Assembly: GCA_026770705.1 (NCBI GenBank)
Contig: JANJGN010000016.1
Coordinates: forward strand, 87,110,001-87,174,000
Source: Isurus oxyrinchus
Lineage: Eukaryota
Direction: 5' to 3'
Length of the DNA: 64,000 nt
Within the stretch, counting starts at the first letter, position 1; each line of letters begins with the position of its first letter. Of this stretch, positions 1 to 64,000 are shown one piece after another. The notes beneath the pieces are model-generated. The model did not search any database. It was not told the origin of the DNA and saw nothing but the letters and a program-made list of their open reading frames with translations. The translations under genes and the position numbers were made by a program.

Positions 1-3000
1 AGGTATGTGGGTGAGGAGGTAGTGTGGCATGCATGTGGGTAAGGGGGTAGAGTGTCAGTCAAGTGTGCAAGGAGATAGAGTGGCGGGTATGTGGGTGAGG
101 GGACTTTTGTGGCAGGCAAGTGGGTGAGGGGATAAGGTGCCAGGAAAGTGGGTGAGGGGGTAGGTTGTCTGTTAAGTGAGTGATGTGTTAGCGTGTCAAG
201 TAAGTGGTTGAGGTGGTAGAGATTCAGCTAAGAGGATGAAAGGATAGAAGAGTATCAGGTAAGTGGGCGAGGGTGTAGGGCATCATGTAAGTGGGCGAGG
301 GTGTAGGGTGTCAGGTAAGTGGGTGAGGAGGCATGGTGGCAGGTAAGGTGACGATGGGGTAGGGCGGTAGGCAAGTGGGCGTAGGGGTCGAGTGTCAGGC
401 AAGTGGGCGAGGGGATAGAGTGTCAGGCAATTGGGTGAGGGGGTAGAGTGTCAAGTAGATGGGTGAGGGTCTAGGATGGCAGGCAAGTGGGTGAAGGAGT
501 AGGGTGTCAGGCAAGTGGGTGAGGGATAGAGTGTCAGGTAAATGCATCAGCGTTAGAGTGGCAGGCAAGTTGGTGAGCAGGTGGGGTGGCAGGCAAGTGG
601 GTGAGGGGGTAGATTTTCAGGAACGAAGGTGAGGGTGTACTGTGTCAGATATGTGGGTGAGGTGGTAGGGTGTCAGTCAAGTGGGTAAGGGGATAGAGTG
701 GCGGTTAAGTGGGTGATGGGGTAGAGTGCCATGTAAGTGGGTGAGGGGTTTGGGTTGCAGGTAATTGGGTGAGGGGGTATGGGAGCAGGTAATTTGGCCA
801 GGGGGTAGTGTGGCAGGCAAGTGGATGAATATGTAGAGTATCAGGCAAGTGGGTGAGGGGTAGAGCGTCAGGTAAATGGTTCAGGGGGTAGAATGTCAGG
901 GAAGTTGGCCAGGGGTTAGGGTGGCATGTAAGTTGGTGATTGGGTAGAGTGTCAGGCAAGTGGGTGAGGGGGCAGAGTGGCAGTTATGTTGGTGAGGGTG
1001 TAGACGTCAAATAAATTTGTGAGAAGCAGCATGTAAAGCAAGTGGACAAGGGGTTAGATTGTCAGGTAAGTGGTTGAGGTGGTAGAGTGTCAGCTAAGAG
1101 AATGAGGGTGTAGAGTATCAGGTACATGGGTGAGGGGGTAGAGTGTCAGGCAATTGGGCGAGGGGGTAAATTGTCAGATAAGTGGGTGAGGGTGTAGAGT
1201 GTCAGGTAGGTGGGTGATGGGTAGGGTGGCAGGCCGTTGGGGGAGGGGGTAGAATGTCAGGCAAGTGGATGAGGCAGTAGGGGACAGGAAAGTGGGTGAG
1301 GGGGTTGGGTGGCAGGCAAGTGGATTGGGGGCATAGGGTGGCAGGCAAGTGGCAGAGGGGTAGAGTGTCAGGAAATTGTGTTAGGTTGTACGGTGGCTGG
1401 CAAGTGGTTGAGGGGGTAGGGTGGCACCCAAGTGGGTGAGGCTGTCATGTATCAGGTAAATGTGTGAGGGGGCATGTTGGCAAGTCTGTTGGTGATGGGG
1501 TCGGGTGGCACGCAATTAGGTGAATGGATAGAGTGTTAGGCAAGTGGGCGAGGGGTTAGAGTAGCAGGTAAGTTGGTGAGGGGCTAGATGTCAAGCAAGT
1601 GTAAGAAGTAGGGTATCAGGCACGTGGGCGAGGGGGTAGATATTCAGGTAAGTGGGCGAGGGGGTAGATATTCAGGTAAGTGGGTGAGGGGGTAGAGTGT
1701 CTCTATAAGTAGGCAAGGTGTTAGGGCAGCATGAATGTGAGTGAGGGGCTAGAGTATTAAGTCAGTGGGTGAGGGGGTTGAGTGTCAGGTAAGTGGGTGA
1801 GGGGGTAGAGTGTCAGGTAAGTGGGTGAGGGGGTAGAGTGTCAGGTTGGTGGGTGAGGGTGTAGATTGTCAGGTAAATGGGTGAGGGGATAGACTGTCAG
1901 GTTGGTGGGTGAGGGGTAGGGTGGCAGGCCATTTTGTTGGGGGGTAGAATGTCAGGCAAGTGGATGAGGCAGTAGGGTAGCAGGAAAGTGGGTGAGAAGG
2001 TGGGGTGGCAGGCAAGTGGATGGGGGGTGTAGGGTGGCAGGCAAGTGGGAGAAAGGGTAGAGTGTCAGGAAATTGGGTTAGGTTGTAGAGTGGCTGGCAT
2101 GTGGTTGAGGGGGTAGGGCGGGAGCCAATTGGGTGAGGGGGTCGTGTGTCAGGGGTAAGTGGGTGAGAGGGTAGGGTGGCAGGTAAGTTGGCGATGGGTG
2201 AATGGATAGAGTGTCAGGCAAGTGGGCAGGGGGTTGGGTGTCAGGTAAGTGGGTGAATGGCTAGAGTATGAGGCAATTAGGCGAGGGGCTATTGTAGCAG
2301 GTAAGTTGGTGAGGGGGTAGATGTCAAGTAAGTGTGTGAGGAAGTTGGGTATCAGGCACTTGGGTGAGGGATTAGAGTGTCTCAACAAGTAGGAGAGGGT
2401 TTAGGGTGGCATGAATGTGGGTGAGGGTGTAGAGTGTCAAGTAACTGGGTGAGGGGGTAGAGTGTCAGGCAAGTGGGTGAGGGGGTAGAATGTCATTTAA
2501 GTGAGTGAGGTGTTAGCGTGTCAGGTAAGAGGCTGAGAGGGTAGAGTATCCGGTACGTGGGTGAGGGGATAGAGTATCAGATACGTGGGTGAGGGGGTAG
2601 AGTGTCAGGCAAGTGGGCGAGGGGGGTAGAGTGTCAGATAAGTGGATGAGGGGGTAGAGTATGAGGTAGGTGGGTGATGGGTAGGGTGGCAGGCCATTGG
2701 GGGAGGGGGTAGAATGTCAGGCAAGTGGATGAGGCAGTAGGGTGGCAGGAAAGTGTGTGAGGGGGTAGGGTGGCAGCCAAGTGGATGGGGGGTGTAGGTT
2801 GGCAGGCAAGTGGGAGAGGGGGTAGATGTCAGGAAATTGGCTTAGGTTGTAGGGTTGTTGAGGGGGTAGGGTGGCATCCAGATGGGTGAGGGGGTCGTGT
2901 GTCAGGTAAGTGTGTGAGGAGGTATGTTGGCTGGTCTGTTGGCGATGGAGTCAGATGGCAGGCATGTAGGTGAATGGATAGAGTGTCAGGTAAGTGGGTG

Positions 3001-6000
3001 AGGGTGTAGGGCATCAGGTAAGTGGATGAGGGTGTACGGTGGCAGGTAAGTTGACGATGGGGTAGGGCGGTAGGCAAGTAGGTGATTGGGTAGAGTGTCA
3101 GGCAAGTGGGCGAGGTGTAGAGAGGCAGGTATTTGGGTGAGAGGCAGAGTGTCAGTTAAGTTGGTGAGGGGGTAGATAGGGTGAGGAAGCAGGGTGTCAA
3201 GCATGTGGGTGAGTGGGTGGGGTGGCAGGCAAGAGGGAGAGGTGTTACATTGTCAGGTAATTGGGTGAGGTGTTAGGGTGGCAGGCCAATGCACGAGAGG
3301 GTGGAGTGCCAGGTAATTGGGTGAGGGGAAATTGTGGCAGGCAAGTGGGTGAGGGGATGTAATGGCAGGTAAGTAGTTGAGGGGGTAGGTTGGCAGGCAA
3401 GTGGGCGAGAGTGTAGGGTTGCAGGAAAGTGGGCGAGGGGGGTAGGGTGGCAGGCAAGTGGGTGAGTGGGTAGAGTGTGAGGAAAGTGGGTTAGACGGTA
3501 GAGTATCAGGTAAGTGGGTGATGGGTTAGGGTGTGAGTCAAGTGGGTGAGGGGGCAGAGTGTCAGGTAAGTGGGTGAGGGGTTTGGGTTGCAGGTAATTG
3601 GGTGAGGGGGTATGGGAGCAGGTAATTTGGCCAGGGGGTAGTGTGGCAGGCAAGTGGGTGAATATGTAGATTATCAGGCAAGTGGGTGAGGGGGCAGAGT
3701 GTCAGGTAAGTGGGCGTGGGGGGAGAGTGTCAGGTAAGTGGGCGTGGGGGGAGAGTGTCAGGTAAGCAGGTGAGGGGGTAGAGTGTCAATTAAGTGGGTG
3801 AGGGGGTAGGGTGGCAGGCAGGTGGGTTGGGGTATTGTGGCAGGCAAGTGGAGGCGGGGGTAGAGTGTCAGTTAAGTGGGTAAGGGTGTAGTAGGTCAGG
3901 TAAGTCAGTGAGATGGTAGAGTGTCAGTTAAGTGGGTGAGGGGGTAGTGGGTCAGGTAAATGGACAAGGAGGGATGTTGTCAGGCAAGTGGGTGAGGGGT
4001 AGAGTGTCAGGTAAATGCGTCAGGGTTAGGGTGGCAGGCAAGTTGGTGAGGAGGTGGGGTAGCAGGCAAGTGGGTGAGGGGGTAGATTGTCAGGAACGAA
4101 AGTGAGGGTGTACTGTGTCAGATATGTGGGTGAGTTGGTAGGGTGTCAGTCAAGTGGGTAAGGGGATAGAGTGGCGGTTAAGTGGGTGAGGGGGGTAGAG
4201 TGGCGGTTAAGTGGGTGAGGGGGTAGAGTGCCATGTAAGTGGGTGAGGGGTTTGGGTTGCAGGTAATTGGGTGAGGGGGTATGGGAGCAGGTAATTTGGC
4301 CAGGGGGTAGTGTGGCATGTAAGTCGGTGATTGGGTAGAGTGCCAGGCAAGTGGGTGAGGAGGCAGAGTGGCAGTTATGTTGGTGAGGGTGTAGACATCA
4401 AGTAAATCTGTGAGAAGCAGCATGTAAAGCAAGTGGACAAGGGGTTAGATTGTCAGGTAAGTGGTTGAGGTGGTAGAGTGTCAGCTAAGAGAATGAGGGT
4501 GTAGAGTATCAGGTACATGGGTGAGGGGGTAGAGTGTCAGGTAGGTGGGTGATGGGTAGGGTGGCAGGCCGTTGGGGGAGGGGGTAGAATGTCAGGCAAT
4601 TGGATGAGGCAGTAGGGGGGCAGGAAAGTGGGTTAGGTGGTTGGGTGGCAGGCAAGTGGCAGAGGGGTAGAGTGTCAGGAAATTGTGTTAGGTTGTCCGG
4701 TGGCTGGCAAGTGGTTGAGGGGGTAGGGTGGCATTCAAATGGGTGAGGGGGTTGAGTGTCAGGTAAGTGGTTGAGCGGTTAAGAGTCAGACAATTGGGTG
4801 ATTGGGTAGAGTGCCAGGTGGGTGGTTGAGGGGGTAGAGTGTCAGGTAGGTGGATGAGGGGGTAGGGCAACAGGAAAATTGGTGAGGGGGTAGAATGTCA
4901 GGCAAGTATGTGAGGGGATAGAGTATCAGGTAAGTGGGTGAGGCGAAAGGGTGGCAGGCAGGTGGGCAAGGGGTAGGGTGCCAGGTACTTGGGTGAGGGG
5001 CATGGTGTCAGGTAAGTGGGTGAGGGGGTAGGGTGCCAGGTACTTGGGTGAGGGCCATGGTGTCAGGTAAGTGGGTGAGGGGGTTCAGTGTAAGGCAAGT
5101 GGGATAGGGGATAGAGTGTCAGGTAAGTGGGTGAGGGGTTAGGGTGGCAGGCAAGTGGGTCAGGGGGAATTATGGCAGGCAAGTGGGGGAGGGGCTAGTG
5201 TGTCTGGTAGGTGGGTGAGAGGGGAGGGTGACAGGCAAGTTGGTGAGTGGGTAGTGTGTCAGGTAAATGGGTCAGGGTTAGGTTGGCAAGCAGGTTGTTT
5301 AAGGTATAGCATGACAGGCAAGTGGGTGAGAGGGTAGGATGGCAGGCAAGTGGGTGAGGGGGTAGTGTGACAGGTAAGTGGGTGAGGTGTTAGGGTGGCA
5401 GTCAAGTGGGTGAGGGGTTAGAATGGCGGGCAAATGGTTGAGGGGTTAGTGTAGCAGGCAAGTGAGTGATGGGGTAGGGTGGCAGTCAAGTGGGTAACTG
5501 GGTAGGTTGGCAGGCAAGCAGATGAGGGGGTAGAGTGTCAGGAAATTATGTGAGGGTATAGAGTGGGTGGCAAGTGGTTGAGAGGGTAGGGTGTCAGGCA
5601 ATTGGTTTACTGGGTAGTGTGTCAGGTAATGGGTGAGGGGCAGAGTAACAGGTAAGTCTGTGAGGGGATAGAGTATCAGGTAAGTGGGTGAGGGGGTAGG
5701 GTGTCATGTAGTTGGGTGAGGGGCATGGTGACAGGTAAGTGGGTGAGAGGGTTCAGTGTAAGGCAAATGGGATAGAGAATAAAGTGTCAGGTAAGTGGGT
5801 GAGGGGTTAGGGTGGCAGGCAAGTGGGTGAGGGGCTTGAGTTTCAGGTAAGTGGGTGAGGAGTTAGGGTGGCAGGCAAGTGGGTCATGGGGGTATTATGG
5901 CAGGCAAGTGGGAGAGGGGGTAGTGTGTCAGGTAAGTGGGTGAGTTGGTATAGTGTCAGGTAAGTGCATGATGGGTTAGTGGGTTAGCTAAGTGGATGAG

Positions 6001-9000
6001 AGGGGAGGGTGACAGACAACTTGGTGAGGGGATAGAATGTCAGGTAACTGGGTGAGGGGGGTAGAGTGTCAGGTAAGTGGGTCAGGGTTAGGTTGGCAGG
6101 CAGGTTGGTGAGGGGTGGGGTGGAGGGCAAATGGGTGAGTGGTTAGTGTAGCAGGCAAGTGAGTGAGAGGGTAAGGTGGCAGGCAAGTGGATGAGGGGGT
6201 AGAGTATTAGGAAATTATGTGACGGTGTAGGGTGGGTGGCAAGTGCTTGAGAGGGTAGGGTGTCAGGCAATTGGTTGATGTGCTTTTGCGTCAGGTAATG
6301 GGTGAGGGGCAGGGTGTCAGTAGTCCGTGAGGGGATAGATTATTAGGTAAGTGAGTGAGGGGTTAGAGTGGCATGCAAGTGGGTGAGGGGTTAAGAGTCA
6401 GGCAACTGGGCGAGTGGGTAGAGTGCCAGGTGGGTGGTTGAGGGGGTAGAGTGTGAGGTAGGTGGATGAGGGGGTAGGGCGACAGGAAAATTGGTGAGGG
6501 GGTAGTGTGTCAGGTAATTGGGTGAGGGGGTGGAGTGTCAGGTAAATGGGTCAGGTTTAGGTTGGCCAGCAGGTTGGTGAGGGGGTGGGTGGCAGGCACG
6601 TGGGTGAATGGGTAGAGTAGAGTGTCAGATAGGTGGGTGAGGCCGTAGCATGAGAGGCAAGTGGGTGAGGGGGTAGGATGGCAGACAAGTGTGTGAGGGG
6701 GTAACGTGACAGGTAAGTGGGTGAGGTGATAGGGTGGCAAGTCGTTGAGGGGGTAGGGTCGCAGGGAAGTGGGTGAAGGGATAGTATGACAGGTAAGTGG
6801 ATAAGGGGGTAGAGTGTCTCGATAAGTAGGCGAGGGGGTAGGGTGGCAGGTATGTGGGTGAGGGGGTATTGTGGTAGGCAAGTGGTAGAGAGGGTAAAGT
6901 ATCAGGTAATTGCGTGAGGGGGTAGGGTGTCAGGCAAGTGGGTGAGGGCGTATCATGGCAGACAATAGGGAGAGGGGTTAGTGTGTCAGGTTAGTCGATG
7001 AGAGGTTAGGGTGGCAGGAAAGTAGGTGAGGGAATAGTAGGTGAGGTGGTAGGGTGGCAGGCAAGTGGGTGAGGGGGTAGGGTGGCAGGCAAGTGGGTGA
7101 GGGGGTAGGGTGGCAGAAAATGGGTGAGGGGGTAGTGGGTCAGGAAATCGGTGAGGGGCTATGGTGCCAGGCAAGTAGGGAAAGGGGTAGAGTGTCAGGT
7201 AATTTGGTGAGGGGGTAGAATGTCAGGTAAATGGGTCCGGGTTAGGGTGGCAGGCGATAGGGTCGGGTGTCAGGCAAGTGGGTGAGAGGGTAGATTGTTC
7301 GGTAAGTGGGTGAGAGGGTAGATTGTTCGGTAAGTGGATGAGGGGGTAGATTGTTCGGTAAGTGGGTGAGAGGGTAGATTGTTCGGTAAGTGGGTGAGGG
7401 GGTAGATTGTTCGGTAAGTGGGTGAGGGGGTAGATTGTTCGGTAAGTGGGTGAGGGGGTAGATTGTTCGGTAAGTGGATGAGGGGGTAGATTGTTCGGTT
7501 AGTGGGTGAGGGGGTAGTGTGTTACGTAAATGGGTCAGGGTTAGGGTGGCAGGCGAAAGGGTCGGGTGTCAGGCAAGTGGGCAAAGGGGTAGATTGTCAG
7601 GAACTAATGTGATGGGTACTGGGTCATGTAAGTGGGTGAGGGTGGCAGGCGAGGGTGTTGAGTGGCAGTTAAGTGGGTGAGGGAGTAGAGTGACAGGCAA
7701 GTGGGCGAGGGTATAGAATGGCGGGTAAGTGGGTGAGGGGGTAGAGTGGTTGGTAAGTTGGCCAGGGGGTAGGGTGGCAGGCAAGTGGGTGAGTGGGTAG
7801 AGTGGCAGGTAATTGGATGAGGTGTCAGAGTGGCAGTCAAGTGGGTGAGGGGATATATTGTCAGATAGGTGGGTTAGTGGGTAGAGTGACAAGCATTTAG
7901 GTGAGGGGGTAGGGTGTCAGGTAAATGAGGGAGGCAGTAGGGTGGCAGGCATATGGGTGAGGGGTTAGATTGTCAGGGAAGTGGGCGAGGGGGTAGAGTA
8001 TCAGGTAAGTGGTGGAAAGAGAAAAGAATCTGGTAAGTGGGTGAGGGAATGGGGCATCAAGTGGGTGAGGGGGTAGAGTGTCAGGTTTGTCTGCGAGGGA
8101 GTAGAGTGTCAGGTAAGTGGTAGAGAGAGTAGAGTATCTGGTACGTGGGTGAGGGAATGGGGCATCAAGTGGGTGAGGGGGTAGAGTGTCAGGTTTGTCT
8201 GCGAGGGAGTAGAGTGTCAGGTAAGTGGTAGAGAGAGTAGAGTATCTGGTACGTGGGTGAGGGAATGGGGCATCAAGTGGGTGAGGGGGGTAGAGTGTCA
8301 GGTTTGTCTGCGAGGGAGTAGAGTGTCAGGTAAGTGGTAGAGAGAGTAGAGTATCTGGTACGTGGGTGAGGGAATGGGGCATCAAGTGGGTGAGGGGGTA
8401 GAGTGTCAGGTTTGTCTGCGAGGGAGTAGAGTGTCAGGTAAGTGGTAGAGAGAGTAGAGTATCTGGTACGTGGGTGAGGGGTTCAGAGTGCCAGTCAAGT
8501 GGGTGAGGGGAGAGTGTGTCAGGTTAGTGGGCGAGGGGGTAGAGTGTGTGGTAAATGAGTGAGGGAGTAGTGTGTAAAGGAAGAGGATGAGGGGGTAGAG
8601 TGTCAGGTAGGTGGATGAGGGCGTGGGGCAGCAGGCAAGGGGATGAGCGGGTAGGGTGGCAGGGAATTGGTTGAGGGGGTATTGTGGTAGGCAAGTGGGT
8701 GAGGGGGTAAAGTGTCTGGCAAGTGGACAAGGTGATAGAATGGTGGGTAAGTGGGTGAGGGGGTAGAGTGGCAGCTAAGTTGGCCAGAGGGTAGGATGGC
8801 AGGCATGTGAGTTCATGGGTAGAGTGGCAGGTAATTGGGTGAGGGGTTAGAGTGTCAGTTTAGTGGGTGAGGGGTTAGAGTGTCAGTTTAGTGGGTGAGG
8901 GGGTAGTGAGTCAGCTAAATGAGTGAGGGAATAGATTGGCAGTTAAGTGGGTGAGGGGGTGGAGTGTCACGAAAGTGGGTGAGGGTGTAGGGTGGCTGGC

Positions 9001-10134
9001 AAGTGTTTGAGGGGTAGGGTGGAAGGTAAGTGGGTGAGGGGGTATTGTGTCAGGTAAGTGCTTGAGGGGGTACAGTATCAGGCAAGTGGGATAGAGGTTA
9101 GAGTGTCGGGAAAGCAGGTGAGTGGTTAGGGTGGCTGGTAAGTGGGTGATGGAGTAGGGTGGCAGTCAAGAGCGTGAGGGGGTACTGTGTCAGGTGAGTG
9201 GGTAAGTGGGTAGGTTGTCAGGCAAGTGGGTGAGGGGGGAGGGTGTCAGGCAAGTGAGTGAGGAGATAGAGAGTCAGGTAATTGGGTTAGTGTTAGGGTC
9301 ACAGGCAGGTTGGTGAGGGGATGGGGTGGCAGGTAAACGTGTGATGAAGTAGTGTGTCAGTCGATTGGGTGAGGGGTTAGAGTGCCATGTAAGTGGGTGA
9401 GATAAGTTGGCCAGGGGGTAGGATGGCAGGCACATGGCTGCCTGGGTAGGTAAGTGGGTGAGGGGTTAGAGTGTCAGGTAAGTGGGTGAGTGGGTAGGGT
9501 GTCAGACAAGTGGGCAAGGGGGTATTTTGTCGGGTAAGTGGGTGGGGGGTAGAGTGTCAGGTAGTTGGGTGAGGGGGTAGGGCATCAGGCAAGTTGGTGA
9601 GGGGTTTGAGTGTCAGGTAAGTGGGTGAGGGGTTAGAGTGTCAGGTAAGTGTGTGAGGGGGCAGGTTGTCAGGCAAGTGGGTGAAGAATAGTGCGTCAGG
9701 CAAGTGTGTGAAGAGATAGAGGGTCAGGTAATTGGGTCAGGGTTAGGGTGGCAGGCAAGTTGGTGAGAGGGTGGGGTGGCAGGCAAGTTGGTGAGAGGGT
9801 GGGGTGGCAGGCAAGTGGGCGAGGGGGTAGAGTGTCAGGTAGGTGGATGAGGGGGTAGGGCGGTAGGTATGTTGTTGAGGGGTTAGAGTATCTGCTATGT
9901 GGGTGAGGGGTTAGAGAGTCAGGCAAGTGAGGAGGAGCGTAGAGTGTCAGGCAATTGGTAGAGAGTTTAAAGTATCAGCTAAGTGTGAGAGGGGGCAGGG
10001 TGTCAGGTAAGTGTGTGAGGGTTTACAGTATCAGGTAAGTGAGCGAGCGGGTAGGGTGGCAGGAAAGTAGGTGAGGGGGTAGGGTTGCAAACAAGTTGCT
10101 GAGTGGGTAGAGTGTCAGGAAAGTGGGTGAGGGG

Positions 10135-12965
10135 ATAGGGTGGCAGGCAAGTGGGTCAGGGGGTAGTATGTCAGGTATGTGGGGGGGGGGGGTAGTGTGT
10201 CAGGTAAGTGGGTGAGGGGGTAGAGTGTCAGATAAATGGGTCAGGGATAAGGGTGGCAGGTGAGGCAGTGGGGTGGCAGGCAAGTGGGTGAGGGGGTAGT
10301 GTGTCACATAAATGGGTCAGGGTTAGGGTGGCAGGCAAAAGGGTGAAGGGGTAGATTGTCAGGAACTAATGTGATGGGTACTGGGTCATGTAAGTGGGTG
10401 AGGGTGGCAGGCGAGGGGGTTGAGTGTCAGGCTAGTGGGTGAGGTAGTTGTTTGGCTGACAAGTGTGTGAGCAGGTAGGGTGCCAGTTAAGTGTGTGAGA
10501 GGGTAGGGTGGCTGGTAAGTTGGCCAGCGTGTAGGGTGGCAGGCAAGTGGGTGAATGGGTAGAGTGGCAGGTAAGTGGGTGAGGGGTCAGAGTGACAGGT
10601 AAGTGGGCGAGGTGGTAGAATGGCGGGTAAGTGGGTGAGGGGGTAGAGTGCCATGTAAGCAGGTGAGTTGTTAAGGTGGCAGGTAAGTTGGCCAGGGAGT
10701 AGGCTGGCAGGCACATGGGTGCGTGGGTGGAGTGGAGTGGCAGGTAAGAGGCTGAGGGGTTAGGGTGTCAAGTATGTTGGTGAGTGGGTAGGGTGGCAGG
10801 AAAGTGGTTGAGGGGTTAGTGTGTCAGGTAAGTGCTGAGGTGGTACAGTGTCAGGTAAGTGTGTAAGTGGGTAGATTGTCAGGCAAGTGGGTGAGGGGGT
10901 AGTGGGTCACTAAGTGGTTGAGGGGGTAGTGTGTCAGGTAAGTGCTGAGGTGGTACAGTGTCAGGTAAGTGTGTAAGTGGGTAGATTGTCAGGCAAGTGG
11001 GTGAGGGGGCAGTGGGTCACTAAGTGGGTGAGGGGGGAGGGTGCCAGGCAAGTGGGTGAGGGGGTAGTGTATCAGATAAGTAGGTGAGGGGGTAGGGTGA
11101 CAGGCAAGTGTATGATGGTGTAAGGTGGCAGGAATGTGGTTCAGTGGGGTAGGGTGGCAGGCAAGTTGGTGAAGGGGTAGAGTGTCAGGCATTTGGGCGA
11201 GGGGCAGTGTGTCAGGTAAGTGGGTGAGGTTGTAAAGTATCAGGTAACTGGACGAGGGGGTAGAGTGTCAGGCAAGTGGATGAGAGTGTAGAGTGGCAGG
11301 TAGATGTGTGAAGGGGTAGGGCATCAGGCAAATAGGTGAGTGTGTAGGGTATCAGACCAGTGGATGAGGGCGTAGCTTGGCAGGCAAGTGAGTGTGGGGG
11401 TAGTGTGGCAGGCAAGGGGGTGAGTAGGTAGTGTGTCAGGTAAGTGGGTGAAGGGGCAAGATTGTCAGGTAAATGGGTGAGGGGGTAGAGTGTCAGGCAA
11501 GTGGGTGAGAAGATAGGGTGGCAGGCAATTCGGTGAGGGGTTGGAATGGTAGGAAAGTGGGTGAGGGGGTAGGGTGGCAGGCAAGTGGGTCAGGGGGTAG
11601 TATGTCAGGTATGTGGGGGGGGGGTAGTGTGTCAGGTAAGTGGGTGAGGGGGTAGAGTGTCAGATAAATGGGTCAGGGATAAGGGTGGCAGGTGAGGCAG
11701 TGGGGTGGCAGGCAAGTGGGTGAGGGGGTAGTGTGTCACATAAATGGGTCAGGGTTAGGGTGGCAGGCAAAAGGGTGAAGGGGTAGATTGTCAGGAACTA
11801 ATGTGATGGGTACTGGGTCATGTAAGTGGGTGAGGGTGGCAGGCGAGGGGGTTGAGTGTCAGGCTAGTGGGTGAGGTAGTTGTTTGGCTGACAAGTGTGT
11901 GAGCAGGTAGGGTGCCAGTTAAGTGTGTGAGAGGGTAGGGTGGCTGGTAAGTTGGCCAGCGTGTAGGGTGGCAGGCAAGTGGGTGAATGGGTAGAGTGGC
12001 AGGTAAGTGGGTGAGGGGTCAGAGTGACAGGTAAGTGGGCGAGGTGGTAGAATGGCGGGTAAGTGGGTGAGGGGGTAGAGTGCCATGTAAGCGGGTGAGT
12101 TGTTAAGGTGGCAGGTAAGTTGGCCAGGGAGTAGGCTGGCAGGCACATGGGTGCGTGGGTGGAGTGGAGTGGCAGGTAAGAGGCTGAGGGGTTAGGGTGT
12201 CAAGTATGTTGGTGAGTGGGTAGGGTGGCAGGAAAGTGGTTGAGGGGTTAGTGTGTCAGGTAAGTGCTGAGGTGGTACAGTGTCAGGTAAGTGTGTAAGT
12301 GGGTAGATTGTCAGGCAAGTGGGTGAGGGGGTAGTGGGTCACTAAGTGGTTGAGGGGGTAGTGTGTCAGGTAAGTGCTGAGGTGGTACAGTGTCAGGTAA
12401 GTGTGTAAGTGGGTAGATTGTCAGGCAAGTGGGTGAGGGGGTAGTGGGTCACTAAGTGGGTGAGGGGGGAGGGTGCCAGGCAAGTGGGTGATGGTGTAAG
12501 GTGGCAGGAATGTGGTTCAGTGGGGTAGGGTGGCAGGCAAGTTGGTGAAGGGGTAGAGTGTCAGGCATTTGGGCGAGGGGCAGTGTGTCAGGTAAGTGGG
12601 TGAGGTTGTAAAGTATCAGGTAACTGGACGAGGGGGGTAGAGTGTCAGGCAAGTGGATGAGAGTGTAGAGTGGCAGGTAGATGTGTGAAGGGGTAGGGCA
12701 TCAGGCAAATAGGTGAGTGTGTAGGGTGTCAGACCAGTGGATGAGGGCGTAGCTTGGCAGGCAAGTGAGTGTGGGGGTAGTGTGGCAGGCAAGGGGGTGA
12801 GTAGGTAGTGTGTCAGGTAAGTGGGTGAAGGGGCAAGATTGTCAGGTAAATGGGTGAGGGGGTAGAGTGTCAGGCAAGTGGGTGAGAAGATAGGGTGGCA
12901 GGCAATTCGGTGAGGGGTTGGAATGGTAGGAAAGTGGGTGAGGGGGTAGGGTGGCAGGCAAGTGG
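10135..12965. repeat. ~1.43 kb tandem duplication within the 28-bp satellite
   Basis: ORF pairs 10432/11864 and 10487/11919 (offset 1432); the second copy lacks about two monomers near 12490. Confidence 0.85.
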
Positions 12966-14377
12966 GTTAGTAGGTAGTGTGTCAGGTAAGTGGGTGAAGG
13001 GGTAGGTGTCAGATAAATGTGTGAGGGGATAGGATGTCAGGTAAGTGGATGAGGGGTCAGAGTGGCAGGTAAGTGGGTGAGGGGATAGTGTGACAGGCAA
13101 GTGGGCAAGGTGATAGAATGAAGGGTAAGTGGATGAAGGGGTAGAGTGCCATGTAAGCAGGTGAGGGGTTAGGGTGGCAAGTAAGTTGGCCAGGGAGGAG
13201 GCTGGCAGGCACATGGGTGCGTGGGTGGAGTGGCAGGAAAGTGGATGAGGGGATAATGTGTCAGGTACGTGTGTGAGGGTGTAGAGTGTCATGTAAGTGT
13301 GCAAGTGGGTAGAGTGTCATGCAAGTGGGTAAGGGGGGTAGAGTGTCAGGTAAGTAGATGAGGGGGTAGAGTGTCAGGTAAGTAGGTGAGTGGGTAGAGT
13401 GTCAGGTAAGTGGGTGAGGGGGTAGATTGTCAGATAGGTGGGTTAGTGGGTAGAATGTCAAGCATTTAGGTGAGGGGGTAGAGTGTCAGGTAAATGAGGG
13501 AGGGTGTAGGGTGGCAGGCAAGTGGGTGAGGGGTTAGATTGTCAGGTAAATGGGGGAGGGTGTTGGGTGGCAGGTAAGTAGGCGAGGGGGTGGAGTGTCA
13601 GGTAAGTGGTAGAGAGAGTAGAGTATCTGGTAAGTGGGTGAGGGGATGGGGCATCAAGTGGTTGAGGGGGTAGAGTGTCAGGTTTGTCTGCGAGGGAGTA
13701 GAGTGTCAGGTAAGTGGTAGAGAGAGTAGAGTATCTGGTATGTGGGTGAGGGGTTCAGAGTGCCAGTCAAGTGGGTGATGGGGAGAGTGTGTCAGGTTAG
13801 TGGGCGAGGGGGTAGAGTGTGTGGTAAATGAGTGAGGGAGTAGTGTGTAAAGGAAGTAGATGAGGGGGTAGAATGTCAGGTAGGTGGATGAGGGCGTGGG
13901 GCAGCAGGCAAGGGGATGAGCGGATAGGGTGTCAGGCAATTGGTTGAGAGGGTATTGTGGTAGGCAAGTGGGTGAGGGGGTAAAATGTCAGGCAAGTGGA
14001 CAAGGTGATAGAATGGTGGGTAAGTGGGTGAGGGGCTAGAGTGCCAGGTAAGTGGTGAGGGGTTAGGGTAGCAGGTAAGTTGGCTAGAGGGTAGGATGGC
14101 AGGCATGTGGGTTCATGGGTAGAGTGGCAGGTAAGTGGGTGAGGGGGGTAGTGAGTCAACTAAGTGGGTGAGGGAATAGAATGGCAGGCAAGTGGGTGTG
14201 GGGGTAATGTGGAAGGCAAGTAGGTGAGGGGGTAGGGAGGCAGGCAAGTAGGTGAGGGGGTAGGGAGGCAGGCAAGTGGGTGAGGGGGTAGAGTGTCATG
14301 AAAGTGGGTGATGATGTAGGGAGAATGGCAAGTGTTTGAGGGGTAGGGTGGAAGGTAAGTGGGTGAGGGGGTATTGT

Positions 14378-17300
14378 GTCAGGTAAGTGCTTGAGGGGGT
14401 ACAGTATCAGGCAAGTGGGATAGAGGTTAGAGTGTCGGGAAAGCAGGTGAGTGGTTAGGGTGGCTGGTAAGTGGGTGATGGAGTAGGGTGGCAGTCAAGA
14501 GCGTGAGGGGGTACTGTGTCAGGTGAGTGGGTAAGTGGGTAGGTTGTCAGGCAAGTGGGTGAGGGGGTAGTGGGTCACTACGTGGGTGAGGGGGGAGGGT
14601 GTCAGGCAAGTGAGTGAGGAGATAGAAAGTCAGGTAATTGGGTTAGTGTTAGGGTCACAGGCAGGTTGGTGAGGGGATGGGGTGGTAGGTAAATGTGTGA
14701 TGAAGTAGTGTGTCAGTCGATTGGGTGAGGGGGTAGAGTGGCAGGCAAGTGGGTGTTGGGCTATTGTGTCAGGTAAGTCCTTGAGGGGTATGGTGTCAGG
14801 CAAGTGGGCGAAGGGGTAGATTGTCAGGAACTAATGTGATGAGTACTGGGTCATGTAAGTGGGTGAGGGTGGCAGGCGAGGGTGTTGAGTGTCAGGCAAG
14901 TGGGTGACGTGGTAGGATGGCAGGCAAGTTTGTGAGGGGGTAGAGTGGCAGGCAAGTGTGTGAGGGTGTAGGGTGCCAGTAAAGTGCCTGAGAGGGTAGA
15001 GTGGCTGGTAAGATGGCCATGGGGTGGGGTGGCAGGCAAGTGGGTGAGTGGGTAGAGTGGCAGGTAAGTGGATGAGGGGTCAGAGTTGCAGGTAATTGGG
15101 TGAGGCTGTAGATTGGCAGGGAAGTGGGTTGGCGGGTAGTGTGACAGGCAAGTGGGGGAGGTGATAGAATGGCGGGTAAGTGGGTGAGGGGTTGTGTGCC
15201 TGGTAAATGTGTGAGAGGGTAGGGTGGCTGGTAAGTTGGCCAGGGGATAGTGTGGCAGGCAAGTGGGTGAGGGGGTAGATTGTCAGATAGGTGGGTTAGT
15301 GAGTAGAGTGAGTAGCATTTAGGTGAGGGGGTAGAGTGTCAGGTAAATGGGGGAGGGGGTAGGGTAGTAGGCAAGTGGGTGAAGGAGTAGATTGTCAGGG
15401 AAGTGGTTGAGGGGGTATTGTGGCAGGTAAGTGGGCGAGGGGTCAGAGTGTCAGGCAAGTGGGTGAGGTGATGGAATGGCAGCTAAGTGGATGAGAGAGT
15501 AGGGTGCCTGGTAAATGTGTGAGAGGGTAGGGTGGCTGGTAAGTTGTCCAGGGGGTAGGCTGGCAGGCAAGCGGGTGAGTGGGTAAAGTGGCAGGTAAGT
15601 GGATGAGGGGTCAGAGTGGCAGTCAAGTGGGTGAGGGGGTAGATTGTCTGATAGGTGGGTTAGTGGGTAGAGTGACAAGCATTTAAGTGAGGGGGGAGGG
15701 TGTCAGGCAAGTTAGTGAGGAGATAGAGAGTCAGGTAATTGGGTTAGTGTTAGGGTCACAGGCAGGTTGGTGAGGGGATGGGGTGGCAGGTAAATGTGTG
15801 ATGAAGTAGGGTGTCAGTCGATTGGGTGAGGGGGTAGAGTGGCAGGTGTGGGGGTATTGTGTCAGTTAAGTGCTTGAGGGGGTATGGTGTCAAGCAATAA
15901 GGTGAGGTTGTAGGGTGTCAGGCAATAAGTTGAGGGGATAAAGTGTCAGGCAAGAGGGCAAGGTGATAGAATTGAGTGGGTGTAGGGGCAGAGTGCCATG
16001 TAAGTGGGTGAGGGGTTAGAGTGCCATGTAAGTGGGTGAGGTAAGTTGGCCAGGGGGTAGGATGGCAGGCACATGGCTGCCTGGGTAGGTAAGTGGGTGA
16101 GTGGGTAGGGTGTCAGACAAGTGGGCGAGGGGGTATTTTGTCGGGTAAGTGGGTGGCGGGTAGAGTGTCAGGTAGTTGGGTGAGGGGGTAGGGCATCAGG
16201 CAAGTTGGTGAGGGGTTTGAGTGTCAGGTAAGTGGGCGAGGGGTTAGAGTGTCAGGTAAGTGGGAGAGGGGTTAGAGTGTCAGGTAAGTGGGTGAGGGGT
16301 TAGAGTGTCAGGTAAGTGTGTGAGGGGGCAGGTTGTCAGGCAAGTGGGTGAAGAATAGTGCGTCAGGCAAGTGTGTGAAGAGATAGAGGGTCAGGTAATT
16401 GGGTCAGGGTTAGGGTGGCAGGCAAGTTGGTGAGAGGGTGGGGTGGCAGGCAAGTTGGTGAGGGGGTAGAGTGTCAGGTAGGTGGATGAGGGGGTAGGGC
16501 GGTAGGTATGTGGGTGAGGGGTTAGAGTATCTGCTATGTGGGTGAGGGGTTAGAGAGTCAGGCAAGTGAGGAGGAGCGTAGAGTGTCAGGCAATTGGTAG
16601 AGAGTTTAAAGTATCAGCTAAGTGTGAGAGGGGGCAGGGTGTCAGGTAAGTGTGTGAGGGTTTACAGTATCAGGTAAGTGAGCGAGGGGGTAGGGTGGCA
16701 GGTATGTGGGTAAGGGGGTAGGGTGGCAGGTATGTGGGTAAGGGGATAGGGTTGCAAACAAGTTGCTGAGTGGGTAGAGTGTCAGGAAAGTGGGTGAGGG
16801 GCTAGGGTGGCAGGCAAGTGGGTCAGGGGGTAGTATGTCAGGTATGTGGGGGAGGGGGGTAGTGTGTCAGGTAAGTGGGTGAGGGGGGTAGAGTGTCAGA
16901 TAAATGGGTCAGGGATAAGGGTGGCAGGCAAAAGGGTGAAGGGGTAGATTGTCAGGAACTAATGTGATGGGTACTGGGTCATGTAAGTGGGTGAGGGTGG
17001 CAGGCGAGGGGGTTGAGTGTCAGGCTAGTGGGTGAGGTAGTTGTTTGACTGACAAGTGTGTGAGCAGGTAGGGTGCCAGTTAAGTGTGTGAGAGGGTAGG
17101 GTGGCTGGTAAGTTGGCCAGCGTGTAGGGTGGCAGGCAAGTGGGTGAATGGGTAGAGTGGCAGGTAAGTGGGTGAGGGGTCAGAGTGACAGGTAAGTGGG
17201 CGAGGTGGTAGAATGGCGGGTAAGTGGGTGAGGGGGTAGAGTGCCATGTAAGCGGGTGAGGGGTTAGGGTGGCAGGTAAGTTGGCCAGGGAGTAGGCTGG

Positions 17301-20300
17301 CAGGCACATGGGTGCGTGGGTGGAGTGGAGTGGCAGGTAAGAGGCTGAGGGGTTAGGGTGTCAAGTAAGTCGGTGAGTGGGTAGGGTGGCAGGAAAGTGG
17401 TTGAGGGGTTAGTGTGTCAGGTAAGTGCTGAGGTGGTACAGTGTCAGGTAAGTGTGTAAGTGGGTAGGTTGTCAGGCAAGTGGGTGAGGGGGTAGTGGGT
17501 CACTAAGTGGGTGAGGGGGGGAGGGTGCCAGGCAAGTGGGTGAGGGGGTAGTGTATCAGGTAAGTAGGTGAGGGGGTAGGGTGCCAGGCAAGTGTATGAT
17601 GGTGTAAGGTGGCAGGAATGTGGTTCAGTGGGGTAGGGTGGCAGGCAAGTTGGTGAAGGGGTAGAGTGTCAGGCATTTGGGCGAGGGGCAGTGTGTCAGG
17701 TAAGTGGGTGAGGTTGTAAAGTATCAGGTAACTGGACGAGGGGGTAGAGTGTCAGGCAAGTGGGTGAGAGTGTAGAGTGGCAGGTAGATGTGTGAAGGGG
17801 TAGGGCATCAGGCAAATAGGTGAGTGTGTAGGGTGTCAGACCAGTGGATGAGGGCGTAGCATGGCAGGCAAGTGAGTGTGGGGGTAGTGTGGCAGGCAAG
17901 GGGGTGAGTAGGTAGTGTGTCAGGTAAGTGGGTGAAGGGGCAAGATTGTCAGGTAAGTGCTTGAGGGGGTACAGTATCAGGCAAGTGGGATAGAGGTTAG
18001 AGTGTCGGGAAAGCAGGTGAGTGGTTAGGGTGGCTGGTAAGTGGGTGATGGAGTAGGGTGGCAGTCAAGAGCGTGAGGGGGTACTGTGTCAGGTGAGTGG
18101 GTAAGTGGGTAGGTTGTCAGGCAAGTGGGTGAGGGGGTAATGGGTCACTACGTGGGTGAGGGGGGAGGGTGTCAGGCAAGTGAGTGAGGAGATAGAAAGT
18201 CAGGTAATTGGGTTAGTGTTAGGGTCACAGGCAGGTTGGTGAGGGGATGGGGTGGTAGGTAAATGTGTGATGAAGTAGTGTGTCAGTCGATTGGGTGAGG
18301 GGGTAGAGTGGCAGGCAAGTGGGTGTTGGGCTATTGTGTCAGGTAAGTCCTTGAGGGGTATGGTGTCAGGCAAGTGGGCGAAGGGGTAGATTGTCAGGAA
18401 CTAATGTGATGAGTACTGGGTCATGTAAGTGGGTGAGGGTGGCAGGCGAGGGTGTTGAGTGTCAGGCAAGTGGGTGACGTGGTAGGATGGCAGGCAAGTT
18501 TGTGAGGGGGTAGAGTGGCAGGCAAGTGTGTGAGGGTGTAGGGTGCCAGTAAAGTGCCTGAGAGGGTAGAGTGGCTGGTAAGATGGCCATGGGGTGGGGT
18601 GGCAGGCAAGTGGGTGAGTGGGTAGAGTGGCAGGTAAGTGGATGAGGGGTCAGAGTTGCAGGTAATTGGGTGAGGCTGTAGATTGGCAGGGAAGTGGGTT
18701 GGCGGGTAGTGTGACAGGCAAGTGGGGGAGGTGATAGAATGGCGGGTAAGTGGGTGAGGGGTTGTGTGCCTGGTAAATGTGTGAGAGGGTAGGGTGGCTG
18801 GTAAGTTGGCCAGGGGATAGTGTGGCAGGCAAGTGGGTGAGGGGGTAGATTGTCAGATAGGTGGGTTAGTGAGTAGAGTGAGTAGCATTTAGGTGAGGGG
18901 GTAGAGTGTCAGGTAAATGGGGGAGGGGGTAGGGTAGTAGGCAAGTGGGTGAAGGAGTAGATTGTCAGGGAAGTGGTTGAGGGGGTATTGTGGCAGGTAA
19001 GTGGGCGAGGGGTCAGAGTGTCAGGCAAGTGGGTGAGGTGATGGAATGGCAGCTAAGTGGATGAGAGAGTAGGGTGCCTGGTAAATGTGTGAGAGGGTAG
19101 GGTGGCTGGTAAGTTGTCCAGGGGGTAGGCTGGCAGGCAAGCGGGTGAGTGGGTAAAGTGGCAGGTAAGTGGATGAGGGGTCAGAGTGGCAGTCAAGTGG
19201 GTGAGGGGGTAGATTGTCTGATAGGTGGGTTAGTGGGTAGAGTGACAAGCATTTAAGTGAGGGGGGAGGGTGTCAGGCAAGTTAGTGAGGAGATAGAGAG
19301 TCAGGTAATTGGGTTAGTGTTAGGGTCACAGGCAGGTTGGTGAGGGGATGGGGTGGCAGGTAAATGTGTGATGAAGTAGGGTGTCAGTCGATTGGGTGAG
19401 GGGGTAGAGTGGCAGGTGTGGGGGTATTGTGTCAGTTAAGTGCTTGAGGGGGTATGGTGTCAAGCAATAAGGTGAGGTTGTAGGGTGTCAGGCAATAAGT
19501 TGAGGGGATAAAGTGTCAGGCAAGAGGGCAAGGTGATAGAATTGAGTGGGTGTAGGGGCAGAGTGCCATGTAAGTGGGTGAGGGGTTAGAGTGCCATGTA
19601 AGTGGGTGAGGTAAGTTGGCCAGGGGGTAGGATGGCAGGCACATGGCTGCCTGGGTAGGTAAGTGGGTGAGTGGGTAGGGTGTCAGACAAGTGGGCGAGG
19701 GGGTATTTTGTCGGGTAAGTGGGTGGCGGGTAGAGTGTCAGGTAGTTGGGTGAGGGGGTAGGGCATCAGGCAAGTTGGTGAGGGGTTTGAGTGTCAGGTA
19801 AGTGGGCGAGGGGTTAGAGTGTCAGGTAAGTGGGAGAGGGGTTAGAGTGTCAGGTAAGTGGGTGAGGGGTTAGAGTGTCAGGTAAGTGTGTGAGGGGGCA
19901 GGTTGTCAGGCAAGTGGGTGAAGAATAGTGCGTCAGGCAAGTGTGTGAAGAGATAGAGGGTCAGGTAATTGGGTCAGGGTTAGGGTGGCAGGCAAGTTGG
20001 TGAGAGGGTGGGGTGGCAGGCAAGTTGGTGAGGGGGTAGAGTGTCAGGTAGGTGGATGAGGGGGTAGGGCGGTAGGTATGTGGGTGAGGGGTTAGAGTAT
20101 CTGCTATGTGGGTGAGGGGTTAGAGAGTCAGGCAAGTGAGGAGGAGCGTAGAGTGTCAGGCAATTGGTAGAGAGTTTAAAGTATCAGCTAAGTGTGAGAG
20201 GGGGCAGGGTGTCAGGTAAGTGTGTGAGGGTTTACAGTATCAGGTAAGTGAGCGAGGGGGTAGGGTGGCAGGTATGTGGGTAAGGGGGTAGGGTGGCAGG

Positions 20301-23300
20301 TATGTGGGTAAGGGGATAGGGTTGCAAACAAGTTGCTGAGTGGGTAGAGTGTCAGGAAAGTGGGTGAGGGGCTAGGGTGGCAGGCAAGTGGGTCAGGGGG
20401 TAGTATGTCAGGTATGTGGGGGAGGGGGGTAGTGTGTCAGGTAAGTGGGTGAGGGGGTAGAGTGTCAGATAAATGGGTCAGGGATAAGGGTGGCAGGCAA
20501 AAGGGTGAAGGGGTAGATTGTCAGGAACTAATGTGATGGGTACTGGGTCATGTAAGTGGGTGAGGGTGGCAGGCGAGGGGGTTGAGTGTCAGGCTAGTGG
20601 GTGAGGTAGTTGTTTGACTGACAAGTGTGTGAGCAGGTAGGGTGCCAGTTAAGTGTGTGAGAGGGTAGGGTGGCTGGTAAGTTGGCCAGCGTGTAGGGTG
20701 GCAGGCAAGTGGGTGAATGGGTAGAGTGGCAGGTAAGTGGGTGAGGGGTCAGAGTGACAGGTAAGTGGGCGAGGTGGTAGAATGGCGGGTAAGTGGGTGA
20801 GGGGGTAGAGTGCCATGTAAGCGGGTGAGGGGTTAGGGTGGCAGGTAAGTTGGCCAGGGAGTAGGCTGGCAGGCACATGGGTGCGTGGGTGGAGTGGAGT
20901 GGCAGGTAAGAGGCTGAGGGGTTAGGGTGTCAAGTAAGTCGGTGAGTGGGTAGGGTGGCAGGAAAGTGGTTGAGGGGTTAGTGTGTCAGGTAAGTGCTGA
21001 GGTGGTACAGTGTCAGGTAAGTGTGTAAGTGGGTAGGTTGTCAGGCAAGTGGGTGAGGGGGTAGTGGGTCACTAAGTGGGTGAGGGGGGAGGGTGCCAGG
21101 CAAGTGGGTGAGGGGGTAGTGTATCAGGTAAGTAGGTGAGGGGGTAGGGTGCCAGGCAAGTGTATGATGGTGTAAGGTGGCAGGAATGTGGTTCAGTGGG
21201 GTAGGGTGGCAGGCAAGTTGGTGAAGGGGTAGAGTGTCAGGCATTTGGGCGAGGGGCAGTGTGTCAGGTAAGTGGGTGAGGTTGTAAAGTATCAGGTAAC
21301 TGGACGAGGGGGTAGAGTGTCAGGCAAGTGGGTGAGAGTGTAGAGTGGCAGGTAGATGTGTGAAGGGGTAGGGCATCAGGCAAATAGGTGAGTGTGTAGG
21401 GTGTCAGACCAGTGGATGAGGGCGTAGCATGGCAGGCAAGTGAGTGTGGGGGTAGTGTGGCAGGCAAGGGGGTGAGTAGGTAGTGTGTCAGGTAAGTGGG
21501 TGAAGGGGCAAGATTGTCAGGTAAGTGCTTGAGGGGGTACAGTATCAGGCAAGTGGGATAGAGGTTAGAGTGTCGGGAAAGCAGGTGAGTGGTTAGGGTG
21601 GCTGGTAAGTGGGTGATGGAGTAGGGTGGCAGTCAAGAGCGTGAGGGGGTACTGTGTCAGGTGAGTGGGTAAGTGGGTAGGTTGTCAGGCAAGTGGGTGA
21701 GGGGGTAATGGGTCACTACGTGGGTGAGGGGGGAGGGTGTCAGGCAAGTGAGTGAGGAGATAGAAAGTCAGGTAATTGGGTTAGTGTTAGGGTCACAGGC
21801 AGGTTGGTGAGGGGATGGGGTGGTAGGTAAATGTGTGATGAAGTAGTGTGTCAGTCGATTGGGTGAGGGGGTAGAGTGGCAGGCAAGTGGGTGTTGGGCT
21901 ATTGTGTCAGGTAAGTCCTTGAGGGGTATGGTGTCAGGCAAGTGGGCGAAGGGGTAGATTGTCAGGAACTAATGTGATGAGTACTGGGTCATGTAAGTGG
22001 GTGAGGGTGGCAGGCGAGGGTGTTGAGTGTCAGGCAAGTGGGTGACGTGGTAGGATGGCAGGCAAGTTTGTGAGGGGGTAGAGTGGCAGGCAAGTGTGTG
22101 AGGGTGTAGGGTGCCAGTAAAGTGCCTGAGAGGGTAGAGTGGCTGGTAAGATGGCCATGGGGTGGGGTGGCAGGCAAGTGGGTGAGTGGGTAGAGTGGCA
22201 GGTAAGTGGATGAGGGGTCAGAGTTGCAGGTAATTGGGTGAGGCTGTAGATTGGCAGGGAAGTGGGTTGGCGGGTAGTGTGACAGGCAAGTGGGGGAGGT
22301 GATAGAATGGCGGGTAAGTGGGTGAGGGGTTGTGTGCCTGGTAAATGTGTGAGAGGGTAGGGTGGCTGGTAAGTTGGCCAGGGGATAGTGTGGCAGGCAA
22401 GTGGGTGAGGGGGTAGATTGTCAGATAGGTGGGTTAGTGAGTAGAGTGAGTAGCATTTAGGTGAGGGGGTAGAGTGTCAGGTAAATGGGGGAGGGGGTAG
22501 GGTAGTAGGCAAGTGGGTGAAGGAGTAGATTGTCAGGGAAGTGGTTGAGGGGGTATTGTGGCAGGTAAGTGGGCGAGGGGTCAGAGTGTCAGGCAAGTGG
22601 GTGAGGTGATGGAATGGCAGCTAAGTGGATGAGAGAGTAGGGTGCCTGGTAAATGTGTGAGAGGGTAGGGTGGCTGGTAAGTTGTCCAGGGGGTAGGCTG
22701 GCAGGCAAGCGGGTGAGTGGGTAAAGTGGCAGGTAAGTGGATGAGGGGTCAGAGTGGCAGTCAAGTGGGTGAGGGGGTAGATTGTCTGATAGGTGGGTTA
22801 GTGGGTAGAGTGACAAGCATTTAAGTGAGGGGGGAGGGTGTCAGGCAAGTTAGTGAGGAGATAGAGAGTCAGGTAATTGGGTTAGTGTTAGGGTCACAGG
22901 CAGGTTGGTGAGGGGATGGGGTGGCAGGTAAATGTGTGATGAAGTAGGGTGTCAGTCGATTGGGTGAGGGGGTAGAGTGGCAGGTGTGGGGGTATTGTGT
23001 CAGTTAAGTGCTTGAGGGGGTATGGTGTCAAGCAATAAGGTGAGGTTGTAGGGTGTCAGGCAATAAGTTGAGGGGATAAAGTGTCAGGCAAGAGGGCAAG
23101 GTGATAGAATTGAGTGGGTGTAGGGGCAGAGTGCCATGTAAGTGGGTGAGGGGTTAGAGTGCCATGTAAGTGGGTGAGGTAAGTTGGCCAGGGGGTAGGA
23201 TGGCAGGCACATGGCTGCCTGGGTAGGTAAGTGGGTGAGTGGGTAGGGTGTCAGACAAGTGGGCGAGGGGGTATTTTGTCGGGTAAGTGGGTGGCGGGTA

Positions 23301-25090
23301 GAGTGTCAGGTAGTTGGGTGAGGGGGTAGGGCATCAGGCAAGTTGGTGAGGGGTTTGAGTGTCAGGTAAGTGGGCGAGGGGTTAGAGTGTCAGGTAAGTG
23401 GGAGAGGGGTTAGAGTGTCAGGTAAGTGGGTGAGGGGTTAGAGTGTCAGGTAAGTGTGTGAGGGGGCAGGTTGTCAGGCAAGTGGGTGAAGAATAGTGCG
23501 TCAGGCAAGTGTGTGAAGAGATAGAGGGTCAGGTAATTGGGTCAGGGTTAGGGTGGCAGGCAAGTTGGTGAGAGGGTGGGGTGGCAGGCAAGTTGGTGAG
23601 GGGGTAGAGTGTCAGGTAGGTGGATGAGGGGGTAGGGCGGTAGGTATGTGGGTGAGGGGTTAGAGTATCTGCTATGTGGGTGAGGGGTTAGAGAGTCAGG
23701 CAAGTGAGGAGGAGCGTAGAGTGTCAGGCAATTGGTAGAGAGTTTAAAGTATCAGCTAAGTGTGAGAGGGGGCAGGGTGTCAGGTAAGTGTGTGAGGGTT
23801 TACAGTATCAGGTAAGTGAGCGAGGGGGTAGGGTGGCAGGTATGTGGGTAAGGGGGTAGGGTGGCAGGTATGTGGGTAAGGGGATAGGGTTGCAAACAAG
23901 TTGCTGAGTGGGTAGAGTGTCAGGAAAGTGGGTGAGGGGCTAGGGTGGCAGGCAAGTGGGTCAGGGGGTAGTATGTCAGGTATGTGGGGGAGGGGGGTAG
24001 TGTGTCAGGTAAGTGGGTGAGGGGGTAGAGTGTCAGATAAATGGGTCAGGGATAAGGGTGGCAGGCAAAAGGGTGAAGGGGTAGATTGTCAGGAACTAAT
24101 GTGATGGGTACTGGGTCATGTAAGTGGGTGAGGGTGGCAGGCGAGGGGGTTGAGTGTCAGGCTAGTGGGTGAGGTAGTTGTTTGACTGACAAGTGTGTGA
24201 GCAGGTAGGGTGCCAGTTAAGTGTGTGAGAGGGTAGGGTGGCTGGTAAGTTGGCCAGCGTGTAGGGTGGCAGGCAAGTGGGTGAATGGGTAGAGTGGCAG
24301 GTAAGTGGGTGAGGGGTCAGAGTGACAGGTAAGTGGGCGAGGTGGTAGAATGGCGGGTAAGTGGGTGAGGGGGTAGAGTGCCATGTAAGCGGGTGAGGGG
24401 TTAGGGTGGCAGGTAAGTTGGCCAGGGAGTAGGCTGGCAGGCACATGGGTGCGTGGGTGGAGTGGAGTGGCAGGTAAGAGGCTGAGGGGTTAGGGTGTCA
24501 AGTAAGTCGGTGAGTGGGTAGGGTGGCAGGAAAGTGGTTGAGGGGTTAGTGTGTCAGGTAAGTGCTGAGGTGGTACAGTGTCAGGTAAGTGTGTAAGTGG
24601 GTAGGTTGTCAGGCAAGTGGGTGAGGGGGTAGTGGGTCACTAAGTGGGTGAGGGGGGAGGGTGCCAGGCAAGTGGGTGAGGGGGTAGTGTATCAGGTAAG
24701 TAGGTGAGGGGGTAGGGTGCCAGGCAAGTGTATGATGGTGTAAGGTGGCAGGAATGTGGTTCAGTGGGGTAGGGTGGCAGGCAAGTTGGTGAAGGGGTAG
24801 AGTGTCAGGCATTTGGGCGAGGGGCAGTGTGTCAGGTAAGTGGGTGAGGTTGTAAAGTATCAGGTAACTGGACGAGGGGGTAGAGTGTCAGGCAAGTGGG
24901 TGAGAGTGTAGAGTGGCAGGTAGATGTGTGAAGGGGTAGGGCATCAGGCAAATAGGTGAGTGTGTAGGGTGTCAGACCAGTGGATGAGGGCGTAGCATGG
25001 CAGGCAAGTGAGTGTGGGGGTAGTGTGGCAGGCAAGGGGGTGAGTAGGTAGTGTGTCAGGTAAGTGGGTGAAGGGGCAAGATTGTCAGGT
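14378..25090. repeat. Higher-order repeat: three near-identical ~3.57 kb copies within the 28-bp satellite
   Basis: Identical ORFs recur at 14851/18421/21989 and 17025/20594/24162 (offsets 3568-3570). Confidence 0.93.
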
Positions 25091-28000
25091 AAATGGGTGA
25101 GGGGGTAGAGTGTCAGGCAAGTGGGTGAGAAGATAGGGTGGCAGGCAATTCGGTGAGGGGTTGGAATGGTAGGAAAGTGGGTGAGGGGGTAGGGTGGCAG
25201 GCAAGTGGGTTAGTAGGTAGTGTGTCAGGTAAGTGGGTGAAGGGGTAGGTGTCAGATAAATGTGTGAGGGGATAGACTGTCAGGTAAGTGGGTGAGGGGG
25301 GTAGAGTGTCTCGTAAGTGAGTGAGCGGTTAGAGTTAGGAGAATAGGTGAGGGGGTAGATTATCAGTCAAGTGAGTGAGGAGGTAGCGTTTCAGTTAAGT
25401 GGTTGAGGGGGTAGAGTGTCAGGTAAGTGTGTGAGGGTGTGGAGTATCAGGCAAGTGGGTGAGCGGTTAGTGTGTCAGGCAATTGGGCGAGGGGGCAGAG
25501 TGTCAGTAAGTGGTTGAGGGGGCAGAGTGTCAGTAAGTGGGTGAGGGGGTAGAGTGTCAGGCAAGTGGTGAGGGGATAGGGTGGCAGGCGAGGTGGTGGG
25601 GTGGCAGGCAAGTGGGTGAGGGGGGTAGTGTGAGAGGCAAGTGGGCAATGTGATAGAATGGCGGGTAATTGGGTAAGGGGGTGCCAAGTAAGTGTGTGAG
25701 AGGGTAGGGTGGCTGGTAAGATGGCCAGCATGTAGGGTGGCAGGCAAGTGGGTGAGTAGGTAGATTGGCAGGTAAGTGGGTGAGGGGTCAGAGTGGCATC
25801 AAGTGGGTGAGGGGGTAGAGTGGCAGGTAAGTGGTTGAGTGGTTAGATTGTCAGATAGGTGGATTCGTGGGTAGAGAGTCAAGCATTAAGGTGAGGGGGG
25901 TAGAGTGTCAGGTAAACGGATGAGTGGTTAGGGTGGCAGGTAAGTGGGTGATGGGATAAGGTGGCAGGCAAGAGGGTGAGGGGGTATTGTGGCAGGAAAG
26001 TAGTTGAGGGGGTAGTGTGTCAGCTAAGTGGTGAGGTGGTACAGTGTCAGGTAAGTGTGTAAGTGGGTAGGTTGTCAGGTAATTGGGCGAGGGGGTAGTG
26101 TATCAGGTGAGGTGGATGAGGGGATAGATTGTCAGGCCGGTGAGTGAGGGTGTAGGGCGGCAGGCAAGTGGGTGTGGGTGTAGTGTGTCAGGTAAGTCGG
26201 TGAGCGGGTAGCATTTCAGGTTAGTGGGTGAGGAGGTCGTGTAGCAGGTAAGTGGGTAAGGGGGTTGGGTGTCAGGCAAGTGGGTGAGGGTGTAGATTGT
26301 CAGGTAAGTGCGTGATGGGGGTAAAGGTCCAGACAAGTGGGATAGGGGTTAGACTGTCAGGTAAGTGAGTGAGGGGGTAGGGTGGCATGCAAGTGGTTGA
26401 GGGGGTAGAGGGTCAGGAAGTGGTTGAGGGGGTAGAGGGTCAGGAAGTGGGTGACGAGATAGAGTGTCAGGTAATTGTGTGAGGGGGCAGAGTGTCATTT
26501 AGTGGGAGAGGAAATAGGGTGGCAGGCAATTCGATGAGGTGTTGGAATGGCAGGCAAGTGTGTGAGGGGCTAGATTGACAGGTACGTGGGTGAGGGGGCA
26601 GAGTGTCAGGTAAGTTGGCGAGGGTGTAGATTGTCAGGTGAGTGGATGAGGGGGTAAGGTGGCAGGCAATTGGGTGAGGGGTTGGAATGGCTGGCAAGTG
26701 GGCGAGGGGGTAAGGTGTCAAGCAAGTGGGTGAGGGAGTAGAGTGGCTGTCAAATGGTTGAGCGGGTAGCGTGTCAGGTAAGTGGGTGAGGGGGTAGGGT
26801 GACATCCAAGTGGGTGAGGGGGTAGTGTGTCAGGTAAGTGGGTGAGGGGGTAGTGTGTCAGGTAAGTGGGTGAGGGGTTAGGGTGTCAGGTAAGTGAGTG
26901 AGGGGGTAAGATGGCAGGCAAGTGGGTGATGGGGTTTTGGTGGCAGGCGAGTGGGTGAGGCGTTATTGTGGCAGGCAAGTGGGGTAGGGAGTCATGAGTC
27001 AGATAAGTGTGTGAGGTGGTAGAGTGTCAGTTAAGTGGTTGAGTGAGTAGGATGGCAGGCAAGTGGGTGAGGGGGTAGTGGGTCACTACATGGGTGAGGG
27101 GGGAGGGTGTCAGGCAAGTGAGTGAGGAGATAGAGAGTCAGGTAATTGGGTTAGTGTTAGGGTCACAGGCAGGTTGGTGAGGGGGTGGGGTGGCAGGTAA
27201 ATGTGTGATGAAGTAGTGTGTCAGTCGATTGGGTGAGGGGGTAGAGTGGCAGGCAAGTGGGTGTTGGGCTATTGTGTCAGGTAAGTGCTTGAGTGGGTAC
27301 GGTGTCAGGCAGTAAGGTGAGGGGGTAGATTGTCAGGAACTAAGGTGATGGGTACAGTGTCATGTAAGTGGGTGAGGGTGGCAGGCGAGGGTGTTGAGTG
27401 TCAGGCAAGTGGGTGAGGTTGTAGGGTGGCAGGTAAGTGGGTGAGGGGTCAGAGTTGCAGGTAAATGGGTGAGGGAGTAGATTGGCAGGGAAGTGTGTGG
27501 GCAGGTAGTGTGACAGACAAGTGGGCCCGGTGATAAAATGGCGGGTAAGTGGGTGAGGGGGTAGGGTGCCTGGTAAATGTGTGAGAGGGAAGAGTGGCTG
27601 GTAAGTTGACCAGGGGATAGTGTGGCAGGCAAGTTGGTGAGGGGGTAGATTGTCAGATAGGTGGGTTAGTGAGTAGAGTGAGTAGCATTTAGGTGAGGGG
27701 GTAGAGTGTCAGGTAAATGGGGAAGGGTAAGGGTAGTAGGCAAGTGGGTGAAGAAGTAGATTGTCAGGGAAGTGGGTGAGGGGGATGGTGGCAGGCAAGG
27801 GGGCGAGAGGGTAGGGTGCCAAGTAAGAGTGTGAGAGGGTAGGGTGGTTGGTAAGTTGGCCTGGGAGTATGGTGGCAGGTAAGTGGGTGAGTGGTAGAGT
27901 GGCAGGTAAGTGGATGAGGGGTCAGAGTGGCAGTCAAGCGGGTGAGGGGGTAGATTGTCAGATAGGTGGGTTAGTGGGTAGAGTGTCAAGCAATTAGGTG

Positions 28001-31000
28001 AGGGGGTAGAGTGTCAGGTAAATGGGTGATCAAGTAGGGTGTCTGTCGATTGGGTGAGGGGGTAGAGTGGCAAGCAAGTGGGTGTGGGGGTATTGTGTCT
28101 GGTAAGTTGGTGAATGGGTAGATTGCCTTGATAAGTAGGCGAGGGGGTAGAGTGTCAGGTAAGTGAGTGAGGGGGTGGAGTGTCAGGCATGTGGGTGAGG
28201 GGATAAACTGTCAGGTTAGTGTTTGAGGGGGCATTGTGTCAGGTAAGTGGGTGAGGGGATAGGGTGGCAGGCAAATGGGTGAGTGGGTAGCATGTCAGGA
28301 AAGTGGGTGAGGGTGTAGCGTGGCTGTCAAGTGGTTGAGCGGGTAGGGTGGCAGGCAAGTGGGTGAGTGGGTAGTGTGTCAGGTAAGTGGGTGAGGGGGT
28401 AGTGTGTCAGGTAAGTGGGTGAGGGGGTAGTGTGTCAGGTAAGTGGGTGAGGGGGTAGTGTGTCAGGTAAGTGGGTGAGGGGGGGTACAGTGCCAGACAA
28501 GTGGGATAGGGATTAGACTGTCAGGTAAGTGAGTGAGGGGTAGGGTGGCAGGCAAGTGGTTGAGGGGTTAGAGGGTCAGGAAGTGGGTGAGGTGTAGGGT
28601 GTCAGGCAAATGGGTGAGGGAATACAGTGTCAGGTATTTAGGTGAGGGGGCAGAGTGTCATTTAGTTGGGTGAGAGGCTAGACTGTCAGGTAAGTTGATG
28701 AATGGGAGATTGTCTCGATAAGTAGGCGAGGGGGTAGGACGGCAGGTAAGTGGCTGAGAGGGCAGAGTGTCAGGTAAGTGAGTGAGGGGGTAGTGTGTCA
28801 GGTAAGTGAGTGAGGGGGTAGTGTGTCAGGTAAGTGAGTGAGGGGGTAGTGTGTCAGGTAAGTGAGTGAGGGGGTAAGGTGGCAGGCAAGTGGGTGAGGG
28901 GTTATTGTGGCAGGCAAGTGGGGTAAGTGTGTGAGGTGGTAGAGTGTCAGGTAAGTGGTTGAGTGAGTAGGATGGCAGGCTAGTGGTTGAGGGGGTTGTG
29001 GGTCAGGAAGTGTCTGAGGGTGTAGGGTGTCAGGCAAGTGGATGAGGGGATAGAGTGTCAGGTAATTCTGTGAGGGGGCAGAGTGTCAGGCAAGTGGGCG
29101 TGGGGGTATATTGTCAGGAACTAAGTTGAGGGGGTAGAGTGTCAGGCATTTGGTTGTGGAGTTAGGGTGCCAGTCGATTGGGTGAGGGGGTAGAGTGGCA
29201 GGCAAGTGTGTGTGGTAGATTCGCAGGCAAGTGAGGGAGTGGGTAGGGTGTCAGGCAATAGGGTGAGGGGGTATTGTGGCAGGTATGTGGGTGTGGGGGT
29301 AAGGTGTCAGGCAAGTGGGTGAGGTTGTAGAGTGGCAGGCAAGTGGTTGAGTGGGTAGGGTGTCAGGCAAAAAGTTGAGAGGGTACTGTTCCAAGCAAGT
29401 GGGTGAAGGGGTTGAGTGTAAAACAAGTGGGTGAGATGATAGAATGTCAGATAATTGGGTGAGGGGGTAGAGTGGCGGGTAAGTGGGTGAGGGGATAGAG
29501 TGGAAGGTAATTGGGTTAGGATATAGGGCGGCAGGTAAGTTGGTGAGGGGCTAGGGTGGCAGGTAAGTGGGTAACGGGGTTGAGTAGAAGGTAAGTGGCC
29601 CAGGGTGTTGAGTGGAAGGTAAGTGGTTGAGGGTGTAGGGTGTCAGGTAAGAGCTTGAGGGTGTAGAGTGTCAGGAAATTGGGTGCAGGGTTAGAATGGC
29701 AGGCAGTTGGATGAGGGGGTAGAGTGTCAGGTAAGTGGGTGAGGGGGCAGAGTGTCAGGTAAGTGGGTGAGTGGGTAAGATGGCAGGCAATTGGGTGAGG
29801 GGTTAGAATGGCAAGCAAGTGGGCATTGGGGGGAGGGTGGCAAGGAAGTGGGTGAGGTGGTGGAGTGTCATGTAAGTGCATGAGGGGGTTGGGTGTAAGG
29901 CAAGTGGGTGTGGTCATAGAGTGGCGGGTAAGTGGGTGAGGAAGTAGATTGTCAGGTAAGTGGTTAAGTGGGTAGGATGGCAGGCAAGTGGTTGATGGGA
30001 TAGTGTGTCAGGAATTTGGTGAGGGGGTAGGATGACATGAATGTGGGTGAGGATGTAGGGCAGCTGTCAAGTGGTTGAGCGGGTAGAGTGTCAGGCAAGT
30101 GGGTGAGGGGGTAATGTGTCAGGAATGTGGTGGAGGGGGTAAGGTGTCAGGTAAGTGAGTGAGGGGGGTACAGTGCCTGACAATTGGGATAGGGGTTAGA
30201 CTGTCAGGTAAGTTGTTGAGGAGGTAGGGTCATAGGCAATTGGGTGAGGGGGTTGGGTGGCAGGTAAGTGGGTGAGGGTGGTTTTGGTGGCAGGCAAGTG
30301 GATGAGGGCATGTGGGGTAGGGGGTAGTGTGTCAGCAAAGTGTGTGAGGTGTCAGAGTGTCAGGTAAGTGGTTGAGTGAGTAGGATGGCAGGCACGTGTT
30401 TGAGGGGTTGAAGGTCAGGAAGTGTCTGAGGGGGTAGGGTGTCAGGCAAGTGGGTGAGGGGAATAGAGTGTCAGGTAATTGTGTGAGGGGTCAGAGTGTC
30501 AGGTAAGTGGGCGAGGGGTTAGATTGTCAGGAACTAAGGTGAGGGGGTAGAGTGTCAGGCATTTGGTTGTGGAGTTTGGGTGTCAGTCGACTGGGTGAGG
30601 GGGTAGAGTGTCAGGCATTTGGTTGTGGAGTTAGGGTGTCAGTCGATTGGGTGAGGCGTTAGAGTGGCAGGCAAGTGTGTGTGTTGGTAGATTGGCAGGC
30701 AAGTGGGTGAGTGGGTAGGGTGTCAGGCAATAGGGTGAGGGGGTATTATGGCAGGCAAGTGGGTGAAGGGGTTGAGTGTAAAGCAAGTGGGCGAGGTGAT
30801 AGAGTGTCAGGTAATTGGGTGAGGGGGTAGATTGGCAGGTAATTGGGTGAGGGGGTAGATTGGCAGGTAATTAGGTGAGGGGGTAGAGTGGCAGGCAAGT
30901 GTGTGCGGTGGTAGATTGGCAGATAAGTTGGCGAGGGGGTAGCATGGCAGGTAAGTGGGTGAGGGGTTTTGGGTGGAAAGTAAGTGGGCGAGGGGGTTGA

Positions 31001-34000
31001 GTGGAAAGTAAGTGGGTGAGGGGGTTGAGTGGAAGGTAAGTGGGTGAGGTGTTTGAGTGGAAGGTAAGTGGGCGAGGGGGCCAAGGTGTCAGGTAACAGC
31101 ATGAGGGAGTAGAGTGTCAGGTAAGTGGGTGAGGTGTTTGAGTGGACAGTAAGTGGGTGAGGGGGTTGAGTGGAAGGTAAGTGGGTGAGGGGGTTGAGTG
31201 GAAGGTAAGTGGGTGAGGGGGTTGAGTGGAAGGTAAGTGGGCGAGGGGGTTGAGTGGAAGGTAAGTGGGCGAGGGGGTTGAGTGGAAGGTAAGTGGGCGA
31301 GGGGGTTGAGTGGAAGGTAAGTGGGCGAGGGGGTTGAGTGGAAGGTAAGTGGGCGAGGGGGTTGAGTGGAAGGTAAGTGGGTGAGGATGTAGGGTGGCAG
31401 ATAAGTTGGTGAGGGGGTAGCATGGCAGGTAAGTGGGTGAGGGTGTAGATTGGCAGGTAATTGGGTGAGGGTGTAGGGTGGCAGGTAATTGGGTGAGGGT
31501 GTAGGGTGGCAGGTAATTGGGTGAGGGTGTAGGGTGGCAGATATATTGGCGATGGGGTAGGATGGCAGGTAAGTGGGTGAGGGGTTTTGGGTGGAAGGTA
31601 AGTGGGTGAGGGGGTTGAGTGGAAGATAAGTGGGTGAGGGGGCAGGGTGGCAGGCAAGTGCGGAGGGCATAGAGTGTCAGGGTGAGGGTGTATGGCGCAG
31701 GCAAATGTGTGAGTAGTTAGGGTGCCATTTGATTGTGTGGGGGGATCGAGTGGCAGGCAAGTGGGTGTGGGGTTAGAGTGTTAAACAATCGGGTGGAAGG
31801 GTAGAGTGTCAGGCTCGGGTGTGAGTGGGTTGAGTGGCAAATATGTGGGTGAGTGGGCAGCCAAGTGTGCGAGCGAGTAGATTGTCAGGTGAAGGAGGTA
31901 GGGTGTCAGGTAGCTGGGTGAGGAGATAATGTGTCAGGCAATAGGGTGAGGGGGTAGGGTGGCAGGTAAGTGGGTGTGGGGTTTGAGTGCCTGGTAAATG
32001 GGTGAGGGGCTAGGGTGGCAGGTAATTTGGCCAGGGGGTAGGATGGCAGGTGAGTGGGTGAGTGGTGGAGTGGCAAATATGTGGGTGAGTGGGCAGGGTG
32101 TTAGACAAGTGTGCGAGCGGGTAGATAGTCAGGTGAAGAGGGTAGGATGTCAGGTAGGTTGGTGAGGGGGTGGAGTGACAGGGTGAGGGTGTAGGGCGGC
32201 AGGCAAATGGGTGAGGAGTTAGGGTGTCATTTGATTGGGTCAGGGGATAGACTGTCAGGCAAGTGGGTGAGGTGGTAGAGAGGCAGCCAAGTGGGTGAGG
32301 GGGTATGGTGTCAGGCAAAAGAATGGGGGGGTAGTGTGGCAGGCAAGTGGGTGAGGAGGTAGAGTGGTGGGTAAGTGGGTGAGGGGGTAGAGTGCCAGGT
32401 AAGTGGGTGAGGTAGTAGTGTGGGAGGTAAGTGGGGGAGGGGGTATGGTGGCAGGTATGTTGGCCAGGGGGTAGTGTGGCAGCTAAGTGGGTGAGGGGGC
32501 AGAATGTCACTTCAGTTGGTGAGGGGGTAGATGTCAAGTAAGTTTGTGAGAAAGTCGGGTGTCGGGTAAGTGAGCGAGAGGTTAGATTGTCAGGTAAGTG
32601 GGTGAGGGGGTAGGGTGGCAGGCAAGTGGGTGAGGGGGTAGGGTGTGAAGCATTTGGGTGAGGAGGCAGGGTGTCAGGCAAGTGGGTGAGGGGTTTAGGA
32701 TGTCAGGTAAGTGCGTGAGGGGGGTACAGTGCCAGACAAGTGGGATAGGGGTTAGACTGTCAGGCAAGTGAGTGAGGGGGTTTTGGTGGCAGGCGAGTGG
32801 GTGAGGGGTTATTGTGGCAGGCAAGTGGGGTAGGGAGTTATGTGCCAGGTAAGTGTGTGAGGTGGTAGACTGTCAGGTAAGTGGTTGAGTGAGTAGGATG
32901 GCAGGCAAGTGGTTGAGGGGGTAGTAGGTCAGGTAATTGTGTGAGGGGGCAGAGTGTCAGGCAAGTGGGCGAGGGGTTAGATTGTCAGGAACTAAGGTGA
33001 GGGGGTAGAGTATCAGGCATTTTTTGTGGAGTCAGGAAGTGGTTGAGGGATTAGGGTGTCAGGCAAGTGGGTGAGGGGATATAATGTCAGGTAATTGTGT
33101 GAGGAGGCAGAGGGTCAGGTAAATGGGTCAGGGTTAGCGTGGCAGGCAAGTGGGTGAGTGGGTGGGGTGGCAGGCAAGTTGGTGAGGGGGTGGGGTAGCA
33201 GGCAAGTGGGTGAGTGGGTAGTGTGTCAGGTAATTGGGTGAGTGGTAGGGTGTCAGGCAATTGGCGAGGGGGTTGATTGTCAGGAACTAAGTTGAGGGGG
33301 TACTGTGTCAGATCAGTGGGTGAGGGGGTATGGTGTCAGGCATTTGGTTCTTTAGTTAGGGTGTCAATCAATTGGGTGAGGGGGTAGAGTGGCAGGCAAG
33401 TGTGTGTGGTGGTAGAGTGGCAGGCAAGTGAGTGAGTGGGTAGAGTGTCAGGCAATAGGGGAAGGGGTTAGTGTGGCAGGTAAGTGGGTCTGGGGGTTGA
33501 GTGTCAGTCAGTTGGGTGAGGGGGTAGAGTGGCAGGCAAGTGGGTGAGTGGGTAGGGTGTCAGGCAATAGGGTGAGGGGGTATTGTGGCAGGCAAGTGGG
33601 TGAAGGGGTTGAGTGTAAAGCAAATGGGCGAGGTAATAGAGTGTCAGGTAAGTGGGTGAGGGGGTAGAGTGGCAAGTAATTGTCTGAGGGGGTAGGGTGG
33701 CAGGTAAGTGGGTGAGGGGTTTGAGAGGAAGGTAAGTGGGTGAGGGGATAGGGTGTCAAGCAACTGGGTGAGGGTGTAAAGTGTCAGGTAAGTGGGTGAG
33801 GGTGTAGCGTGTCAGTCAATTGGGTGAGGGGGTAGAGTGTCAAGCAAGTGGGTGAGGGGATAGAGTGGCTGGTATGTGGGTGAGGGGGTAGTGTGGCAGG
33901 TAAGTGGGTGTGGGGTTTGAGTGCCTGGTAAATGGGTGAGGGGCTAGGGTGGCAGGTAATTTGGCCAGGGGGTAGGATGGCAGGCGAGTGGGTAAGTGGT

Positions 34001-35014
34001 GGAGTGGCAAATATGTGGTTGAGTAGGCACGGTGTTAGACAATTGTGCGAGCGGGTAGATGCTCAAGTGAAGGAGGTAGGGTGTCAGGTAGCTGGGTGAG
34101 GGGATAATGTGTCAGTCAAGTGGGTGAGGGGGTAAGGTGTCAGGTAGGTTGGTGAGGGGGTAGAGTGTAAGGGTGAGGGGTAGGGCGGCAGACAAATGGG
34201 TGAGGAGTTAAGGTGTCATTTGATTGGGTCAGGGGATAGAATGTCAGGTAAGTGGGTGAGGGTGTAGAGTGTCAGGTAAGTGGGTGAGGGGGTAGAGTGT
34301 CAGGTAAGTGGGTAAGGGGATAGGGTGGTAGGTATGTGGGCGAGAGGATAGGGTGGCAGGTACGTGGGTGAGTGGATAGGGTGTCAGGCAGGTGGGCAAC
34401 AGGGGAGAGCATCAGGTAATTGGGCAAGTGGTTAGGGTGGCAGGTGGGCGGTGAGTGGATAGGGTGTCAGGCAGGTGGGCTGGGGGTAGAGCATCAGGTA
34501 ATTGGGCAAGTGGTTAGGGTGGCAGGTGGGCGGTGAGTGGATAGGGTGGGTCAGGACTGGGGTGTTGTTCTTGTATTTGGATGGTTCTTGGCTGCTCGGG
34601 GGGCTATTGGGGAGGTAGGGGGTAATCAGGAGGGGCATTCAGGGTGGTGTTCAGGTCGGGTGTCATTGGGGACAAGGGGTGTTCCTCGGGCCAGGTGAAT
34701 AGCGGAGGGGGTTGTCCCGGGTATTTTTGGGTGTTGGGGGTTTTAGTCGTCTAGTTACCCAGGAGTTAGAACTGGTTTTAATCCTCCCAACCTTTCCCGG
34801 GTAACATTTCCAATCAGTAAGTCGGAATGATCGGAAATCTCCGGGCTTTAAGTCAGAGTTTCAGAGGGATCCAGGCACAGGGTAATTTCCCATCGGAAGT
34901 TCAGACTTCCTGTATAATTCCCTTGTAATCAGTGTGTAGGGAATTCCGAGGGGTTCCCCAGTGCATCTTGGCCTGTGCCTCCGGGCTACCGGAGATCGGA
35001 ATTTCTGGGCCAAT

Positions 35015-36470
35015 GGATCAAATGACCAAAAGCTTGGCCAAAGATGTGGACTTTAAGGAGTGTCTTACAGGAGGAAAGTGAGGGAGAGAGGGGGAGAGGT
35101 GTAGGGAGGGAATTCCAGACATGGGGCCCAGGCAGCTGAAGGCAGGGCCACCAATGGTGGAGCGATTCTGATTAGGAATCCACCAGAGGCCAAGATTAGA
35201 GGAGTGCAGATATCTCGGAGGTTGTAGGGCTGGAGGAGATTCCAGAGATAGGGAGGGGTGAGGCATTGGAGGGAATTGAAAACAAGGATGGGAATTGGGA
35301 AATCAGGATGTTGCTTGACAAGGAAACAATGTCGGTCAGTGAGAACAGGGGTGACAGGGGAACGGGACTCTCTGTGAGTTAGGACACGGGCAGCAGAGTT
35401 TTGGATGACCCCACGATTGCGGAGGGTAGAATGTGGGAGAGCAGCCAGGAGTGTATTGGAATAGTCACATCCAGAGGTAACCAAGGCATGGGTGAGGGCT
35501 TCAGCAGCTGATGAGCTGAGACTGGGGTGAAGTTGAGCGATGTTATGGAGGTGGAAATAGGCGGTCTTAGTGATGTCACGAATATGAGGTTGGAAGCTCA
35601 TCTCAGGGTCAGATGTGACCCCAAGGTTGTGAACAGATGTGTTTAATCTCAGACTTTTACCGGGGAGAGGGATGGAGTCAGGAGTTAGAGAACAGAGTTT
35701 GGAGTGGGGACTGAAAACAATGGCTACAGTCTTCCCAATATTTAATTGGAGGAATTCCTGTTCACTCAGTACAGGATGTGGGATAAGCAGTCTGATAATT
35801 TAGCAACAGTGGAGGAGTTGAGAGAGGTGGTGGTGAGGTAGAGCTGGGGGTCTTCAGCGTACATGTGAAAACTAACGCTATGCTTTCAGATGATGTGTCC
35901 GAGGGGCAGCATGTAGGTGAGAAATAGGAGGGGCCAAGGATCTATCCTTGGGGGACACCAGAGGGAACGGAGCAGGGACAGTTTTAGCAGATGAGAGGAG
36001 GAGCCGGGAGTGTTTGGAGCGTCCAGCCAGATCTGGCGGTGATGGATAAACCGGTTTCAAGTCTGCCTCCCTTGGATTGAGTGAGTGGAGATGAGGGTGG
36101 TAGCAGGGGGAAGGGCCAGGGTGAGGGAGAGGAATGGTTTTATTGGGGACTAGGATATGAAAGGTGGAGGTGAGGGTGAGGTTGTGTAAATCAGTAGCTG
36201 CAGAAATGTTGTGGTGATCGGAGGGCCAGAGACCAGATCGTTGGGATTGTGAAAGTGCAGTTGGAAGTGAATTGGGGAATAGGTTTTTCCAGGGATGGAT
36301 ACAGAAGGGGGTAGGGTTGGGCTGTGGAAGGGGGATGTGGGTGGGGAGTGATACAAGGAAGTGATCAGAGATGGTCTTATCTGTGATTGAAACTATGGGA
36401 GTAGCGAGACCACGTGAGATGGGAAGGTCACGGGGAGGTCGTGAATATGGTTTGGGGAATTGTGGTTGTG
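35015..36470 (-). mobile_element. Decayed, internally deleted L2-clade LINE (ORF2 remnants)
   Basis: Minus strand shows APE-type ISDHFLV (~36350-36380), GVPQG*ILGP and YAEDPQLYL RT motifs (~35830-35960), and the C-terminal AYFHLHNIAQL...LVTSGCDYSN...QNSAARVL block (ORF 35065-35601). Confidence 0.85.
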
Positions 36471-36722
36471 ATGACTTTATCCCAGCAACTTCCAGTTTCT
36501 TTTCTGTTTTTAATCTTGTAAATTCAAGAGATTCAGAATAAAACTGATCATTTTAAAATGATTGATAATTGGCTTTGAATCAAATCTTCTGTTGATGTGT
36601 CATTGATTGACAGGCCAACCAGCCAATCAGGACAATCACTTGCTGAAATGCAGCCAATCAGCTGATGGGGAGGTGGGACATTTCCAAAGCACTCACCAGA
36701 CAGAGACTGAATATTCTTAATG

Positions 36723-36823
36723 TTTATTACCTTTTACACATTGACATTTACAGAAAAAAGACTTGAATAAACAGCCCAGCCAGAGGGAGCTGGAGAAATT
36801 CACAGGGAGAATGGAGGTTTATT
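36723..36823 (-). terminator. Candidate polyadenylation signals of the light-chain mRNA (AATAAA at 36818-36823 and 36723-36728)
   Basis: First canonical AATAAA hexamers I found downstream of the C stop codon on the minus strand (tttatt on +). Confidence 0.55.
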
Positions 36824-37020
36824 AAAACGCTTGTGGAGATTTTCTCCAGAACATGAGAATCCTGTCCCTTTAAACAGTGACTAAACCTTAAATTGTAACT
36901 GCAGGGTGAGCAGGAAGGGGTCTGGTTTACTGAAGCAGACACTTCGGAGGGTCACATTATTTTTGTACAGCTGACAGTCTTCAGCATCTTAGAGAGGTTT
37001 AACTTAGCATCACGAGATTA

Positions 37021-37370
37021 AACTGTCCCATCAAACACTCCCAGGACAGGTGCTGCAGGGGGCTAGATACAGAGTAAAGGTCCCTCTACACTGTCCCCAT
37101 CAAACACTCCCAGGGCAGGTACAGCACAGTGTTAGATACAGAGTAAAGCTCCCTCTACACTGTCCCCATCAAACACTCCCAGGGCAGGTACAGCACAGGG
37201 TTAGATACAGAGTAAAGCTCCCTCTACACTGTCCCCATCAAACACTCCCAGGGCAGGTACAACACGGGGTTAGATACAGAGAAAAGCTCCCTCTACACTG
37301 TCCCCATTAAACACTCCCAGGACAGGTACAGCACAGGGTTAGATACAGAGTAAAGATCCCTGTACACTCC
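37021..37370. repeat. 69-bp tandem repeat, ~5 copies, in the presumed 3' UTR
   Basis: GTTAGATACAGAGTAAAGCTCCCTCTACACTGTCCCCATCAAACACTCCCAGGGCAGGTACAGCACAGG recurs at 37131 and 37200. Confidence 0.92.
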
Positions 37371-37529
37371 ACCAATAACGTGCCTTAACCCCTGACCCTC
37401 AGAAGTGTCTCAGAGCCGGTCCTGAGAAGGAAGAGAGTTGTAATTTGGTGCTGACAATGACCTTTGCCCTCCCAGCTCACCCCTGTTCTATTTAAAGTTG
37501 TATCTCCTCTGTGGACTGTCTCTAACACT

Positions 37530-37858
37530 CTACGCACATTCTGATCTCCTGATGCTCTTCCTGAGGGGAGAGGAAAGACTCTCGTGGGTGACGACACAGG
37601 AGAAGCTGGCGTTGGACTCCCAGCCGGAGCCAGAGAGGGTCAGCAGGCTGCTGACGCTGTAGGTGCTGTCCGAAGCTCGCAGGTAGTTGCTGGTCTGAAC
37701 CCCGTCCGAAATGGCTGCACCGTCCTTCTTCCACTCCACCTTCACCTCATCGGGATAGAAGTGATTGGCAAGGCACACCAGGGTGGCAGTGCCCTTGGTC
37801 TTGACCTCCTCTGGGGAGGGGGGCAGCAGGGTCAGTGTGGGTGGTGACTTCTCTCTGC
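37530..37858 (-). CDS. IGKC: Ig light chain kappa (NS4-type) constant exon
   Basis: Acceptor CTTCTCTTCTCTTTCAG, phase 1. Translation (S)REKSPPTLTLLPPSPEEVKTKGTATLVCLANHFYPDEVKVEWKKDGAAISDGVQTSNYLRASDSTYSVSSLLTLSGSGWESNASFSCVVTHESLSSPLRKSIRRSECA*. C1-set Cys/Trp/Cys and penultimate inter-chain Cys present. Confidence 0.97.
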
Positions 37859-38039
37859 CTGAAAGAGAAGAGAAGGAAGTTTAATCACTGTCATTATAAT
37901 GAATTTCAACTTCCCGAATATTAACTGGGATCAAATCTGTGTAAATGTTTAGATGATGCAAAATTCTTATAATCCATCCAGGTGAATTCTTTTAGCCCGA
38001 ATGTAACAAACCCAACAGAGAAGGGGCAGTTTTAGACAA

Positions 38040-38305
38040 TTTCAGGGAATGAATCTGGCCAGGTGGAAGGTGTATCAGTGGGAGAGTATTTGGCTAATAG
38101 TGATCATAATTCAGTTAGATTTAGAGCCGTTATGGAAAAGGATAAAGATAGACCAAGTGTAAAAGTTATAAATTAGGGAAAGGCCAATTTATCTAAGCTG
38201 CGATTTGCCGAAATGGACAGGAAACAGCAACTTGAAGGTAAATCAGTGTCAAAGCAGTGGGAGGTTTTCATGGAGAATTGTGAAATATTGGATGGGATAA
38301 AAATA
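38040..38305 (+). mobile_element. CR1 LINE ORF2 fragment in the J-C intron
   Basis: GQVEGVSVGEYLANSDHNSVRF-type endonuclease end motif; similar to 53400-53610. Confidence 0.7.
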
Positions 38306-38384
38306 GTGCGGAATTCTCCCAGCTTTGCACAAAGTGCAATGGTGGGTGGGAGAAAGATCGTTTTACATCCCCTGTGCCCTTGCC

Positions 38385-38935
38385 ACTCTCAGTCTTTCCT
38401 CCAAGCAGTGTTCAACATGGAGGGGCACTGATTCATCAACTGAGGGAGGGGGTACGTGGTAATCAGGAGGAGGTTTCCTTCCCTGTGTTTGACCTGATGC
38501 CATGAGACTTCATGGGGTCCGGAGTGGATTTTGAGGATTTCCAGAGCAACTCCCCACTGACTGTATGCCACTGTGTTGCCACCTGTGCTGGGTCTGACCT
38601 GCTGGTGGGACAGGACATACCCGGGGATGGTGATGGTGGAGTCTGGGTCATTATCTGTAAGGTATGATTCTGTGAAGATGACTCTGTCAGGCTGTTGCTT
38701 GACGGGTCTGTGAGACAGTTCTCCCACGTTTGGCACTAGCCCCCAGATGTTAGTAAGAGGGACTTTGCAGGGTCAACGGGGCTGAGATTGCCGTTGTTGT
38801 TTCCGGTGCCTAGGTAGATGCCGGGTGGTCCGTCCAGTTTCATTCCTTTTTTGTGACTATGTAGAAGTTTCTTACAACTGAGTGGCAGCTGGGCCACTTC
38901 AGAGGGCAGTAAAGAGCCAACCACATTGCTGTGTT
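38385..38935 (-). mobile_element. CR1/L2-group LINE endonuclease fragment (inverted 5' part)
   Basis: ORF 38389-38736: QQPDRVIFTESYL...TIPGYVLSHQQVRPSTGG, an APE endonuclease N-terminus. Confidence 0.8.
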
Positions 38936-38944
38936 GCACACAGC

Positions 38945-39920
38945 AACACCTGGAAAATTGCCCAGGTATGTCCTGTACACAAAAAGCAGGACAAATCCAA
39001 CCTGGCCAATTACCGCCCCATCAGTCTACTCTCCATCATCAGTAAAGTGATGTAAGGGGTCATCAACTGTGCTAACAAGTGGCACTTGCTCAGCAATAAC
39101 CAGTTCACTAACGCCCAGTTTGGGTTCTGCCAGGGCCACTCAGCTCCTGACCTCATTACAGCCTCAATTCAGACATGGACAGTGGAGCTGAACTCCCGAG
39201 GTGAGGAGAGAGTGACTGTCATAGACATCAAGGCCGCATTTGACTGAGTGTGGTGTCAAGGACCCGAGCAAAACTGGAGTCAAAGGGAATCAGGGGAAAA
39301 CTCCCTGTGGGTTAGAGTCATACCTAGCAGAAAGGAAGATGCTTGTGGTTGTTGGAGGTCAGTCATCTCAGCTCCAGGACATCACTGCAGGAGTTCCTCA
39401 GGGTAGTGTCCTCAGCCCAACCATCTTCAGCTGTTTCATCAATGACCTTCCTTCCATCATAAGGGCAGAAGTCGGTGTGTTCGCTGAAGATTGCACAATG
39501 TTCAGCACCTCAGATACTGGAGCAGTCCCTGTACAAATGCAGCAAGACCTGGACAATATCCAGGCTTGGGCTGACAAGTGGCAAGTAACATACATGCCAC
39601 ACAAGTGCCAGGCAATGACCATCTCCAACAAGAGAGAACCCAACCATCGCCCCTTGATGTTCAATGGCATTACCATCACTGAATCCCCCACTATCAACAT
39701 CCTGGGGGTTACCATTGAGCAGAAACTGAAGTGGACTAGCCATATAAATACTGTGGCTACAAGAGCAGGTCAGAGGCTAGGAATCATGTGACAAGTAACT
39801 CACCTCCTAACTCTCCAAAGCCTGTCCACCATCTACAAAGCACAAGTCAGGAATGTGTTGGAGTACTCTCCACTTGCCTGGATGAGTGCATCTCCAACAA
39901 CACTGAAGAAGCTGGACACT
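38945..39920 (+). mobile_element. CR1/L2-group LINE reverse-transcriptase fragment
   Basis: WKIAQVCPVHKKQDKSNLANYRPISLLS; GVPQGSVLSPTIFSCFINDL; degenerate FAED (YADD) in ORF 39240-39791. Confidence 0.88.
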
Positions 39921-40199
39921 GTATTTAAACTGCAGCCGTGCGCACACTTCTCAATGCTTGCAGCCTGGGGCTGCTCTGGTGAAGACTTGGCCCCAAAAAC
40001 CAAGCAGAGTGCAGCCCCCGATTCAGTGACGCATTCCTGGGATGCCTTCTGGACACTGTGGAGGCCCATCCTGATGTCCTCTAACCCCGCTCTGGCCACA
40101 GGAGGGCCATTAGTTTCAGACTTTTGGCTGTCTCACTATATTATTCCCACTGCTCACCATGACACCTGACACCAATGGGGCCGGAAAATTCTGGCCAAA

Positions 40200-40510
40200 G
40201 TGAGAGAGGAAATATTAATTGTTCGAAAATATTCTGAGGGAAATTTTAATCATCTTTGAGAAAGTTACGACCAAGGACAGTCAACATGGACTTGTTTTGG
40301 GAAGGCCGTGTCTGACTAAGTTGCTTGAATTTTTTGAGGAGGTAACAAGGAGGGTTGATGAAGGAAGCGAGTTTGATGTGGTCTATGCAGATTTTAGCAA
40401 GACTTCTGACAAGGTTCCACATGACAGACTGGTCAGAAAATTAAAAATTCATGGGATCCCAGGGAAAGGGGCAAGTTGTGTTTCAAATTAATTGAGCGGG
40501 AGGAGGTAAA
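40200..40510 (+). mobile_element. CR1 LINE RT fragment
   Basis: SQHGLVLGRPCLTKLLEFFEEVTRRVDEGSEFDVVYADFSKTSDKVPH (ORF 40219-40491). Confidence 0.85.
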
Positions 40511-40799
40511 TGTTTGATGTTAAGCTGGTTAAATCATATCGGACTGTTACTTAGACATTTGTAAAGAGGGTTACCACAAATTCAGCACTGAAATGGTTAA
40601 TAGTAAGAGTGTTTAAAGACTCAGTGTCCCTCTAAGACACTGTTAAGCTGTCAGGAAGCTCTGACTATTGATCAGCCTGTCCGGGGGAAACAGGTTCAGC
40701 ATTAACAATCCTCAGATCACACACACATCGAGAGAACTTTATCCCAGAATGTTGGAGCACACTTGGATCAACCCACTTCAGAAAGGATTCAGATTGGGT

Positions 40800-42545
40800 A
40801 TCATAGAATAAAAGCATAGAAATTTCTGGCACAGAAAGAGACCACTCGGCCCATCACGTCTGTGCCACTGAAATACGAGCCGTCCGGCCGAATCCCACTT
40901 TCCAGCATTTGGTCTGTAGTCCTCCAGGTTAAGGCTCTTGAGGTTCATATCCAGACACCTTTTAAATGGGTTGATAGTTCCTGCCTCTGTGACCCTTTAA
41001 GACCGTGAGTTCCAGAGCCTCATCTCCCATCTAATCTTTCTTCCAATCATTTTAAATCTATGCCCCCTCGTCACTGACCTCTCTGCTAAAGTAAATAGGC
41101 CCGTCCCATTCACTCTATCCAAGCCCCTCAATCAAATCTCCCCTCAGACTCCTCTGTTCCAAGGAGAACAACCCCAGCCAATCCAATCTCTCCTCATAGC
41201 TGCAATTTTCCTGTCCTGGCAATATCCTGGTTAAATCTCCTCTGTACCGTCTCTAATGCAATCACATCCTTCCTGTAATGAGGTGACCACAACTGCGCAC
41301 TGTACTCAAATTGTGGCCTAACTAATGATTTATACAGTTCCAGCATAACCTCCTTGCTCTATACCTCGGCTAATGATTGAAAGGATTCCATGTTCCTTCT
41401 TAACCACCTTATCGACCTGTTCTGCTACCTTCAGGAGTCTGGACATTCACCCCAAGGCCCCTCACTTCCTCTACACCGCTCAGTATCTTCCCATTTATTG
41501 TTCATTCCTTTGCTTTGTTTGACCTCCTCAGATGCATCACCTCACACTTCTCTGGGGAGAATTCCATTTGCCACTTTTCTGTCCACCTGACCAGTCCATT
41601 GATATCTTCCTGCAGCCTACAACAATGCTCCTTGTTATCTACCATGCAGCCAATTTTTGTGTCGCCTGTAAACTCCTTGATCAATCCCCTACATTTATGT
41701 CCAAATCATTAATATACGCACAAAAAGCAGGGGACCTAGGCCTGAGCCCTGCAGAACCACACTGGAAACAGCCTTCCAGTCACAAAAACACCATCAATAA
41801 TTACCCTTTGTTCCCGGCCATTGATCTAATTTTGTATCCAACGGGCCCCATTCCCATGGACCCCATTGGCTTTTATTTTATTAACCAGTCTGCCTTGTGG
41901 AACCTTCTCAAAAACCTTGCTAAAATCCATGTAGATAATATCAACTACACTACCCTCATCAATCCTCCTGTTACTTCCTCAAAAAAGATCAACAAGTTAG
42001 TCAGACATGACGTTCCCTTATCAAATCCATGCTGACTGTCCTGGATTAATCTGTGCCTTTCTAAGTGACAGTTTATCCTGCCCATCAGAATTGATTCCAA
42101 TTATTTGACCACCAACGAGGACACAATGACTGGCCTGTAATTATTTGGCTAAAACAAAGGTGCAACATTATCAGACCTCCAATCCTCCGGCACCTCACCT
42201 GTATCTAGTGAGGATTGGAAAATAAGGGTCAGACCCTTCGCAATTTCCTCCCTGGTTTCTGATAACAGCCTGGGGCACATTTCACTCTCAAGGATGCTAA
42301 TCCCCCTCCTACTTCCTCTCTCCCTATGTTTATCACATCCAATATTTCACACTCCTCCTCCATAACAACAATGTCTAATTGTTCCCTTTCTTTTGTGAAG
42401 ACAGACGCAAAGTATTCATTCAGAACCATATCCACATCCTCCCCCTCCTCACATAGGTTACCTTTTTGGTCTTTTATGGGCCCTACTCGCCCTTAGTTAT
42501 CCTCTTACTCTTAATGTATTGAGAAAACAGCTTTGGGTGTAGAAG
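40800..42545 (-). mobile_element. CR1 LINE, 3' portion with tail at ~40800
   Basis: LNEYFASVFTKE, FTGDTKIG (decayed FADDTK), LQEDINGLVRWTEKWQMEFSPEKCEVMH; CR1-like 3' end with TTCTATG-type tail. Confidence 0.88.
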
Positions 42546-42699
42546 GTTCTAGATTTCATTTCAAACCTTGCCGGCCAGCACTGGGGTGACATTAAGGGTG
42601 AGGCTTCAATTAGTCTCAGAGTCTGGGGGTCAGACAGGGTCAGTGCGAGGTCAATGGCACCTCACAGGGTCAGCATCAGGAATCTCCAACTTCAAAGAA

Positions 42700-43088
42700 A
42701 GGCTTGCATTTCAATGGCGCCTATAACCACCTTAGGATGTCCCAGATTGTTCCACAGCCAACTGTGCACAGCAAGATCCCAGATAGCGGATTGACAATAA
42801 CCAGATAATCAGATGTGTAGTGATGCAGATTGAGGGATAAATATTGTCCAGGAAATCCAGGGGAACTCCCCTGCTCCCCTTCTCATAGCGCCTTCGGATA
42901 TTTGACATCCCCCTGAGAGGGCAGACCTCAGTTTGTCTCATCTGAAAGACAGCTCCTCTGACAGTGCTGCCCTCCCTCAATACCGCACTGGGGTCTCAGC
43001 CTGGATTATGTGCTCAAGTCTCTGGAATGGGATTTGAACCCACAACATTGTGACTCTGAGGGGAGAGTGCTACCCATTGAGGCACGGC
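42700..43088 (-). mobile_element. tRNA-derived SINE (DeuSINE/SacSINE1-like)
   Basis: Minus-strand head with A-box-like TGCCTCAATGG and B box GGTTCAAATCC, then CCTGGACAATATTTATCCCTCAA...GATTATCTGG...TTGCTGTGCACAGTTGGCTG body. Family assignment is from memory. Confidence 0.75.
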
Positions 43089-43801
43089 CCACACCTCACG
43101 GTCCAATAGCCTGTCATGTTCACCCTCCCGCCTCACACTTGGAGGAATGAGCCCACTTGGGGAGGGTGGAGCTGTTCCCCAGTCAGAGACAGTGTCTTCA
43201 GGAGAGAGATGGAGAGCAGATTCCAGGAGAGCTGGAGTCTAGAGGGTGACATTTAAACATTCGGGGGAAACGGAGAGTCTCCCCAATACCCTGGAACACT
43301 GAAGCCACTGGATTGTGGGCCCTGCTCTACCTGTTTGTCATCAGAAATTTGCCAAGAGATAACCAGGGAGTGGAAAGAGCAGAGTTCAAGCTGGGGGAGG
43401 TGGGACCTCGGTGTCTCACTGTGCTGGTGCTGTGATCAGTTATATCAGAGACTGTGAGAGGGAGCCGGAGCTCATATCAAACTCTGCCCGTGTCTGTCAC
43501 ACTGAGACTGACAGGAGTCTAGTGAGTGATTTCAGTCCATGGTGCAGCAATGTCAGCACAGTCTGCAAACGTCCAGATCTCCTCTAGACGGTGGGTAAAA
43601 GTTGGTTATTTCTATCTTGCTGCTTAAAGGGGGGAATGTAATGAAAGAAATACAGCTGGGTACCCTGTTATACACAGTGTTGTTCACTGAACGATTTCAT
43701 TCACTGCAGCTCCTCACTAATACCTTCAACTATTCAGCATTAGTGTTTGAGAAAGTTTCAGTATTGAAAAGGTTAATAAGGGAGGATTGGGGTTTACTTA
43801 C

Positions 43802-43836
43802 TCAGTCTGAGTTTGGTTCCTTTACCGAACGTAACC
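43802..43836 (-). CDS. IGKJ: Ig light chain kappa J segment
   Basis: G GTT ACG TTC GGT AAA GGA ACC AAA CTC AGA CTG A|GTAAGT = VTFGKGTKLRL(S). FGxG motif, consensus donor, phase 1 matches the C exon. Confidence 0.96.
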
Positions 43837-43875
43837 CACACTGAGAGATTCCAGTGCAGGGGCTGTACAAAAACC
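43837..43875 (+). promoter_or_regulatory. 23-bp-spacer recombination signal sequence of J
   Basis: CACACTG (43837-43843, one mismatch) + 23 bp + perfect ACAAAAACC (43867-43875). Confidence 0.95.
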
Positions 43876-43889
43876 TCAGCTCTCTGCTT

Positions 43890-44045
43890 CACTCAGTCAC
43901 TCTCACCCTCTCTCTGTCTCTCACTCACACTCACCTTTAACTCACTCTCACCCTCTCTCTGTCTCTCACACACACTCACCTTTAACTCACTCTCACCCTT
44001 TCTCTGTCTCTCACTCACACTCACCTTTAACTCTCACTCTTTTCC
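43890..44045. repeat. ~45-bp pyrimidine-rich tandem repeat, ~3 copies, next to the J RSS
   Basis: CTCACTCTCACCCTCTCTCTGTCTCTCACTCACACTCACCTTTAA repeated. Confidence 0.85.
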
Positions 44046-44160
44046 TCTCTCTTCCTCTCAATGTCTTTTTGTTGTTCCAAGAGTTGAGAATCCCGATTTT
44101 ATTTGATAAATTTTTCAGCTGCTCTTCATGTGTGGACATGGAGGGTAAGAGGTAAAGTGA

Positions 44161-46849
44161 CCGTTATTATATATTATATATAACTGTGGGATGTGTCAGT
44201 ACAGGAGGTGGGACTGTGTGTCCATTATTATATATTCTATATAACATTGGGATGTCTCAGTACAGGAGGTGGGACTGTGTGTCCATTATTATATATTCTA
44301 TATAACGTTGGGATGTCTCAGTACAGGAGGTGGGACTGTGTGTCCATTATTATATATTCTATATAACTGTGGGATGTGTCAGTACAGGTGGTGGGACTGT
44401 GTGTCAATTATTATATATTCTATATAACTGTGGGATGTGTCAGTATAGGAAGTGGTGGTGTGTGTCCATTATTATATATTCTATATAACTGTGGGATGTG
44501 TCAGTACAGGAGGTGGGACTTTGTGTCCATTATTATATATTCTATATAACTGTGGGATGTGTCAGTACAGGTGGTGGGACTGTGTGTCCATTATTATATA
44601 TTCTATATAACTGTGGGATGTGTCAGTATAGGAAGTGGTGGTGTGTGTCCATTATTCTATATTCTATATAACTGTGGGATGTGTCAGTACAGGAGGTGGT
44701 GCTGTGTGTCCATTATTATATATTCTATATAACTGTGGGATGTGTCAGTACATGAGGTGTGACTGTGTGTCCATTATTATATATCCTATATAACTATTGG
44801 ATGTGTCAGTACAGGAGGTGGGACTGTGTGTCCATTATTATATGTTCTATATAACTGTGGGATGTGTCAGTACAGGAGGTGGTGGTGGTGTGTCCATTAT
44901 TATATATTCTATATAACTGTGGGATGTGTCAGTACAGGAGGTGGTGGTGGTGTGTCCATTATTATATATTCTATATAACTGTGGGATGTGTCAGTACAGG
45001 AGGTGGGACTGTGTGTCCATTATTATATATTCTATATAACTGTGGGATGTGTCAGTACAGGAGGTGGGACTGTGTGTCCATTATTATATATTATATACAA
45101 CTGTGGGATGTGTCAGTACAGGAGGTGGGACTGTGTGTCCATTATTATATATTCTATATAACTGTGGGATGTGTCAGTATAGGAAGTGGTGGTGTGTGTC
45201 CATTATTATATATTCTATATAACTGTGGGATGTGTCAGTACAGGAGGTGGGACTTTGTGTCCATTATTATATATTCTATATAACTGTGGGATGTGTCAGT
45301 ACAGGAGGTGGGACTGTGTGTCCATTATTATATATTCTATATAACGTTGGGATGTCTCAGTACAGGAGGTGGGACTGTGTGTCCATTATTATATATTCTA
45401 TATAACTGTGGGATGTGTCAGTACAGGTGGTGGGACTGTGTGTCAATTATTATATATTCTATATAACTGTGGGATGTGTCAGTATAGGAAGTGGTGGTGT
45501 GTGTCCATTATTATATATTCTATATAACTGTGGGATGTGTCAGTACAGGAGGTGGGACTTTGTGTCCATTATTATATATTCTATATAACTGTGGGATGTG
45601 TCAGTACAGGTGGTGGGACTGTGTGTCCATTATTATATATTCTATATAACTGTGGGATGTGTCAGTATAGGAAGTGGTGGTGTGTGTCCATTATTCTATA
45701 TTCTATATAACTGTGGGATGTGTCAGTACAGGAGGTGGTGCTGTGTGTCCATTATTATATATTCTATATAACTGTGGGATGTGTCAGTACATGAGGTGTG
45801 ACTGTGTGTCCATTATTATATATCCTATATAACTATTGGATGTGTCAGTACAGGAGGTGGGACTGTGTGTCCATTATTATATGTTCTATATAACTGTGGG
45901 ATGTGTCAGTACAGGAGGTGGTGGTGGTGTGTCCATTATTATATATTCTATATAACTGTGGGATGTGTCAGTACAGGAGGTGGTGGTGGTGTGTCCATTA
46001 TTATATATTCTATATAACTGTGGGATGTGTCAGTACAGGAGGTGGGACTGTGTGTCCATTATTATATATTCTATATAACTGTGGGATGTGTCAGTACAGG
46101 AGGTGGGACTGTGTGTCCATTATTATATATTATATACAACTGTGGGATGTGTCAGTACAGGAGGTGGGACTGTGTGTCCATTATTATATATTCTATATAA
46201 CTGTGGGATGTGTCAGTACAGGAGGTGGGTCTGTGTATCCATTATTATATATTCTATATAACTGTGGGATGTGTCAGTACAGGAGGTGGGACTGTGTGTC
46301 CATTATTATATATTCTATATAACTGTGGGATGTGTCAGTACAGGAGGTGGGACTGTGTGTCCATTATTATATATTATATATAACTGTGGGATGTGTCAGT
46401 ACAGGAGGTGGGACTGTGTGTCCATTATTATATATTCTATATAACTGTGGGATGTGTCAGTACAGGAGGTGGGTCTGTGTATCCATTATTATATATTCTA
46501 TATAACTGTGGGATGTGTCAGTACAGGAGGTGGGACTGTGTGTCCATTATTATATATTCTATATAACTGTGGGATGTGTCAGTACAGGAGATGGTGCTGT
46601 GTGTCCATTATTATATATTCTATATAACTGTGGGATGTGTCAGTACAGGAGATGGTGCTGTGTGTCCATTATTATATATTATATATAACTGTGGGATGTG
46701 TTAGTACAGGAGGTGGGATTGTGTGTCCATTATTATATATTCTATATAACTGTGGGATGTGTCAGTACAGGAGGTGGGACTGTGTGTCCATTATTATATA
46801 TTCTATATAACTGTGGGATGTGTCAGTACAGGAGGTGGTGCTGTGTGTA
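44161..46849. repeat. 61-bp minisatellite, ~44 copies, filling the V-J spacer
   Basis: Unit CCATTATTATATATTCTATATAACTGTGGGATGTGTCAGTACAGGAGGTGGGACTGTGTGT (starts 44222, 44283...). Internal 1039-bp duplication (ORFs 44864/45903). Confidence 0.97.
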
Positions 46850-46853
46850 TTGA

Positions 46854-46881
46854 GGTTTTTGTCAGGCTCTGTATCACTGTG
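46854..46881 (-). promoter_or_regulatory. 12-bp-spacer recombination signal sequence of V
   Basis: Perfect CACAGTG + ATACAGAGCCTG + ACAAAAACC. V12/J23 is the kappa-type arrangement. Confidence 0.98.
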
Positions 46882-47176
46882 TAGGTGTAGCTGCTATACT
46901 GCTGACAGTAATATTCAGCGACATCCTCATTCTGTACATTGCTGATTGTCAGGGTGAATTGAGTGCCAGATCCACTGCCGGTGAATCGCTCGGATGTTCC
47001 TGTGAATCGGTTTGTTGCCCTATAGATCAGGAGAGTCGGTTTCTGTCCTTCTCGCTGCTGGTACCAACTCACATAGCTGCTAACAGACTGACTGGCTGTA
47101 CAGGTGATGGTGGCAGTCTGGCCCAGGCTCACTGACACCAGGGGAGACTGTTTCATGGTGATGTCCCCACTGATAC
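46882..47176 (-). CDS. IGKV: Ig light chain kappa (NS4-type) V exon, germline unrearranged
   Basis: Acceptor TTTCTCTATTACCCCTCAG. Translation (G)[97 protein letters not shown]. Both Cys, WYQQ, LLIY and GSGSG intact. Confidence 0.98.
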
Positions 47177-47362
47177 CTGAGGGGTAATAGAGAAACAGAG
47201 TGAAGTAAGAACAGTCACACAAAGAGCCTGTAAAATGAGATATTGTTAGAGACAGTGACCGTTCCTCTGCTTTCAGCATTTTCCCTTCAATCACAAGTCA
47301 GTCGAATTGGCTGGAAATGGAGAGCAGGAAAATATTCACGGTGGAAGGAGAGAGATTTGTAC

Positions 47363-47411
47363 CTGCGATGCAGAATGCCAGAGGCCAGATCAGCTGGATG
47401 GCTGAAATCAT
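47363..47411 (-). CDS. IGKV: Leader (signal peptide) exon of the V gene
   Basis: ACCATG start; MISAIQLIWPLAFCIA-G|GT, 49 bp, phase 1 matching the V exon; 186-bp intron. Confidence 0.93.
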
Positions 47412-47471
47412 GGTGTCTGCTCCTGTCCCTGTGCCTGGTCACTGATAAACTCTCCCTTCACTGGGCTCAGC

Positions 47472-47525
47472 TTTATACAGCTGCAGCCTGTCAGAGTCTC
47501 ACTGGCTGTTCCTCAGTATGTAAAT
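47472..47525 (-). promoter_or_regulatory. V promoter: TATAAA (47472-47477) and octamer variant ATTTACAT (47518-47525)
   Basis: Order and spacing (octamer ~107 bp and TATA ~60 bp upstream of ATG) fit Ig light-chain promoters; octamer is 7/8 to ATTTGCAT. Confidence 0.8.
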
Positions 47526-47679
47526 GGTATCACCCAGAGAGAACCACGTCAGCACCTCTCACTTCCTCTCCATCTTTCTCTCTCTATTTGTCTCTGTTTC
47601 ACAGTCTCCCCCCCTCTCTCTCTCTCTGTCTTTGTACGTTATTCTCTTTCTCTCTCTACCTCTCTCTCTCCCTCTCTCA

Positions 47680-50600
47680 GTACCTGTCCGTCACTCTCGT
47701 CTCTCTCTCTACCTCTCTCTATCTCTGTCCGTCACTCTCTGTCTCTCTCTCCCTATCTCTGTCTGTCTCTGTCCGTCACTCTCTGTCTCTCTCTCCCTAC
47801 CTCTGTCTGTCTCTGTCCGTCACTCTCTGTCTCTCTCTCCCTACCTCTGTCTGTCTCTGTCCGTCACTCTCTGTCTCTCTCTCCCTACCTCTGTCTGTCT
47901 CTGTCCGTCACTCTCTGTCTCTCACTCCCTACCTCTGCCTGTCTCTGTCCATCACTCTCTGTCTCTCACTCCGTACCTCTGTCTGTCTCTGTCCGTCACT
48001 CTCTGTCTCTCACTCCCTACCTCTGTCTGGCTCTGTCCGTCACTCTCTGTCTCTCTCTCCCTACCTCTGTCTGTCTCTGTCCGTCACTCTCTGTCTCTCT
48101 CTCCCTACCTCTGTCTGTCTCTGTCCGTCACTCTCTGTCTCTCTCTCCCTACCTCTGTCTGTCTCTGTCCGTCACTCTCTGTCTCTCTCCCCCTCTCTCT
48201 GTCTGTCTCTGTCCGTCACTCTCTGTCTCTCTCTCCCTACCTCTGTCTGTCTCTGTCCGTCACTCTCTGTCTCTCACTCCCTACCTCTGTCTGTCTCTGT
48301 CCGTCACTCTCGTCTCTCTCTCTACCTCTCTCTATCTCTGTCCGTCACTCTCTGTCTCTCTCTCCCTATCTCTGTCTGTCTCTGTCCGTCACTCTCTGTC
48401 TCTCTCTCCCTACCTCTGTCTGTCTCTGTCCGTCACTCTCTGTCTCTCACTCCCTACCTCTGCCTGTCTCTGTCCATCACTCTCTGTCTCTCACTCCGTA
48501 CCTCTGTCTGTCTCTGTCCGTCACTCTCTGTCTCTCACTCCCTACCTCTGTCTGTCTCTGTCCGTCACTCTCTGTCTCTCTCTCCCTACCTCTGTCTGTC
48601 TCTGTCCGTCACTCTCTGTCTCTCTCTCCCTACCTCTATCTGTCTCTGTCCATCACTCTCTGTCTCTCTCTCCCTACCTCTGTCTGTCTCTGTCCGTCAC
48701 TCTCTGTCTCTCTCTCCCTACCTCTGTCTGTCTCTGTCCGTCACTCTCTGTCTCTCTCTCCCTACCTCTGTCTGTCTCTGTCCGTCACTCTCTGTCTCTC
48801 TCTCCCTACCTCTGTCTGTCTCGGTCTGTCACTCTCTGTCTCTCTCTCCCTACCTCTGTCTGTCTCTGTCCGTCACTCTCTGTCTCTCTCCCTACCTCTG
48901 TCTGTCTCTGTCCGTCACTCTCTGTCTCTCACTCCATACCTCTGTCTGTCTCTGTCCGTCACGCTCTGTCTCTCTCCCTACCTCTGTCTGTCTCTGTCCG
49001 TCACTCTCTGTCTCTCTCTCCCTACCTCTATCTGTCTCTGTCCGTCACTCTCTGTCTCTCTTTCCCTACCTCTGTCTGTCTCTGTCCGTCACTCTCTGTC
49101 TCTCTCCCTACCTCTGTCTGTCTCTGTCCGTCACTCTCTGTCTCTCACTCCCTACCTCTGTCTGTCTCTGTCCGTCACTCTCTGTCTCTCACTCCCTACC
49201 TCTGTCTGTCTCTGTCCGTCACTCTCTGTCTCTCTCTCCCTACCTCTGTCTGTCTCTGTCCGTCACTCTCTGTCTCTCTCTCCCTACCTCTGTCTGTCTC
49301 TGTCCGTCACTCTCTGTCTCTCTCCCTACCTCTGTCTGTCTCTGTCCGTCACTCTCTGTCTCTCACTCCCTACCTCTGTCTGTCTCTGTCCGTCACTCTC
49401 TGTCTCTCACTCCCTACCTCTGTCTGTCTCTGTCCGTCACTCTCTGTCTCTCACTCCCTACCTCTGTCTGTCTCTGTCCGTCACTCTCTGTCTCTCACTC
49501 CCTACCTCTGTCTGTCTCTGTCCGTCACTCTCTGTCTCTCACTCCCTACCTCTGTCTGTCTCTGTCCGTCACTCTCTGTCTCTCTCTCCCTACCTCTGTC
49601 TGTCTCTGTCCGTCACTCTCTGTCTCTCTCTCCCTACCTCTGTCTGTCTCTGTCCGTCACTCTCTGTCTCTCTCCCTACCTCTGTCTGTCTCTGTCCGTC
49701 ACTCTCTGTCTCTCACTCCCTACCTCTGTCTGTCTCTGTCCGTCACTCTCTGTCTCTCACTCCCTACCTCTGTCTGTCTCTGTCCGTCACTCTCTGTCTC
49801 TCACTCCCTACCTCTGTCTGTCTCTGTCCGTCACTCTCTGTCTCTCTCTCCCTACCTCTGTCTGTCTCTGTCCGTCACTCTCTGTCTCTCTCTCCCTACC
49901 TCTGTCTGTCTCTGTCCGTCACTCTCTGTCTCTCTCCCTACCTCCGTCTGTCTCTGTCCGTCACTCTCTGTCTCTCACTCCCTACCTCTGTCTGTCTCTG
50001 TCCGTCACTCTCTGTCTCTCACTCCCTACCTCTGTCTGTCTCTGTCCGTCACTCTCTGTCTCTCTCTCCCTATCTCTGTCTGTCTCTGTCCGTCACTCTC
50101 TGTCTCTCTCTCCCTACCTCTGTCTGTCTCTGTCCGTCACTCTCTGTCTCTCTCTCCCTACCTCTGTCTGTCTCTGTCCGTCACTCTCTGTCTCTCTCTC
50201 CCTACCTCTGTCTGTCTCTGTCCGTCACTCTCTGTCTCTCTCTCCCTACCTCTGTCTGTCTCTGTCCGTCACTCTCTGTCTCTCTCTCCCTACCTCTGTC
50301 TGTCTCTGTCCGTCACTCTCTGTCTCTCTCCCCCTCTCTCTGTCTGTCTCTGTCCGTCACTCTCTGTCTCTCTCTCTCCCTACCTCTGTCTGTCTCTGTC
50401 CGTCACTCTCTGTCTCTCTCTCCCTACCTCTGTCTGTCTCTGTCCGTCACTCTCTGTCTCTCTCTCCCTACCTCTGTCTGTCTCTGTCCGTCACTCTCTG
50501 TCTCTCTCCCCCTCTCTCTGTCTGTCTCTGTCCGTCACTCTCTGTCTCTCTCTCCCTACCTCTGTCTGTCTCTGTCCGTCACTCTCTGTCTCTCACTCCC

Positions 50601-51100
50601 TACCTCTGTCTGTCTCTGTCCGTCACTCTCTGTCTCTCTCTCCCTACCTCTGTCTGTCTCTGTCTGTCACTCTCTGTCTCTCTCTCCCTACCTCTGTCTG
50701 TCTCTGTCCGTCACTCTCTGTCTCTCTCTCCCTACCTCTGTCTGTCTCTGTCCGTCACTCTCTGTCTCTCTCTCCCTACCTCTGTCTGTCTCTGTCTGTC
50801 ACTCTCTGTCTCTCTCTCCCTACCTCTGTCTGTCTCTGTCCGTCACTCTCTGTCCCTCTCTCCCTACCTCTGTCTGTCTCTGTCCGTCACTCTCTGTCTC
50901 TCACTCCCTACCTCTGTCTGTCTCTGTCCGTCACTCTCTGTCTCTCTCTCCCTACCTCTGTCTGTCTCTGTCCGTCACTCTCTGTCTCTCTCTCCCTACC
51001 TCTGTCTGTCTCTGTCCGTCACTCTCTGTCTCTCTCTCCCTACCTCTGTCTGTCTCTGTCCGTCACTCTCTGTCTCTCTCTCCCTACCTCTGTCTGTCTT
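47680..51100. repeat. 44-bp polypyrimidine minisatellite, ~77 copies
   Basis: Unit CTCTGTCTGTCTCTGTCCGTCACTCTCTGTCTCTCTCTCCCTAC with 42/46-bp variants. It has no stops on +, which produces the spurious 1399 and 1304 aa ORFs. Confidence 0.96.
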
Positions 51101-51198
51101 TCTATCCCTCTATCTCCCAAAACCCCCAACTCTATCTCTGTATTTCTGTTGTTCTCCCTCTCTGCTTTTTCACTGTCTGGTCCCGTTTTCTCTCTCTC

Positions 51199-51363
51199 NN
51201 NNNNNNNNNNNNNNNNNNNNNNNNNNNNNNNNNNNNNNNNNNNNNNNNNNNNNNNNNNNNNNNNNNNNNNNNNNNNNNNNNNNNNNNNNNNNNNNNNNNN
51301 NNNNNNNNNNNNNNNNNNNNNNNNNNNNNNNNNNNNNNNNNNNNNNNNNNNNNNNNNNNNNNN
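51199..51363. other. Assembly gap (165 N)
   Basis: Run of N. Confidence 1.
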
Positions 51364-52035
51364 CCCTCACCACCTTTTCCATCTCTCTCTGCCTCCCCAT
51401 CTCTCTCTCCCACCCTCCATCGTTCTGGAATTCTCTAACTGACTCTATAACAGGCGTTATTACTGGAGGTTGGAACACTTTGAGTCCTGGTGCAGCAGTT
51501 AAATGTTCCCTCTCTCTCTCACTCAGTCTCACAGTCTCCACCTCGCTCTCTCTTTCCCACAGTCTCCCAGGGGGAACGCAGTGAAATGAAGGGTAAAACT
51601 CCCTCTGCTCTGCCCCACCAATGGATGTGAACCCTTGACCCCAGAAGCATGTCTTCTCCTGGAGTAAGGCCCCAATCCCCACATTGACCATGCTTTGGCC
51701 TCTCTCAGTCAGACTGACAGATTATTGTCAAATTAAGGGCAGTTCTGTGCTGTTGGCCAATTCTCACTGGGGACTGGTTTGGACACAAACCTCATTTCAT
51801 GAAGGCCCAGCAGAGAGAGGAGACCCTCACCCCATCAGTGTGAGCTGGAGGGACAGGGCAGAGTCTGACCCACTGAGCCATCCTGTCCATTCAGAACCAT
51901 GTTTGAATCCCTTCCCATCTCCCTCCCTACCATGGTCAGGCTCCGGGTCAGTGTGTTTTACTGGGATGAGGGGTGGACGATCACACATTTACAACAGAAA
52001 GGAACTGTCCTCCACATCGACCACGCTGTCCATGT

Positions 52036-52300
52036 CCCACTGGACCCTCCAATAGGGACCAGTAAACATGGGCCTCCTTCCCACTGGACCCTCCAATAGA
52101 GACCAGTAAACATGGGCCTCCTTCCCACTGGACCCTCCAATAGAGACCAGTAAACATGGCCCTCCTTCCCATTGAGCCCTCCAATAGAGACCAGTAAACA
52201 TGGGCCTCCTTCCCACTGGACCCTCCAATAGGGACCAGTAAACATGGGCCTCCTTCCCAAAGTATCCTCCAATAGGGACCAGTAAACATGGGCCTCCAGA
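52036..52300. repeat. 44-bp tandem repeat, ~6 copies
   Basis: CCCACTGGACCCTCCAATAGGGACCAGTAAACATGGGCCTCCTT at 52036, 52080... Confidence 0.92.
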
Positions 52301-52344
52301 CTGCTGGACCTCCAGTGGCTGAGTTTCAAACACCACATCGTCTC

Positions 52345-54698
52345 CATCACGGCTGCTGGACATTCTTAATGGGAGAGGGTGAATTGCCAGAATTTGTGGT
52401 TCACATTGTTTCCAATGACATTGTTCGAAAGAGAGATGAGGCACTGAAAGCAAATTTCACGGAGCTAAGTGAGTCATTAAAACGCAAGAGTTCAGAGGGA
52501 GTAATCTCCCGGTTAATGCCAGTGCCATGAGCTAGTGAGCATAGAGAAAGGAGGCTGGAGCTGATGAGTACGTGGCTGGAGAGACAGTGTAGGAGGGATG
52601 GGTTCAGTTTCCTGGGACATTGGGACTGGTTCTACAGGAGGTGGGACCTGTACAAGCCGGATGGTTTGCACCTCAATGGGCCTGGGTCCAATATCCTTGG
52701 GGGAGGTTTGCTCGTGCTGTTGGGGGGTTTAAACTCGTTTGGCAGGGGGATGGGAACCTGAGGGTCGACTCAGATGGGGCAACATCAGAGCTGTAATGGA
52801 GGGCAGAAAATCAGAAGGAGTCTGGAAGACAGAGGAAACAAAAGATAGAAAATAACAAAGAGAGTTGGACTTGCTACATACGACATACAGAGGAGCTGAG
52901 GGCACAGATAGCAGTGTGATATTATAGCGATTACAGAAACATGACTGAAAGAGGGACAGGAATAGCAGCTCAACATTCCTGGTTACAGGGTTGTTAGGTG
53001 AGATAGAGGGGGGGATAAAAACCGAGGTGGGATGGCAATTTTGGCAAGTGCAGCCGCAAGGAGCAAAGATATGTTAGAAGGATCATCATTTGAGGCCATG
53101 TGGATTGAGCTTAGGAACAAAAAGGGGCAGACACAGAACTGGGAGTGAACTATATACCCCCAAACAGTCAGAGGCAGATAGAAGAGCAAATATGTAGGCA
53201 AATCTCTGAGAAGTGCAAAAACAATTGGGCAGTAATATTAGGAGATTTAATCAATCCCAATATTAACTGGGATAGTTTTAGTGTGAAAGGAATGGAGGCA
53301 CCCGAATTCTTAATGTGAATTCAGGAGAGCTTTTTTCAGCCAGTATGGAGCAAGTCCAACAGGACAGGGTACAGTTCTGGACTCAGTTTCAGGCAATGAA
53401 GCTGGGCAAGTGGAAGGAATGACAGTGTGGGAGCATTTTGATGATAGTGATCATAATTCAGATAGTTTTAACATAAATATGGAAAAGGACAAAGATAAAA
53501 CCAGTAGTTAAATTTCTAAATGGAGGCAAGGTCAATTTTACAGCTGAGGAGTGATTTAGCAAAAGTGGACAGGAAACAGTTACTTGAAGGTGAATCAGTG
53601 CCGGAGCAGTGGGAGGGAATCAAAGGGGAGATTTGAGGGGCTCAGAGTAAACATGTTCACACAAAGAAAATGGGGGGATGGCCAAATCTAGAGCCCCTTG
53701 GATTTCAAGGAGCTTACAGGGTAAGAAATGTCAGAAAAGGAAAGGTTATGTCTGACACCAGGAGTTCAATACTGCAGAACCAGGGAGGAAATTGCAGAGG
53801 GTCTGATACTCATTTTCCAATCCTCACAGGATACAGGTGAGGGGCCGGAGGATTGGAGGTCTGATAATGTTGCACCTTTGATTAAAAAGGGAGCGAGGGA
53901 TAGACCGAATAATTACAGACCAGTCAGTCCATAGTGACTGTAGTCTTAGGGAATGTAGTGACTGTAGCTTTAAGACTTATTGTGCTGTGTAGTATCATGT
54001 GACAGTGTGAATGAATCAGTCTAAGCACGGGGAACCTTCGTGGGACAGGGGGTGGGGAGGTGGTAATTTTTTGTGTTTAGTTGTGGATGTGATGGAAAAG
54101 TGTAACGGCTGATGAAGCCCTGCAAATAAAGTTCACTCTTTCTTATGAGAAACCTGTCTGGAAAATCAAGTCTGTAAACAGCCTGAGCTCAGTCGTAGGC
54201 AAATAATTGGAATAAATTCTGTAGACAGGATAAACTGGCACTTAGAAAGGCAGTGATTAACCAAGGACATCAGCATGGATTTGATGAGGGAAGGTCATGC
54301 CTGAATAATCTGTTGAATTTTTTGAGGAAGCAACAAGGAGGATTGATGAGGGTAGAGTAGTCACTGTGGTCTACATGGATTTAAACAAGGTTGTTGAAAT
54401 ATAAGAGCATGGGGCTTATTCTGGAACTGTATAAATCATTAGTTAAATTTATAGTGACTGGGAGAAAGATTAGATGGGAGATGAGGCTCTGGAACTCAGG
54501 GCCTGAAAGGGTCACAGAGGCAGGAACCCTCATCCCATTTAAAAGGTGTCTGGGTATGAACCTCAAGAGCCTTAACCTGGAGGACTACAGACCAAATGCC
54601 GGAAAGTGGGATTCGGCCAGACGGCTCGTATTTCAGTGGCACAGACATGATGGGCCGAGTGGTCTCTTTCTGTGCCAGAAACTTTCTATGATTTTATG
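52345..54698 (+). mobile_element. Decayed CR1 LINE: ORF1 esterase (SGNH) domain, ORF2 endonuclease/RT remnants and 3' tail
   Basis: VVHIVSNDI, GFSFLGHWDWF, DLYKPDGLHLN (ORF1); DIIAITET, PEDWRSDNVAPLIKKGARDRPNNYRPVS (ORF2); TTTCTATGATTTTATG tail at ~54690. Many stops and deletions. Confidence 0.9.
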
Positions 54699-55334
54699 TG
54701 GGCATCTCATTTCCATCCCCACAATATTGTCCGTCTCTACACTTCATCAGCCCCTAGACCACAGAAACCCTTTTCCCTGCTTGTCTTGCCTCCTGACTGC
54801 ATTATTCTAATGTCCTCTCCTGGCATCCTTCATCCACGCTCCATAACCCCCAAATTGCCCAAAGTGCAGAGTTCCATACACTGTCCCACACCAAGTGTTG
54901 TTCCAGCACTAGCACTGACATCACTGACCTGCCTGGCCTCACTGACCTGTTACCCATGAACTCACTGACCTGTTACCCCTCACCTTATTGACCTGCTCCA
55001 CTATGGGGACAGAGAGGGGGAGTGGGTCTCACTGGGTAACTCACAGACAGGATGGGCTGAATGGCCTCCTTCTGTGCTGTAAGATTCTAGGTAGTGGACA
55101 CGGTTCACAGTTTTCTCCCGTGTCAGTAACAAACATCCAGCTGCTCTGAGCTCCTTCTTTCACTTCCTCTCTTGGTTACGTTTCAGTCTTGCGATCGGAC
55201 AGTCTTTGCAGTTATTTTTTACACTGGGGGTTTCTGCTGTGGTCTGAATCTGTAATAATAACTGTCCGATCAGTGAAAAGAACAGCAGCTAAGAGCAGTC
55301 AGGACTGAGGAGGCAGGCTCACTGGGAAACACAT

Positions 55335-55480
55335 TGGGAAGATCAAAGCCATCGTCTTCAGCTCCCGATACAAACTCCATCCCTCTCCCTGAGCACTGTC
55401 TGCTGCTGAACCAGACTCTTCACAACCTTGGCCTCATCTTTCACCCCGATCTGACCCCCAAATCCTCCACATCACAAAGA
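55335..55480 (+). mobile_element. Small L2 LINE fragment
   Basis: IGKIKAIVFS...LNQTLHNLGLIFHP resembles the L2 ORF2 C-terminus and the reverse of 35580-35740. Confidence 0.6.
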
Positions 55481-55947
55481 TCAGCCACTTGCCCCGATAA
55501 CTGGAATGTGCTGACTACACAGAAGGAGCGGTTTAACAAACAGGGAGGAGAAGAGTCAAAGACTTGGGGAGAGTAGAGACGGATGAGGGAAGGGACAGAT
55601 AGGTGACTGACACAATTCAATGCAGAGGAGTTTGAGATGATGGGTTTGAGGGGGAAAAGTAGTGAAAAGATGGTGAAGGATGTGTAGAAGCAGAGAGAGC
55701 TTGGCTCCAATTCCATCATTCCCTGAAAGTGGAAGTGCAGATTGATAAAGCCTTGAATTAAAATGATCAACAGCGTTAGGAATGGACAAACTACAGAGAG
55801 TAGAAATGGGAAATCCAAACAGAGAATTCACTAACCATTCAGCAGCCTGTGGGGAATGAAAGTGTGGGTTGTAGTTCAAACTGCAGTTAATAAACAGGTG
55901 AATCTGTGGAGAATACAGGACGATGGGGAGAGAGCAGGGGAGTGGGA

Positions 55948-56870
55948 TTAGGAATATAGGAACAGGAGGAGGCCATGCAGCCCCTCGAGCCTGTCCCACC
56001 ATTCAATTAGATCATGGCTGATCTGTATCTTAACTCCATTTCTCCAGCTTGCCCCATAACCCTCAATCCCCTTGTGTAAGAAAAACCTAACAAGCTCAGG
56101 TTTAACATTTTCATGTGACCGCCCTCTCCCAGCCCCAACAGCATTTTTTCTCAGGGGGAGAGAGTTCCAGATTTCCACTCCCCTTCCAGTGAAGAATTGC
56201 TTCCTGACATCACCCCTGAACGGCCGAGCTCGAATTTGAAGATTCTGCCCCCTCGTTCTCGACTCCCCCACCAGAGGACATGGTTTCTCTCCGTCTACAC
56301 TAATCAGATTGAGTTTTTATTCATCTTAAACACCTCAATTAGATCTCAGTTCAAGACAATCCAAGCTGAGTTTATACAATCTGCCCCGATAACTTAACCC
56401 TTTTAACCCCGGGATCATTCAGGTGAATCTGAGCTGTGCCCTCTCCATGGTCAATATATCCTTCCTGAGGTGCGGTGCCCACAACTGATAAATATTGTGG
56501 AAAGCTGAGGCTCCAGCACAGATCCCTGGGGACATCACTATTCACATCTTGCTCATTGGAGCACATACACATTATCCCCACTCTCTGTCTCCTGCCTCCT
56601 AACCAGTTCCTCATCCATGGCAACAGGTTTCCTCAAATTCCATCTGCTTCCATTTTTATTCACAGTCTCTCATGTTGAATTTTCTCAAATGTCTTCTGGA
56701 AATCCATATCAATCACTTCCATATACATTCCCGAATCTACCACATTAGTGACCTCCTTAAAAAATGTAACCAGGTTAGTTAAAGATGTCTGATCCTTTTT
56801 AAATCCATGCTGACTCTCTCTGATCAGTTCATATTTATCACTCATTCTGTCTCTAATAACAGGTTCCAGT
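55948..56870 (-). mobile_element. CR1 LINE 3' fragment
   Basis: SQHGFKKDQTSLTNLVTFFKEVT...MDFQKTFEKI; SRTRGQNLQIRARPFRGDVRKQFFTGRGVEIWNSLP; CR1 3' UTR. Confidence 0.88.
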
Positions 56871-57138
56871 CACTTCCCCATTACAGACATTAAACTGAGA
56901 GGTTAGTTCTGAATGATCCGAGTGCACAGCTAGCACAGACACAAGGGGCTGAATGGCCTCCTCCTGTGCTAGAGGCTTATCAGGCTCCTTGACTGAAACA
57001 TATGGATGGGAACAGGAGGTGGGCTGGAGCTTAAACAATGAGTTAAATGTAGACAGAGTGTCATTAGTGGGTAATGTACAGTGTACATTGTGTCCATGAG
57101 CCTCTCGAAAAGATATCTTTCTCTTTTTCCCTTTTCAG

Positions 57139-57229
57139 CTCCAGGCCTCTCATTAAGGAGCTGAAAGAATATTTAGTGAAGAAGTTTGCGGAGTGTGCGG
57201 GCTGTGTGAAGGATTTCGGCAGTGACTGA
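57139..57229 (+). CDS. Possible isolated terminal exon of an unidentified gene (SRPLIKELKEYLVKKFAECAGCVKDFGSD*)
   Basis: Strong acceptor CTTTCTCTTTTTCCCTTTTCAG, protein-like 29-codon frame, TGATGA, ATTAAA at 57472-57477. No upstream exons identified. Confidence 0.35.
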
Positions 57230-57519
57230 TGATTGCAGCTCCTTGTTCAGTCTGCTCCTCCCTCACCACTGATCAAGACATGTAACCTCGTGTCACACTG
57301 AGTGAGATTACAATCAATATCATAGCGTCAGTCACAGAAAACAACAGCATCACAGTCTGAGACACTGGGACAGATATCACTGCGTCACGTCAAAGAACAG
57401 AGCCCTGATCCCCTCCCACCATGCTCAGAAACCATAGAGCATCGAAAATATACTGACAAACACCCCCTTATATTAAACACTCACACCCAGAGAACATCTA
57501 CAGAGGGACAAGGCAGGAT

Positions 57520-57920
57520 AGAGATTGAGAGAGAGTGAGAGAGAGAGAGGGGGAGAGAGAGAGAGAGAGAGTGAGAGAGAGACAGGGAGATGGAGAGAGA
57601 GGCAGAGAGATAGAGAGAGAGAGGGTGAGATGGAGAGTTAGGTATAGAGGGAGAGCGACATAGAGAGTTTGAGAGAGAGAGAGAGTGAGAAGAGACAGGG
57701 AGATGGAGACAGAGGCAGAGAGAGGCAGAGAGAGAGAGGGAGTGTGAGATGGAGAGTTAGGTATAGAGGGAAAGCGACATAGAGTGTTTGTGACAGAGAG
57801 AGTGAGAGAGAGAGTGGGAGAGAGAGAGTGAGAGACAGGGATGGGTTAGTGTGAGAGAGAGAGAGAGAGAGGGAGAGAGAGAGTGAGAGAGAGGGATGGG
57901 TTAGTGTGAGAGAGAAAGAC
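57520..57920. repeat. Imperfect (GA)n-rich microsatellite
   Basis: Directly visible. Confidence 0.9.
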
Positions 57921-58357
57921 TCTGTGTCAGCTCCTGTACCTGCCTGAGTGAAGAAGTCTTATTATAATTCTATCGGACCTCGGTGAGACCACACCTGGAT
58001 TACTGTGTACAGATTGACAGGGTAGACAGTGACAGGGTGAGACTGGCATCTTCCCTCACTGAGTCCCTTGTGTTTTCTATCAATCCAGCAGGATTTATGG
58101 ACAATTTCTACAGCCAGAAAACAAATGATCAGATTTATCCAATTCCATTTCACTAACTCCCATCCTGGGGTTTGAACTCATCCCCTCTGGGTTACTGGCT
58201 CAATCCCATTCCCTACAGGGAAGAAGTGGTGGTGTGGATTGAGAGAGGCTGCAAGGCAGGGAGCAAGGGGACTGCATTAACCAGGGATCCACAGAGCAAC
58301 AGGTTAGTCTGCACCAAACTGCAGCACAGGTGGTGAGAATGGACAGTAACCTCGTTC

Positions 58358-58865
58358 CACCTGATCTCCATCCCTCCCTCTGAGTGTCCCACCTTCCTCT
58401 CAGATACACACCTCCCTGATCTCCATCCCTCCCTCTGAGTGTCCCACCTTCCCCTCAGATACACACCTCCCTGATCTCCATCCCTCCCTCTGAGTGTCCG
58501 AACTTCCTCTCAGTTAGACACCTCCCTGATCTCCATCCCTCCCTCTGAGTGTCCAACCTTCCTCTCAGATACACACCTCCCTGATCTCCATCCCTCCCTC
58601 TGAGTGTCCAATCTTCCTCTCAGTTACAGACCTCCCTGATCTCCATCCCTCCCTCTGAGTGTTTGACCTTCCTCTCAGATACACACCTCCCTGATCTCCA
58701 TCCCTCCCTCTGAGTGTCCCACCTTCCTCTCAGATACACACCTCCATGATCTCCATCCCTCCCTCTGAGTGTCCCACCTTCCTCTCAGATACACACCTCC
58801 CTGATCTCCATCCCTCCTTATGAGTGTCCGATCTTCCTCTCAGATACACAACTCTCTGATCTCTA
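58358..58865. repeat. 55-bp tandem repeat, ~9 copies
   Basis: CCCTGATCTCCATCCCTCCCTCTGAGTGTCCCACCTTCCTCTCAGATACACACCT (CTGAT at 58361, 58416...). Confidence 0.93.
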
Positions 58866-59514
58866 TCCGTCTCTCGATCTGACCTCAATCCCTATCTCTA
58901 TCTGACCTCCATCCCTCTCTCTCTCTGACCTCCATCCCTTCTCTATTTGGCGTCCACCCCTCCCTCTAATGAACCTCCATCCCTCTCTCTATCTATCCTC
59001 CATCCCTCTCTCTAGTTGAGCTGCTGACGCTCAGATCTGACACAATTACAGTTAATCCCGTTATGAACAGTGTCGGCCTATTTGGAATGTCAGTTTGATG
59101 AAGTCAGTTTGAGCCATTACTCCAAGGACATCACAGATGGTTTGTACATAGGGGAACCCACAAACCAGAGAATTGTGTCAGTAAACACAGAGAGAATGAA
59201 AGATACAATTAAAACTTTATTAATATGGTTATCAGAGCTGTGTCACTACATAGTTAAAATGTTAGTGATGATATATCCTGCGGAGTAATATATAGAGAAG
59301 CCTGAGTAATAAATAATATATATCATTTCATGTTACATAATATATTACAATAATATATTACAATTATATATTGTCTATATACAGTAATATATGCAGATCA
59401 GATAATTGTGCCAATGTATAAAGATCTAAAAAATGCAACAATAAAAGTTTTGGAATATGATGTTCAGCAAAATGTCATTTTTATAGTTTAACAATGGTTA
59501 CTTATTGGTGAAGA

Positions 59515-62500
59515 TTTACTTCACAATCCAGTCTATGTACTCTGGTAAATCACACTTCACAATCCAGTCTGTGTACTCAGCTACATCACACTTCACAATT
59601 CAGTCTGTGTACTCAGGTACATCACACTTCACAATCCAGTCTGTGTACTCAGGTACATCACACTTCACAATCCAGTCTGTGTACTCAGGTACATCACACA
59701 TCACATTCCAATCTGTGTACTCAGGTACATCACACTTCACAATCCAGTCTGTGTACTCAGGTACATCACACTTCACAATCCAGTCTGTGAACTCAGGTAC
59801 ATCACACTTCACAATCCAGTCTGTGAACTCAGGTACATCACACTTCACAATCCAGTCTGTGTACTCAGGTACAACACACTTCAGAATCCAGTCTGTGTAC
59901 TCAGGTACATCACACTTCACAATCCAGGCAGTGTAGTCACGTATAACACACTTCATAATCCAGTCAGTGTACTCAGGTAAATCACACTTCACAATCCAGT
60001 CTGTGGATTCATATATACCACACTTCACAATCCAGTCTGTGTACTCAGGCACGTCAAACTTCACAATCCAGTCTGTGTACTCAGGCACGTCACACTTCAC
60101 AATCCAGTCTGTGTACTGATGTACACCACACTTCACATTCCGGTCTGTGTATTCAGGTACATCAAACTTCACAATCCTGTCTGTGAACGCAGGTAAATCA
60201 CACTTCACAATCCACTCTGTGTATTCAGGTACATTACACTTCAGAATCAAGTCTGTGTACTCAGGTACACGACACTTCACAATCCAGTCTGTGTACTCAG
60301 GTACATCACACTTCACAATCCTGTCTGTGCACTCATGTACATCACACTTCACATTCAAGTCTGTGTACTCAGGTACATCGGATTTCACCATCCAGTCTCT
60401 GTACTCAGGTACATCACACTTCACAATTCAGTCTGTGTACTCAGGTACATCACATTTCACAATAAAGGCCGTGTACTCAGGTACATCACACTTCACAATC
60501 CTGTCTGCGTACTGTGGTACATCACACTTCACAATCCTGTCTGCGAACTGAGGTACATCACACTTCACATTCCAGTCTGTGTACTCAGGTACATCACATT
60601 TCACAATCCAGTCTGTGTACTCAGGTACCTCACACTTCACAATCAAGTCTGTGTACTGAGGTACACCACACATCAGAATCCAGTCTGTGTACTCAGGAGC
60701 ATCAAACTTCACAACCCAGTCTGTGTACTCAGGTACATCACACTTCACAATCCAGTCTGTGTACTCAGGTACATCACACTTCACAATCCAGTCTGTGTAC
60801 TCAAGTACATCACACTTCACAGTCCAGTCTGTGTACTCAGGTACATCACATTTCACAATCCAGTGTGTGTACTCAGGTACATCACATTTCATAATCCAGT
60901 CTCTGTACTCAGGTACATCACATTTCACAATCCAGTCTGAGTACTCAGGCACGTCACACTTCACAATCCAGTCTGTGTACTAATGTACACCACACTTCAC
61001 ATTCCTGTCTGTGTATTCAGGTAAATCACACTTCACAATCCTGTCTGTGAACTCAGGTACATCAAACTTCACAATCCAGTCTGTGTATTCAGGTACATTA
61101 CACTTCAGAATCAAGTCTGTGTACTCAGGTACACGACACTTCAAAATCCAGTCTGTTTACTCAGGTACATCACACTTCACAATGCTGTCTGTGCAGTCAT
61201 GTACATCACACTTCACATTCAAGTCTGTGTACTCAGGTGCATCGCATTTCACCATCTAGTCTCTGTGCTCAGGTACATCACACTTCACAATCCAGTCTGT
61301 GTACTCAGGTACATCACATTTCATAATCCAGTCTGCGTACTCAGGTACATCACACTTCACAATCCAGTCTGTGTACTCAGGTACATCACACTTCACAATC
61401 CAGTCTGTGTACTCAGGTACATCACACTTCACAATTCAGTCTGTGTACTCAGGTACATCACACTTCACAATACAGTCTGTGTAGTCAGGTATATCACACA
61501 TCACAATCCAGTCTGTGTACTCAGGTACATCACACTTCACAATTCAGTCTGTGTACTCAGGTACATCACACTTCACAATCCTGTCTGTGTACTCAGGTAC
61601 ATCACACTTCACAATCCAGTCTGTGTACTCAGGTACATCACACTTCACAATCCAGTCTGTGTACTCAGGTACATCACATTTCATAATCCAGTCTGTACTC
61701 AGGTACATCACACTTCACAATCCAGTCTGTGTACTCAGGTACATCACACTTCACAATCCAGTCTGTGTACTCAGGCACATCACACTTCACAGTCCAGTTT
61801 GTGTACTCAGGTACATCACATTTCACAATCCAGTGTGTGTACTCAGGTACATCACATTTCACAATCCAGTCTCTGTACTCAGGTACATCACATTTCACAA
61901 TCCAGTCTGAGTACTCAGGCACTTCACACTTCACAATCCAGTCTGTGTACTAATGTACACCACACTTCACATTCCTGTCTGTGTATTCAGGTACATCACA
62001 CTTCACAATCCTGTCTGTGAACTCAGGTACATCAAACTTCACAATCCAGTCTGTGTATTCAGGTACATTACACTTCAGAATCAAGTCTGTGTACTCAGGT
62101 ACACGACACTTCACAATCCAGTCTGTTTAATCAGGTACATCACACTTCGCAATGCTGTCTGTGCAGTCATGTACATCACACTTCACATTCAAGTCTGTGT
62201 ACTCAGGTGCATCGCATTTCACCAACTAGTCTCTGTGCTCAGGTACATCACACTTCGAATTTCAGTCTGTGTACTCAGGTACATCACATTTCACAATCCT
62301 GTCTGTGTACTGAGGTACATCACACTTCACAATCCAGTCTGCGTACTGAGGTACATCACACCTCACATTCCAGTCTGTGTACTCAGGTCCATCACACTTC
62401 ACAATCAAGTCTGTGTACTGAGGTACACCACACTTCACAATTCAGTCTGTGTACTCAGGTACATCACACTTCACAATACAGTCTGTGTACTCAGGTACAT

Positions 62501-64000
62501 CACACTTCACAATCCAGTCTGTGTACTCAGGTACATCACACTTCACAATCCAGTCTGTGTACTCAGGTACATCACATTTCATAATCCAGTCTGTACTCAG
62601 GTACATCACACTTCACAATCCAGTCTGTGTACTCAGGTAAATCACACTTCACAATCCAGTCTGTGGATTCATATATACCACACTTCACAATCCAGTCTGT
62701 GTACTCAGGCACGTCAAACTTCACAATCCAGTCTGTGTACTCAGGCACGTCACACTTCACAATCCAGTCTGTGTACTGATGTACACCACACTTCACATTC
62801 CGGTCTGTGTATTCAGGTACATCACACTTCACAATCCTGTCTGTGAACGCAGGTAAATCACACTTCACAATCCAATCTGTGTATTCAGGTACATTACACT
62901 TCAGAATCAAGTCTGTGTACTCAGGTACACGACACTTCACAATCCAGTCTGTGTACTCAGGTACATCACACTTCACAATCCTGTTTGTGCACTCATGTAC
63001 ATCACACTTCACATTCAAGTCTGTGTACTCAGGTACATCGGATTTCACCATCCAGTCTCTGTACTCAGGTACATCACACTTCACAATTCAGTCTGTGTAC
63101 TCAGGTACATCACATTTCACAATAAAGGCCGTGTACTCAGGTACATCACACTTCACAATCCTGTCTGTGTACTGTGGTACATCACACTTCACAATCCTGT
63201 CTGCGTACTGAGGTACATCACACTTCACATTCCAGTCTGTGTACTCAGGTACATCACATTTCACAATCCAGTCTGTGTACTCAGGTACCTCACACTTCAC
63301 AATCAAGTCTGTGTACTGAGGTACACCACACATCAGAATCCAGTCTGTGTACTCAGGAGCATCAAACTTCACAACCCAGTCTGTGTACTCAGGTACATCA
63401 CACTTCACAATCCAGTCTGTGTACTCAGGTACATCACACTTCACAATCCAGTCTGTGTACTCAAGTACATCACACTTCACAGTCCAGTCTGTGTACTCAG
63501 GTACATCACATTTCACAATCCAGTGTGTGTACTCAGGTACATCACATTTCATAATCCAGTCTCTGTACTCAGGTACATCACATTTCACAATCCAGTCTGA
63601 GTACTCAGGCACGTCACACTTCACAGTCCAGTCTGTGTACTAATGTACACCACACTTCACATTCCTGTCTGTGTATTCAGGTAAATCACACTTCACAATC
63701 CTGTCTGTGAACTCAGGTACATCAAACTTCACAATCCAGTCTGTGTATTCAGGTACATTACACTTCAGAATCAAGTCTGTGTACTCAGGTACACGACACT
63801 TCAAAATCCAGTCTGTTTACTCAGGAACATCACATTTCACAATGCTGTCTGTGCAGTCATGTACATCACACTTCAGATTCAAGTCTGTGTACTCAGGTGC
63901 ATCGCATTTCACCATCTAGTCTCTGTGCTCAGGTACATCACACTTCACAATCCAGTCTGTGTACTCAGGTACATCACATTTCATAATCCAGTCTGCGTAC
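59515..64000. repeat. 36-bp satellite with a 2660-bp higher-order duplication, continues past right edge
   Basis: Unit TTCACAATCCAGTCTGTGTACTCAGGTACATCACAC. ORF pairs 60147/62807, 60335/62995 and 61011/63671 are all offset by 2660. Confidence 0.96.

Follow-up and report, generated by a model that had tools for sequence, protein, structure and literature searches.

A 61-bp tandem array in the V-J spacer of a mako shark Ig kappa cluster is probably a neutral minisatellite

The locus described here raises the question of why the spacer between the V and J segments of an immunoglobulin (Ig) light-chain cluster should be occupied by a long tandem array whose units resemble the start of a recombination signal sequence (RSS). 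The window, a 64,000-nucleotide stretch of the mako (Isurus oxyrinchus) genome, was the subject of an original prediction that the array had been amplified from the V RSS and might offer decoy or loading sites for RAG, with neutral slippage as the simpler null. This null fits best. We consider it most probable, at odds of about three in four, that the array is a neutral minisatellite that grew from an old spacer segment with an RSS-like relic and that it experiences at most trace cryptic cutting.

The minus strand of the window carries a complete Ig light-chain cluster composed of leader, V, J and one C exon, with all frames open, splice sites present and the V 12-RSS opposed to the J 23-RSS (Table 1). 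It is an intact shark Ig kappa (NS4/type III) cluster, an assignment made because the C exon is 97% identical to the kappa chain of Cetorhinus maximus and 82% identical to a nurse shark NS4-type chain (37 hits among 389 candidates). The gap between V and J measures 3045 bp, compared with 502-524 bp in nurse shark NS4 genes, whose leader intron is 186 bp (PMC2193156). Both the gene context and the unusual spacer length of the original prediction are therefore borne out. With a single unit, the mako gap would be 418 bp and near the nurse shark length. As separate observations, a 69-bp repeat occurs five times in the 3' UTR of the C exon (37022-37368), with AATAAA signals beyond it at 36823 and 36728, and a protein of 89 residues that is labelled Salmonella Typhimurium and derives from a 299-bp contig (P0048) is 96% identical to the V exon. 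This last entry likely represents shark DNA contaminating a public bacterial assembly.

Table 1. Features of the kappa cluster and of the array in its V-J spacer (positions in the window).
Feature	Position	Strand	Remark
Octamer-like promoter motif ATTTACAT	47518..47525	-	1 mismatch to Ig octamer
Leader exon	47363..47411	-	Splice 47173/47360 found in RNA-like run
Leader intron, 186 bp	47177..47362	-	Length equal to nurse shark NS4 genes
V kappa exon, open frame	46882..47176	-	Pfam V-set
V 12-RSS, heptamer 7/7, nonamer 9/9	46854..46881	-	
Tandem array, 44 units of 61 bp (four of 62)	44160..46848	-	Repeat finder and anchored unit cut
First heptamer-like block CACAGTTATATAGA, 12/14 vs RSS start	46802..46815	-	Overlaps 7-bp inverted repeat 46810-46794
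923-bp exact internal duplication, first copy, 17-unit period of 1039 bp	45296..46218	-	
923-bp exact internal duplication, second copy	44257..45179	-	
Remaining spacer, 284 bp, holds 45-bp GA-rich repeat x3.6	43876..44159	-	
J 23-RSS, heptamer CACACTG 6/7, nonamer 9/9, opposite V signal	43837..43875	+	
J segment VTFGKGTKLRL and GT donor	43802..43836	-	
C kappa exon, open to stop	37530..37858	-	Pfam C1-set, 97% Cetorhinus maximus kappa

Part of the stretch is carried by 20 of 24 public sequencing runs from two coded organisms (A and B), and four runs were compared over positions 46756-47570, an interval that contains V plus about one unit. The motif at 47518-47525, which we take to be a variant of the Ig octamer, shows no difference from the window in the majority contig of organism A; a search of the minus strand between 36000 and 48000 yielded no canonical octamer. 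The FR1 region is one codon short, and both this trait and the octamer variant are common to the majority contigs, while the E in place of D before YYC in V is present in protein P0025 as well. The candidate explanation that a damaged V or promoter lies behind decay was rejected because the frames are open and the FR1 and octamer variants are not private. Among the runs listed as carrying the stretch, none is recorded as RNA; one from organism A (X15), taken as RNA by guess only, shows splicing of the leader, and in it V is joined to J at 46882, the normal V end. This joined J is paralogous, and the paralog may have an array of another length. Contigs of the same run carry paralog alleles and none of the window's private V alleles, and such contigs drop rare variants. 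They also extend across the RSS and the unit, a weak hint of germline transcripts over these elements.

Tandem Repeats Finder places the array at 44157-46848 with a period of 61, 44.1 copies and 93% matches, and an anchored cut yields 44 units, in agreement with the roughly 44 copies originally claimed. These units run head to tail within the 10-100 bp range of minisatellites, and 42 of the 44 have a mean identity of 96% to their consensus. Each is composed of a 33-bp flank, a 14-bp heptamer-like block and a 14-bp AT-rich block. The AT-rich block pairs as a 7-bp inverted repeat with the bases that precede it, which may point to a fold-back origin. Because the natural unit follows this order, with the array starting at 46848 on a flank (past the nonamer and TCAAT, 6 bp from the nonamer) and ending at 44160 after an AT-rich block, the V RSS lies outside the array.

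The RSS and unit sequences quoted in the original prediction are present in the window as stated, and the distance from the RSS heptamer to the next heptamer is indeed 66 bp (46881 to 46815). The claim that every unit reads CACAGTT holds for 39 of the 44, whereas the other five have lost the CAC. Similarly, a second heptamer-like CACAGTC was said to occur in most units and is found in 24 of 44, but the 23-bp distance between the two heptamers is not a feature of an RSS. The CAC triplets of the array number 234 on the minus strand and zero on the plus strand, so all of them are oriented towards the J signal, as had been noted. Three further interpretations of the array were tried and rejected: that the unit consists of two 30-bp halves (P 0.49 beyond CACAGT), that the tail after the array is a decayed flank (P 0.09-0.39), and that the array is a switch-like region, as it is without AGCT. 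Rfam returned no hits over positions 34000-60000 of the window. Contigs from metagenomes, prokaryotes and viruses gave 0 matches to a 22-base piece of the unit, and no metagenome locus was recovered with the V protein; these collections are poor in shark DNA, which makes both results uninformative.

The array has grown in layers. Variant units are grouped in blocks, and 923 bp are repeated without a single difference at a lag of 1039 bp (17 units), a duplication that goes beyond the original prediction; shorter exact repeats occur at lags of 244 and 305 bp (4 and 5 units). It is unlikely that the assembly has written the 17-unit block twice and that the true array has about 27 units, an error that would be compatible with the main reading. 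The exact identity of 923 bp among units that differ by ~4% from their consensus, together with a scaffold gap nearby (51199-51363), gives this alternative some weight. However, recent real duplications look alike, and the lags of 244 and 305 bp represent the same process on a smaller scale.

The surroundings of the array are rich in repeats, with nine tandem arrays accounting for 73% of the window. A G-rich 28-bp satellite of about 1235 diverged copies (7-34548) fills more than half of the window and lies ~3 kb past the end of the C exon. A GA-rich 44-bp array (47660-51099, 78 copies, 96% matches) starts ~135 bp upstream of the octamer-like motif and is followed by a gap of 165 N bases, and a 36-bp array of at least 124 copies (59518-64000) continues past the window end. 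Growth of the 61-bp array by slippage is supported by this 73% share of tandem arrays and by the internal repeats at lags of 4, 5 and 17 units.

We turn to the claim that the array was amplified from the V RSS. The first 14 bases of the unit match the RSS heptamer and spacer start at 12 of 14 positions, and a match of this quality in any rotation arises in 21 of 100,000 shuffled units (P ~2e-4, for a comparison picked post hoc). This part of the original prediction thus exceeds chance, and the 14-bp block is likely related to the start of the RSS. The A-rich nonamer ghost is a different matter, since 5/9 matches at 11 bp are expected by chance (P 0.33 by shuffles; 0.20 on local composition). 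The middle 19 bp of the RSS do not align with the corresponding 14 bp of the unit (P 0.95), and the likeness of the array tail to the flank is not significant (P 0.09-0.39). Moreover, the flank that RSS and units have in common is simply the DNA downstream of the RSS, and therefore gives no evidence that the RSS was duplicated. With the array proper at 46848-44160 leaving the RSS out, the sequence comparisons speak against the V RSS as a first unit in register.

The age of the monomer can be judged from other sharks. Among 42 shark-type proteins chosen from 162, 14 are gene models whose reading frame continues past the RSS and enters the 33-bp flank, and they come from basking, horn, cat, bamboo, epaulette and zebra sharks; the splice points of these predicted models are not visible. 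Because of this read-through, the 'extra' residues of kappa models such as P0005, P0006, P0008, P0010, P0012, P0018, P0030 and P0043, which run through the RSS into the spacer, can be regarded as annotation artefacts that preserve spacer sequence. Six models scored in one frame differ by a minimum of 1-5 bases in 66, three bamboo shark models differ by 3-6 bases in 63-78, and three others fit worse, with 13-21 changes. Nine models reach the second-heptamer site. There, CACA(GT) fits bamboo shark P0043 (HSYI), catshark P0010 and horn shark P0008, so that codons compatible with CACAGT are retained in three of nine models across orders; P0053 fits CAC only, and in the other five CAC is not encodable in register. 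In catshark P0018, the next 24 bases can be matched with 5 changes after a 2-base shift, a fit equalled at none of 13,979 background sites.

These comparisons suggest that the 61-bp monomer is an old part of the kappa spacer that occupies the same place in other shark orders. The spacer of catshark P0018 would hold a single copy, provided that no splice lies there, because its sequence past the block is unlike a second flank (19 changes in 33; background median 19). Other shark orders diverged at depths similar to that separating nurse and horn sharks. The latter split has been dated to 180 million years (PMC2193156). The expansion into an array appears, on this inference, to be recent and lineage-specific. 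An old monomer that expanded in the mako lineage is indicated because the array starts past the nonamer, the ghost is at chance level, and flank and block are found in other sharks. What was amplified would thus be the spacer monomer, and not the RSS itself, contrary to the original prediction.

Joints at which the sequence 'goes back 61' occur in contigs of three of the four compared runs, all three DNA-like, and since these come from both organisms, the unit is tandem in A as well as B. Loose contig ends in three runs preserve a unit-to-tail junction identical to that of the window, and a 501-bp contig of organism B begins in the intron, covers V, RSS and flank, and reaches into the first heptamer. 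No contig among the four runs spans the array. Ratios of summed depth between unit and V are ~6 in X12 (organism A, consensus loop), 3-93 in X1 and, depending on overlap inflation, 37-1150 in X7 (organism B), with the reservation that contig depth is not copy number.

These same depths bear on whether the 61-mer belongs to a genome-wide satellite, unrelated to the locus, that came to lie in the spacer by chance, an alternative that we judge very unlikely. The high ratio in X7, a hint only, would fit it, as would the diverged variants in that run and a loose end; specifically, one X7 contig joins the unit at 46758 to DNA absent from the window, and several units there are diverged. Organism B may thus have the unit at further loci or in a different kappa subfamily. 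In opposition, other shark orders carry the monomer at the orthologous position of their kappa spacers, the consensus loop of X12 is only ~6 times as deep as the V contig (also a hint only), and beyond the array the window has just five 12-mer matches to the unit, at two sites.

Could RAG make use of the units? As a 12-RSS, the unit offers a heptamer that starts with CAC in 39 of 44 copies, but its nonamer matches are 3/9 at 12 and 13 bp, and the 5/9 at 11 bp has the chance level given above. A 23-bp spacer gives a better reading that the original prediction did not contain, in which the consensus has a nonamer-like motif with 6/9 matches and a broken A run; the chance probability of such a match is 0.04 at exactly 23 bp and 0.11 at 22-24 bp, uncorrected for the several spacers tried. 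Nonamer positions 5-7, which carry particular weight, are AAT with the 12-bp spacer and AGT with the 23-bp spacer. Under a published strong-site filter ('CAC plus 9 of 13'; PMC11153149), 25 array sites pass with a 23-bp spacer, none with 12 bp and one with 11 bp. Because of the 12/23 rule, the partner of a unit of the 23 type would be the V signal rather than J, with inversion as the outcome. Across 42 of the 44 units, variant alleles number 5 in the seven heptamer sites and 26 in the other 54 sites, and the heptamer therefore seems to be without sign of constraint in the array, as it does across paralogs.

Published assays allow a rough estimate of activity. In the SARP-seq supplement, the heptamer plus two bases of the true signal, CACAGTGAT, combined with a consensus nonamer accounts for 1.14% of joints, compared with 0.067% for CACAGTTAT, which is 17-fold lower, and 0.012% for CACAGTCCC (PMC9723617). 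With the LMO2 nonamer, CACAGTTAT yields 21 and 9 reads against 704 and 410 x15, which amounts to ~0.2% of the consensus signal, provided that the pMAX column represents the 1:15 spike-in. With all 39 copies added up, the units would reach 6-8% of the true signal, a rough ceiling that comes from non-shark core RAG, plasmids and HEK293T cells and that assumes additivity. Against a weak signal stands the identification of CACAGTTAT, in the same source, as the heptamer plus two of mouse J alpha 38, where cutting takes place in vivo. The IRS1 heptamer of the mouse kappa intron also recombines, with both 12 and 23 signals, although no nonamer is obvious there, an example of physiological recombination at a lone heptamer (PMC2118853). 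RAG joins convergent CACs at a very low level (PMC11153149). We predict that the array look-alikes draw at most trace RAG cutting.

A neutral array might nonetheless act as an incidental sink that takes up a few per cent of events, either by deletion, when RAG at the J 23-RSS joins J to one of the array heptamers, or by inversion, when a unit in its 23-spaced reading becomes the partner of the V 12-RSS. Cells in which this happened would lose the cluster. We regard this as quite unlikely. It would draw on the convergence of all 234 CACs on the J signal, the very low-level joining of such CACs by RAG (PMC11153149), the summed estimate, the 25 sites that pass the 23-spacer filter, the RAG cutting of cryptic 23-signals in mouse gamma-satellite (PMC2193808) and the behaviour of IRS1 (PMC2118853). 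Yet the estimate carries the limits just stated, and the LMO2 nonamer has an A run that the unit lacks; the perfect V signal competes in cis; and any loss would be buffered if there are about 50 kappa clusters, as in nurse shark (PMC2193156).

The function originally proposed goes further, to a selected decoy or RAG-loading array whose copy number is a heritable dial for the rearrangement of each kappa cluster. Its location exactly between the two signals, its orientation, the kinship of its block with the RSS and its tandem state in two organisms speak for it. However, the heptamer is conserved neither within the array nor across paralogs, the nonamer ghost is at chance, and any C-rich strand copied in tandem would give the uniform orientation as a matter of course. 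Other sharks manage their kappa clusters with short spacers, and the repeat-rich neighbourhood accounts for the expansion. With heptamers that are weak in published assays and zero strong 12-spacer sites, there is no positive evidence for a decoy or tuning role, which we consider the least probable of the readings. Only slightly less improbable, and still highly unlikely, is the related proposal of a minisatellite rheostat, in which an RSS-derived heptamer array of variable length soaks up RAG in mackerel-shark kappa clusters, by J deletion or V inversion, such that repeat number sets a cluster's share of the repertoire.

For the neutral minisatellite, the following course of events is plausible. 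Before the shark orders split, an old short duplication of the first 14 bp of the RSS would have left a copy of them 66 bp further downstream; this copy either never had a nonamer or lost one long ago. The unit of flank plus block would then have been amplified in the mako's lineage, with growth likely by slippage and unequal crossing-over in the absence of selection. V-J joining would delete the whole array along with the signal ends, and owing to this excision the array would be absent from the finished gene. Some findings pull against this neutral account, namely the real 12/14 RSS likeness, the CACAGT-compatible codons in three of nine models across orders, the use of CACAGTTAT in mouse J alpha, a summed activity of 39 copies that is not zero, the 25 sites that pass with a 23-bp spacer, and the tandem state of the unit in two organisms, because of which such arrays can be said to persist.

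As a neutral minisatellite, the array is of minor importance. It demonstrates that a six-fold growth of the V-J spacer can leave a shark gene visibly undamaged, its length offers a marker for kappa clusters, and it brings to light a small, ancient relic resembling an RSS in the kappa spacers of sharks. The locus also provides a natural experiment, in which clusters with near-identical signals that differ in their number of convergent heptamers could reveal an effect of spacer length or cryptic sites on cluster usage, a matter that bears on how sharks choose among dozens of light-chain clusters. If copy number did set usage, V(D)J recombination would be subject to a novel type of control.

Among known systems, the closest relatives are the split V-J-C clusters of shark Ig kappa (NS4/type III), which share with the mako locus one L-V, J and C per cluster, the 186-bp leader intron, the 12/23 signals and the spacer flank (PMC2193156; PMC5192425), and whose proteins are 82-97% identical to the mako C region. 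Unlike the nurse shark spacer of about 500 bp, the mako gap is extended to 3045 bp by its 44-unit array. The available portions of PMC2193156 and PMC5192425 make no mention of a repeat in a shark kappa spacer, and our literature search, which took in few of the subscription-only papers on light chains in nurse and horn shark, found no report of an RSS-derived array or of any tandem array within the V-J spacer of a shark. The convergent CAC off-targets of RAG scanning likewise lie between V and J and converge on the J signal; these differ in being very low-level joins in long mouse loci, without function, whereas the shark spacer is 3 kb (PMC11153149). Mouse IRS1, with RS/Kde, is alike in presenting a heptamer without an obvious nonamer in a kappa locus that it could inactivate, but it is single, resides in the J-C intron and has proven recombination, whereas the mako heptamer is non-consensus, multiplied, located between V and J and unconserved (PMC2118853). 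Mouse gamma-satellite consists of tandem units with CAC heptamers best read as 23-spacer signals, and its cryptic signals were proposed by the authors to be a harmless sink for breaks (PMC2193808). It is a pericentromeric 234-bp repeat for which cutting has been demonstrated, while the mako array lies within an antigen-receptor spacer, where cutting is predicted to be at most trace. By analogy, the gamma-satellite would be the nearest precedent for a decoy array. Finally, minisatellites, or VNTRs, as a general class consist of short units repeated head to tail, and the mako array is alike in its 61-bp unit, its layered variant blocks and its repeat-rich surroundings. It departs from the usual minisatellite in that its unit holds an RSS-related heptamer block and sits in DNA that is excised on rearrangement.
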